From Nemertoderma westbladi (taxonomy: Eukaryota; Animalia; Xenacoelomorpha): 64,000 bases of DNA. Shown in pieces: positions 1-64,000 of the stretch (the first letter of the stretch is position 1; every line of letters starts with the position of its first letter). The DNA lies in the NCBI GenBank assembly GCA_032718475.1, contig JAUCBJ010001036.1:1952-65951 (forward strand). Reading direction: 5' to 3'. The position numbers and the translations under genes were made by a program. The notes beneath the pieces are model-generated. The model did no database searches and was not told where the DNA came from. It was given only the letters and a program-made list of their open reading frames with translations.

Positions 1-229
1 TTTCATTCAGAACATACGGGAAAATACCTTCCCCATCGTCTACAAAAGTTTTAAAAAATATGGCAGCAAACCTTTCAACTAAACCCACATGTTTGTGTAT
101 ACGGTCTACGACCAACACCGCCACCTCTTTGCCAGCAGGGCCCCAAAAAAAACCTATTCCTTTGATTAACTTATAAAAAGCATGGTTAAATGAAAAATAT
201 GTATGGGTAAGTACGAACTTAAGTAAGAT

Positions 230-3200
230 CATAATCTTGAGGGCTATAGCGCCTAGGGCACCATTGAAGGCAAAGGCTTGATACACATCTGCATTAAAGA
301 TGATACACGCCCCTCCCTGTCTATACTGGATGCTCCTCTACCAGTGTTAGGTAACCTAACCCAGGAGGCACACTTGGTTCAGGGTGTAACAAATACACAG
401 TCGGCAGTCGGCCCCTACAGTTGGCAGCAGGGCTGTACGCCATGGATAGGTGGAAGGTATTCAACCAACGGCTAGACATGCTGACAAGGTCGGCGGAAGG
501 TAATCAACCAATGGCGACCTACTGCGAAGACGCTTGTAGGAGTTGCGACCATAAGTGGTTTACTCCCGCAACTGAAAGATATGAGTATGAGAACCCTCCA
601 GGAGAAATACTGGCTCAGTCGTCGCCCGGGTCAACAAGGACCGCGTCCCTCAGTGGTACACCAGGCTGGGGTCGATAAATTGGCTACTGGAATAGAAGAC
701 AGAGAAGAAAGAAGAACCAACCTGTTGAAATTTAAAACGACACTAAAGATTATTGCTACAATGAATGCACGCACGCTGAAAACATATACCAAACAGGGTG
801 ACATGGTCGCTCTGGCAATGGAATATAACATCGACATCATCTGCATCCAAGAACATCGGATTTGTCATGAAGACACTGCCATGAAGTACAATGACATTGG
901 AAATGGATGGACGTTAGTAACAAGCTCAGCAGTAAAAAACTCAGCCAATGCATCAATTGGTGGAGTAGGAATTCTGCTAAGCCAATTTGCACATAAGACC
1001 CTAAACAACATCGAATCTATAAATTCCAGGGTTATGATCGCAACATTTGTTTCGAATCCCAAGGCAACAGTTATATGTTGCTACAGTCCAACCGAAGCCT
1101 CAGAGCCAGTACAAGCAGTCAAGTCTTAAGAAGAACTGACACCGAAACACAATGTTAAAGTCATTGCTGGTGACCTGAATGCGCAAATTGGCCCAGAAGG
1201 CATCAAGGGTTACACCTATAACACCAGTTCTAACAGAAATGGGTACTTACTTTTAGACCAAATGGAAGAATGTGAATTGATACCAACAAACAACACATTC
1301 GAAAAGAGTAAGGGGAAGCTATGGACCTTTCAATACCCTAATGGAACCAAAGCACAACTGGAATACATCCTTTAAACAAAAAGTGGAGAAACAGTATGAT
1401 CAACTGTGAGGCATACAGCTCGTTCAACCCAATTGGTTCGGACCACAGAATTGTGACTGCAGAGATCAGACTCAGTTTGAGAGCCAGCAAACCCAGGACA
1501 AGCAAGCAAATCAAATATGACTGGGAGAAACTCAGAACGGACAATGCTGTAAAGGATGCTTATACAGTAGAAATTCAAAACCTCTTTGAAGCACTTGAAT
1601 GGATGAAGACCAATCCACCAATTCAATATACCAGAATATATTAACAGCCCACAAGGAATCAGCTAAGAGGCATATCCCCCAGAAACCCAAACGAAAACAG
1701 TATGTGCCATGGCAAAACTCTGAGGTTACTTGTAAGAGAGAAGATCTTAAGATAGCCTACAAAGTTAAAACCGAACAACCAACAACCGAAAACATTAACA
1801 AGGTTGAGAAAGCTAAGGACGATCTTAAATTGGCCTACAACATCAGCCAGGAAAAGTAAATACAGGATAAAACTGAAGCAATTACAACTTCTCACATACA
1901 GCAACAATCAAACTTACCTGGCAAACTGTAAATGAGGTATCGGGTCGGAAAAGTTGTGCAAAGGGGCGCCTCAAAGCCGATAGTCCTGAAGAACGTGTTG
2001 GGAAATGGATAAATCACTTCAGCAACTTGCTTGAGCAGCTACCAAACATCGAGGTCAGCCCTACAAGGAACATATATGACAAGACACTACCTATAGAAAC
2101 AGGGGACTTTACACCTGCCGAACTCAAAAAGAAGTATTAAAAGCATGTCCAATAATAAAGCGAGTGGATTAGATGAAATCCCAGCGGAGGTATGGAAAAC
2201 CGGAGTGCTAAACAAACCATTATTGAATGTTTGCAACCGGATGTTAAAAGGGGAAAAGCCACCACCAATTTGGACTACAGGTCAACTAAAGCCTCTCCCC
2301 AAGAAAGGAGACCTCGGCATACAAACAAACTATCGTGGGATCTGCCTGCTTGTGGTAGCTGCCAAAATATACAATAAAATGATTCTATATAGGATTAGGC
2401 ATCACATAGAGAAACTACTGCGTAAGAGCCAAAATGGATTTCGACCAAGTAGATCAACAATAGCTCAGATACTTGCACTACGGAGACTGATTGAAGGAAT
2501 TAAGTCAAAGAATCTCCCTGCAGTCATGACTTTTGTGGACTTCAAGAAGGCATTCAACTCCATCCATAGAGGTAAAATGCTTGAAATCCTAATAGCTTAT
2601 GGAATACCAGAAGTAATTGTTGCAGGCATTGGATTGTTATATTGTGACACAGAAGCGCAGGTACTCTCACCAGATGGTGAAACTGAGTTTTTTTTAATCC
2701 TGGCTGGCGTACTGCAAGGTGACACATTAGCACCATTTCTATTTGTAATTGTGCCGGATTACGCAATGAGGACGGCCACAAAGGGTGAAGATCTGGGATT
2801 CACACTTCAAGAACGCAGAAGTAGTAGATATCCGGCAACTACAGTCACAGACACCGACTTTGCGGATGAAATCGCCCTGCTCTCTAATACGCTAGCAGAT
2901 GCACATCTTCTACTAAATAAAGTGGAGAGGGCTGCTAAGGAGGGGATTGCTTATGAATGCTACAAAGACCGAATTCATGACCTTTAACCCTATTAGTACC
3001 GGGCTATAAAATGTACAAATACCGGGGGGGGGGGGTCATATTGACCCCCCCCCCCCCCCCCTCTAAAATCTACAATTTTTTACGAAAACGTCAGATTTTT
3101 TGTTTGTACGTAGGTAACACTAGTCAGGATCCGACCGAAAAAAAAAATTTTCGAAAAAATGTACTGGGGTGGTTATATTGCAGCACCAAAACTACAAGTA

Positions 3201-5178
3201 GTGCACAATTTTCAGAAAATTTGAAAGTTACATTTTTCGTCTAATTGTTTTTCAATACAGGTTTTCTGGGCCGCAAAATACATTGGAAAATATTTAAAAA
3301 TGATATGATTACTATAAATGGCTGTTTAGTCCTCTCTGCGTAGAAAAAAAATGAAAAAAACAAGTAACCAGCACTTTTCAGTTAGAACACAAAATTTTTA
3401 ATTCAGTTATACGATGCTATAAATTCACATTTTCAGGTTTTCTATGGCGCTGATTCTAATGGAATACATTTCTAAAATGCCCCATCATTGCTACTTGTAT
3501 TTTTCGGCGTAATTTGGCAAATTTTGGTGCTAGGACCAAATTTCGTACCCATCACCAAAAAGTACAAGTTTGCAATGTCCAGTGCTGTTTTTATTGATTC
3601 CATCGGATTCAGGACCCTCATAAACCCGTATATAACGCAATAAACAAGATGATACTATCTACTGATCAATTTGCTTATTTTCCAAAATTTGGTGCTGGCA
3701 CAACAATTTTCACCCACCGGCGAAAAATACAAGTTTGAAAACTCGTATGAAATTTTTACTGATTCCATTGAATTCAGAACCCTCACAAACCCGTATAACG
3801 CAAGAAACAAGGTGACACAATCAATTTATATATTTGATGGTTTTCAAAATTTGGTGCTAGCACCACATTTTGCACCCACTTCCGAAAAATACAAGTTTGA
3901 GATGCTTAGTTCGAAAATTATATATTCCATTCAATTCAGAATAGCCATAAACCTCTAAAACACAAGAAATATATTGTCACAAACAATTTTATCAATTGAA
4001 TGAATTTTCAAAATTTCGTGCTAGCACCAAAATTTGCACCCACCACCGAAAAATACAAGTTTGATACGCTTGGTGCAACTCGTATATATTTCATCGAAAG
4101 CAGAACCCCAAAAAACCCCAATTGCGTAAAAAACAAGTTTCACACAATCAATTTACAAAATTGACATATTTCAAAATTTGGTGCTGGCACCAAAAATTGG
4201 CACCCGCAGAAAAAAAACAAGTTTGAAATTAATAAATCAATTTATATGTATTCCATCCAATTTCTAACACCAAAAAACCGGTGTAAATCAAAAATAGAGA
4301 TGTTACAATTCATATTTAGTAAAATGTAATTTTCAAAAAACGTCTCAAAAAAAGTGCCAAAAGTAGGGTTAAAAAATGGTGCTATAACTCGAAAACTACC
4401 CAATATTTTTGAAAACGGTTTCTCTACTAGGAAGACAATAGAATTTTAGGAAAAGTCCTAAAATGTCAGATTCCCAACTGCGTTTGTTTCAGAATTATAA
4501 TAAAAAAACCACGGGGGGGTCATATTGACCCCCCCCCCCCCGGGTTTAATAGGGTTAATGTTGATGGAAACTTGACAACCATTGATAATAATCAACTAAG
4601 GAAGGTCGATGACTTCCAGTACCTTGGATCATGGATAGAGAGTAGCAAAAAGGACATAGAAGTTGGGAAAGCAAAGGCTTGGATAGCTCTATCAAAAATG
4701 GATACCATCTGGAAATCAGATCTCTCCAGGCACCTGAAGACTAAGTTCTTTCGAGCCACAGTGGAAAGTGTATTTTTATACAGGGGTGAGACCTGGACAC
4801 TGACTAAATCAATTGAACAACGAATTGATGGTTGCTACACAAGACTACTAAGGGCAGCCCTAAACATCAGCTGGAGACAACACATGACAAACGCTGAGCT
4901 TTATGGTACAATACCACCTGTATCAACCACCCTCCGTGAACGCAGATTAAGATTCAGTGGGCACTGCTGGCGAAGTAAGACGAGGTCATACCAGATCTAC
5001 TTCTCTGGCAACCAACTCATGGAAAGCGTAGTCGTGGGCGACCGGCCATAACATATATAGATCAACTTGAAAGGGATACTGAACTTGGGAGAAACGAAAT
5101 TGCGAGAACTATGGAGAATCGGGAAGCCTGGAAGGATCTCATTTCCACTGTCCTAGTTCGCTCGACCTAGTAGTAGTA
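230..5178 (+). mobile_element. RTE-clade non-LTR retrotransposon (AP endonuclease + RT), degenerate, split by a piggyBac-like insert
   Basis: Endonuclease motifs (ATMNARTL, CIQEHR, SDHRIV) and RT motifs (NYRGICL, QNGFR, FVDFKKAF, GVLQGDTLAPFLF, FADE, FQYLGS) across frameshifted ORFs 581-5051. A (TAG)n tail lies at about 5168-5178. The 5' boundary is approximate. Confidence 0.92.
2988..4554. mobile_element. Non-autonomous piggyBac-like DNA element
   Basis: TTAA on both sides (2984-2987, 4555-4558) and termini CCCTATTA...TAATAGGG. Both ends carry a subterminal GGGGGGTCATATTGACCCCCC near-palindrome, and the interior has degenerate repeats. Removing it restores the RTE frame (TEFMTF-N-VDGNLTTID). 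Confidence 0.9.
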
Positions 5179-6158
5179 TCTAATTAGTATGTTAAAATTA
5201 ATTTCAATTAGCTTAAAATTAAAATTAGCTAATTAGAAATTTTTTTGTTTTATCATCAATTTACAAAAAATAGTACTCTCCAGCTTTCCAATAACACCAT
5301 AATTACTGAATATCATTAATATGAAGCTTGTTAGCATATCCATCCGCTGCACGCCACCTGCCGGTAGAATGGGGAACAGGGTGATCTTAGAATCACCCAC
5401 AGTTATCCAACCACCCAATATAATGTTGCATACCGAGAGATGTGCTCAGTATTGCATTGATAGGTAGGAGATGGTTAACAACACATCTCAGTGGAGAAGC
5501 TAGCATAGGGTCAAGGGAACATGGAATGACAGTGGGAAAACCAACCAATAGCGGGGCAGCACATGTCCAGTAAACGTGTATGTATTGGTAGGTCAACACG
5601 TAGGTAGGACCGTGATAAGTTTCCATGTTGTTTCTGTGCAGTTTCCATACATATATGTTACCCAATATCAATTATGTTCAGTTGGCAAATTATCTACTGT
5701 GGATGTTGAACGGTTTTTGACCGTCGTTGTCGCCTAGCACTTACTGATTATGCTGTGATCCGTTTACCGGTACTTATATATATCAGCTTTTATTAACAAC
5801 GATAAACCAATAACTCTTGTTATATAACGGCCACGGCCTTTCAGCCTTTGCAGTTACTAGGACGCGTTGATGCGTACTAAACAGGACTCAAACTCACCAG
5901 TCGGGATCCCGCGCCAACTCGGATGCCGTCACAAAGCTGCACAAATAAAAATACAAAAAGTATCAAATTTTGTAGGACACCTTGTTTTATAAGATTCTTC
6001 TATATGTCTTGCTTGAAGGTAGCACTATATATTTCATGCCTTTTATGCCTTTGGCATCCTCATCAGGTAATCAGTTAAATTTAGATAGCAAATTATCTAG
6101 TTAGTTATGTAATACATAATACAAAAAAAACTACATGTACTTACAGTTGCATAAGGCG

Positions 6159-6321
6159 CAGTACAAAAATTTTATCCAAAAACGTATAACTACAAAATAT
6201 TACTTGTAGTTTAATAACATTTATAACTACAAAACAGTACAAAAATTTTATCCAAAAACGTATAACTACAAAATATTACTTGTAGTTTAATAACATTTAT
6301 AACTACAAAACAGTACAAAAA
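6159..6321. repeat. Tandem duplication of an AT-rich unit of about 77 bp
   Basis: The unit gtacaaaaattttatccaaaaacg...actacaaaaca occurs twice in a row. Confidence 0.75.
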
Positions 6322-7294
6322 TATTGTACAACATACAACACTATAAACCCTAGCAATATGTTACTACAAAAATGTTATATAAAGTACAAAAATATACAGT
6401 ACATAATACTTACATACTACCTATATAGCACACTCAACGAAAAACTAAATTAAATAATCGACACACTTTCCTTCATACATATCTTTCCTCCGACATAGAC
6501 ATATGATTCAATGTTAACCCCTTTGATTAACATTCTAATTCCTACATTCATAATCCATTCATTCATCTTTTATAATCTTTCACCTTTTTCAGTTAGCCCC
6601 GCTAATTATGGAAGAGGTTCAATTTGTTCAATATCTGTATCCCTATTCTGCACCAATTGATTATTAAGTTTAGCTTTTACTGATGATTTTCTGATAATAC
6701 TAGCTGGGGGTACCCGTTCCTTTCTAGAATATGATTAGATTTATTCCCTTACTTTTTCTCGGCACCACATCTTTTCGCAATGACTACCGCAATACACCAT
6801 GTTCTGGGGAACCTGGTATATAGTGTCGTTATTCAGATACCTGCCCCCCCCCCCCCCTCCCAAACTTTTCATTCTTTAGCTACAAGCGTTTGAAATAGGT
6901 TTCTCCGGCGTTATTTCACCGGGTACACTGCAGTTATTCTTCAAAATTACATTGATTTGTTGGTACTGATGGAAATCTGTAATGATCTAAATTTCGTTAA
7001 AAAATAGCTGAGATATGAGCGATCGAAAGTTACATGGTTTTGAGTTTGCGCATGACTATTGTATTATATTAATTAAAAAACATTTTGTTTATGTGTGAAT
7101 AGCTATGTAACAGTTTTTACAATTAATTATTATTATGTGCTATGTAATAATAATAATTATTATTATTATGTAGTGGGCCCGCGTTTTATACTTTCTCGCA
7201 TTTTTGTTTTCCCTTATATTTTAGTGTGTTGCTTAACCTTAACACCGTGAAACTACCATGGCTTCATCCTAATCATCATCTTATTTCTTGCGTT

Positions 7295-8070
7295 ATTCGG
7301 GTTTATGAAGGTCCTGAATCCGATGGAATTAATAAAAACCGCACTGGACATCTCAATCTTGTATTTTTTGGTGATGGATTCGAAATATTACGCCGAAAAA
7401 TACGAGTAGCTATGATTTGGCAAATTAGAAATGTATTCCATTAGAATCAGCACCCCAGAAAACCTATAAATGTGAATTTTTTGCATTGTATAAGTGAATA
7501 AAAAATTTTGTGTACAAACTGAAAAGTGCTGGTTAATTGTTTTCTTAATTTTTTGCCTACGTAGAGGACTAAAACAGCCATTTATACTAATCAGATTATT
7601 TTTAAATATTTTCCAATGAATTTTACGCACCAGAAAACTGGTATAAAATGAGTTTAATAATGTGGTATTATATAATAATAATATAATGTATAAAATATAA
7701 ACGCAATGTCAATGAATCTAAGGTACACATTGCATAATATACATGGATGTAATAGCCCTCCACCATCTGCTTAATCCCACTATGCAAACAATGAATACAT
7801 ACATTGTGATGAGGTGCTTTACACTAATATTGATGCGGCATTATTGCATACTACACCAAAAACCTGTATTGAAAAACTATTAGCCGAAAATTATGACTTT
7901 CAAATTTTATAAAAATTGTTCACTACTTGTAACTTTGGTGCTGCAAAATAACCACCAAAGTACTTCTTCAAAATTTATTTTTTCTTTCGGATTCAGACTA
8001 ATGAAATCTACGTACAAACAAAAAATCAGACGTTTTCGTTAAAATTTATAGATTTTTCAGGGGGGGAGGC
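7295..8070 (-). mobile_element. Partial diverged copy of the piggyBac-like element (left part)
   Basis: Reverse-complement similarity to about 3055-3630, interrupted at about 7645-7855. Confidence 0.75.
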
Positions 8071-8480
8071 CGCCACAACTCCCTATCACTATTTGCTAGA
8101 TGATCTGCATCTTCAAGGCCAGTGTCCTTTAGATGCGTCTCAAGAAAGTCATTGGCTGTCCACCATGATACTCCATGAGGCCACCAAAGCACAAGATTAT
8201 GCACTGGCTGGTCCTCGTGTCGAAAGCTATGTCCTGTAAAGCAGAGGCGTTTCCGTTCAAGTGTCAAGCTAGAGCGGACTAATGGAACACCTCCAATGAT
8301 GTATAGAGTCTGATTGGAGATTATTTGTTCATTGTACTTGACACAATGAACCCGGAGCAGCATTCTTGTGAATGTGCCATCCAGAGATTTGGTATAATCT
8401 GCAATTAGAGCCCAGCATGACACACATATAAGAGTACTGACTGGTACTACTACTGCCATAAATAATCGAACCTTAAGGAT
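8070..8480 (-). mobile_element. RTE-clade LINE fragment, second family (3' part)
   Basis: The peptide DGTFTRML...RVHCVKYN...LKDTGLED is shared with the copies at 26088-26669 and 44387-44749. Confidence 0.8.
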
Positions 8481-8668
8481 TATTTTGATGTATAAGGGTG
8501 TTTAATGCTAAGTTGAACAACTGGCAGATATTGTAAAAAAGGGATGCCTTGTTCTAACTTAAGTTTTCCGGTGAATAATCGCCTCATCAATAATTTGGCT
8601 TCCCAACGCACATGAATATTTTATGTGTTTGTTTACTTTATATTTTTACATTATTTTTTATTTTCTAG

Positions 8669-8826
8669 TTGGATTTTGTACGACGGCGATTTTGATGGCC
8701 CAACGGATATCATTACGTTCGGTAATTATACAAGGTCCCAACTTCCTGCCACTGCTGACAAGCTCAGTTCCTTGAGAGTCGTGCCAAAACAAGGATTGAT
8801 GTTATTCGAAAACATTGACTTTAAAG
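8669..8826 (+). CDS. Host gene exon A: beta-gamma-crystallin Greek-key motifs
   Basis: Pyrimidine-rich acceptor ttttctag and donor AAG|gtatac, phases 2 to 1. Encodes WILYDGDFDG...DKLSSLRVV...GLMLFENIDFKG, matching crystallin F/Y-xxxx-F/Y-xG and SS-L-R motifs. Confidence 0.85.
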
Positions 8827-10854
8827 GTATACATTTTATGTCCCAATAAAATTGCGCTTATGTGAATAATTGTTTATTTTATCCTTAATAAGGGTTTTAT
8901 AGCTCTTATTTATATAACCTATAACCAAATAATAGTGTTGGTTGTCAGAAATATTTATATTAACTTAAAGGTAAACGCAAGAGGCTTCTATTCTATTCTA
9001 TTACTTTTAAAAGAAATCAATAATTAATTTATTATAGACTTCTAGAAAATATTATCTTAATATATTAACACTTTACAATATATCCAAAATTAAATATAAT
9101 TTGAAGTAGTCTAATCTCTCCAAGGTAAGTTTAATTCTAATCACGCCTAGAACAAGTTTAGGGTAGGCTGGGATGGAGGGCTTTCAATAATATCGAAAAG
9201 ACCTTCAGAACATGGGGAGTCAGTACTGGCGAGGATTGATGTTGTTTAGCCGATGAGTATGGCGATTATGATGTGCTGCAGGAGAAAGCGATGAGATCAT
9301 TGTTCGAGTGTGGTGGCATGTAGTCTTCTGCTGATTTCTTTTAGAAACACGGCAGTGGATGGTCCTTGGCGCACAAAGGTCTCAAAGGACAATGGGTGAA
9401 CTAGATTTCCCTGATCAACAAAACTCAGTGTAGTTATTCCTGATTGGCAGCAACACGGCCTCCTGACAAAGTTTTAGACAGGTGGCTTTGAGACGAATGT
9501 CTCAGTCAGCACCCAAACTCAGTCTAGCCAGTTTTTTATAATTTGATTTTATATCTGCATATTCTATTAAGAAATAAGGAGTGAGATCGTTGAATGTGGA
9601 ATTGACAAATTCGTACAATTGAAATGGTACTGTATGAACATAAGTAATTGTTCTCCACCAGAAGCAATGGTGTGACGGGATCCAATGGAGTTGGCAGTTT
9701 GGACCCCGACTGGTGTGTGTGTTTGGTACTATACGCGTCGCCGCGTCTGTAGGCTGCTGAAAGGCTGTGGTCTGGATATAAGATATGAAAGGCCGTTAGA
9801 ATAACTGAGTTTTTAGTGTCAGTTGTTATAATCACAGAACATATTAATAGCACAGTCATAATATAATAGCACGGTAATGACGACAGTTAAAAACTGTTCC
9901 GTCTCACAACTCTATAGATACCACCTGAATCATAATCCACAAGTACAACGGTTATATATTATTAACACATATTAATCACAGTTACTGTATTGAGTGGCCT
10001 GGCCAGTAGATGCCTTCCAATCACCTGTTTTCCTCTCCCATCATTGGCTAACCCGATTAATGTCTATCTCGCCACTCCCTGCTGCCACTATCCCCATGTG
10101 CTAGCCCTGCTAGCCCCTTTGTCCCTCTGAGATGGTTTATGACCTCTCAACTTTCCTTGTGGCTGGCGATGTGTATCGCCTAAATTGGTTGTTAGGTGAC
10201 ATTATTATTGGTAATGTCACCTTCCCAATTATAATTGGTAAAATGCCACTTCGCCCATTTTCCGCTGGGTAGTGCAGGGAATTAAATCCGCTTACAAATG
10301 GGCCAGATTTATTTTATACAATAGCTGTATTTTTTCTGAACTTCCTTTTCATTTTTGAATCAGAAACCGACGATTCATTCCACACATCACCTCTGCAAAC
10401 TCCAAGTGATGCTGAGAATGAAACTTTTCAATTTTGTAATATCGCCCGATCTCTGCAGCGAAAACTTTCCGAAATTAGAATATTAATCGCTAAAACCAAT
10501 AACAATCTCAGAAACTTGATGTGATGATAGCGTTTCTGATGCATAAATTTATATTGATAATTACTTAGTTTTACGTTAGACGTGGAGGTCTGGACTTACA
10601 TTCGATATGATTTAAATTTTCATCGTAGACAAAGTTTTTCTGTGACAAATTGAACCTAATTTAAAAATGATGAATTGATTGAATTGATAATGATGAATAA
10701 TTGAAAAATTATAAAAGTTAATAAAATTGAAAAACCTAATATAATTCCTACCTAATCTTACCTTGGCCCCCTAAACAAGCAGATTTTTTGCAAAATTTTG
10801 AAAATACAATATGTAATCCTAGGTCAGACTGTGAAATATATTCCTGCCTTATTA

Positions 10855-11582
10855 GTAACTCCACCTACTGGCTCCAGATCCAGAAGTCGAAGAAATCCTG
10901 CCAAATACCTAACTGATCTAGACTTTGCTGATGACTTAGGAGTACTCTCAGAATCACTAGAGGGAGCCCAACGGCTCCTCAGCTCAATAGAACTGGCTGC
11001 TTCTAGTGTTTTTCTTTTTATTAACTCTAAGAAGACCAACATTTTGGCAGTTAAATTTGACAGTCCTGAGCAAATCTCTGATCAGATGAGCATAAACTCA
11101 AAGGATGGTATGATTGAGCATGTGGACGACTTCTGATACCTGGGATCATGGATGATGATGACCTTCGAAAGGGAAAGGCATGGGCAGCATTGAATGGGCT
11201 TTCTAGGATTTGGAAGTCACACAGAATTCATTGGTTCCCCCAAGCTTGACACTAGAACAAAGCCACCTCCGCTTTGTAGGACATTGTTTTCGCCCTAAGA
11301 ACCAGCCTGTGCACAATCTTGTGCTTTGGCAGCCCCATTGAGAAAATAAGCATGGTGGACTGGACAGTCCATAACTTTCGTGAGACGCCTCCTAAAGAAC
11401 ACTGGCCTTGGAGGTGTGGATAAACTCTCAAAAGTCATGTTGAGTTGTGGTGGTGCCACTTTGTTGATAACCCGGCATAACGCTGCATTGGACTTGCAAA
11501 TTGTGGATTGCATGGTGGTGACAAAATGTTTTTGTGTGCAGTATCAATGCAGCAGGCCGATTATAGTAGTAGTAGTAGTAGT
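10855..11582 (+). mobile_element. RTE-clade LINE fragment, second family, with (TAG)n tail
   Basis: YLTDLDFADDL and VDDF*YLGSW motifs, internal deletions, and a (TAG)n run at about 11565-11582. Confidence 0.8.
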
Positions 11583-12059
11583 GTGGAATTATATGGAAGG
11601 GTTTACTGTGGAAGCTTTCCCATGGTGGTGAATAGGCATTCCTTGGCTTAACGAGCCTAAACTATTCTCCTATTCATTATAGTAATAATTTCATACCACA
11701 CTTAAATAGTTCTCATAAGGAAATATTTTGTGAGTCAAAAGTGCAAGTAAGTGAAAACGTACAAAATTATATTATGGTCGCTTTCATTGAGATGGCTTAC
11801 AGTTTTGCTGCATGAAGACCCAACTAGTGTTTCTTATATTATAAAGTTGTAATAGAAAATAAAGATGATTCATAGAGCCAACGATGCACGAGATGATTCT
11901 GCTAATTTTTCAAGTTTCCCAAATTTTAAAGAAAACTACGAAATTTCGTTCATTCCTTTACGATTAGTTTTGACTGCTTAAAAGTTTAAACTCATTTGTA
12001 ACCAACAATATCTATTAATTTCGGATGCGGATTTGTGGAATATAGTTATTAGTTAATTA

Positions 12060-12243
12060 GACTACTACTAATACTACTATATTAACTACTAATACTACTA
12101 TATTAACTACTAATACTACTATATCAACTACTAATACTACTATATTAACTACTAATACTACTATATTAACTAATATTACTACTATATTAACTACTAATAC
12201 TACTATATTAACTACTAATACTACTATGTTAACTACTAATTAA
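12060..12243. repeat. 21-bp minisatellite, block 1 (ATTAACTACTAATACTACTAT)
   Basis: Direct tandem repeats visible in the sequence. Confidence 0.95.
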
Positions 12244-13308
12244 CTCTTTTACAGGCACTTTATTAATAGAACAAAATGAATAATTCCTACTCCGATACCG
12301 ATAATAAAAAAAATAATAAATAAAGAAAGAAGGGCCTGTTTAGAGGCCTATGTCTACCACTGACAGTCAGTCTAGCCGGTGTTGGTATCAGCGTTAGTCA
12401 GGCGAATCGAGTCTGCGGACACCTGATGATAAACAGGGCGTTTGGTGGCGGATCTCGCTCCACGGAGACACATCAAACTGGAGCGGAGAAGCGCGAAGCT
12501 TATCTTCCTCCGCGTCCAGCAGATACACTCAGAGTAGCTGAGGTCGCGACGATCCGAGAGTTTAAGCGATAAACGCTTAACGAACTGTTGCATCGCTGGC
12601 GCGGTACCACCAAAGGCTGAAAGTATCAGAGGCACAAACGACGACAGTTCGACCTCTCGGATGCGCTCCTCGTACTTCAGGCGTTTCCGCGCCTCGTGGT
12701 GGGAATAAGCGCCCTCGGTGGTCATGGCTGCGTTGGTGGCCGCTAGAGGGTTGTAGACCGAGACGTCGAAGTAAGTCTTCTCGAACCGGCCACCCCAGAA
12801 CCCGCTGACAGAGACGTCCAACCTCGCCTGATCTTCTGTGGAGGTGGATCTGTGGGTGAACTCCTCACCTGTTAGAGGCTGGAGTGTTGGCTCTACTGCG
12901 ACGTTGTGGGCTACTTCAGTTAGCGCGTCGGCAACGAAATCGCGTATCTCGTTGTGCCTTATCGAGGGATAACCCCCGGTGGGGCACGACAGGACGTGTG
13001 AAGGGGAAAATCGTTCCCCACAGACACAACGAGAAGGGAGCGACTTCGGTTGCCAGCCGTAGCGCAGACACAGAGCGTCGCGGAACTCTTCCTTAGACAG
13101 GTGAGTTTTGTGAAGGGTGACCGGTTTTGAGTTCAACCAAGCTGAAGCCCCCTTCTCCGACACCAGCTCCCTCAGATTCTGTTGGGACTCCGATAGCCGA
13201 CCATGACATTCTGTTGTTTTGGTCTTAGACGCCACGAAGGATTCAGCCTTTATTAGATTAGTGATATGGTTCTGATCCTCCCTGACGTCTGACATGGTCT
13301 GACATGGT
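12244..13308 (-). mobile_element. 5'-truncated CRE/SLACS-like non-LTR retrotransposon (zinc finger + restriction-like endonuclease)
   Basis: Uninterrupted 307-aa ORF with CxC...H...C (RCVCGERFSPSHVLSC), RHNEIRD, EP...ARLD...FDVSVYNP, HEARKRLKY and FVPLILSAFGG. AATAAA on the minus strand near 12259-12264. Confidence 0.85.
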
Positions 13309-14043
13309 GTTAACTACTAATACTACTATATTAACTACTAATACTACTACATTAACTACTAATACTACTATATTAACTACTAATACTACTACATTAACTA
13401 CTAATACTACTATATTAACTACTAATACTACTACATTAACTACTAATACTACTATATTAACTACTAATACTACCATATTAACTACTAATACTACTATGTT
13501 AACTACTAATACTACTATATTAACTACTAATACTACTACATTAACTACTAATACTACTATATTAACTACTAATACTACTACATTAACTACTAATACTACT
13601 ATATTAACTACTAATACTACTATATTAACTACTAATACTACTATATTAACTACTAATACTACTATATTAACTACTAATATATTAACTACTAATACTACTA
13701 TATTAACTACTAATACTACTATATTAACTACTAATACTACTATATTAACTACTAATACTATTATATTAACTACTAATACTACTATATTAACTACTAATAT
13801 TTTAACTACTAATACTACTATATTAACTACTAATACTACTATATTAACTACTAATACTACTATATTAACTACTAATACTACTATATTAACTACTAATACT
13901 ACTATATTAACTACTAATACTACTATATTAACTACTAATACAACTATATTAACTACTAATACTACCATATTAACTACTAATACTACTATATCAACTACTA
14001 ATACTACTATGTTAACTACTAATACTACTATATTAACTAATAA
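13309..14043. repeat. 21-bp minisatellite, block 2
   Basis: Same unit as block 1. It produces spurious LTTNTTI/VVLVVNI ORFs. Confidence 0.95.
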
Positions 14044-14065
14044 TTAAATGCTTGAGTTAATACAA

Positions 14066-14640
14066 TTATTTTATTCTTTAATTGTCAAGCTGAAGTAAAA
14101 AACCTTACCGGTAGGTATGCCAGTACAGTACGATACAAATACTAAAATAAAAAAGCAACTGACCATTAGACGTTGCATGCAATCAGTGATCAGCTGACGG
14201 CTGTCAGCTGATCAGTAGGTTTTGCCCCAATGGGGGCTTTCTCAAGTAGCTAGAGCACCCTTTGCGTCCTGTCCTGCAAAAACTAGAAATGTTTTATATA
14301 CGCACTCGCCAGCCAGCTATTAACAAGCAGAAACGTGATTGGCGCAAGTTTGAGGTGCTGCTTCCCAGTGGTTAGACGGATACACTTCTACCTGTTTCAC
14401 TTTACCGTCCCGTCTCCCTTGGGAACTTCTATCTATTGTCTCCTTTCTAGCACTAGCTACTTGAGAAAGCCCCCATTGGGGCGAAACCTACTGATCAGCT
14501 GACAGCCGTCAGCTGATCACTGATTGCATGCAACGTCTAATGGTCAGTTGCTTTTTTATTTTAGTATTTGTATCGTACTGTACTGGCATACCTACCGGTA
14601 AGGTTTTTTACTTCAGCTTGACAATTAAAGAATAAAATAA
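14066..14640. repeat. 188-bp near-perfect inverted repeat with a spacer of about 200 bp; possible Penelope-like terminal remnant
   Basis: Arms are 14066-14253 and 14453-14640, with one mismatch seen. The arm contains CTTGAGAAAG-CCCCCATTGGGG-CGAAAC, resembling the variant hammerhead cores of Penelope-like elements, and ends in AATAAA. The inverted repeat is certain; the Penelope call is inference. Confidence 0.7.
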
Positions 14641-17600
14641 ATATATTAACTACTAATACTACTACATTAACTACTAATACAACTATATTAACTACTAATA
14701 CTACCATATTAACTACTAATACTACTAATTAACTACTAATACTACCATATTAACTACTAATACTACTATATTAACTACTAATACTACTATATTAACTACT
14801 AATACTACTATATTAACTACTAATACTACTATATTAACTACTAATACTACTATATAACTACTAATACTACTATATTAACTACTAATACTACTATATAACT
14901 ACTAATACTACTATATTAACTACTAATACTACTATATTAACTACTAATACTACTATATTAACTACTAATACTACTATATTAACTACTAATACTACTATAT
15001 TAACTACTAATACTACTATATTAACTACTAATACTACTATATTAACTACTAATACTACTATATTAACTACTAATACTACTATATTAACTACTAATACTAC
15101 TATATTAACTACTAATACTACTATATTAACTACTAATACTACTATATTAACTACTAATACTACTATATTAACTACTAATACTACTATATTAACTACTAAT
15201 ACTACCATATTAACTACTAATACTACTATATTAACTACTAATACTACTATATTAACTACTAATACTACTATATTAACTACATAATACTACTATATTAACT
15301 ACTAATACTACTATATTAACTACTAATACTACTATATTAACTACTAATACTACTATATTAACTACTAATACTACTATATTAACTACTAATACTACTATAT
15401 TAACTACTAATACTACTATATTAACTACTAATACTACTATATTAACTACTAATACTACTATATTAACTACTAATACTACTATATTAACTACTAATACTAC
15501 TATATTAACTACTAATACTACTATATTAACTACTAATACTACTATATTAACTACTAATACTACTATATTAACTACTAATACTACTATATTAACTAATACT
15601 ACTATATTAACTACTAATACTACTATATTAACTACTAATACTACTATATTAACTACTAATACTACGATATTAACTAATAATACTACTAATACTACGATAT
15701 TAACTAATAATACTACTAATACTACGATATTAACTAATAATACTACTAATACTACGATATAACTAATAAACTACTAATACTACATATTAACTATAATACT
15801 ACTAATACTACTATATTAACTAATACTACTATATTAACTACTAATACTACTATATTAACTAATACTACTATATTAACTACATACTACTATATTAACTACT
15901 AATACTACTATATTAACTACTAATACTACTATTAACTATAATACTACTAATACTACGATATTAACTAATAATACTACTAATACTACTATATTAACTAATA
16001 ATACTACTATATTAACTACTAATACTACTATATTAACTACTAATACTACTATATTAACTACTAATACTACTATATTAACTACTAATACTACTAATACTAC
16101 TATACTATAATACTACTAATACTACTATATTAACTACTAATACTACTCATATTAACTACTAATACTACTAATACTACTATATTAACTACTAATACTACTA
16201 TAACTACTAATACTACTAATACTACTATACTATATACTACTAATACTACGATATTAACTACTAATACTACTAATACTACGATATTAACTAATAATACTAC
16301 TAATACTACGATATTAACTAATAATACTACTAATACTACGATATTAACTAATAATACTACTAATACTACGATATTAACTAATAATACTACTATATTAACT
16401 ATAATACTACTATACTACTATTAACTAATAACTACTAATACTACTATATTAACTACTAATACTACTATATTAACTACTAATACTACTATATTAACTACTA
16501 ATACTACTATATTAACTACTAATACTACTATATTAACTACTAATACTACTATATTAACTACTAATACTACTATACTAATATACTACTAATACTACTATAT
16601 TAACTACTAATACTACTATATTAACTACTAATACTACTATATTAACTAATACTACTATATTAACTACTAATACTACTATATTAACTACTAATACTACTAT
16701 ATTAACTACTAATACTACTATATTAACTACTAATACTACTATATTAACTACTAATACTACGATATTAACTACTAATACTACTAATAACTACTAATACTTA
16801 ACTAATAATACTACTAATACTACTATATTAACTACTAATACTACTAATTAACTACTATACTACTATATAACTACTAATACTACTATATTAACTACTAATA
16901 CTCTATTAACTACTAATACTACTATATTAACTACTAATACTACTAATACTACTATTAACTACTAATACTACTATATTAACTACTAATACTACTATATTAA
17001 CTACTAATACTACTATATTAACTACTAATACTACTATATTAACTACTAATACTACTATATTAACTACTAATACTACTATATTAACTACTAATACTACTAT
17101 ATTAACTACTAATACTACTATATTAACTACTAATACTACTATATTAACTACTAATACTACTATATTAACTACTAATACTACTATATTAACTACTAATACT
17201 ACTATATTAACTACTAATACTACTATATTAACTACTAATACTACTATATTAACTACTAATACTACTATATTAACTACTAATACTACTATATTAACTACTA
17301 ATACTACTATATTAACTACTAATACTACTATATTAACTACTAATACTACTATATTAACTACTAATACTACTATATTAACTACTAATACTACTATATTAAC
17401 TACTAATACTACTATATTAACTACTAATACTACTATATTAACTACTAATACTACTATATTAACTACTAATACTACTATATTAACTAATAATACTACTAAT
17501 ACTACGATATTAACTAATAATACTACTAATACTACTATATTAACTACTAATACTACTATATTAACTACTAATACTACTATATTAACTACTAATACTACTA

Positions 17601-20240
17601 TATTAACTACTAATACTACTATATTAACTACTAATACTACTATATTAACTACTAATACTACTATATTAACTACTAATACTACTATATTAACTAATACTAC
17701 TATATTAACTACTAATACTACTATATTAACTAATAATACTACTATATTAACTACTAATACTACTATATTAACTACTAATACTACTATATTAACTACTAAT
17801 ACTACTATATTAACTACTAATACTACTATATTAACTACTAATACTACTATATTAACTACTAATACTACTATATTAACTACTAATACTACTATATTAACTA
17901 CTAATACTACTATATTAACTACTAATACTACTATATTAACTACTAATACTACTATATTAACTACTAATACTACTATATTAACTACTAATACTACTATATT
18001 AACTAATAATACTACTAATACTACGTATACTAATAAACTACTATACTACTATATTAACTACTAATACTACTATATTAACTACTAATACTACTATATTAAC
18101 TACTAATACTACTATATTATACTACTAATACTACGTATATTAACTACTAATACTACTATATTAACTACTAATACTACTATATTAACTACTAATACTACTA
18201 TATTAACTACTAATACTACTATATTAACTACTAATACTACTATATTAACTACTAATACTACATATTAACTTATACTACTAATACTACTATTACTATAACT
18301 ACTAATACTACTATATTAACTACTAATACTACTATATTAACTACTAATACTACTATATTAACTACTAATACTACTATATTAACTACTAATACTACTATAT
18401 TAACTACTAATACTACTATATTAACTACTAATACTACTATATTAACTACTAATACTACTATATTAACTACTAATACTACTATATTAACTACTAATACTAC
18501 TATATTAACTACTAATACTACTATATTAACTACTAATACTACTATATTAACTACTAATACTACTATATTAACTACTAATACTACTATATTAACTACTAAT
18601 ACTACTATATTAACTACTAATACTACTATATTAACTACTAATACTACTATATTAACTACTAATACTACTATATTAACTACTAATACTACTATATTAACTA
18701 CTAATACTACTATATTAACTACTAATACTACTATATTAACTAATACTACTATATTAACTACTAATACTACTATATTAACTACTAATACTACTATATTAAC
18801 TACTAATACTACTATATTAACTACTAATACTACTATATTAACTACTAATACTACTATATTAACTACTAATACTACTATATTAACTACTAATACTACTATA
18901 TTAACTACTAATACTACTATATTAACTACTAATACTACTATATTAACTACTAATACTACTATATTAACTACTAATACTACTATATTAACTAATACTACTA
19001 TATTAACTACTAATACTACTATATTAACTACTAATACTACTAATACTACGATATTAACTATAATACTACTAATACTACTATATTAACTACTAATACTACT
19101 ATATTAACTACTAATACTACTATATTAACTACTAATACTACTAATACTACGATATTAACTAATCCATATTAACTACTAATACTACGATATTAACTAATAA
19201 TACTACTAATACTACGATATTAACTAATAATACTACTAATACTACGATATTAACTAATAATACTACTAATACTACTATATTAACTACTAATACTACTATA
19301 TTAACTACTAATACTACGATATTAACTATAATACTACTAATACTACATATTAACTATATACTACTAATACTACTATATTAACTACTAATACTACTATATT
19401 AACTACTAATACTACTATATTAACTACTAATACTACTATATTAACTACTAATACTACTATATTAACTACTAATACTACTATATTAACTACTAATACTACT
19501 ATATTAACTACTAATACTACTATATTAACTACTAATACTACTATATTAACTACTAATACTACTATATTAACTACTAATACTACTATATTAACTACTAATA
19601 CTACATATTAACTACTACTACTACTAATACTACTATATTAACTACTAATACTACTATATTAACTACTAATACTACTATATTAACTACTACTATATTAACT
19701 ATAATACTACTATATAACTACTAATACTACTATATTAACTACTAATACTACTATATTAACTACTAATACTACTATTAACTTAACTACTAATACTACGATA
19801 TTAACTATAATACTACTAATACTACTATATTAACTACTAATACTACTATATTAACTACTAATACTACTATATCGATATTAACTAATAATACTACTAATAC
19901 TACTATATTAACTACTAATACTACTATATTAACTACTAATACTACTATATTAACTACTAATACTACGATATTAACTAATAATACTACTAATACTACGATA
20001 CTACTATACTACTAATACTACTATATTAACTACTAATACTACTATATTAACTACTAATACTACTATATTAACTACTAATACTACTATATTAACTACTAAT
20101 ACTACTATATTAACTACTAATACTACGATATTAACTACTAATACTACTATATTAACTACTATACTACTAATACTACTATATATAACTACTAATACTACTA
20201 TATTAACTACTAATACTACTATATTAACTAATACTACTAA
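14641..20240. repeat. 21-bp minisatellite, main array (about 5.6 kb) with 30-bp variant sub-arrays
   Basis: Continuous tandem array. A variant unit ACTACGATATTAACTAATAATACTACTAAT recurs at about 15661, 16270 and 19181. Confidence 0.97.
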
Positions 20241-20363
20241 TAAATAATAAATAAATAACAATAAATAACAATAATAAATAACAATCCGCTGGCACATTAA
20301 ATTCATTATAATTGTTCATTATAATTGTTCATTATAATTGTTCAATACTTGTTTGTTACTCAG

Positions 20364-20514
20364 GAAACTCATTCATATCATGTAACGCTCCAGTATACAA
20401 AGTAGACGCCGACGCAGACCGAAGATGCAACGTTCCTGACTTAGGAGTCAATGGGTTTGACAACATCGCCAGTTCCATTATAATTACAGGAATCTTTCCT
20501 TGGCAAATATACAG
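20364..20514 (+). CDS. Host gene exon B: beta-gamma-crystallin motif with a Cys-bracketed loop
   Basis: Acceptor ttactcag and donor CAG|gtgatt, phases 1 to 2. It continues FKG-NSFISC...C...GFDNIASSIIITG..PWQIY in frame with exon A. Confidence 0.85.
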
Positions 20515-22214
20515 GTGATTTTAGATTTCTATGAAAAAGTACAGATCGAAATCAGATATTTTTAATTAATTTAAAAATTAAAATCCTGAAGAATTGTAAA
20601 GGGCTAATTAACCGCAGCTGCAAATTTTGTATACCTAGAAACCCAGTCAATCATTCAATACTTTTTACTCCTTATCGGATTAATTGATTTTATGTTTAGT
20701 GTGTGTCATGTACTATTATTGCTGCTATTCAGTTCTTCATATTATATCACTATAATGCCTAAAGGAAATGACATTTTCATAAGACAAAACCAGGTAGCAG
20801 GTAGGTCTCTATAATTTAGCATTACCAGGAGCGCGATTACTTTTGAACACTCCTGGTAAATACATTACAAACATGACGGTAAGGAAATCGAAAACTAAAC
20901 ATAAATTATTGTTGGTAAAACCGCTTTTAGATCGAATACGCCCAAGTCATCAGTAAAGTCTATCAGTAAAAGGTATTTCTCTGGATTATTACCTCTACTT
21001 CTTAGGCATTAGTTTAGCCTGGTGCCCCATTTTTTTTAACCATCATCACGACAAGATCTACGGTTATATAATTTATATATGTATTAACATATATATATAC
21101 ATATACATACATATAAAACAAATATATGTATGTATTAGCAATCCCATATCCCTCGAATTTCTTAAATAAGTCAACATAGATAATATCCAGAATCAAAAAC
21201 AAATCTGTCTTTCTTTGTTGATAAATCTTCAATTAACCTTATATGTGCCAGACTTGTATAAACTATACAATAGATTTCTATTAAATCGCACCAGGGATCC
21301 TGTTGAGTGACTGTTACGTGGGAAACAAAATGGGTTCCATAAAGGTCGTCAGACAATGGAGGGGAAGCCCCACTGATGGAGGAATTTTTTTCATTCCTTC
21401 TGAGTGGGTTCTCAACAAACTTCTCAAGTTCATAGAAGATAGTTGTAAACATCAAGGGTGTTTTTTACTGAAACACAGGCTAACCCAAACAATAACCTAT
21501 TTTCTACTTCATAAATTCCAATCTGAGTGCAAATAGCCCAAGCACTCTGTCTATCCTCTAGTTACCAAGGATGTGTGTTGTTCACTTGGCAATGAAATGT
21601 TTGTTTGGAGAATAATTTAATTTTAGATCAACTTCTAGGTTGGTGCTGTGTATCTGTAATGGAAGCTAGGCTACTGGAATACTAGGCTACTAGGCTACTC
21701 CTGCGTTCTGATGGATAACTGCCTGCCACTCCTGCGTACTGACGGAAAACTGCCTGCCGTATTGCTGACAACTACCTGACTACTAAACACTGACTAACTA
21801 ACCCCCCCCCCCCCCCCCACACCCCCCCTTTATAGACAACCGCTTAGCTTAGAATATATACTGGTAATAGTTTCCAAAACGTAAACAAAAGTAGCCCTAT
21901 TCTCTTCTATGCAGCTTAAAAGTCCCATTAGCGTAAAACACACAGGCTACTTTATGAATTACAAACCCAAAAAGGCTGAATGAGACACAGAATCCAAATT
22001 GCATCCCCCCCCCCCCCCCCCCCCCAATTTAAATTAAATTGCAGTAAAGCAACAAATCAGAAAATCACATAATCACTGTACTCAAAGACAGAATTGTGTA
22101 ACACAGTTCCGGTACAATTATTAACATAATTAAAGATGGCTGACATATGTCATTCTTATTATAGCACAGCCTATCTCTCAGGATACATCCAATCAAAGCG
22201 CTAGAAAAGTATAT

Positions 22215-22960
22215 ACTGAAAATGGTTTTCCAAAATATTGGGAAGTTTTCGAGTTATAGCACCATTTTTAACCCTACTTTTGGCACATTTTTTAGATGTT
22301 TTTTGAAAATTACATTTCTTGAAATATGATTTTTAAGCCCTTTTTTTAATTTTCACAGGTTTTTAGAGTTTTAAGTTAGATGGAATTCATATAAATTAAT
22401 TTAAAAATTTCAAACTTGTTTTTTTCGGTGGGTGCCAAATTTTTGTGCAAGCACCAAATTTTGAAATATGTCAATTATGTAAATTGATTGTTTGAACCTG
22501 TTTTTTGCGAAATAGGGGATTTTTGGGGTTCTGGTTTCCGAAGGAATATACGATTTGCACCAGACCTATTGAACTTGTATATTTCGGAGCTGTGTGCAAA
22601 ATTTGGTGCCAGCACGAAATTTTGAAAATCCATTTTTCGGAAGTGCGTGCAATATTTGGTGATATAACCAAAATTTGAAAACCACCAAATATATAAATTG
22701 ATTGTGTCACCTTGTTTCTTGTATTTTACGGGTTTGTGAGGATTGTGAGTTAAATGGAATAATTAAAGATTGCATCAGGGTTTTCAAATTTGTATTTTTC
22801 GCCGGTGGGGGAAAATTGTTGTGCCAGCACCAAAGTGCAGAAAATAAGCAAATTGATATATAGATAGTATCCTCTTGTTTATTGCTTTATACGGTTGTAT
22901 GAGGGTCCTGAATCCGATGGAATCAATAAAAACAGCACTGGACATCTCAAACGTTTACTT
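22215..22960 (-). mobile_element. Partial diverged copy of the piggyBac-like element (right/internal part)
   Basis: Reverse-complement similarity to about 3560-4425. Confidence 0.75.
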
Positions 22961-22969
22961 TTATAGAAG

Positions 22970-24520
22970 CCTGGTAAATGGTTGGGCTATGGCCAATGTC
23001 CCTGACCCGTTTGAAGGAGGCATTTCAGGAAGCTACTGATGAGTTCACCAGCTACCAGCTGTGGTGTTGATGATGAAATCACGATAGGCATAATGTGGTT
23101 TTGTAACAGGAAGTCATTGGGTTGGGGGCAGTGGTGCACTAGAAAGCATCTGAAATTAGGTGTTGGGATCCCTTTAGATAGTAAAGGGATCCTGTAAAGA
23201 TAAAATGAGGCAGCAATGTTTTGAGTTTGAGGCAGTAGTCATAGCTCACCACATCCAAACAGCGGTCATTGAGATTGAGGATCAATCAAAGAGGAAGTGA
23301 TTGACAAGGTACTCCCATAGTGACTGGCAGTTGAGAGATGGGAGGTGGCAGTTGGATGGTAGGGATGGTACTGGGATGTCTGTAGCTGTGAGCACTCTTC
23401 ATGCCAGGCCAGTGCAGAGGGTGAGGGAGGGTAGCTGCCCACCATGGAATATCAAGCTCTGGAGGATGCCCAACAGAAATCAGGTCCTGCAAAAGTAAAG
23501 TAACATAAATTTTCTTCGGCCGCCAGACCAGGGATTATGCACAAAGTCTAACGACTTATTTCCAGTGCGGTCCCCCCAGAACTTTACTCCCCAGAGGAAA
23601 CTCTAGTACTCATTTCGCTACCACTTAAGGATGCAAGGCAGAGATGCGCCTTGCCTGGTCCCTTTAAAGCATTCATGCCGAAACGAAAACTGCCCTGGCC
23701 CATGTGAGGATCGAACCCATGACCTACAGGAGATGTGAAATCAACGCAACCACTATACCAAGGTGGAACCAAGGATAGCAATGGATAGCTGCAGGATAGC
23801 AATGTTTGGTGTAAGCCATCCAGTAGCCAGACGTCCGTGGTGCATGCTGTGTGCGGGGCGTGTCCCCTGGAACACCCCTTTGAATCCTCACCCAGAATGG
23901 TTGCCATTGGCTAATTGGGGTAACTGAATCAATGAGCTCATTAGGTGGAGGTTATTGATTGTCCACTCTAAACTCAGAGATAGTCTGGAAAGGTTTGGTG
24001 GTTATTTGGGTGCCAGAGTCGGGGTTGAACTGGAGTTCCTTGAAACTGAACTTGGTGAGCTGGAGGAGGCCAACAGTAACCGTTTTGGGGGCCTCCAATT
24101 GCTGTAAGGCAAAAACGACGGGTGCACTCCAGCTCAGTGCCTGCAAGAATTAACCAGACCATGACCGAGAAGGCGGCATCTTCCTCTGGGTGAAGCTTGG
24201 TGTTGGATCATGGACAACATGGGCCTGGATCTTGCTTGGTGAGGACACATTCTATTATAGTGACCCCTCTTGTTGCAGTTTTAGCAGCAGACATTGATAC
24301 TGCGGCAGAGTTCGCCAGAGTCCTGGGGTGGGTAGCGGCAGTTTGGACACTGTGTGGTCAATGGGGAGGGCCAGTTGCTTCGATTTCGTAGTGGGTGGTT
24401 GCATGGCATATTTACCTGCAAGGCTATTATAGGTTTCACTGGTACAGGCATGGTGGGGGTGGTGTAAGCCACCTTTAATATGAATATCGATCATGGAATG
24501 GATCATGTTTGGTTGCTGTC
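22970..24520 (-). mobile_element. Highly degenerate Gypsy-like LTR retrotransposon internal remnant, interrupted by a SINE
   Basis: The minus strand reads CPNCR...CC*NCNKRGHYNRMC (CX2CX4HX4C knuckle), followed by FNPDSGTQIT (aspartic-protease-like DSG). No LTRs were seen and the boundaries are approximate. Confidence 0.55.
23491..23770 (-). mobile_element. tRNA-derived SINE
   Basis: Head GGTTCCACCTTGGTATAGTGGTT (A box)...GGGTTCGATCCTC (B box), a central AAATGAGTAC motif shared with the SINE at 43790, and a TTAC/TTTAC-type tail. Confidence 0.75.
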
Positions 24521-24698
24521 AAAATATCTTTTTTCCACTATTATTTCAAATAAGCGAGAATAAGGAAAACCCTAATTCATCTCTCAATGCAAAATATTAT
24601 ATATCTCAAAATTCTGGACAAATATTTAAATAATATCCTAGAAGTAAAATTAATTTGTTTATAAAAAATTAAGAAGAACTTTATTATATGAATTGCAG

Positions 24699-24820
24699 TG
24701 GTGCCGATTACACTGGAGACAACATGAAACTTAAACCAGGTTTCTATGGATCAGAGTTGCCAATTGACGATATAAGTGCTCTCATGATAGATTGTAGAGA
24801 AGCAAAGAAAGAGCCAGAAC
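24699..24820 (+). CDS. Host gene exon C: final beta-gamma-crystallin Greek-key motif plus linker
   Basis: Acceptor aattgcag and canonical donor C|gtaagt, phases 2 to 1. Gives WQIY-S-GADYTGDNMKLKPGFYGSELPIDDISALMIDCREAKKEPE. It is absent from the ORF track. Confidence 0.88.
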
Positions 24821-26051
24821 GTAAGTTTAATTGAAGACTTCGATTGGAGCTTACAATACATATGTATCAGTAGTAGCATTATTATTTTGGTTTAAGAAGA
24901 CACTAGTGGATGCTTATTGGTTTTTCATTTTTGCCTTAACCTGTACTAATTTTCTACTTGATATTGTTGTCCCTGGAATGATTGCTTTTGAAGGAGGGAT
25001 ATTTAAATTCCGTTCCATTCGTTACCATTCCATTCCATTCATTCATTCTAAATATTATACGCACTGTGAATATTCCATGCATTACTGTTGTGTAATACTT
25101 TAGGTGTGTAATTGTCACAATTATTAATAAGTTAGCTAACTGATAAACTGATAGCACTATAATCATGGCAAAAATACTTGCTGAAAAGCAGAAACTCTAT
25201 TGACAACGGAAAAATATTTGTATAAAAAGGTAAAAAAAGTATAAAAGGGTTAATGCAAATCGACCAATTTTTACCAAGGCAATACTTAATGTACGATCTG
25301 AACACAGTTGTTTCAATGTACAATATGGAAAACAATAGTGGTTAGTCGGCCACATGTTCAAAATATTGTAAATGAAAGGAAATACTTATACCTCAATGGC
25401 GCATTACCAGAGGATGATTGTCAATGTGATACATGTGAGAACATGGAAAATATGCTAAAACATATACCGCCTTACTGAAAACTGATGAAACTGATGAAAA
25501 TTTTGCATCCTTGTAATTTTAGTTCCACTGTCGATTCCTGTCGAGGTTTTACTGCAATCAAAAAGGAATTGGATGACATTCGAGAGTACGAAGAAATATA
25601 ATTTTACCAAAGGCAAGATGTCAATGAAAATAGAAAGATAATTCAAAAGAAATGTTTAAATAAGCTATTAGGCATTGACTTTACAGATTTATTGAAGCAA
25701 AAAATTATTCGATTTGCAGAGCACTGCTACATAGAGTATTTCATAAAAATAAAATTTTGGAAATTTTACGATTTCTGTGAGCCATTCTGCAGCTTTCAAT
25801 TCCCCAACAAGCCTGTCTGCAGGCTGATTATGCCCTACAATGGTCTGTCTCTCAACAGTCAGTCAGCTCAATTGCCTCCCATAACACATGATCACGATTT
25901 GCGAAGAGATCATGAGCTTTTCCACAAAATTGGGGAAGCTTGAATAGTGGTGATCCAATAGCATGATCTATCCACCCAGGATAATCAACAAGTTGATCTA
26001 CTTCAATACAGAACAACTGCTCCTTTGAAAGTGCCAACCTTACGCGTTGTG

Positions 26052-28245
26052 CTACTAGGATCGGCATGCTGCATTGCAGCTACATTTTTAAGAATGCTGT
26101 GCCGGCTTTTCGACAAAATTGCACCGCCACAACTGCCTATCGCCCATGACATTTGCTAGATCATCAGCATCTTCAAGGCCAGTGTCCTTTAAGATGCGTC
26201 TCAAGAAAGTCATGGGCTGTCCACCATGCTTATTCACTCCATGAGGCTGCCCAAGTAGAAGATTATGCACTGGCTGGTCCTCACAGCGAAAGCAATGTCC
26301 TGCAAAGCAGAGGCGATTAGGTTCTAGTGTCAAGCTTGGGGGAACAAATGAGACACCTCCAATGTTATATAGTGTCTGGTTGGAGATGTGTGCATTGTAC
26401 TTGACACAATGAACCCGGCGTAGCATTCTTGTGAATGTGCCATCCACAGATTTGGTGTCCTCAGCAGTTAGAGCCCAGCATGGACTCCCATAAAGGAGTA
26501 CTGGAACTTCTGCTGATCTAAATAATCGGACCTTAAGTTTCCGATTAATTCTCGGTGACTTCCAAATCCTGGAAAGCCTGTTCAAGGCTGCCCATGACTT
26601 TCCCTTACGTATTCGAAGGTCCTCTCCTGACTTCTGGATCCATGATCCCAGGTAACAGAAGTCGTCCACATACTCAAGCCACCATCCTTTGAGCTTATGC
26701 TCATCCGATCAGAGACTTACTGAGGACTTTCAAAGTTAACTGTAAAAATGTTGGTCTTTCTAGAGTTAATAAAAAGACCAACACTAGAAGCAGCATGTTC
26801 TAATGAGCTGAGGAGCCGTTGGGCTCCCTCTAGTGATTCTGAGAGTACTCCTAAGTCATCAGCAAAGTCTAGATCAGTTAGGTACTTGGCAGGATTTCCT
26901 CGAATTCTGGAGCCAGTAGGTGGAGTTATCATCACCCCATCATCATTATGATGATCTAAGGACATGCATAGAACATAGTCAACCACAATTATGAACAAGA
27001 ATGGTGCAAGTGTGTCTCCCTGGAGGACGCCCCATAACACTTCAAATGGTTCTATCCTTCAACAGTAGACACAAATGTTGTCGAACCATCGTATACTGAT
27101 CTGATTCCTGCAATAATTTCATCAGGAATCCCATATAATGAAAGTATGCTGAACATACATGACTGAGAGACTGAATCAAAGGCCTTGAAGAAGTCAACAA
27201 AGATAACAGCCAGATGCATGTCTTTCTTTTTTGATAACTCTTCAATTATCCGTATAAGTGCCAAAATGGGCTCCATGGTCCAACGACCTTTACGGAACCC
27301 ATTCTGATTTCCACGGAGCAATCTCTCAATGGGAACCCTGATGCGATTTAAAATAATTATATTGTATAGCTTTGCAGCAATCGAGATCAATGAGATTCCC
27401 CGAAAAGAACCATAGAGTGTTAGGTTGCCCTTCTTGGGAACTGGCACCAACTTATTTGTTTTCATTTCTTGTGGGACTCTTGTTGTTCGGTACATGTCTA
27501 CTATGATGGGATAGATGAGCTTTAAAAAGTCAGGTATTTTAAAGACCTCAGGGGGAACACCATCTAACTACTCCACTGGCACGATTGGTCTTAATGATCT
27601 TTGCAGCAGCCTTCACTTCTGCAAAGGAGATACCGCCAATGGGAATATCTGGGAGTACAGACTCAGACACTTTTACTTCTATAAAGTTATCAGGCAATAC
27701 CCTGTCATTATTGAGGAGCTTTTCAAAGTGGGCCTGAGACGATTGGCTGGTGATTCAGCCTTAACCCTAGTGGTTGGTTGGCTTTTCCGAACAGTAAGTA
27801 AGTTGATCGATTTCCATGCCTGGGATGTTTGCCTGTTGTAGTCAGCATCATTGATGGCATTAACCTGTTGGTTTATTAGCTCCTGTAGATTAATAGAGTA
27901 CTGCCTACTCAGGGACCTAGATGCAGCCTTAACTGCATTCTTGGCCGTTGTAGTCTGTTTGAGTCGGGACTCTTTCTGCACCTTATAAAGGTCATTTCGG
28001 CACTTCTGAATTTTGTTGTCAGTCCAGGGGGCCCTTTTCCTGTTTCGAGGGTATACAGGAACTGTTTCTGCAGCTGCTAACTTAACTGCTTCTGTGGAGG
28101 CAGTATAGCCCTCACAGTGATCTGCTGCCTCAGAGGCAAGAACCTCATTCCTGTTGCTCAGCTGTAGTGTGAAGCTGGATCTCACACTTGGCTGTTGCAA
28201 CAGAGAGGACCAGTCATGCCGCGGCAAGGCATTTCGTTGTTCTGC
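26052..28245 (-). mobile_element. RTE-clade LINE, second family (RT and 3' end); continues at 35979-36361
   Basis: FRGISL, NQNGFR, FVDFFKAFDS, GVLQGDTLAPFLF, DFADDL and FCYLGSW motifs across frameshifted ORFs, with a TAGTAG 3' end. Confidence 0.9.
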
Positions 28246-30545
28246 TACAGTCCCGCTCTCAAAAAGCATTCCTTTGATCAAACATTGATCAAACTTTGAT
28301 CCAACATTGATCAAAGTTTGATCAAAATGTGTCCATAGAATATCATTGAAAGTAGCATTGACATTGAAATGACATTGATGGCATATTGAAATGACCTTGA
28401 AATCGATGGACCGAAATTCCAGACTTTCTGTCTCATATTGAAATGACATTGAAATGATTTCAAAGTAACAGTTTACATCGCTCTTCTGCGGCATGCCTTT
28501 GAACTCAGATTCTCGCCGAGAACTGGCTTTTGTTAATGGCCAAGCCGCGATGTGATTGACAGGGCGGTGGATGGAGCTGGCTTGACTTTGTGGATGGACA
28601 GTGATTGGATTTACAAGGCGGTGTTGTGGTAGTGTCCCATAAAGAAATAAATAAATCCAAGCGCTAGCGCCAGCGCACCCCCTAAAATACCTTCTAAAAA
28701 TTTACGTAATTTAATTTTAATACGATAAGGTAATTTTATTGAAAACCTAATTTGTTTTAAAGTAAACTATGGTATGTACATCATTAGTTACGTATTTTTT
28801 AATTCAGTTTAACGTATTGAAATTATAATTTTTTAAATATTAAAAATCAAATTGGGTTAGTAATACTTATTAAATTATGCTCATTCATTTTTAATTAATG
28901 GAGGGTTTTAACCATCCGGACGCGGCCGACAAACCACATTTTTGCTCACAGGTCGTTGTAAGACAAAGGCATCAATATAACCCCAGAATTAAACTCCACA
29001 CAGCACAGCCCATACCTGCCATTGCTTTCATTACGCCACATCGCCAAGTGGAGATTCAATTGCGAATTATTATAATCATTATTAGATTGACAACACAGTG
29101 TTGTGGTAGTGTACCAGTACCAGACTGAGTCTTGTAATAGGCCCCACTAACAACTCCGGGCTACGTTCTGAAATACAGCCTCTGGAATATTATTAAATTA
29201 TTTTCATTAGAAATTATTCACTAGAAAGCCAGTCTGTCAATTTAATCCTCCAGTATCAATTCCCGCGGGCTAATACAATTTATTTTCGGGCTAAGGATGC
29301 CCTGCCCACTGGCTAAGAAAGCTTGGGAGTAAACGATTCCCATTTTGCGGGCTGAGAATTCCCGCGGGCTAAGTCATCACCCAACCGAACATACAGTTGA
29401 CTGTAACTGCTTTACTCGCATCTCTGTAACCACAACCCAAATGCTGTGATTCACAGTATGCGATTTCACCGTGCTGTCACCGCAAGTGTATGAAGAACAG
29501 AGTGTGAGAACAGGCCCATTACTGGTACAGCTACAATTAGTTTCAAAAAAATTAATGTAAAACATCGAAAGGAGCAGGTTAAAGGGGTTGTGTTTTCTAA
29601 CCAAATCAATAAACCAAAGTAGATTTCATCGATTTGCGCTGGAGAACTTTTTTATTTGCGACCAATTGGCGCCACTATAATGTAGATAATGTAGAAATTT
29701 TAATTAATATCGAGACAAATACAACGTCTGTTTAATTGTTTTTTGGCAAACAGAAAAGTCCTCCATGTTGAAATTTTAGTTAGAAAGTTTAGTGTAATAA
29801 ATTAGTTTAGTACACATTACTTACTACCTGCATAGTTCCTTTGCGACCAGGCCAGCTCAGTGCCAGGAGGCCAATCTATTTGGTTCGCGGCCTCTTGTGT
29901 ATGGGTTAGTTGGCTGTCTAATTTCTTGGGAAGCCTTTAGTAAATTTCGAAATTTCGGGGAATTCCATTCCACAGCAGATAAATGGTTTTACATGCTGGG
30001 GCGGCATAAGCTAAGAGCCATTACAAATGCTATACCTTTACTTTGTTAGTGGTCTGTCGCTGGCGGCACCCCAAGCTAATAATATACAGCAAATAGCACT
30101 GAGACCGCTGATTCCTGTACTCCCTATGACATAATTTGTTGTGACTCAAATAAATTATTTCTCCTTACAAGAAAGCAACGTATTCCCCACTTGTGGCCAG
30201 CCAGAAGGCGAAGGCCACAATGTCAACTGATATAATAATACCAAGGAATATTCTCATATTACCCCCCCCCCCCCCCCCCAAGGCCTTGGCCTTGGCCTTG
30301 ACCTTGGTCTAGCCCTTGGCCAGCCAGGTTACAATGCGAAGCTTTCTGTTTAGAAAAATGCTTTTGTTTCAGAAAATTTGGAATGTGGATCTTTAATATA
30401 TTTATATATTTTTTTCTCATTTCAACTGGAAAGGGTTTTTCAGTATGCTTTCACATGGCGATGGCCTCCCCCTCGCTCGGTTCCCCTAGTTGCCCCCCCC
30501 CCCCCCCATTATAATGTATTGTAGCCATCCACCCAACACATTGCG

Positions 30546-30828
30546 TGTAATGGATTTCTTGTTTGAACCCAAAATTGTATTGGAAAAATAAATTGTTTTA
30601 GTCTAATTCACTCTAAATCTCGATTCATTGTAATATAATTTATAATGTAGAATATAACTTTAAACACAACCCAGTTTGTTAAGCTGAACAGCTGGTAGTG
30701 CACTGAGTAAGAGCCAAGAAACGCCCTTCACCAAATTACATGTATACTATAACAAATTGCTCAATATTACTGCCAATTAAAATACTTATTGAATAAGGTA
30801 ACTGTAAATTAGTACGAATTACATGACA
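30546..30828 (-). repeat. 3' LTR of the BEL/Pao element
   Basis: Direct repeat of 35240-35522, with two substitutions seen. Confidence 0.95.
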
Positions 30829-33800
30829 CTCCCCACTTTGTTCTCATAAGAGAACAAATAATAATATTGTATTGATAAATTGAATAAATCTTCAACTAAA
30901 TTAGTAATTACAACAATAATTATGTTTAGTGCATGTGTAAAAAATTTAGCAATTGATATTTCCTAAGTACAGATTTAACATAATAACACACCAAAGTCAC
31001 AAATCTTACTAAATATACTGTACATATCAAGCACCGATTCCTACGAAAGTAATTAGTTAATTTTCTTACAAATTTTGCATTTTTAAACAACACCTTTTTT
31101 TGAATTTTTTTTTTTTTAAACCTTTTATTTATTTATTTGAGTAACCTTTGCTGCTCGAGTTAGATATAGACGTGTACGGTTTGGATGAACGATGTTATGT
31201 TTATCTGATTGATTTGTCTTTATAACATTTTTATCATGTGGTTGTATGATGTCCTTAGTTGATTTGACATCTTCACCGGCGTCTTTGTTTTCTAGGTTTA
31301 TATTTTTTAATTCATCATCGTCTGTTATTTCCAATGGAATGATCTGTTTCACAGACCTTGTTAAGGACCTAGATTCTTTCTTTCTCTCGCATACTGTAAT
31401 TTTCACTGCTCTGCATTTACCATCTCTACTAATTATCATCTCCTCCACACGACATAATTTCCACATGCATCGTGGAAGCTGTCTGTCCACCAATAGACAT
31501 ATGTCCCCCTTTTTCGGAATCCTTGGGGATTTGGGATCTAAATTTCCTTTTCTGTGTTGCTCTCTTAACTCCATTATGTAATCTTCATTGAAACTACGCC
31601 AAAAAACATTAGCAGCTTCTTCTTGGCGCGTCAATCTTGTGGTTAGGCTATAATTAGTTTGTTTTCTTTTGTTTAACCTTTTTGTTGTTTTAAGGGGCAG
31701 CACATAACCTGTGACCTACTAAGAAATGTGCTGGAGTTAAGCACTGATAGTTGTCACTGTTATCATCTGATACAAAGGTTAACGGACGACTATTCACTGA
31801 GGCTTCTACGGACACCATGAAGGTTTGCAATTCTTCATACGTCAAGATGTTTCGTCCGATAACCTTCTTCAAACACCCTTTTATGGTTCCTACTAAACGC
31901 TCGATGAAACCATAAGCTGCAGGATTTAAAGGAACATTGAACTCCCAATCAATGCCTAATTTGCCAAACTCATCAATAACTGTTTTGTATTATTTGGACC
32001 TTTTGTATTGCTTCGATTTCTTTCCATGAATTTTTAAATGTCTTAGCATTATCCGACAAGATTAGAGATGGTGTCCCTCTTCTACCTATAAATCTGTGGA
32101 ATGCGGCTATGAATGATTGATGACTTAAATCATACACTAACTCTAAATGGATGGCGCAAACTATTGCGCAAACAAATAAACATATATATACCTTTTCTGT
32201 CGGAAGATTTGGAAGATTCATTGCCACTTTTGCATATGTTTCATCATCTTCTCTTACTTCAGTTTTATTCTTGGTTTGGTCAACCTTTGTTGAGCTAATT
32301 GATATGTCCTGCAACTGTGCTTGTAAATGGTCAGAGTTTGTTATCCATCTGCGGAGATTAAATCCACCTCGGCCAAGAATTTGTCTCGCTTCATTAACAA
32401 CTTGAATACCTTATTCTACTGTTTCTGCTCCCGAATTCAAATCATCTACATATAACTCTCTTAATTTTTCTATCACCTGAAATTGGTTTTTATTTGCTTC
32501 TAAGAGTTAGACGAAAACGATAAAGGTTTCCAACCAAATTTGGAAGGCGATTGGGACCGCAAATGAGACAATCATTTAATGACAAATCAGTGGGGTTGAC
32601 TCGCGCTGAGGCATTATAAACTACTCTTAGTTTTGTTGACTCCTTTTCTTCTCTTAAGACCCCGTGGTGTGGAATGTAATGAACTCCTGAACTATTGTGT
32701 TCTACTTCCCCAACCTTCACCTTTTCTATGTACCCTTTCGCATAATGTTCTTTAATTACCTTGTCATAGCGATCCAAAAGCCCTAATTTCTGTAGCCGTT
32801 TAACTAATGATAACAATTGCTTGAAACACATATTGTAATGATCATGTAATTGATCGGGATTCAGCTTCCATGGTAAACTGACTGAGTACATACCTTCTTC
32901 TAATGTACATGTTCCTATTATATTTGCTGATCGCTCACTATGGCACTCTTTTGGACAAATACCCATACTATCTAAAGACCAAAATGCTTTTAAAATTGTC
33001 GCTAGTACATCTGTTGAGTTGTTCTCGCTATTGTTAGAGGAATCGACCTCCAATGTTGAAACAAGCATGCACATATTACCTTGTTGTGAGTTATTTGCAC
33101 ATAATGCAATTTCATTGTTGTGTAATTGTCCGGTGTTTCCTGAAAGTAACCAACCTACTCCAGAATCTAATGCAACAAGGCCGGTATTAGAGACTCTAAT
33201 TGATCTTCCAGTTACTATTTCCCAGTAGAAATCACTTCCAACTAAGAGTTGAACCGGAAACACACATTCTTGTGTTGATTGTTTATACGAAGAATTCGCT
33301 AATTCTATTGATTCAAATGAAACTCGAATTTTTACATATGTTTCTAACGGAATGTTATTGTGTATTGGATTGCAAATTGTGTCTACTACCAATGCTGACA
33401 TTGTAAATATCGAGTTGTCCTTCATAACTAGGGTAATTTGAGCTACATTTAGAGATGTAAATTCACCTTCCTTACCTCCAAATCCGTTTACACTAATACT
33501 TTCCTTTCCTATAATCGGTAAGTTGTTATCCTTCACAAACTTGTTGATAACAAATGACTTTTGACTCCCGAAATCGAAAAATGTATTAGTTTTGCTTATA
33601 CCATTGTGGTCTGTTTGGCAGTCAATAGTCGCGGTTTGAAGTAAGGCATTTGAAGGTCTGGCGGTTGTATTGTACATATGTAATAACATAGCTGTAGTAT
33701 CTTTATGCTCCACTCTGCAGAGTTCATCGTTTGATTGGTAAGGCGTTTGAGCCATTGTAGCTAACATGTTGTGTGTTGTATTTGATTTAAATGCTCCTGC

Positions 33801-35239
33801 ATTTGTATTGTGTTGCAAACGAAAACAAATTGAGTTATGATGGCCTCATTTTTTGCAGGTGTAGAACGGCTTTCTACGTGTGCAATCCTTTGCTTGATGT
33901 CCGGGAAGTAGACAATTGTAGCACAAATTCTTTTCATCGAGTGCAATTTTTCTTTGCGAAACTCCCTTGATAAGTTGGCAGTCAGTTGAAAAATGTAATT
34001 GACCGCAATATACATATTTCGGACAAAATGCGTTCGGTTTAGGTGTTGCTTGAGTTTGATAATGTTTCTGGGATGTAGATGTGGATTGGTTAGAACTTTA
34101 GTGACTTGGCCCTCTTTGTTGGTGTTCTGGGACTTTTACACCTATTGCTAAAGCTGCTGCTGTTGCCTTGTCGCCACCTTGCGGTTTAAATTATTTTTGT
34201 GCACCTTGAGTATTTGATTTATTTGTATTTGTGTTTGCGAATTCGGTCATTGCCTCTTCGCTTGCTAACTGTAACCGAATTTGCTCCATTAACCATAACA
34301 AGTCATCTATATGATTATTTTGTTTTGCTAAAAGTTTTGCACCGAATTCGAAAGGTAATATACCCATAATATCAGGGATAACCGTAATTTGATATGACTC
34401 TGGTTTTGTGTTTAATGCTTCCAAAGCTCGTATTTGTGATTGGCAAGTATCATACACCTGCCTTAATGTATACTTCCTACCATTAAATATGTGATTAATG
34501 TTCCTCAGTTTATCGATGTGTGCTTGTATGATACGACCTTTAGAACCGTACCTATCTTGTAATAAATCCATTGCTACCTTATAATTTTCAGACGATATTG
34601 AAAGTCCCGTTACTACTTCTTTCGCTTCACCAATTAAACTTTGTATTAAATGTTGTAGTTTAAATACGTCTGGTAATCCAGAATCATGAATTGCGGAGCG
34701 AAAAGAATCTCGCCACCCGCAATATTCTAATAAATTTACAGAAAATTTTGGAGGGGCTAATTTAGGTAACACAGATCTAGCATAATTACTACTATTAGCA
34801 TAAAAACTACTTCTATGAGAGGGTAATTCAATTGCAGCACCACCGGTATCTTGTTCTACTCTAGTTTCTGATAAAGTTGTTTCTGATAATGACAGTTGTA
34901 ACTGAGTTATTGCGTTTGTGAGTTTAACCTAGTACGTCATTGATTGTTGTTGTTGATTATCTTCTTCGTCCATAATTGCCCAAATTGCAATGTCCATTTC
35001 GTCTAAGCGATTGACATAGCCTTGTAAGATTGACACCTGAGACATTTTTCTCCCGATATTGAAAGACTCCATATCGTCAGAGTCTTTAAGTGCGATTGTT
35101 GCTGCGGCTCGAACGCCGCCTCTTGAGCGAATTTTTCGGGATAACTCCTCAGCATCCGCCATTGTTTGTTGTGCGTATAGTACGCAATAATTAATTTAAC
35201 ACAAATACATGGTAAGAGTTTTTTTTATCGGGCGCCAAA

Positions 35240-35522
35240 TGTAATGGATTTCTTGTTTGAACCCAAAATTGTATTGGAAAAATAAATTGTTTTAGTCTAA
35301 TTCACTCTAAATCTCGATTCATTGTAATATAATTTATAATGCAGAATATAACTTTAAACACAACCCAGTTTGTTAAGCTGAACAGCTGGTACTGCACTGA
35401 GTAAGAGCCAAGAAACGCCCTTCACCAAATTACATGTATACTATAACAAATTGCTCAATATTACTGCCAATTAAAATACTTATTGAATAAGGTAACTGTA
35501 AATTAGTACGAATTACATGACA
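35240..35522 (-). repeat. 5' LTR of the BEL/Pao element
   Basis: Direct repeat of 30546-30828, adjacent to the PBS-like sequence. Confidence 0.95.
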
Positions 35523-35978
35523 TTGCGTAACTCAGAATTAAACTCCACACAGCCCCTACCCGCCCTTGCTTTCATTACCACCACACCGCCAAGTGGAGAT
35601 TCAATTGCGGCTGTTATTTTCTGATAATCACTGTAAATTATTAAAACCTAGGCGGTCCGGTTTAAATAACGGCTATAGCGTACAAACCTATGGTATGATA
35701 TGGACGTGGTGTCCTGTGTGCTCTGCAGACATCCTACAGAGCACGAGCATTACACACACAGGGGGAGCGAGAGAGAGAGAGAGGGCTGCTTGATTGACAC
35801 ACGGCTCAGTGGGAATCTAGACTTTGAAGTGCAGTGCCTTTGGTAGAACTCAATGGCAGGATTTATAAGCCTGGTTCATTTCAATATTTGATCAAACTTT
35901 GATCAATGTTTGATTAATGTTTGATCAAAGTTTGATCAATGTTTGATCAAAGGAATGCTTTTTGAGAGTGGAACTGTA

Positions 35979-36361
35979 GCACGCCGACTAAGTCTTACCT
36001 TGGCCACAATAAGGCGGTGATCACTGGAGAAGGGTCGAAGTGTAAATGCATTACAGTCTTGTATAGAGCTCCTGTATTTCCTACGAAACAGAATATGGTC
36101 TATCTGGGACTTGTGACCACTGGGTCCACTATGAGTCCATAGCTTTCCAGTTCGCTTCTTGAACTGGGTTCCAGCCGAAAACAATCCATTTCCAGATATA
36201 AAATCCTGAAGATGGACAGAATTTCGGTTAACACTATTGCTATAGACACAGGGCGATGTAGGTGATTGATGCAGACTTGCATTAAAGTCTGCCAGGAATG
36301 TTAAGAATGCATGCTGATCCACTCCATCAGTAGCTGCTTGTAGATTGTGGTAGAACCCCAT
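35979..36361 (-). mobile_element. RTE AP-endonuclease fragment (upstream part of the 26052-28245 element)
   Basis: ADFNA, NRNSVHL, KLWTH, SQIDHIL and SSDHRLIVAKVRLS motifs. Confidence 0.85.
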
Positions 36362-38260
36362 TGTGCAATAAGCCCATTATTAGCAACATCAATATCATCA
36401 AGTGGCTGATTTAGCATTAAGGTTCTATAACGTTTGTCCAGAGGCAGAAAAGCAGCATCAGCGTTGTAAAGGTGTTGCTCAATAGCCTCATAGTAAGATG
36501 TTGTGAGTTTCAATTTGTCACCAACATTGGCCAACATTTGAGATATCTCTAAAGTGTTAGTAATCATGATACATCCAGTGGTGGTTATAGTGATCCTATG
36601 GGCTCTAAAATGAACAATAGCATACTGACAGAGAATTTCACCCAATTTGTCAAGATTCTTAATTTTCAACATAGCTTTTGTGTTTAGACATATGTTCTCA
36701 TCTGTCTTTGACTTGAATCTGCAATTGATGTGCTGAAAGATTAAGGATTCAAGTAATTGTGAATGCAACAGTATTATATGAAGTGCACTTCCAAGGGTAT
36801 TTAACCAGCGAACACCGACCTTTAGGACAGAGTTTTTGAGCTCTCGACCAGTCCAACTCAACTTGTTGGCTATCTTATAAATAAATCGCTGATCGTCATT
36901 AAAAACTGAAAGATCGGTGAATGTGCTATCATCCACAAGAGGCCAATTATCGGGACGTCTTATTACACAATCGTCCTCAATATATTTGTAGAGATTTGAG
37001 CCACCAATGCAGTCATATAAATGGCGCATATTAAAGCACAATGTAAGTATAGATCTAACAGTTCCACTTTAACGTTTGTCATCACTGGTTTAGTATCAAA
37101 GAACATTCTGATATAGTTTCTAACATGTGACCACAGATTGCTTCGTTACTATGCACTCTACACATAATGACAAACATCTGGTTGTTAAATAGCGCAACCT
37201 GCTGCAAAGGCGTAATAGCACCTCCTATTTTACCAATTCCAGAGTTTAGAGAAGTTGTATCGGTACAAATTCCAATTAGTTTTTGAGATTCTAGGTCTGG
37301 TTTAAAAGATCTTGCCAGGTAAGACCCTAGTGTTCTCCCAGTATGTGGAATGGGGAATTTCTCAATGTCATGAGGGACGTAAATAAATTTAGACTTGTTT
37401 AAATTTGATGCATGATATAGTGATACCTCATAGAGCTCTTTCCCATCACAATGAGCGAAAAAAAGTTGTAGTCATGCTTGAGTTGAATTAAGCGATCTGA
37501 AACACCATCAGCAAGTTTCTTGCTGGCTCGATATAATGTACTATCACTGGGAACAAATTTATCTTCGGTATCAGTGAGTTTGGCATATTTTGCGAAAACC
37601 TCCTGTCCTCCCTCCGCACTTATACCATAACGAATCATAACAGCAGAAACTGGTTGCCAGTTAATCTTTCTAGAAGATCGATTGGACGAGGTGGATGATG
37701 GGGTTTTTTCTGGTATATAATCTGAGTCTGCCTCTAAGCTGGGAGTAATGGGTGTTGTTATATTGGAAATAGAAGCTTCACCATCACCATCATCATCTAA
37801 CACCGTGAAACTTGTAGATGTAGAAGGTGACAAATTATTATATGATCTTTCGACTCTAGTTGATATGTGAGCATTGGCTGTAGCTCTTTTTGCACTGCGT
37901 TTCCATGCAGATATGTCAATAGAAGTCATGCCACCACCTTTTCCTGATTGATGATTAGTGTACCACATTAGATCTTCTTTCAGAACCCATTTAGGTTGTG
38001 AGGCTGCCTTGAATGATATTGGAGAATCACAACTTTCCAGAAAGTTACTTTTTTTTATGCCTAATATGATTTTGAAATTCTTTAGAGTAGTATGCGAGAT
38101 TCGTATCTTACTATTTGTATTAGTGATACACTGTATTCTATATTCTTTATACAATGTCTGAACTTCCTGAGAGAGACGATTTATTGAGTCATGTAGATTT
38201 GAATCTTCATGTATAAAAAATGCTAAACGTTTAAGAATTATTCGGTTCGAATGAGCCTAA
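36362..38260 (-). mobile_element. Degenerate DDE transposase, hAT-like (possibly hATm group)
   Basis: Between the two listed ORFs the minus strand reads LIGICTDTTSLNSG...GGAI...MCRVHSNE (DTT..N.G plus CxxH), followed by an RWL motif. TIRs were not identified. Confidence 0.6.
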
Positions 38261-39889
38261 TTTTATGACCATGTGACCTCAAGAAGTCGAGTGAGCATAT
38301 TTTTCCATCCTCATACCTTTCACGGCAGCCGCGGAATATAATAGATTTGAAAATTACTGGTGGGTGTTTGCGCTTTTAGTAAATTATGTTCTTTCACTCT
38401 CAAATTTCATATATTTTGACTCTTTTCTGTTACTTAATAAACCATGCAAAAATGAAGGCAAGATGTCCGGTCTGATACAATAAACGGGATTGCGCTAGTG
38501 TACCTGTCAACAAGGGCCGCTCACTGTATCTGTTTATTTGCCCCTTTTTCCCTTCGATGCATTGATTTGCTCTATATTTCACTTAGTTCAATACGGTATT
38601 TGATTATCTATTGTATTTAACTGAGATCCTATACCGGGAGGGTGTGACAACAAAGTATAACAAGCAAATGACTGACCAATTAATTCTGTAAGAACTCAAG
38701 TCTGGTGATTGTGTTTCCCTTTAGGGGAAACGTATAGAGACAAGTCTTCGGGTCTAATTATATTGATATCGCTACAGTATTCAATTTGTGACAACTCTCA
38801 ATCGTGATGTAATTAATAATGAGAGCTTTGCTTACATTAATGGTCTAAAATATCGCCATATATTAATTATTTAGTAAGTCAGAGATATGACAACACACAA
38901 ATCTGATACAATTGTCCAGATTATCACTGATACTTAGTTACAGCAACCCACCTGTTGTGGCGCGTGTAAAACCTCCTTGATTACATAATATCGGCGATAT
39001 ATTAAGCAAATAATAAAGATAAATTGAATAAAGCAGTAGAATATACAATGTAGTGATGAATAATTATAATTCAATTATTAACTCTTTAAATTTAGACCTT
39101 AGGCCTGTAATAACCACCAGTCAATTAAACTTGACTGGGGACAAAAGCCTCTGCATGGGCAGTACAACTTATTCTGTCAAACAATAACAAAAAGAGAGTA
39201 AAATCAATCATAGCACAACCACACTTATATACTAGCTTTATCGGCAAGGAGCATAGCCAATAAGCATCACGTATTCCATTTGAGGTTTAGTAGGCCTTTA
39301 CAGTAGAAATTAGATCGAATATAGGTGTAATAGCACTAGATGGCGTAAGAACCTTTACTAAAGAATAATTTGTAAGAAACAATTCAATATGATACCGTAA
39401 CTGTTATCAATATATATACAGTATTTTGGGAAAATTGTTAAAATAAGTAATTTTAAAGGCAGGATTTATACCTGCAGCAACACCGCTTCCATTCATTTAG
39501 CTACAAGGGTGTTAAAGTCAAGGCAGAAGTTCAAATTCGTACATAAAAAATAATCTAATTACCTGGACTTGGGTCATTTCAACACTAATTTTAGATTTTT
39601 AAAAACAGGAAAAGGTTAGTGAGCATTGCTTTTTAGTTTATTGGATATTCATGTCTCATATAAATTTTATTTAGCTATTTTAATGTGAAAAGCCAAAAGT
39701 TATAACAGTTCAAAATTTCATGTCAAAAAAATGTGATTCCTTCATCCATACAATACCAAGATGATTTTGTATTAAAATATCTTATTTAGATATGTTGAAG
39801 AAGTATTTTTTGGGTTTTTACCAATGTCCTCATTATCCATGCATCTTTGGTGACCACTTTCACTCGCAGGCGACCTGGTAATGCAGTTT

Positions 39890-40940
39890 GATAACTCTCG
39901 GTCATTATGCGAGCCATTAGCCATTCAACCAATTTGATGACCCAACAGATGTAAGAAAAGCGCAGGAAGAAGCCACAAAGTAGATAAAGGCAGTGGAAGC
40001 AGTCTGGCTAACAGTGAAGCAGGAAGCACTTAAGACAACACTGCCCCAGAACCAACTACGGCTTCAGGAGCTGACCTCAGAAGAGTGCATTGTCCTGGTT
40101 GAACACTCAACCCGTGACGTTACACTGCATGCATCTGAACAAACAGGAGTTCCATGATGCTTTGTGCCTGCACGACGCAGCCACAACTTCTTGTCCCCGT
40201 ATGCCAGTGGGATACAATTTTCAGTCAATCATGCTTTGTCGCCCTTCCATTCTCTTCCATCACACTTCTTTGCAACCACCCTGACCGAAGTACCTCACAA
40301 TGTCAGTCACTGTTGAGCCACACTTGTAGCCAGTCACTGGTGAGCAATTCAGCTATCACTCCACCTCCACTGACCAACAGGCTCGTCTTGACATGTCCTG
40401 TTCGGGTTTTTGGGATCTCGTTACCAAAAGACATTCCTTGACGTCTTAGTATTCAATCCCCTGGCTCAATCGAATGCTACCATGACACTCGAGTCTGCCC
40501 ACCTACACCACGAGGCTCACAAATGCAACCACTGTGAGGAACAACGAGTACATATGATCGAGCTTGCCACCTTCATTCCTTTGATTTTTTCGGCATTTGG
40601 TGGACTCTCCCCAACAATGACCCAGTTTATCAAACGCCTTGGAATCCTCCTGTCAGAGAAGTGCGAGATACCTTATTTGGAGTGCATCCGCTGGTTTGTC
40701 GAGAAGTGAGCTTTGCTCTTCTCCAAGCCAGCCTAATGTGCCTCCGAGGTGTACACTCTGCTCGACATCAACCAGTCTGCTGCGAGGCCTCCATTCTCAT
40801 GGCAAATTCCGACAATGACGTCTGATTGTTTTAGAGGATACGGAAGTTCCCATGTTTTCCAACATTAATTAACCTTATCTGGCCTGAGCTATTTTACTAC
40901 TGCAACATTAACTACCTACTAATTATTTTGTAAATAAATA
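39890..40940 (+). mobile_element. Degenerate CRE/SLACS-like non-LTR fragment
   Basis: SWLNTQPVTLH..HLNKQEFHDALCL, FLDVLVFNPLA and FIPLIFSAFGG are homologous to ORF 12372-13295 but frameshifted. Confidence 0.8.
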
Positions 40941-41599
40941 CAATTTTTTTTGTGTATCTAATTTCCATTATTTATATTTGTAATTAAGCAATAAAAAATA
41001 ATGCATTGCAATAATGCACTGAGTAAAAAAAGAAATTTCAAGTACTAAGTCTACGGCAATGTAAACACTGGCCAGATCGAAAAATAGCGCAGTCAATTTT
41101 ATATACATACTAAAACACCAAGCATTAATATACAGCATGCTAAAGATTTGGATAAATATTTTCATATGTACTTAATTTTTTTCATACATTTTTCACACAC
41201 ATTTTTTATTATGCGATACAATTTTAGAATAGATTTCAATTAAAAATTAATTTTCTTTATATTAATTATTCAATATAAAATGAATTTACATTTATTTATT
41301 TTTTAAATTTGGTGCAATTAAAACTAAAATTAGAAACTACAGTACAGGCCACCAGAAAAAGCAGATTACATCCAATGTGATCACATGTGAACACATTTGT
41401 TCAAGTCATCTGATTGGCAGGTTATGGCGAGTTATCTAGCTAACTTGCTGGGACCGACAAAGGCTTAGTGTGCGGTGCGCCTGTATGTCTGATATCAGGT
41501 AGATGAGAGAGCCCACAGGGCGTAACATTGCGAACATGGGCTGTATTGGTAGAGAGAGAACTACATACAAGACCACATGGAGGTTCATGGAGTGTATCG

Positions 41600-43790
41600 G
41601 AGTGGATGGGTATATACTATATTTACCCTACTGTTAACTTTCGAGAAAATATTTTTCACTGTACTTTCTCCTGATAAGCAGTTATCCAATGTGGCGCCTA
41701 AATATTTAACTTCCTTTTTATTTTCAATCTTATGTCCATTACTAGTGACTTCAAACTTAGTTACCTTCTTTAACTTTCTTTTGGAACCAAACAAAATACT
41801 TTCAGTTTTACCGTAGTGAATGGATAGCTTATTATCAACCAACCACTCATTACAGGATTCTAGAACTGCACTTAACTTTTGGGAAATATGGATAGGATCT
41901 TTATGAGAGAAAATAAGAGCACTGTCGTCGGCATATAAAATGAGTTTAAAATCGGGATCTATACTACTTATCATATCATTTACAAGGCATACAAAAAGCA
42001 GAGGACCTAATATACTACCTTGCGGTACACCACAGGTAATCTCTTGTACAGTAGACAGCGATTTGCTAATGACTACAGTTTGACCTCTGTCTGACAGGTA
42101 GGACTTGAACCAGTCTATAGAACCTACACCCATCAGGCCTAACTTACCAAGCAGAATTTCGTGATCTACAGTATCGAAAGCCTTTTGTAGGTCCAACATT
42201 ACCATACCAGTATATAAACCCTTTGCGTTATTACATCTAATTGTATCAGTTAAGTTAATAAGGCAGGTGTCTGTAGAATATGATTTACGAAAACCGGACT
42301 GAAGTTCATAGATCAGATTTAGCCTACTAAGATGTGCCTCCAGCTGTAGAAAAACAGAACGTTCTAGAATTTTAGATACAATACTTAAGATACTAACAGG
42401 TCTGTAATTACAGGGTTCTACTTTACTATTCTTTTTATACAAAGGAACAACCTTAGCTAATTTCAGTTCGTCTGGTACTACATTATCTACGATAGAGTAA
42501 TTAATAATAAAAGTAATAGGCACTTTAAGTACTTCAGCACCATCCTTAAGAAAACGGGCAGGTATTAGATCTAGACCGGTACTTTTTGAGGCTGATAGGC
42601 TCAGTAGATTTTTAAAAACGAAATCCTCAGAAACGGGTTTTAAAAATAACTTTTCTGAATTTTGTAACTTTTCTAAATAAAAATTATTTAGAGTTTCGGA
42701 CCCTATACTATATTTATTACTTGATAACGGTAATTTCTTAACTAAATTAGAGGCAACATTAGTAAAATAATTATTAAATAAATTACTAACTAGAGTATGA
42801 TCATGAATCAGCTCACCGTTATCTTGCAGAACAATATTCGATTTAGATTTAAGGTTTTTATAACCTAAAGATTTTAGGGTAGACCATAGACTTTTAGGAT
42901 TATCTTTATTCTCACTTATTTTGTTGTACAAATATTCAGATTTAGCTTTTTTTATTTCCCGTTGGACAAGGTTTCTATATTTGCAGTAATTATTATAATC
43001 AGCTAAAACACGGTATTTCCTAAATTTATACAAATAGTTATCTCTTTCTCTGATATTACTAAGAATACCCGAGGTCATCCAGGGCTCAGTGCGTTGTTTA
43101 AGACTAATTTCTTTAATTGGTGCTACAGTATTAAGTGCCTTTAAAAATATATCTTTAAAAACAGTGTACGCAAGGTTAATGTCAGCGGCCTTAAAACAGG
43201 GTTCCCAGTCAGAATTAACTAACAAACTTAAAAAGCGTTCCTTGCTGTAATTTTTCATAGACCTAACTGTTACTGTTTTATGATCCCCGAAAAAAGATTT
43301 TTGTGTCTTTCTTGTGCAAAAAACTATAAAATGATCGCTTAGACCTATAGGTAAAACCCCAGATTGAGAAATAATATCGGTATTATTACAAAGGATGTGA
43401 TCTAGTAAAGTAGAAGTTTTACTGGTAATTCTGGTAGAATCTCGAATAATTTGTTTTAAACCAAACAAATTTAAAATACTTTGGTACTGCTTACAGATGG
43501 GGGATGCTTTGTGATGGTAACAGATATTAAAATCACCTAAGAAATATATTTCGCAGTCTGACCTAAGATTACATAAAATTGTATTTTCAAAATTTTGCAA
43601 AAAATCTGATTGTTTAGGGGGCCGATATAAAGTACCGATTAAAATAGGTTTAGTTTTAGGAAGTAAAAGTTCCACCAGTAAAACTTCGTCACAAGTCTCT
43701 AAATCTTCCCTACGATTAAAAGCTAAATCACATCGAATGTAAGTACAGACACCACCACCGTGTCTGTCCCTATCCTTACGTAATATAAAC
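41600..43790 (-). mobile_element. CR1/L2-group LINE ORF2 (endonuclease + RT), truncated at both ends
   Basis: 696-aa ORF with [59 protein letters not shown] and KYLG. Confidence 0.92.
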
Positions 43791-44841
43791 GTAAACGCTT
43801 ATAAATACGCTTATTTAACAGAATTAATAATTCAAGTGCAAGCAAACTAACAGTCAGCCGAAGCCGTAGGCGATAGCTGCTACCCGATGGTAGGGGTGGA
43901 CGCTACTCCTATCCCAAGATTTGCTGCCAGTTATTTAAGTGGTACTCATTTTATCGACCCCAGTGGATGAAAGGCTGAGTGGACCCTGGCGGGGCTGAAC
44001 CTACAACTCAGTTTCTCAGTTTTCTTCAGTCTCTCGTTCACGTATGTTCAGCATACTTTCATTATATGGGATTACTGAAGAAATTATTGCAGCAATCAGA
44101 TCAGTATACGATGGTTCGACAACATTTCTGTCTACTGTTGATCTGATATGGGGCGTCCTCCAGGGAGAAACAATTGCACCATTCTTGTTCATAATTGTGG
44201 TTGACTATGTTCTACGCATGTCCTTAGATCATCATAATGCTGATGGGGTGATGATAACTCCACCTACTGGCTCCAGAAGTCGATGAAATCCTCCCAAGTA
44301 CCTAACTGATCTAGACTTTGCTGATGACTTAGGAGTACTCTCAGAATCACTAGAGTGAGCCCAATGGCTCCTCAGCTCATTAGAACATGAGGGATGGCAC
44401 ATTCACAAGAATGCTACGCCGGGTTCATTGTGTCAAGTACAATGCACATATCTCCAACCAGACACTATATAACATTGGAGGTGTCTCATTGGTTCCCCCA
44501 AGCTTGACACTAGAACAAAATCGCCTCCGCTTTGCAGGACATTGCTTTCGCCATGAGGACCAGCCAATGCATAATCTTGTACTTTGGCAGCCTCATGGAG
44601 TGAATAAGCATGGTGGACAGCCCATGGCGTTCTTGAGACGCATCTTAAAGGACACTGGCCTTGAAGATGCGGATGATCTAGCAAATGTCATGGGTGATAG
44701 CGAGTTGTGGTGGCGCAATTTTGTCGACAAGCCGGCACAGCATTCTTAAAAAGGCAGCTGAAATGCAGCATGCCGATCCTAGTAGAACCTACAATCAATA
44801 GAGTGCAGGCCCGGCGCTCAGCCAACTGAGCTACCCCCACC
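43790..44841 (-). mobile_element. tRNA-derived SINE split by an RTE insertion
   Basis: Head GGGGGTAGCTCAGTTGGCTGAGCG at about 44795-44841. Body CACTCAGCCTTTCATCC...GGTCGATAAAATGAGTACC at about 43940-43996, a core motif widespread in animal SINEs. Confidence 0.7.
44007..44784 (+). mobile_element. 5'-truncated, internally deleted RTE copy (second family) with TSD
   Basis: Highly similar to 26052-27170, with a deletion junction near 44387, a TAGTAG tail, and flanking duplication GAACCTACAA (43997-44006, 44785-44794). Confidence 0.88.
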
Positions 44842-45251
44842 TTCGAAAATTCAAGTAACTTGGTGTAATTCGCTCTGTATGCTATGTGGACCGCTGTTCC
44901 CACATACAATTTATGCAAAATAATACAAGTGCGTGGTAATATTAATTGTTAACTATTTGTTGTGGTCACGGTCAGTGTTAATTGATGTTATACATAATAC
45001 ATAATGATGCACATAATGATACATAATACATAATGATAGATGTACATCTAAAATACTTTAAGTAATATATTCTAATTTATTATTAATTTTTAATATTAAT
45101 CTTTTGTGCTAGATTGGTATTCAATGAATAATAATTTTAAAGTTGGGATGTGTACTACAGAAAAACTGCTAATCCATCTTGCAAAAATAAATTCTTACAT
45201 TAGGAGTCGAATAGTAATGCTTCACGATATTTTTCAACACCTGATATTTAA

Positions 45252-45372
45252 CTCTCGATATTTTTCAAGTCTCGATATTTTTACTCTCCATATTTTTACT
45301 CTCCACATTTTTACTCTCCATATTTTTGCTCTCGATATTTTTACTCTCGATATTTTTCAAGTCTCGATATTT
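45252..45372. repeat. 15-bp tandem repeat (CTCGATATTTTTACT)
   Basis: About eight degenerate copies. Confidence 0.8.
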
Positions 45373-46940
45373 TACACCATTACCTCTTCCTACTTACCTA
45401 ATGTATCTTCATCTCTTGCAATTGTATTAATGATGAAACGAGAGAAAGTCGCCCCAATATTAGATTATTACAACAACATATCCATTGGGTAAGAAAGTGG
45501 AGGAGAGCCAGCCCGTCTCTTAATTTTTTAGTTTATATTACGCGATCAATTTTCACTCATCTCGTCATGAACCCAACATGTATGTAACCTTTTGTTAAAT
45601 TTGTTGGCTATGCGTTTGCGGTTGTTTGGGCGGAGTGTGGTAGGCCTACACTTTTCACACTTAAATATTTTGGTTGTGAAATGTTACAGGGCATAGCTAT
45701 CTGAGATATTTCATTTATATTTTATTATGAGAGGAAGAAGAACATACAACGTTATTTACTATGTAACAAAATAATTGTTTTCGGGTTTAACTTGGATGCC
45801 TCTCCAAATAGTTGATATACAATTATATTTAAAATTATTTCCATGGTCATGGTCATTCACCCGTCTTTAGTTAGAAATTTGTTTGCATGAAAGACAGTTT
45901 AGTTTAGTTTTTACTGATTTATTATCTCTTATCTGACTGGGGTAATAATAAAGGATAGGATAAATGGAAGCAAGTGTGACAGTAACAAATATTTCCCCGT
46001 CACCCTAGCATGTCTTAAGTATAGGATATATCAAAGGGGGAAGTTTGGATTCACTGCATAAATGCAGTTCACCAAACTTCCCCCGAATGCACACTGTAAC
46101 TTCCCCCTTCCCCCAAATATCCACTGTTAAATTAATTTGAGGCGATATAATAAGTACAAAATTGTGCGAGTTTTTAATTGTGTGGTCCAATTGTTATTTG
46201 ATTTCTATTTATTATTTAAAGTGCATTTAATATCACACTGGTTTTTAGAATATTATACTATACAACCTTATGTTTTATTAATTTACCCAATCGAAGCCTC
46301 ATAAAGGCCGGTTATTTGTACGCATATCCCCTAATGCGCTCAGTAAGGTTCAAACAACATATTAATATGAAAATAAAGTATCTGCAAAGAAAATAACCCA
46401 ATACTATATAATTTGACCTTATTAAAAAATTTGCACTTTTGCACACTTATTTGTACAAATGCACTTTAGCAGATCGTAATGGTGGCTCTTATTTAACAAA
46501 CTTATGTTTATCCTCTACCGATCTACGATGGTGTATGATCATCAAGTGTCAGTCGCTAAAAGTGTCAAAAATCCAATTTAATAAATCTGGATTTGCGATT
46601 TTGGACCATATTCATGGACATTTTAAGTCACTTTATAGACATAAAAAGTTAAACAAATGTTACGATTATAGTTAGAAATCATTCCAAACTACATTTTAAT
46701 CCAAAAAATAACATTCTACGATGAATAGAACTGGAAATAATAGTGTTTGAAATATCGAAAAATGTTCACTATTTAAGTGCATTTTGCACTAAGTGCACAT
46801 AAGTCTTTTCCCAAGTTGTATCCTATTTCACACACTACAATCTATCCTCTATTCAATGAAAAAAGTTTCAGATTAAACGGCCCTGTAGAACCGAAGTTAT
46901 TTATGTTTAAAAATAGTCACTCGAAAATTTCAAATTCTCT

Positions 46941-47014
46941 TGGTCACATAGTCTAGTGGTTATCAATCACGTTAATGAAACCTAAGTTCGCGGGTTCGAA
47001 ATCCAATATTGACC
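46941..47014 (+). pseudogene. Degenerate tRNA-like sequence inside an unclassified repeat
   Basis: GGTCA..TAGTCTAGTGGTTA (A box)...GGGTTCGAAATCC (B-box-like)...TGACC. The anticodon arm is not convincing. Confidence 0.35.
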
Positions 47015-48734
47015 TGACCATTCTTAATTTTTTTGCAAAAAAAATTATTTTTATTTTTTCACTAAAATCGCTCTAACTTCGATTCTGGTGGTCCAAATTC
47101 AATAAAATTGGTATATTCTTTGCCGTAATTTTTTTCTTAATCTTTTGAGAAGGGGTTATTTTTGGCCCCAAAAAAATTTAAAAAAAGGGCCAAAATAACG
47201 CGATATTTTTCGACCCTTAAAATTCGTAATTTTAATTATATATGTTAAGATAAAAGATAGCGGAGTTAATTTGATACTTTTTACAGGTACTTTTGGCGCA
47301 ATACGCTAAATTATAATGGAATAGCGATTTGTTAAAAAAAAAAATTTTTCGTCCCTTTTTATAAATATTATATTTCACACGATCGCCTGCCGCTCCAGTT
47401 TTATAATACCTCCGGCGCTGTGATTAACGCTGTTAGATAGATAATTTAACGCACTATAAGTCTGTGTAAACAAATCTCCCGTAAGTTAAGTAGTTTTTGA
47501 GCTAGACGATTTCCCGCGAAGCAAGTTTGAAGCGCGAAATTATAATTTTGGCCCTCATTTTTTTAATATCATCCTTGGAGCAAAACCGATAGCATATTTG
47601 AATTCCCCGTATGGATATTGACTGTATAGAATGTACCTTAACCAACTAAAGTTAAAAATAAAAAATTATTCGATAAAAACTACTTTACAAATTCTGGCCC
47701 TTTTTGGCCCCTATTGCCGACATATTTTTTGTACCCCCATTCGATAGGAACGTAGCCCCAATGGTCTTCTACGAGTTTCATAAAAGAATTAGTGGATTCC
47801 TACCCGCGTCGTCGAATTAAACATTTCGGAAATAAGTTTTCCAAAAAAGACGGACAAAAACGTACAAATTTACAGCCCCTTTTTCCACCCGAAATTTTAA
47901 TAAATATCTTACCCCCATTCGATACGAAGGTAGTACCACTCTTCCCCTTTATAAACGCGTTACTTTCGTCCCCGTACGATTAATATTAGCAGAGTTATAG
48001 CTAATCCCGCAAAGTCATTTTGTCCGTTTTTTCAACTTTGACGGACATTTTCGAAAAAAGGCGTGGTAATCTTTTTTGAAGAAAAAAACGAATTCACTAA
48101 TTAATCCCTTCTATCGTATCCCGGCGTCGGCTAAGCAATAACCTAGGGTTTTTTCGAGCCACTGTAGAGCGCCTTTCAAAAAAATTTTAAAATTGTCGAA
48201 AAAATGACGGTTTTTTGTCCGCTGTGTCCGTCGAAGGGTTAGATTTAATAATGTTAGAGTTGCTAATATCTTAGAATTCCGAGCCGCTCCCCTGGTGAGA
48301 AAATAAAAAAATTTGGTCAGTTCCTTCATCGAAAAGTCCCCCAGAATCCCAAGTTAACCTATATAGTTAGCGATGGCCTGCGGCTTTAGGAGCGGCCGCG
48401 GTATTCACCTCCCTCATAGCGGCCGCGGCGGTGTTGCGTCAAATGGAGAAATATTTATCCCACCTAGAATCATAATTTAGACAAAGTCCTAGATAGATAT
48501 CCCAAAAATATGAAATTCTACTAGGACTGTCCTGCTCCTGCTCCTGCCTATATGTCTACCTTGAAAATATGGCCTACAATTAGCAGTGGTGATCTTATTC
48601 CAGTCATTAAACTGCAGATCGGGAATAATTTGTGGTTTGATGTAACTGTGTAATACTTGAAATCATAACCATTGACTGATCCAACAGAACTAGACAAGAC
48701 CTTAGCCGCAAGCAAAATTGAACATTGAGGTATC

Positions 48735-51700
48735 ATGATTATTATAAACGGTATATCATGGTTTCTGCACAGGCCAGCCCAAATGCCCTTCACTAATTTT
48801 CAGATATTGACAAATTTTAGATCTAAATGCCATCCTGACGTGCTGGAGATTCCGGTGGATGAGGAGGGGCCATTCCAGCTCCAGCGTAAACAACGGCAAC
48901 GACATATCGTCGGTACCGGTGGTAGTGCAGGAACCGGGGCGTCTGGGGTTTCTGCTCATAAAACAAAAGCTGCTCCGGCTAACATCTTCGTCTTCCGAGT
49001 TCACAAGTCGGTAACTACCGCTGATCTAGTTTCTGATCTCGCTGAATCAGGTATCACAATCCAGGTCTCAGACATTGAAATAAAGTCCCATAGCGATACC
49101 AGATCGAAAAGTTATAAGATATCAGTTCCGCAGTCTGCTTATCAGAAGGCACTCTCCCCTGAAACGTGGGGAGCGGGGATTTGTGTTTGACCTTGGCGTT
49201 ATTATAGTAATAACTCGCAGGGGCGCATTGATAATAATACATGATCAGGGGTCGTGATGTCATTTCATAATCTTTTTGTTATTTAAATTTTAGCATTAGC
49301 GTGTATATATTCTAAACTCAATATTATACTAAAATGGCTACCTCAAATCCTACTGTTGTTAACAATAGTTTTTGTATTTCATCCTACAATAGCACTGGTT
49401 TGTCGCCGGATAAACGGGAATTTATAAATATGTTATTATTAGGGAGTGACATAGTCTGTTTGCAAGAACACTTTGTGCTAAGAGAGAATAGTTATATAAT
49501 AAAATCAGCTTTTAGCGACTATCAGTGCATAATACAGCCTGCAACTTATCCCGTGAATGAAATCCGTGCAGGCAGGCCATCAGGTGGATTATGTTATATT
49601 TTTCGAAATAAATTATCTAAATACATTTCTAGAATAAATGTGAAGAATACGCGTTTACAAGCAATACGTTTACATTTACAAAATGATAAACCATTGGTTA
49701 TTATCAATTCTTATTTTCCGGTTGACTCGCGTGATAATAATATCAGCGACGATTTACTTACGACAATAAACGATATTAAAGATATTATTTTATCAGTTAA
49801 TCAGTGCAATATTCTGCTCACAGGGGATTTTAATGCTGACTTCTGCCGCACTACGATGCACTGTAGTTTAATTAATCAAATGATACAAGAATTTCAATTC
49901 GATCGCCTTTGGGATTCTTACCCAGTTGACTATACATATACATGTTTTAGAGAGAATTCAGCATTTCATTCAACGTTGGATCATTTTTTCAGTAATTCAC
50001 AATTTTGTGAAAATATTTTTGATTCAGGTGTTATTCATACTGGTGTCAATTTGTCATTTCATTCCCCAATTTTTCTTAAGTTTAAAGTAAATGTTTCAAA
50101 TGTGCAATGCGATAGCAATGATAATGATAATGGTAGTAATATAGGTGAAGGTAATGTAAAATTTAAACGTTCCACTAATGATCAGCAACGTGAATTTATT
50201 AACCAATTAACTATCAGATTGAATTCATTAGCAGAACCGCTGCCTATGTGTACTCAGTGTAATAATATTTTTTGTAATGTTCCAGAACATTTGTTATCTA
50301 CTGAGAAATATGCCTTAGATATATTGGAAGCTATTGACCAGTGTAGCAGTAATATTTTACATCGTAGTAATGGAAGTAGGGGATCCCCCTTTAATCATCC
50401 TATTATCCCCGGGTGGTCTGAACGGGTGAAACCGTTCAGAGATGATGCTATGTTTTAGCATTCCTTATGGGTCTCGGCGGGTTGCCCTAATGTATCACAA
50501 AATAGCCACTTATATCATATGCGAAGGGTCTCTCGCGCTCAGTATAAATATGCTGTTCGCCGGGTGAAACGCTCAGCTGATAATGTGCGAAGGGATAAAT
50601 TAATTGAGGCCTGCTTGTTGAATAATACTGACATCTTTAAGGAAATAAGGAATCTCCGCTTCTCATCGAATAATGTTAGTTCATCGATCGATGGTTGTAC
50701 AGACCCGCAGTCTATCGCTGATCGATTTGCGGGAATCTATTCATCTTTGTATAATCAGCCATACAATTCAGATTTAGAAGCATTGAAGGCACTAATTGAT
50801 GCCAAGTTGGTAAATTGTACTCTGGACGATGTTCCTCGGGTTTCTCCGGATTTTGTTGCTGAGGGTCTCCACAGACTAAAAAGTTCTAAAACAGATGTGA
50901 CTTTTGGCTTTGATTCTGACTGTCTAATCCATGGTCCTCCTGAACTTTGTTTTCATCTCAGTAATCTATTTAATTCCTTTTTGACTCACGGATTCGTTCC
51001 GCAATTTCTTTTGAATTGTGTTATCATTCCATTGATCAAGGATAAGTTGGGCGATGATACAGTATCCGGAAATTATAGGGCCATCGCTTTGTCGTCTCTC
51101 CTGATTAAATTGTTTGAATGGGTGATGCTACTCGCACAGGCTGATTGTTTAAAATTAGATGAATTACAGTTTGGGTTTCAACGGGGATCTAGTACCACTC
51201 AGTGTACTTGGGCTGCAACTGAGGTAATTAGTTTCTATTCCAGAAATGCAACTCCAGGGTTTGGCTGTTTGCTTGATCTTTCTAAAGCATTTGATATGGT
51301 GGAATGGTGCAAGCTGTTCCTTGAGCTCTTAAAGAAGGGGTTTTCTCCGTTTTACATCCGGTCTCTGTTATTTATCTACAATAATCAATCTTGTGTAGTG
51401 CGATGGAATAATACGCATTCTGAGTCTTTTACATCGTCCAATGGGGTACGCCAAGGGTCTGTTGCCTCGCCAATCTTATTCTGTATCTTACTTGATAAGC
51501 TGTTTAGGAAATTAAGAAATTCCAAAGTAGGTTGCTTCGTGGGGTCTGTATATTTTGGGGTGGTTGGTTATGCCGATGACCTATTTTTGCTATGTCCGTC
51601 CATCGTAGGCCTTCAGCATATGGTTAAATTGTGCGAAGAGTTTGCATCGGAAAACAAGTTAATATTCAGCACGAATCCGAATCCGGACAAGTCCAAGTCA

Positions 51701-52573
51701 AAGTGTATAGCTTTCGGGCGGGTCTGGGTTAAGCCTTTAGCGACAATTAAGTTGAACGGTTCGCCTCTTCCATGGGTTAAGGAGGCGCTGCATCTCGGTA
51801 ACCTTCTTGACTTTAAAAACTCAATGGAATCTGATATCGTGCGTAAACGAGGGCAGTTTATAGGCAAATTGAATGCCTTAAGGCAGGAACTATATTTTTC
51901 GGACCCGTTTGTGCTTTGCAATGTACAACGTAGTTATTGCACTAGTTTCTACGGTAGTAACCTGTGAAACCTTTTTTCGCCAACATGTATAAGAATTTTT
52001 AGCACCTGGAATGTAAATGTTAGAATGATTTTTGGATTACCATTTAATTCTCATCGATATATTGTTGAAAACCTAGTGCAGTTTAAACACCCGTGTATTA
52101 TGCTTTACTCTCGCTTCGTTTCATTTTGTTTATCATTACGTAGGTCTAACAAAATGTGCATTCGTTTTCTTGCTAATATATGTTTAGTTGATTGTCGTAC
52201 CCGGTCTGGGAGAAATTTACGAGAAATAGGAAACATGTGTAACATATTTAATCTTGAATTGCTGACATCTCGTGCGGTATCTAATCTTACTTATGTACCG
52301 TTACTGAACGCAGATAAGTGGCGAGTTAATTTTTGTAGGGAAATTATTTGGTGCCTAAACAACGGAGGTATTGTAGATGGCTTTACCCGCCAGGAATTGA
52401 GTAATATTTTAAATAGTGTATCTTCATCATAATTAATTACCTTCTTAGATCTGCAGTACTTAGACATATCATATTATTTTATAATAGTGCTTGTATTATT
52501 AACCTATTGTGCTTTGTGTACCCATCTGTATATTTGGTGTACGAAATTAAATTAAATAAAATAAATAAATAAA
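48735..52573 (+). mobile_element. L2/CR1-group LINE with ORF1 remnant and near-intact ORF2 (49334-52432)
   Basis: One frame of about 1030 codons, broken only by two stops at probable Trp positions (50456, 51965). Motifs SYNSTG, CLQEH, GRPSGG, GDFN, LDHF, NYRAIAL, DLSKAFD, GVRQG and YADD, plus a (TAAA)n tail. Confidence 0.92.
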
Positions 52574-52599
52574 TGAAATTTAAATAAATTATATTGCAG

Positions 52600-52797
52600 T
52601 TCAGAAATGCTCAACAGTAGCAGGGCCACGACCATATCGGGATTGTGTTTTTCCATTCAAATATAATGGCACTGAATACACAAATACTTGTCCTGTTGAA
52701 CCCAATGATCACCCTTGGTGTGCCACAGAAGTTGACAATGATGGAAGTTTCGTTGTTGGCTCTGGAAATTGGGGAATATGTGCCTGGCAGTGTATTG
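52600..52797 (+). CDS. Host gene exon D: fibronectin type II domain
   Basis: Acceptor atattgcag and donor TTG|gtatgt; 198 nt, phase 1-1. Encodes KCSTVAGPRPYRDCVFPFKYNGTEYTNTC...PWCATEVD...GNWGICAWQC, with the FN2 CxFPFxYxG, WCAT and WGxC signatures. It is absent from the ORF track. Confidence 0.92.
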
Positions 52798-53067
52798 GTA
52801 TGTTAAACATATACAACTGCTGTGTGAGTTGTATATATATGTACGATAATAACAAAATCTATTTTTATATTAATAAAAACTAGATATCTATTTATGTACA
52901 ATAACAACACAATTCATTTTTATTAATTACTAAACTAGATATCCATTTTTATGTTAATTATAACTAGATTCTCTATCTAGTTTGCATAATTTTTTAGATA
53001 AGACTTGTGGATAATTTAATAAATATTGTATAATATGTAGAACAAATAAATAAGGGCTATAAAACAT

Positions 53068-53690
53068 GGAAGCAGGACAATTCGGTCCCGGACAATTCGG
53101 TCCCGGACAATTCGGTCCCGGACAATTCGGTCCCGGACAATTCGGTCCTGGACAATTCGGTCCCGGACAATTCGATCTGGACAATTCGGTCCTGGTAAAT
53201 TCGGTCCCGGACAATTCGGTCCCGGACAATTCGGTCCCGGACAATTCGGTCCCGGACAATTCGGTCCCGGACAATTCGGTCCCGGACAGTTTGGTCCGGT
53301 CAATTCGGTCCCGGACATTACAGTCCCGGACAATTCGGTCCCGGACAATTCAGTCCTGGACAATTCGGTCCAGGACATGTCGGTCCGGGACAATTCGGTC
53401 TTGCTTGGACAATTCCGTCCCGACAATTCTGTCCTGGACAATTCGGTCCTGGACAATTTACTCCCGGACAATTCTGTCCCAGACAATTGGGTCCCGGACA
53501 ATTCGGTCCCGGACAATTCGGTCCTGGACAATTCGGTCCCGGACAATTCGGTCCTGGACAATTCGGTCCAGACAATTCGGTCCCGGGCAATTCGGTCTCG
53601 GACAATTCGGTCCCATTAATTTTGTGTTTTGGGACCGTATTGTCCGGGACCGAATTGTCCAGATACTGACTAGGACAATTCGGTCCCAAA
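53068..53690. repeat. 15-bp tandem array (GGACAATTCGGTCCC) with inverted copies at the right end; probable non-autonomous DNA transposon
   Basis: About 35 copies at 53075-53614 and inverted units GGGACCGAATTGTCC at about 53631-53660. Confidence 0.8.
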
Positions 53691-55088
53691 CAGGGGCAGT
53701 TTCATGGGGGGGATGTGGGGGTGGGACACCCCCCTAATTCCCAACTAAATGAAAAAGAGACGAAAATCCACGGGCAGCAGTGCGATATCTCATCGCGGTC
53801 AACGCTACAAAGTAAAATGCAAAACAGATACAGTAGGTGTGGAGCTATATTAACAATGGTTACAGGATAGAAAACAATAAAACATTTCACGATGGAAAGA
53901 CTGTCAGGTATGAAAGAATTTAGAGTCATTGTTACCGATAGCATGTGAAACGGATATTGTTGAAACTATCGAATTGAGTACAGTAATTAAGAACTGGATT
54001 AAAATAGGATTTAAAAAAACGTAAGATTCAATTCAAATAATTAAAACGATAATTTGTTGAATTGAATTTTTTTGTCAACTTTTATAAATTACTGTTAGTA
54101 GCCTACTACCTCGTTTTAAACATTAATATTTAGTTGTGATAATAGGGTTGCTGCGTGAAATTTTTCGAGCTGATATTATGATTGCATATTGTCAATTACT
54201 ATTATGATTATATTTAATTATTAATTAGGCCTACTATTATAATTATCACCGCATAAAAATATAAACATTTATTCGTGAATTGTTACTTTTTCGCTCGAAT
54301 GTACCCCAAAATAGGGAGAAAAAAGTTTCACTTTTTTACCTAAGGAAAATAGTAACCCGCAAGATTGCATTGATTTTACTTTTTTCCCTGCTTAAATTAA
54401 ACAATTTTTGGTGGAATTTCTTATAAATACAGTATGTGGTTTTTCTCCACATTTCACCACATTACATGTGGTAAAAGAGCATCAGCGTAGAAAAGGTTTG
54501 CACGTAATTGGAGCAAAATCCAGACACGGTCTCAAAAGTTATTGCAACTTTAGTGTCTGCACGGCGTACTCTAAAACGGAATTCAGTATCTAATATTAAT
54601 AAGGTAGTTCCGTGCCCAGGTCACCGGGGTAATCATAATATTGTTGGGGGGAGTTTGATCTTTTACAGGTGACACAAAACTGATTTCGGTTGCCACATAG
54701 GAGGAACTTTTCAAACAGATTACTTAGATGGTCCAATATTAACATGTTGAATAGCTTAGCTCAATTGAAATCAGGCTAATTCCACGATATTATGAACAAT
54801 ATCAGTATTAGAAGGATTAGGGACATAAATACCTATTACATTATACGTATTTATTCGGGTATGATAATTGTATGGTACATTATCTTGAATGAATAATTTG
54901 AATGATAATGAATTTGAATGAGTAACCTTGACTGCATCTTTAGAGACTTTAGAGATCTTTGAGACCGTTATAGTGAACTCTATCTTAACACTAGGGTTCT
55001 TCAAGGCAGACCAATCATGCTGACCTGAGGAATTCTTAATAGGTTTAACAATGTTTTGTCTCCCAAGAATATTTCAATTAGGTAGTTA

Positions 55089-55578
55089 GGCCCCCTTCAC
55101 ACGGAGCAACTTGTTTCTGAAACTTGTTGCTGGACACCCTCACACACAGAAACTTGTTGCTGCACCTTGTTTCCGAAACTTGTTATTGTGTGTGAGGAGT
55201 CCAGCAACAAGTTGCTGCATCTTGTTTCAGAAACTTATTTCTGTGTGTGAGGGGGTCCAGCAACAAGTTGCTGGAAGTTATATTCCCAGCAACTTTTTTA
55301 AAAACCTTTTTCACATCCAATTTTTATATTAGAGCTAATATTCGATAAATTGAGTGATTTAATAATATATATAAATGACTGGACATGTTAGCTATTTGTT
55401 TTGAAATAATTGTTATTTTCTTGAGCAACAAGTTTCTATGTGTGAGGGGGTCCAGCAACGAGTTGCTGAAACAAGTTTCGGAAACAAGTTGCAGCAACTT
55501 GTTTCTGTGTGTGAGGGGGTCCAGCAACAAGTTTCAGAAACAAGTTGCAGAAACAAGTTGCTCCGTGTGAGGGGGGCC
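55089..55578. mobile_element. PIF/Harbinger-type (Tourist-like) MITE
   Basis: TIRs GGCCCCCTTCACACGGAGCAACTTG / CAAGTTGCTCCGTGTGAGGGGGGCC, 3-bp TTA duplication, and internal inverted subrepeats. Confidence 0.85.
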
Positions 55579-55859
55579 TTAGTTAGTTTATCTTTATTCA
55601 TATAAAATTCAAATGTATAAAATACAAATGAGGCAGTTAATATTGAGATATTTACTGATAGCTAAATGAGCCAATGCCAATGCCAAAAATGCCAATGCTA
55701 CTAAGTAGCACCTGTAACACAATGAATACCATACAAATATATATACATATAAATTATAAAATATCTCTACTCGTAATAAATTTACTCCAACCAAAACATA
55801 ACAAATAGTATTGGAACTAGGTGTTACTACCATCCTACTTCTTATTTAGTTCACGTTTA

Positions 55860-58212
55860 AAATTTGTTAGAAAATAGCACCATCATCTGGCAAACCGCAG
55901 GATTGCATTATCATATTTGACGAGGTTCACATAAAGGCCAGTATACAGTAACGCGGCGGACATTTGATAGGACATGCAGTAGATGGACCATTCGAAACAA
56001 TCTAACAATCAAAACCAGCTAGAAAGGTTCTGAGTATCATGGTTAAGCCCTTATTGAGATTGAGTAGATGTGCATTCATGGTGAAGTTGATCCCAGTCTA
56101 CTCATTGCAGAATGACTTTCTCATAGAACAGCTTTCGAAGGTAATTAACCTTGTAAATTCTTGCAATGGAAATGTGATTAGCCTATTAGCTGACAACTTA
56201 TCTACAAACCGAACTGCCTTTAAATAGTACAACGCAAACTATGGTAATCCGAACTTTCCTTACCTTGGTTCAGTGTCTCCAGATGTTGGTCAATCTAAAT
56301 TCTTCCACATGCTCTATGACCCGACTCATCTCCTTAAGTCAATTCGCAATAACTGGGTCACTGAAAATATCCAAAGATTGACAATAAGGGTTCCTGGCAC
56401 ATCGCGTTATATTCGCGGTGACTGGAAGGACATTAAAGAGCTATACAAGGTTGATTCCATGAATATAGTGCGAATGACTACTCTAACCCAGGCAGCCATA
56501 AACCCATCTTCTTTTGAGAAGCAGAAGGTTTCTCTAACACTCCAGGTTTTCAATGAGAAAACTGTGGCCGCTTTAGCCTTGAGAGGAAACAAAGAGACAG
56601 CCGAGTTTGTTGATATAGTGCTGCGTTTCTGGAAGATTGTCAATGTCAAGTCCACTAGCATAGGATATAGGTTGAATGATCCTCACCGTTATCCAATAAA
56701 GCCGCCGACTGATTCCCGTTTGACATATCTGAGAGATTTGGCTGGTAATATTAAAGATATGAAAGGGGGGAAGGGAGTGAAACGTGTAGAGAGTTTGACC
56801 ACAGAAACTCGAACCTCAATGATATCTACACTCGAAGGATTATGTGACATTACAGAGAAACTGCTTAGATTCAATGGATATAATTATGTCTTGCTTGGCT
56901 TACTACATTCTGATCCGATCGAAGGAGAGTTTGGAGTATACAGGCAAATGAGTGGCGAAAATTATAACATCTCTCTGGAACAGGTCATGTATTCAGAGAG
57001 ATTACGACGAATGAAGATTTACCACAGCTTTGACATCGAACCTATTAGTCACGAAAAGAACCACTGCTGCACGAGCGAATTAACTAATAATGAACTGGAA
57101 GATATTGACTACGTCCTTGAAAATGAAGAATACAGCATTAGTGACACAGAGAAAAGCGCTTTGATGTACAGTATACATGCGGCTATGTGACCTTCAAGGA
57201 ACAACTGCCCATTGATGTCTCAGAACTTAAAGATTGTTCACAACTTCCAAAGTGTGACTTCACGGACATGGTATCTAGAGGAAAGCTTTCAATTCCACGT
57301 GTAGACATATTGCATCTAGCCTGTGCTTCTCTGTCACTTACCAAACGGCGCTATATTGGATGTACAACCAGGATGAGGCGATTTGTCGATATCATATATG
57401 ACAATACCGTGGTCGATAGTGCTATTGATGGTAGGAAGGCAGGTAATATCCACAGACTCTGCAATATACGGATGAAGGGATTCTCCAAGTTCTACAGCAA
57501 TAAAGCGGCTAATGACAGAGATGTAGAGACTAATAATAGGAAGAAGATAAAACTGAATAGCCAATAGGGCTGCAATAACATAAATTAGACAGAGACTCTG
57601 TTGAATAATAGCTTACTGTAAGCTAAATGACGTGTTATCGAAAATGAACACTTATTTTGAATAAAAATTAAGTAAAGTTTTTCACCCGTTAGGCCGCGAT
57701 TACATTACGCACAAAGTTCTTTGACTTATTCTCAGTAAATAAACAGTAAATTTCCAGTAAACAATAATAAGTCTAACAGGTCTAACTGTACTCTGGGATA
57801 AACGTATCCCAGAGTCTGCTCTGGGATGCCTCCGTACAGATTATATATATTTCGAAATATTGTGGCTCGTATATTTTATTAGGAGTTCGGTTTCCGTAGT
57901 AGATACAGTCAGTTATTTCACACAACTTATTTCAAAGGTTATTTCGAATATCTTTCAACAGTTAGTTATTTTATACTAATAAATTATCGCCAGCAAATTG
58001 TCGTAAAATATTTACATTAAGTACAATACTACATTAGGTTGTTAGCAATACAAATTAAAAACATTAAAAACGTTCGCATTAAAAACAATGAAAGGAAATT
58101 GAGAAGTTTACTTCTGTAAATTAAATTAATTAGGCATACACTGAATAGAAAAAACCGGCCTCTAATAAAATTAACACTGTATGCGAGCATCGCGTCCTGA
58201 ATATATACTATG
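55860..58212 (+). mobile_element. P-superfamily (THAP9-like) transposase pseudogene with a probable right terminus
   Basis: IFDEVHIK, YDPTHLLKSIRNN, FEKQKV and SDPIEGEFGVYRQMSG motifs, with several stops and frameshifts. The end ...ATATATACTATG (CATAG-type) is at 58212. The N-terminus and left TIR were not found. Confidence 0.8.
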
Positions 58213-58268
58213 TTCTAGAAGTCCTTGGTGTGTGTTTATCTGGTTTTTGGTGTAGTTAGTTTGATTAA

Positions 58269-58324
58269 CATGTGTCCTGCACGGGTTAGTGTAGCTGATG
58301 AGCCAAATCCCGGCGAAACACATG
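58269..58324 (+). ncRNA. Type III hammerhead ribozyme
   Basis: Stem III CATGTGT/ACACATG (7 bp), cleavage triplet GUC (after 58276), stem I CTGCAC/GTGTAG with loop GGGTTA, core CTGATGA, stem II GCC/GGC with loop AAATCCC, core GAAA. Confidence 0.85.
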
Positions 58325-58612
58325 CAAAAATGTAACCAATGTGATAATTTTACTTACAGTATTTAAACAGGGTTGCGCTTTGTGTTTAAATAAAATGATG
58401 ACTACTTACGGTTGAACAGAGAGGAACATGTTGTTTCTCTGTTTCCAATTAATTTTACTTGCTTGATATTGTTGGTCTGTCAAAAACATAATTCGTTCAA
58501 CTCAAAATTATATTTAAGAGACCGGATCATGCTGAACATGGTTGTATAAAATACCTTCCTATTATTTTATTTTTATTATATATATAACTATATACAGTAT
58601 TTAGGGCTGTAT

Positions 58613-59913
58613 CAGGGCCTTCATAAAATAACAGGCCTGGACACAGAGCTGCCCTCAAAAAAATAAGAGGCCAAGTAGGAAGTTTTCAAGAATAAAATCA
58701 TAAAGGATTTACACAAATTGCCAATGGAGTTATGTTCTAGAACAAAAATAATTTAATATTTTATTAAATACTTGTTGTGTGTTGTGAAATTTTGAAATTA
58801 TGGTTAGACACTGCAGTGTCAATAACTGTGAAAGTGGGAGTCAGCGGAGTGCATTGAGAACTGTTTTTGCTCCACCAAAAAACGTCGAAAAGAGAAAGTT
58901 GTGGCAAGAGGCACTACGCGAAAATTGTGTAGTGACATTAACTGATAGTATGGGAGTTTGTGAGAACCATTTCATTCCAAGTCATGTGATTGGAACAGGG
59001 CAAAGAAAGCGCCTTCATAGAGATGCAACACCGTTTTCGTGCCGGGGTAATGTGGGAGCAAGCTCAAATTAATTTGCATCAACTGAAGAGAAGAGAAGAC
59101 TTGTAAATGAGGGTGAAAGACTAGATGCGGAGATCAGAGAGTTTTTGTCAAGTGACATAATAGTGTCCACATCTCAATTCGATGAGGGCGAACTATCTGA
59201 ACCAAACAAGCTATTCTATAACTTAATCCAGATAGCTGACGACAAAAAACTCAAAAAGTTGAAAAGTGTTGGATGATGGAACTATTTACGTCAACATTTT
59301 ACAAACATGATCGAAATACTAATTCTTTTTGTATAATTTATCTATGAAACGCAATCTTTAATTTCAGTTCAGAAAATAAAGTAAATGTTTAATTAATCAT
59401 TCACGTAATATCAATAAATTATTATCAGATATTAATGGTATCATCAATAAAAAGTTAGCTTACTTTATAACGAAATGGCTTTATATATAGATAGATATAG
59501 ATATATAGATAGATATAGATATAGATGTATAGGCTACTGTATATAGCTTACAGATAACGAAAAAGAGCCCTTACTTACCCGTTGCTAGGGCGAAAGTCAT
59601 ACCCGATATACTGTAGTGGGGTGGGTGTTGGTCACATAGCCCCAAACTTGTTAGTTCATACACGATATAGTACTGATTTCTGTTGATCCAATGGCCACAA
59701 AGTTGTTTGTTTACCCATTGCTAAGGAGAAAGTCACTGTTGCTATGGTAACTGTGACTTAAAAATGTGTCCATTAAATTCCCCATACACGATATAGTACT
59801 GATATGTGTTGGTCCCATGATCATAGAGTGAAATGAAGTAACACTTCCTACTTGGCCTCTTATTTTTTTGAGGGCAGCTCTGTGTCCAGGCCTGTTATTT
59901 TATGAAGGCCCTG
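58613..59913 (+). mobile_element. Non-autonomous P-superfamily element retaining a THAP domain
   Basis: TIRs of about 70 bp (CAGGGCCTTCATAAAATAACAGG...), with no mismatch seen, 7-bp TSD GCTGTAT, and an internal THAP ORF. Confidence 0.9.
58800..59072 (+). CDS. THAP (C2CH) zinc-finger DNA-binding domain ORF, transposon-derived
   Basis: M..C-SVNN-C...F..P.....RKLW...VCENHF...RKRL..DATP matches the THAP consensus. It has an ATG start and is 90 aa long. Confidence 0.8.
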   Translation: MVRHCSVNNCESGSQRSALRTVFAPPKNVEKRKLWQEALRENCVVTLTDSMGVCENHFIPSHVIGTGQRKRLHRDATPFSCRGNVGASSN

Positions 59914-60108
59914 GCTGTATTCATATTTTATTTTGCAAAATAATAAAATAAAGGTTAGAAGAATAATTGTGCTCATTTAATCGAGTTAACTGATACAATA
60001 TGTAAGTGAAACTCCTATTTACTTGTGTAGCATCAAACCAGAAATCGCATTAGTAACTGCGCTCGAGATGTGGCTGACATGTCTGTGGCCCAGGCCCGAG
60101 TCCCAGAC

Positions 60109-61032
60109 CATGGCCTACTATATTTATACGGCCTAACAGTTCACTTGAACTGGCCTCTTAAAAAGAGGCCAGTTTTTTTTAACAATATTTTGAGATTTTG
60201 ATATGGGAAGAGTTCTATAAATTTTCATTTGCAGCAATTTGGTCAATGGACGTAATTGAAGTCTCCTCGTTAATTAAGCAAGATACTAAATTGTATGGTA
60301 GCTAGTGTTTTACATAGGTTTAGCTAGTAATTTCAACACTGGTTCCGACATCCTACTTCATTCTATAAATATTTTTTATTAGCTAGTTTTTATTACTATT
60401 TGTATAGAAAATGTTCCAGAACATGTTAGCTCTTCATTTTAAAAAAAATATGTTCTAGAACAAATATTTTTTGTTCTAGAACATTTTTTTTTTTTTAATC
60501 TGGATTATGTTTAAAACGCATGGAATCGTTCTAAAACGTGTTGAAAATTGTGAAAAAAAATATTGTTGAAAAATCTTTTCGAAAAAAAAAATTTTGAAAA
60601 TTGTTTTTTATTAATTTTAAACACGTTTTAGAACTATTCCATGCGTTTTAAATAGAATCCAGATGTTTTTCAAAAAAATGTTCTAGAACAAATATTTTTT
60701 GTTAAACTTTTAAATTAATTTTAAATTTTTTTTTTAAAAATGAATAGCTAACATGTTCTGGAACATTTTTTTAAGTAGGATGTCGGAACCAGTGCAGTGT
60801 GGAAATTACTAGCTAAACCTACCTAAAACATTAGCTACCATAAAATTTAGAATTTAAAATTTAAAATTTAATGAGGAGACTTCAATTACGACCGTTGACC
60901 AAATTGCTGCAAATGAAAATTTATAGAACTCTTCCCATATCAAAATCTCAAAATATTGTTAAAAAAAACTGACCTCTTTTTAAGAGGCCAGTTCAAGTGA
61001 CCTGTTAGACCGTATAAATATAGTAGGCCATG
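60109..61032. mobile_element. Foldback element, P-superfamily/Galileo-like
   Basis: Almost the whole 924 bp is an imperfect palindrome, with termini CATGGCCTAC...GTAGGCCATG and a 7-bp TSD CCCAGAC. Confidence 0.88.
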
Positions 61033-61149
61033 CCCAGACGCAGGTCTGTGATCCGGTCGTTGTTGGTTTGCTTTTGCTTTGATTGTAATAGCTATGGGAA
61101 TTGTTCAATTAATGAAGTTGACATCTTTCATGGACATGATCTTAAGTTG

Positions 61150-62150
61150 TGCATTAGTTGTACGCTTTTAAGGTCCCCAAGCTGTATTAGTGCCTTAAGA
61201 TTCCTTACCATGCCTCTTTACTGAAGTTGGTGAGGGATCTCCACAAATCGAAGAATGTACACAACGTTATGGAATGCACAATGGAATGGCGTTATACTGG
61301 TTTGGGTACCTGATGTTCCTTGCCCAATCCACGTTTCGTCCTACCGCGAATTGGGCAACCTGAAATCTTCCTTAGCTTAACATTCTCTATACCATTCTTT
61401 AACATACTCTTAATTTGATGGTTTTTAGCGTTTTGACTCGTTGATACTGATAAGATTAACTCGCTTTGTTTGCAGTAATAGTTATAAGCAGGCAGTTGTT
61501 GAGGTGTTCTTCAGCGGTATGCAGCACTGCTAAGCGTAATTTTCGTGGTGATGTCTCGGAGGTGCACAACGCACATCTCTGGAGTCTCTTCGGGGAGACA
61601 TTTTCAGTTGGAGATCTATCTTGGCAGTGGACATGGATGTTGTTCCGCCATCGCCGCATCGATGTGCTCGCCGACTCGTATAGGATTATGGTGATATCTT
61701 AGTTCTCCTCAGGTGTCAAGGCCTTTGGTGATGGCATTTGTTGACTGTGTAAAGGCCACCATTAGGGCGGCCCCTGATTGGCACTGTGTAACGTGAAGGA
61801 GAACGGTTGAGAGTTCAGCGTCTGGTGGGTCAGCGGGGTCCGCCACATAAAGGGCACACAGCCCAGAGGGGATATGGAACGCCTCCCACTTATCGCACTT
61901 CAATCCCAAGTGAGGCATTCGGATTCTATGTCGAACGTAGGCAGACTGCCTTGTAGGATAAAGCTGTGGGGATCTCGCCTGGCATTAGTGCAGGAGTAGG
62001 TAGGGGATGTGGAATGTATTTGGAAGGCGTCAGTTTGGTCGTACCTATCACTGCTCGATGACAAATGGTGACCATTGAAGGGTCTGCATATATTCCAATA
62101 CAGCAATATCCACATACAGGCAGACAGCACTGGAAGCCAGGCTATATAAT
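61150..62150 (-). mobile_element. Possible degenerate Penelope-like retroelement (RT C-terminus + GIY-YIG)
   Basis: Minus-strand traces GSLPTFDI (compare LPFLD) and GRTKRGLGKEHQ (compare GxTxRxLxxRxxEH). It is heavily decayed. Confidence 0.4.
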
Positions 62151-62396
62151 TACCTTTACAGTTGAACGTTCCCGCGCAAAATGTTATAAAAATGTAGTTC
62201 TATACGGAACTGTTACCGCTGTGAACCCTTCATAACACTTCTACACAGTGTCGTCGTTTTTAAGGCTATTTCAAATATCTACCGAATGTCTTACATAAGG
62301 ATCTATAATTCATATTTTTGATTTTTCTATCGTTTTCTGCTAGATACTAGTGTTTTCTTTTAATGAAAATATTACATGTAATATAATTTATTTCAG

Positions 62397-63146
62397 TTCT
62401 ATGGCAAACAGTAACTGGATTACTTAAATGGGTGAGTGCTGGCCAAGCTGGAGTTTGGGGTGTAAACGCAAATGATGCAATTTTCTACCGAGAAGGGACA
62501 TACGGATCATGCAGTATTGGTACGAGATGGATTGGTATCTCTGGGGGACTCAACAATATTGCTGTTGGAAATGATATTGTTTGGGGAGTAAATGTACACA
62601 CTCAAATTTACTGGCGAGCTGTCAGTCAGCAAAATCCGACTGGCAATACCTGGATTGGAATTGGCGGAGGACTCACCAGGATAACAGTCGACTCATCCAG
62701 CAACGGAGTCTGGGGTACAATCAGTAACAATGTCTACCAGAGATTAGGTATATCGGCCTCAACACCTGGCGGTACATCATGGTTTCAAATCATTGGTGCA
62801 AGCATGGCAGACATCAGCTTCGGAGCATCAGGCCTTTGGGGGATTCATTCACAAGGTCTACATTACATGCAAGGCACCTTTGGTTCCAATAACATTGTTG
62901 GAAGCTTTACAGGATGGACAGCTGAAGATTGGCTAACGATTAGTTCAGGAGCAGATGGTGTTTTATGGGCTACAAAGATAAACCATGAAATATACACAGC
63001 CACGGTGAAAGAAGGGAATATAAATCCAGTTTGGGAACGTATAGAAGGTGGACTGAAGCAAGTGAGCGTCAGTGATTGGAATGGTGTGGTTTGGGGAGTG
63101 GACTATAATGATAGAGTGTGGACTAAAGAAGGGGTTTGCGCACCAG
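62397..63146 (+). CDS. Host gene exon E: six tectonin/tachylectin-1-like repeats (beta-propeller lectin)
   Basis: Acceptor tatttcag and donor CAG|gtgagc; 750 nt, phase 1-1. Six repeats of W..I.G.L..I.VG...VWGV, in frame with exon D. Confidence 0.92.
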
Positions 63147-64000
63147 GTGAGCTGTTTAGTGCAAATTTATCGATTTTTTGTAGTATAATATAAATTATTA
63201 GAGCGCTATTTAATATACGTTCGTAGGGCCTACGCGCAGCACGAGGCTCAGTTATGAGATACAGATTAATATTGAGCGATTCTACTGTATCACAAACTCG
63301 GTATTCAAGAAATTTAACCAAATACCAGTAAATCAAACAGAGGGGAATAACTCTTAATCAGCACCATCCCAACCCAAAGGCGCGCACAGGATTGATGAAA
63401 GGCAGAAGTATTAAAATATAATTTGTGTTTTAAAAGTATATAAGTATAAGTTATATTTATTTTTAATATAACACAAAATATAACTGGAAGCGATTTACAA
63501 ATATACAAATAGCACAAATTTCTAGCAAAAATAATTAAAGATCGCATATTATCGCGTGGAGGCGACCCAATTTGTAAGAAATATAAAACTTACCTTATGC
63601 CGACTAATTAGATAGTATTGATATTAATTTATCATGTCATCACCTCAGCGAAATTATTTAGCTATTTATAGAGAATTAATTATAATTATAAAAATTATAT
63701 TTAATTAATTAAATTATAAAAAAAATTAATTATAAAGAATCATGATTTAGTACTCGGCCAATCATTTTGTAAGCTAAACACAATAACCAAGCTGGCGTTT
63801 TAGTCTGTCTCATTAAATGCTGCCCTTTTGTATGAGGTGTGGTTGGACTGGATCCCCTTCCAAGCTAGGCTAGGCAGCTTGCTATTGCAAGCATGCGAAG
63901 GAATGAGGGAGCTATAGTTGGAGAAGGGGCATTTCAATAAGTTAATTACGTTTAGATCAATTAAAATCACATTTCTTAAAGGAAATCTCTTGAACTAATT

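What the first reader, a model, noticed from the sequence alone, without database searches (positions are those of the whole stretch)
58269..58324. Complete type III hammerhead ribozyme, sense-oriented in a host intron
Seen: the core nucleotides (CUGAUGA, GAAA, GUC) and three fully paired stems fit in 56 nt. Loop I (GGGUUA) and loop II (AAAUCCC) could form a GGG/CCC loop-loop contact. Known: loop I-II tertiary contacts enable fast cleavage; animal hammerheads are mostly type I and linked to Penelope-like elements or retrozymes. Inference: it may cut the host pre-mRNA between the FN2 and propeller exons, or it may mark a small mobile RNA family. An AATAAA lies about 65 nt downstream.
Basis: partly seen in the sequence, partly recalled or inferred. 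Interest (0 to 1): 0.75.

Follow-up and report, generated by a model that had tools for sequence, protein, structure and literature searches.

The report
Self-locking plant-type hammerhead in animal repeat
A complete hammerhead self-cutting RNA motif, of the type usual in plants and viroids, sits in one broken copy of an abundant repeat of what is likely an invertebrate animal, and the 41 bases before it are predicted to fold over and lock it, so it is likely a leftover of a small jumping element copied from circular RNA and likely does not cut the host gene's transcript.

Summary
The type III hammerhead at 58269-58324 is real: full core, stems of 6, 3 and 7 bp, the only hit in the window, and 0 equal hits in 150 shuffles. 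Rfam misses it. It is not a unique host element. Public contigs show 58228 to about 58580 as a young repeat with roughly a hundred or more near-identical copies, wedged between two DNA transposons. New here: 58228-58325 is predicted to fold into a 38-bp rod (z -6.7, 10 G-U pairs, this strand only) that buries the ribozyme and puts the cut site at its tip. The hammerhead fold lies 24.5 kcal/mol above the rod, so this single copy likely leaves the host pre-mRNA uncut. Best reading: a remnant of a retrozyme-like element built like plant retrozymes and viroids (type III plus blocking arm), not like known animal ones (type I, mostly unblocked). Tandem copies, RNA, circles and cleavage are not shown here. 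This scan noted a similar design elsewhere in the same genome (e1-10613132, e1-10610887); I could not confirm it is the same family.

The parts
58269..58324 (+). Type III hammerhead motif; predicted cut between C58276 and C58277
   Evidence: Sequence and descriptor search with shuffles; cut site by the established NUH rule; cleavage not tested
58228..58268 (+). Antisense (locking) arm, G/U-rich, complementary to the 3' two thirds of the hammerhead
   Evidence: Folding; 0 of 2000 shuffled arms fold as well; unpaired on the minus strand
58228..58325 (+). Predicted rod of 38 bp (helices of 10, 4, 6, 7, 6 and 5 bp; 10 G-U pairs) with the cut site in its 3-nt tip loop 58276-58278
   Evidence: -42.7 kcal/mol, z -6.74, 0 of 200 shuffles; pair list
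58283..58310 (+). Possible loop I-loop II kissing helix, 58283-58287 with 58306-58310 (5 bp)
   Evidence: Register scan; chance 4-6%; 0 of 26 phage type III controls reach 5; no covariation data
58228..58580 (+). Truncated copy of the high-copy repeat; one hammerhead only; left part missing; right end approximate (58560-58595)
   Evidence: Contig depth and loose ends; no second copy in the window
58367..58394 (+). Downstream segment with AATAAA at 58389; contigs of the family often carry 6 more bases here, which would complete a small hairpin that this copy lacks
   Evidence: tables 4 and 7; hairpin read by eye, not folded
55900..58227 (+). P-element-like (THAP9/TNP-like) transposon remnant; its right end abuts the locking arm; left terminal repeat not found; left boundary approximate
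   Evidence: Pfam TNP-like_GBD on ORF 56228-57190; contigs at depth 200-1000 run to 58178 and varied flanks follow 58229; search for the left end negative
58613..59913 (+). THAP-domain element with 74-bp terminal inverted repeats and a 7-bp target duplication
52600..52797 (+). Host exon, fibronectin type II domain, phase 1-1
   Evidence: Pfam fn2, E 2e-9; splice sites
62397..63146 (+). Host exon, tectonin/Hyd_WA beta-propeller, phase 1-1
   Evidence: Pfam Tectonin, E 1e-33; best named homologues are mollusc, amphioxus, echinoderm and priapulid lectin-like proteins at 33-41%

Best explanation
The motif is a complete type III hammerhead inside a truncated copy of an abundant repeat, which is likely a non-autonomous retrozyme-type element of an invertebrate whose ribozyme is predicted to be locked by its own upstream antisense arm. 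Shown: the motif, the repeat, the neighbours. Predicted: a lone copy transcribed from outside, as in this probable intron, folds into a 38-bp rod and does not cut. Inferred: in a tandem transcript the 3' half of the previous unit's hammerhead takes the arm and frees the next ribozyme; two cuts release a monomer whose two ends pair as the same rod, which holds them side by side at the tip for ligation; the circle stays locked and is later reverse-transcribed and inserted by a borrowed enzyme, most likely of a Penelope-like element. This copy has one hammerhead and lacks its left part, so by itself it would make no circle.
For: Motif beyond chance. Abundance: single contigs over the hammerhead have depth 2775 (X3, 58263-58312, 0 differences) and 3217 (X1, 58232-58291, 3 differences), against 9-29 and 15-38 for the other listed contigs of those runs. 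Only two common variants are listed in 58207-58356: a substitution at 58262, which is unpaired in the rod and outside the hammerhead, and a 2-nt insertion after 58321, which leaves 6 pairs in stem III. A diverged copy type seen in 3 of 3 covered runs aligns over 58229-58334 (11 differences) and stops aligning about 10 nt after the rod. Rod: z -6.74 on this strand, arm unpaired on the other, 10 of 38 pairs G-U, 0 of 2000 shuffled arms as good. The gap to the hammerhead fold is 25.6 kcal/mol, against median 4.9 and maximum 14.9 in 26 phage type III motifs with their own 41-nt leaders. A free 3' cut product can take the arm at nearly equal energy (difference 0.7 kcal/mol), and the nicked rod keeps all its pairs. 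Plant retrozymes and viroids are described with this blocked arm (PMC4918200; PMC7229834). An inverted joint at exactly 58277 in two samples and a few copies starting at 58277-58286 are weak hints of a cut RNA template and of Penelope-type insertion.
Against: The isolated motif prefers a misfold by 4.7 kcal/mol; only 2 of 26 controls have so large a gap and 1 of 26 has a 3-bp stem II. In the unlocked two-strand state that misfold would still win in the energy model. Rfam has no hit. Depth does not step up sharply at the cut site in X3, and copy starts also fall at 58233, 58243, 58259 and 58306 (only 24 of 170 pieces and 18 of 62 loose ends were shown). Summed contig depth is no true copy number. 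G/U-rich sequence pairs easily: the best shuffled arm reached -41.5 against -42.7.
Confidence: 0.6

Rival explanations
1. The repeat is the terminal repeat (pLTR) or 3' tail of an autonomous Penelope-like retrotransposon that carries a type III hammerhead in place of the usual minimal type I; this copy is a 5'-truncated stub.
For: Depth rises from the left end as in 5'-truncated insertions, there is an inverted joint, and the right end fades into AT-rich simple sequence; these are described features of Penelope-like insertions (PMC8557442). Animal retrozymes are argued to derive from pLTRs (bioRxiv 10.64898/2026.07.22.740005), so this overlaps the best explanation.
Against: No Penelope reading frame was recognised among the window's ORFs (by eye; not searched with a profile). 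The upstream loose ends differ between runs by indels, which does not look like coding sequence. Hammerheads described in animal pLTRs are minimal type I (PMC4209133, part 1).
Confidence: 0.2
2. The repeat is a solo or broken LTR of a plant-style LTR retrozyme mobilised by a gypsy or BEL element.
For: Type III motif, blocking arm and a length of about 350 bp match plant retrozyme LTRs of about 330 bp, which also occur as solo LTRs (PMC4918200). The window holds ORFs that look like a BEL/Pao element (recognised from recall).
Against: Ragged ends in both directions and an inverted joint fit an LTR poorly. No clean end or short target duplication is visible on the right. No primer-binding site or purine tract was identified.
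Confidence: 0.1
3. The ribozyme cuts the host pre-mRNA between the FN2 and propeller exons and so affects host expression.
For: Sense orientation between two phase-compatible exons. Domesticated intronic hammerheads exist in amniotes (PMC6155905). Energy models omit Mg2+ and the loop-loop helix.
Against: The arm is made first and the rod wins by 24.5 kcal/mol; in a growing-chain calculation stem I is displaced by position 58298. The copy is one member of a young repeat among other transposons, with no sign of conservation at this locus.
Confidence: 0.07
4. The motif is inherited from an ancestral ribozyme but no longer cuts in any context, and the repeat spreads without it.
For: Short stem II, a competing local fold and no Rfam match. 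Identity among copies may reflect recent amplification rather than selection.
Against: Every core position is intact in the commonest contigs; the diverged copies keep this module best; the competing fold uses the same bases that would make the loop-loop helix, which the folding program cannot draw.
Confidence: 0.1

Closest known systems
Plant LTR retrozymes (Cervera, Urbina, de la Pena 2016, PMC4918200; passages)
   Same: Type III hammerhead with a 6-bp stem I; non-coding multi-copy element; hammerhead paired to a complementary arm that blocks it.
   Different: Here the host is likely an animal; no LTR ends, primer-binding site, purine tract or 4-bp target duplication shown; GC is low (43% in the rod); loops are 6 and 7 nt and complementary, not the usual 6-8 nt plus 4 nt non-canonical contact.
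Metazoan non-LTR retrozymes (Cervera and de la Pena 2020, PMC7229834, passages; bioRxiv 10.64898/2026.07.22.740005, part 1 of 5 and passages)
   Same: Animal host, low GC, a few hundred bases, many dispersed single copies, often intronic (about 43% in Xenopus).
   Different: They carry type I hammerheads and, apart from some mussel ones, are predicted not to block the ribozyme by self-pairing. Tandem arrangement and circles are shown for them and not here.
Genomic type III hammerheads of termites and dipterans, and of HDV-like RNAs of toad and termite (PMC7936874, passages)
   Same: Type III topology in an animal genome, with Watson-Crick pairing between loops 1 and 2.
   Different: Those have long helices I and II with an internal loop and were found as isolated motifs; this one is compact (56 nt), sits in a high-copy repeat and has a locking arm.
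Pseudoknotted hammerheads (Perreault et al. 2011, PMC3088659, passages)
   Same: About 40% of hammerheads use base pairing between stems I and II; in type III this goes with a 2-bp difference in stem length, which fits here if A58305 and C58311 stack as a fourth pair of stem II (inference).
   Different: That paper says the vast majority of repeat-associated eukaryotic hammerheads are type I.
Hammerheads in the pLTRs of Penelope-like elements (PMC4209133, part 1 of 4; PMC8557442, passages)
   Same: Hammerhead in a 5'-truncated, sometimes inverted repeat end.
   Different: Those are minimal type I motifs with almost no helix III; this has a 7-bp helix III and closed loops I and II.

Membership tests
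Hammerhead ribozyme, type III | Core CUGANGA, GAAA and NUH around a three-way junction | tested here: met
Hammerhead ribozyme, type III | Stems I and II closed by loops, stem III open | tested here: met
   6, 3 and 7 bp; the one type I register found has a 1-bp stem III
Hammerhead ribozyme, type III | Match to a curated covariance model | tested here: not met
   No Rfam hit at gathering score or at E up to 10; this is a detection test, not a defining feature of the class
Hammerhead ribozyme, type III | Loop I-loop II tertiary contact | tested here: inconclusive
   5 possible pairs, chance 4-6%; no covariation data
Hammerhead ribozyme, type III | Site-specific self-cleavage | not testable with these tools
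   Needs a bench assay
Metazoan non-LTR retrozyme | Type I hammerhead | tested here: not met
   Type III, so it is not filed as a plain member
Metazoan non-LTR retrozyme | Multi-copy non-coding element of a few hundred bases, low GC | tested here: met
   no long open frame over 58228-58600 on the plus strand
Metazoan non-LTR retrozyme | Head-to-tail tandem units | tested here: inconclusive
   No going-back joint, but part of the unit is missing from the window; tandem pairs appear only in unchecked earlier notes
Metazoan non-LTR retrozyme | Linear and circular monomer RNA in vivo | not testable with these tools
   Only assembled contigs were served
Plant LTR retrozyme | Type III hammerhead blocked by a complementary arm | tested here: met
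   Predicted only
Plant LTR retrozyme | Two LTRs, primer-binding site, purine tract, 4-bp target duplication | tested here: inconclusive
   Left end is replaced by a transposon end and the right end is ragged
Penelope-like element pLTR | Linkage to an RT plus GIY-YIG reading frame | not testable with these tools
   No genome held; upstream family sequence known for 30 letters only
Penelope-like element pLTR | Minimal type I hammerhead | tested here: not met
   against PMC4209133
Domesticated intronic hammerhead (RECK type) | Single copy conserved at the orthologous intron | tested here: not met
   High-copy repeat among transposons; orthologous loci of other species were not available

The most novel reading that the evidence does not exclude
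An animal retrozyme with viroid-like design and a relay lock: one antisense arm silences the ribozyme in lone copies (so intronic insertions are harmless), is handed to the previous unit in tandem transcripts (so multimers cut), and then clamps the two cut ends together at the tip of a rod for circularisation. It would be a genomic source for the type III, rod-shaped circular RNAs found in animals.
Probability: 0.3. Interest if true: 0.75.

Novelty: new variant of a known kind. Interest (0 to 1): 0.5.

Why it matters
Published work sorts retrozymes into plant (type III, blocked) and animal (type I, mostly unblocked) kinds, and the animal survey read here searched with type I models only. A high-copy animal family with the plant and viroid design breaks that split and bears on where viroid-like and HDV-like circles with type III hammerheads come from. 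It also gives a simple three-construct test of how a self-cutting element can sit in a host intron without cutting the host's RNA. This copy itself is a broken remnant, and the scan has already noted the same design in this genome.

Tried and rejected
No whole genome is held, so copy number, tandem arrangement and covariation could not be taken from an assembly. Rfam: no hit. No RNA holder listed; the one run guessed to be RNA (X4) has a contig over 58282-58580, which trace DNA of a high-copy repeat would also give, so it was not used. Run X5 laid 0 records. Pattern scans for relatives: exact core in viral contigs 0; both loops in metagenomes 0; relaxed loops in viral contigs 27 matches, 0 complete type III motifs; loop II plus core in metagenomes 13 matches, 0 hammerheads. 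Earlier findings by sequence: 0 twice. Protein Atlas gave no answer. One review was not held. Paper searches (0 papers; none relevant) added nothing. Rejected: that the hammerhead is part of the P-like transposon, because other copies of the repeat have different sequence before 58228 and other transposon ends have different sequence after 58229; a hammerhead on the minus strand (0 hits); a tRNA head (no Rfam tRNA hit; ARAGORN not run). A sharp depth step at the cut site was looked for and not found consistently. A few upstream letters read like the end of a Penelope endonuclease (recalled motif), but indels between runs argue against it. The short segments between 55885-56228 and 61033-61502 were not annotated (one search returned an error).

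Full report
Observation. The 56 bases at 58269-58324 hold a full type III hammerhead: stem III of 7 pairs, GUC at 58274-58276, stem I of 6 pairs with loop GGGUUA, core CUGAUGA, stem II of 3 pairs with loop AAAUCCC, and GAAA. It is the only hit on either strand of the window. In 150 shuffles there were 4 hits at loose stringency, 1 at medium and 0 at the observed stem lengths. Rfam gives no hit. ViennaRNA prefers another fold for the bare motif, by 4.7 kcal/mol, in which the loop bases pair as an ordinary helix. The two loops can form 5 pairs (58283-58287 with 58306-58310); random loops do so in 4-6% of trials, and 0 of the 26 controls do.

Host context. An FN2 exon (52600-52797) and a tectonin propeller exon (62397-63146) lie on the same strand with phase 1 ends. 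Named homologues of the propeller are mostly from molluscs, amphioxus, echinoderms and a priapulid at 33-41% identity, so the host is likely an invertebrate. None of the 54 listed homologues has an FN2 domain, so one gene is inferred from phase only. The 9.6 kb between the exons is filled with transposon pieces: a P-like transposase remnant, a THAP element with 74-bp inverted repeats and a 7-bp target duplication, and two more inverted-repeat elements.

The motif belongs to a repeat. No genome is held, so I laid assembled contigs of public runs on the region. Over 57500-58700, three DNA runs from two samples gave 506, 343 and 237 records and a fourth gave 2. Summed depth is mostly 400-1400 over the transposase remnant and 17,000-76,000 over 58197-58565 in run X1. 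Summed depth is no copy number, but single contigs tell the same: one covering 58263-58312 with 0 differences has depth 2775 where other listed contigs of that run have 9-29, and one covering 58232-58291 has 3217 against 15-38. That points to about a hundred or more near-identical copies. Other copies carry different sequence before 58228, and other transposon ends carry varied sequence after 58229, so the P-like end abuts the repeat there and the repeat's left part is missing; the transposon's own left end was not found. Only two common variants are listed in 58207-58356: a substitution at 58262 and a 2-nt insertion after 58321. A diverged copy type in 3 of 3 covered runs aligns over 58229-58334 and stops shortly after the hammerhead (only that right boundary is informative). 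There is no second copy in the window and no tandem joint.

The lock. With upstream sequence included the hammerhead stems vanish. Bases 58228-58325 fold into a rod of 38 pairs at -42.7 kcal/mol, z -6.74, 0 of 200 shuffles. Ten pairs are G-U, and on the opposite strand the arm is unpaired, which points to an RNA of this strand and not a DNA palindrome. None of 2000 shuffled arms folds as well (mean -26.8, best -41.5). Of 818 GC-matched 103-nt windows, 2 fold as well, both inside repeats. The hammerhead fold lies 24.5 kcal/mol above the rod; the gap falls to about 5 once the transcript starts at 58243 or later. In the 26 controls the same measure has median 4.9 and maximum 14.9, against 25.6 here. 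The cut site sits in the 3-nt tip loop. The common substitution falls on an unpaired base of the rod (22 of 98 positions are unpaired, so this is weak).

Mechanism. Shown: motif, repeat, neighbours. Predicted: read-through from the host promoter makes the arm first, the rod zips up, and the pre-mRNA is not cut. Inferred: a free 3' cut product can pair with the arm of a second copy and leave that copy's hammerhead strands free at nearly equal energy (0.7 kcal/mol difference), and a rod nicked at the cut site keeps all its pairs. So tandem transcripts would cut, the monomer's ends would be held together for ligation, and the circle would be locked. The caveat is that the local misfold still wins in the energy model, which lacks Mg2+ and the loop-loop helix. 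Reverse transcription by a Penelope-type enzyme is inferred from ragged 5' ends and one inverted joint at exactly 58277 seen in two samples. Copy starts in the rows shown fall at 58233, 58243, 58259, 58277, 58281-58283, 58285-58286 and 58306; only 24 of 170 pieces and 18 of 62 loose ends were shown, and depth does not step sharply at the cut in run X3, so this is a weak hint.

Comparison with what is known. Passages read state that animal genomes mostly have type I and plants type III hammerheads (PMC7229834; PMC7761336; PMC6155905; PMC13725137). Plant retrozymes block the ribozyme with a complementary arm (PMC4918200), whereas most animal retrozyme circles are predicted to leave it free, some mussel ones excepted (PMC7229834). 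Type III motifs are reported in termite and fly genomes, as isolated motifs with long helices (PMC7936874), and a discontinuous one in mammalian Clec2. Loop-loop pseudoknots are common (PMC3088659). The 2026 preprint on animal retrozymes used type I models only (part 1 of 5; passages). PMC4209133 (part 1 of 4), PMC8557442 (passages) and PMC5680766 (two passages) cover Penelope-like elements. In five searches I found no description of a high-copy animal repeat with a compact type III hammerhead and a locking arm. I opened no supplements; the alignments of PMC3088659, the preprint's tables and the follow-up on fly motifs announced in PMC7936874 may bear on this.

Earlier notes of this scan. I had the rod result before one search showed e1-10613132, a note on a 460-base tandem pair with a type III hammerhead and an antisense arm elsewhere in this genome; e1-10610887 describes two such motifs. 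The lengths are compatible with my copy lacking about 100 bases, but two look-ups by sequence found nothing, so identity of the families is unconfirmed. These notes moved me from the Penelope-tail reading towards a tandem retrozyme; they are leads, not support.

Verdict. Observation confirmed; interpretation partly supported. It works like a plant retrozyme or viroid arm, in an animal repeat, and is a member of neither published retrozyme class on the tests made here. New variant of a known kind; interest 0.5.

Noticed in passing
window 58613-59913: Compact THAP-domain element with 99% identical 74-bp terminal inverted repeats and a 7-bp target duplication; looks like a recent non-autonomous P/Galileo-type insertion (family name recalled).
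   Followed up: partly
window 55088-55579 and 60109-61032: Two non-coding inverted-repeat elements, the second with long nested arms (165 bp at 96%).
   Followed up: no
window 52600-52797 and 62397-63146: FN2 exon and tectonin propeller exon in compatible phase; this domain pair was in 0 of 54 listed homologues, so it may be a lineage-specific lectin-like protein.
   Followed up: partly
window 11900-20250: Long 21-bp tandem arrays in several blocks and both orientations, with a 202-bp inverted pair at 14055-14651 and a restriction-endonuclease-type non-LTR fragment at 12372-13313 (type recalled, no Pfam hit).
   Followed up: no
window 53075-53690: Tandem array of an 18-bp unit that keeps several frames open; likely a minisatellite.
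   Followed up: no
window 58509-58560: Segment shared with a variant family that has different upstream sequence; begins with a TATA-like motif and may be a conserved box of the repeat.
   Followed up: no
window 36301-38256: Several long minus-strand frames of unknown family (no Pfam hit for two of them), possibly a decayed DNA transposase.
   Followed up: partly
L073:501-2018 and L064:501-996: Viral contigs with four type I and two type III hammerheads in close series; 124 of about 135 matches of the generic core pattern folded as type I or III in my script.
   Followed up: no
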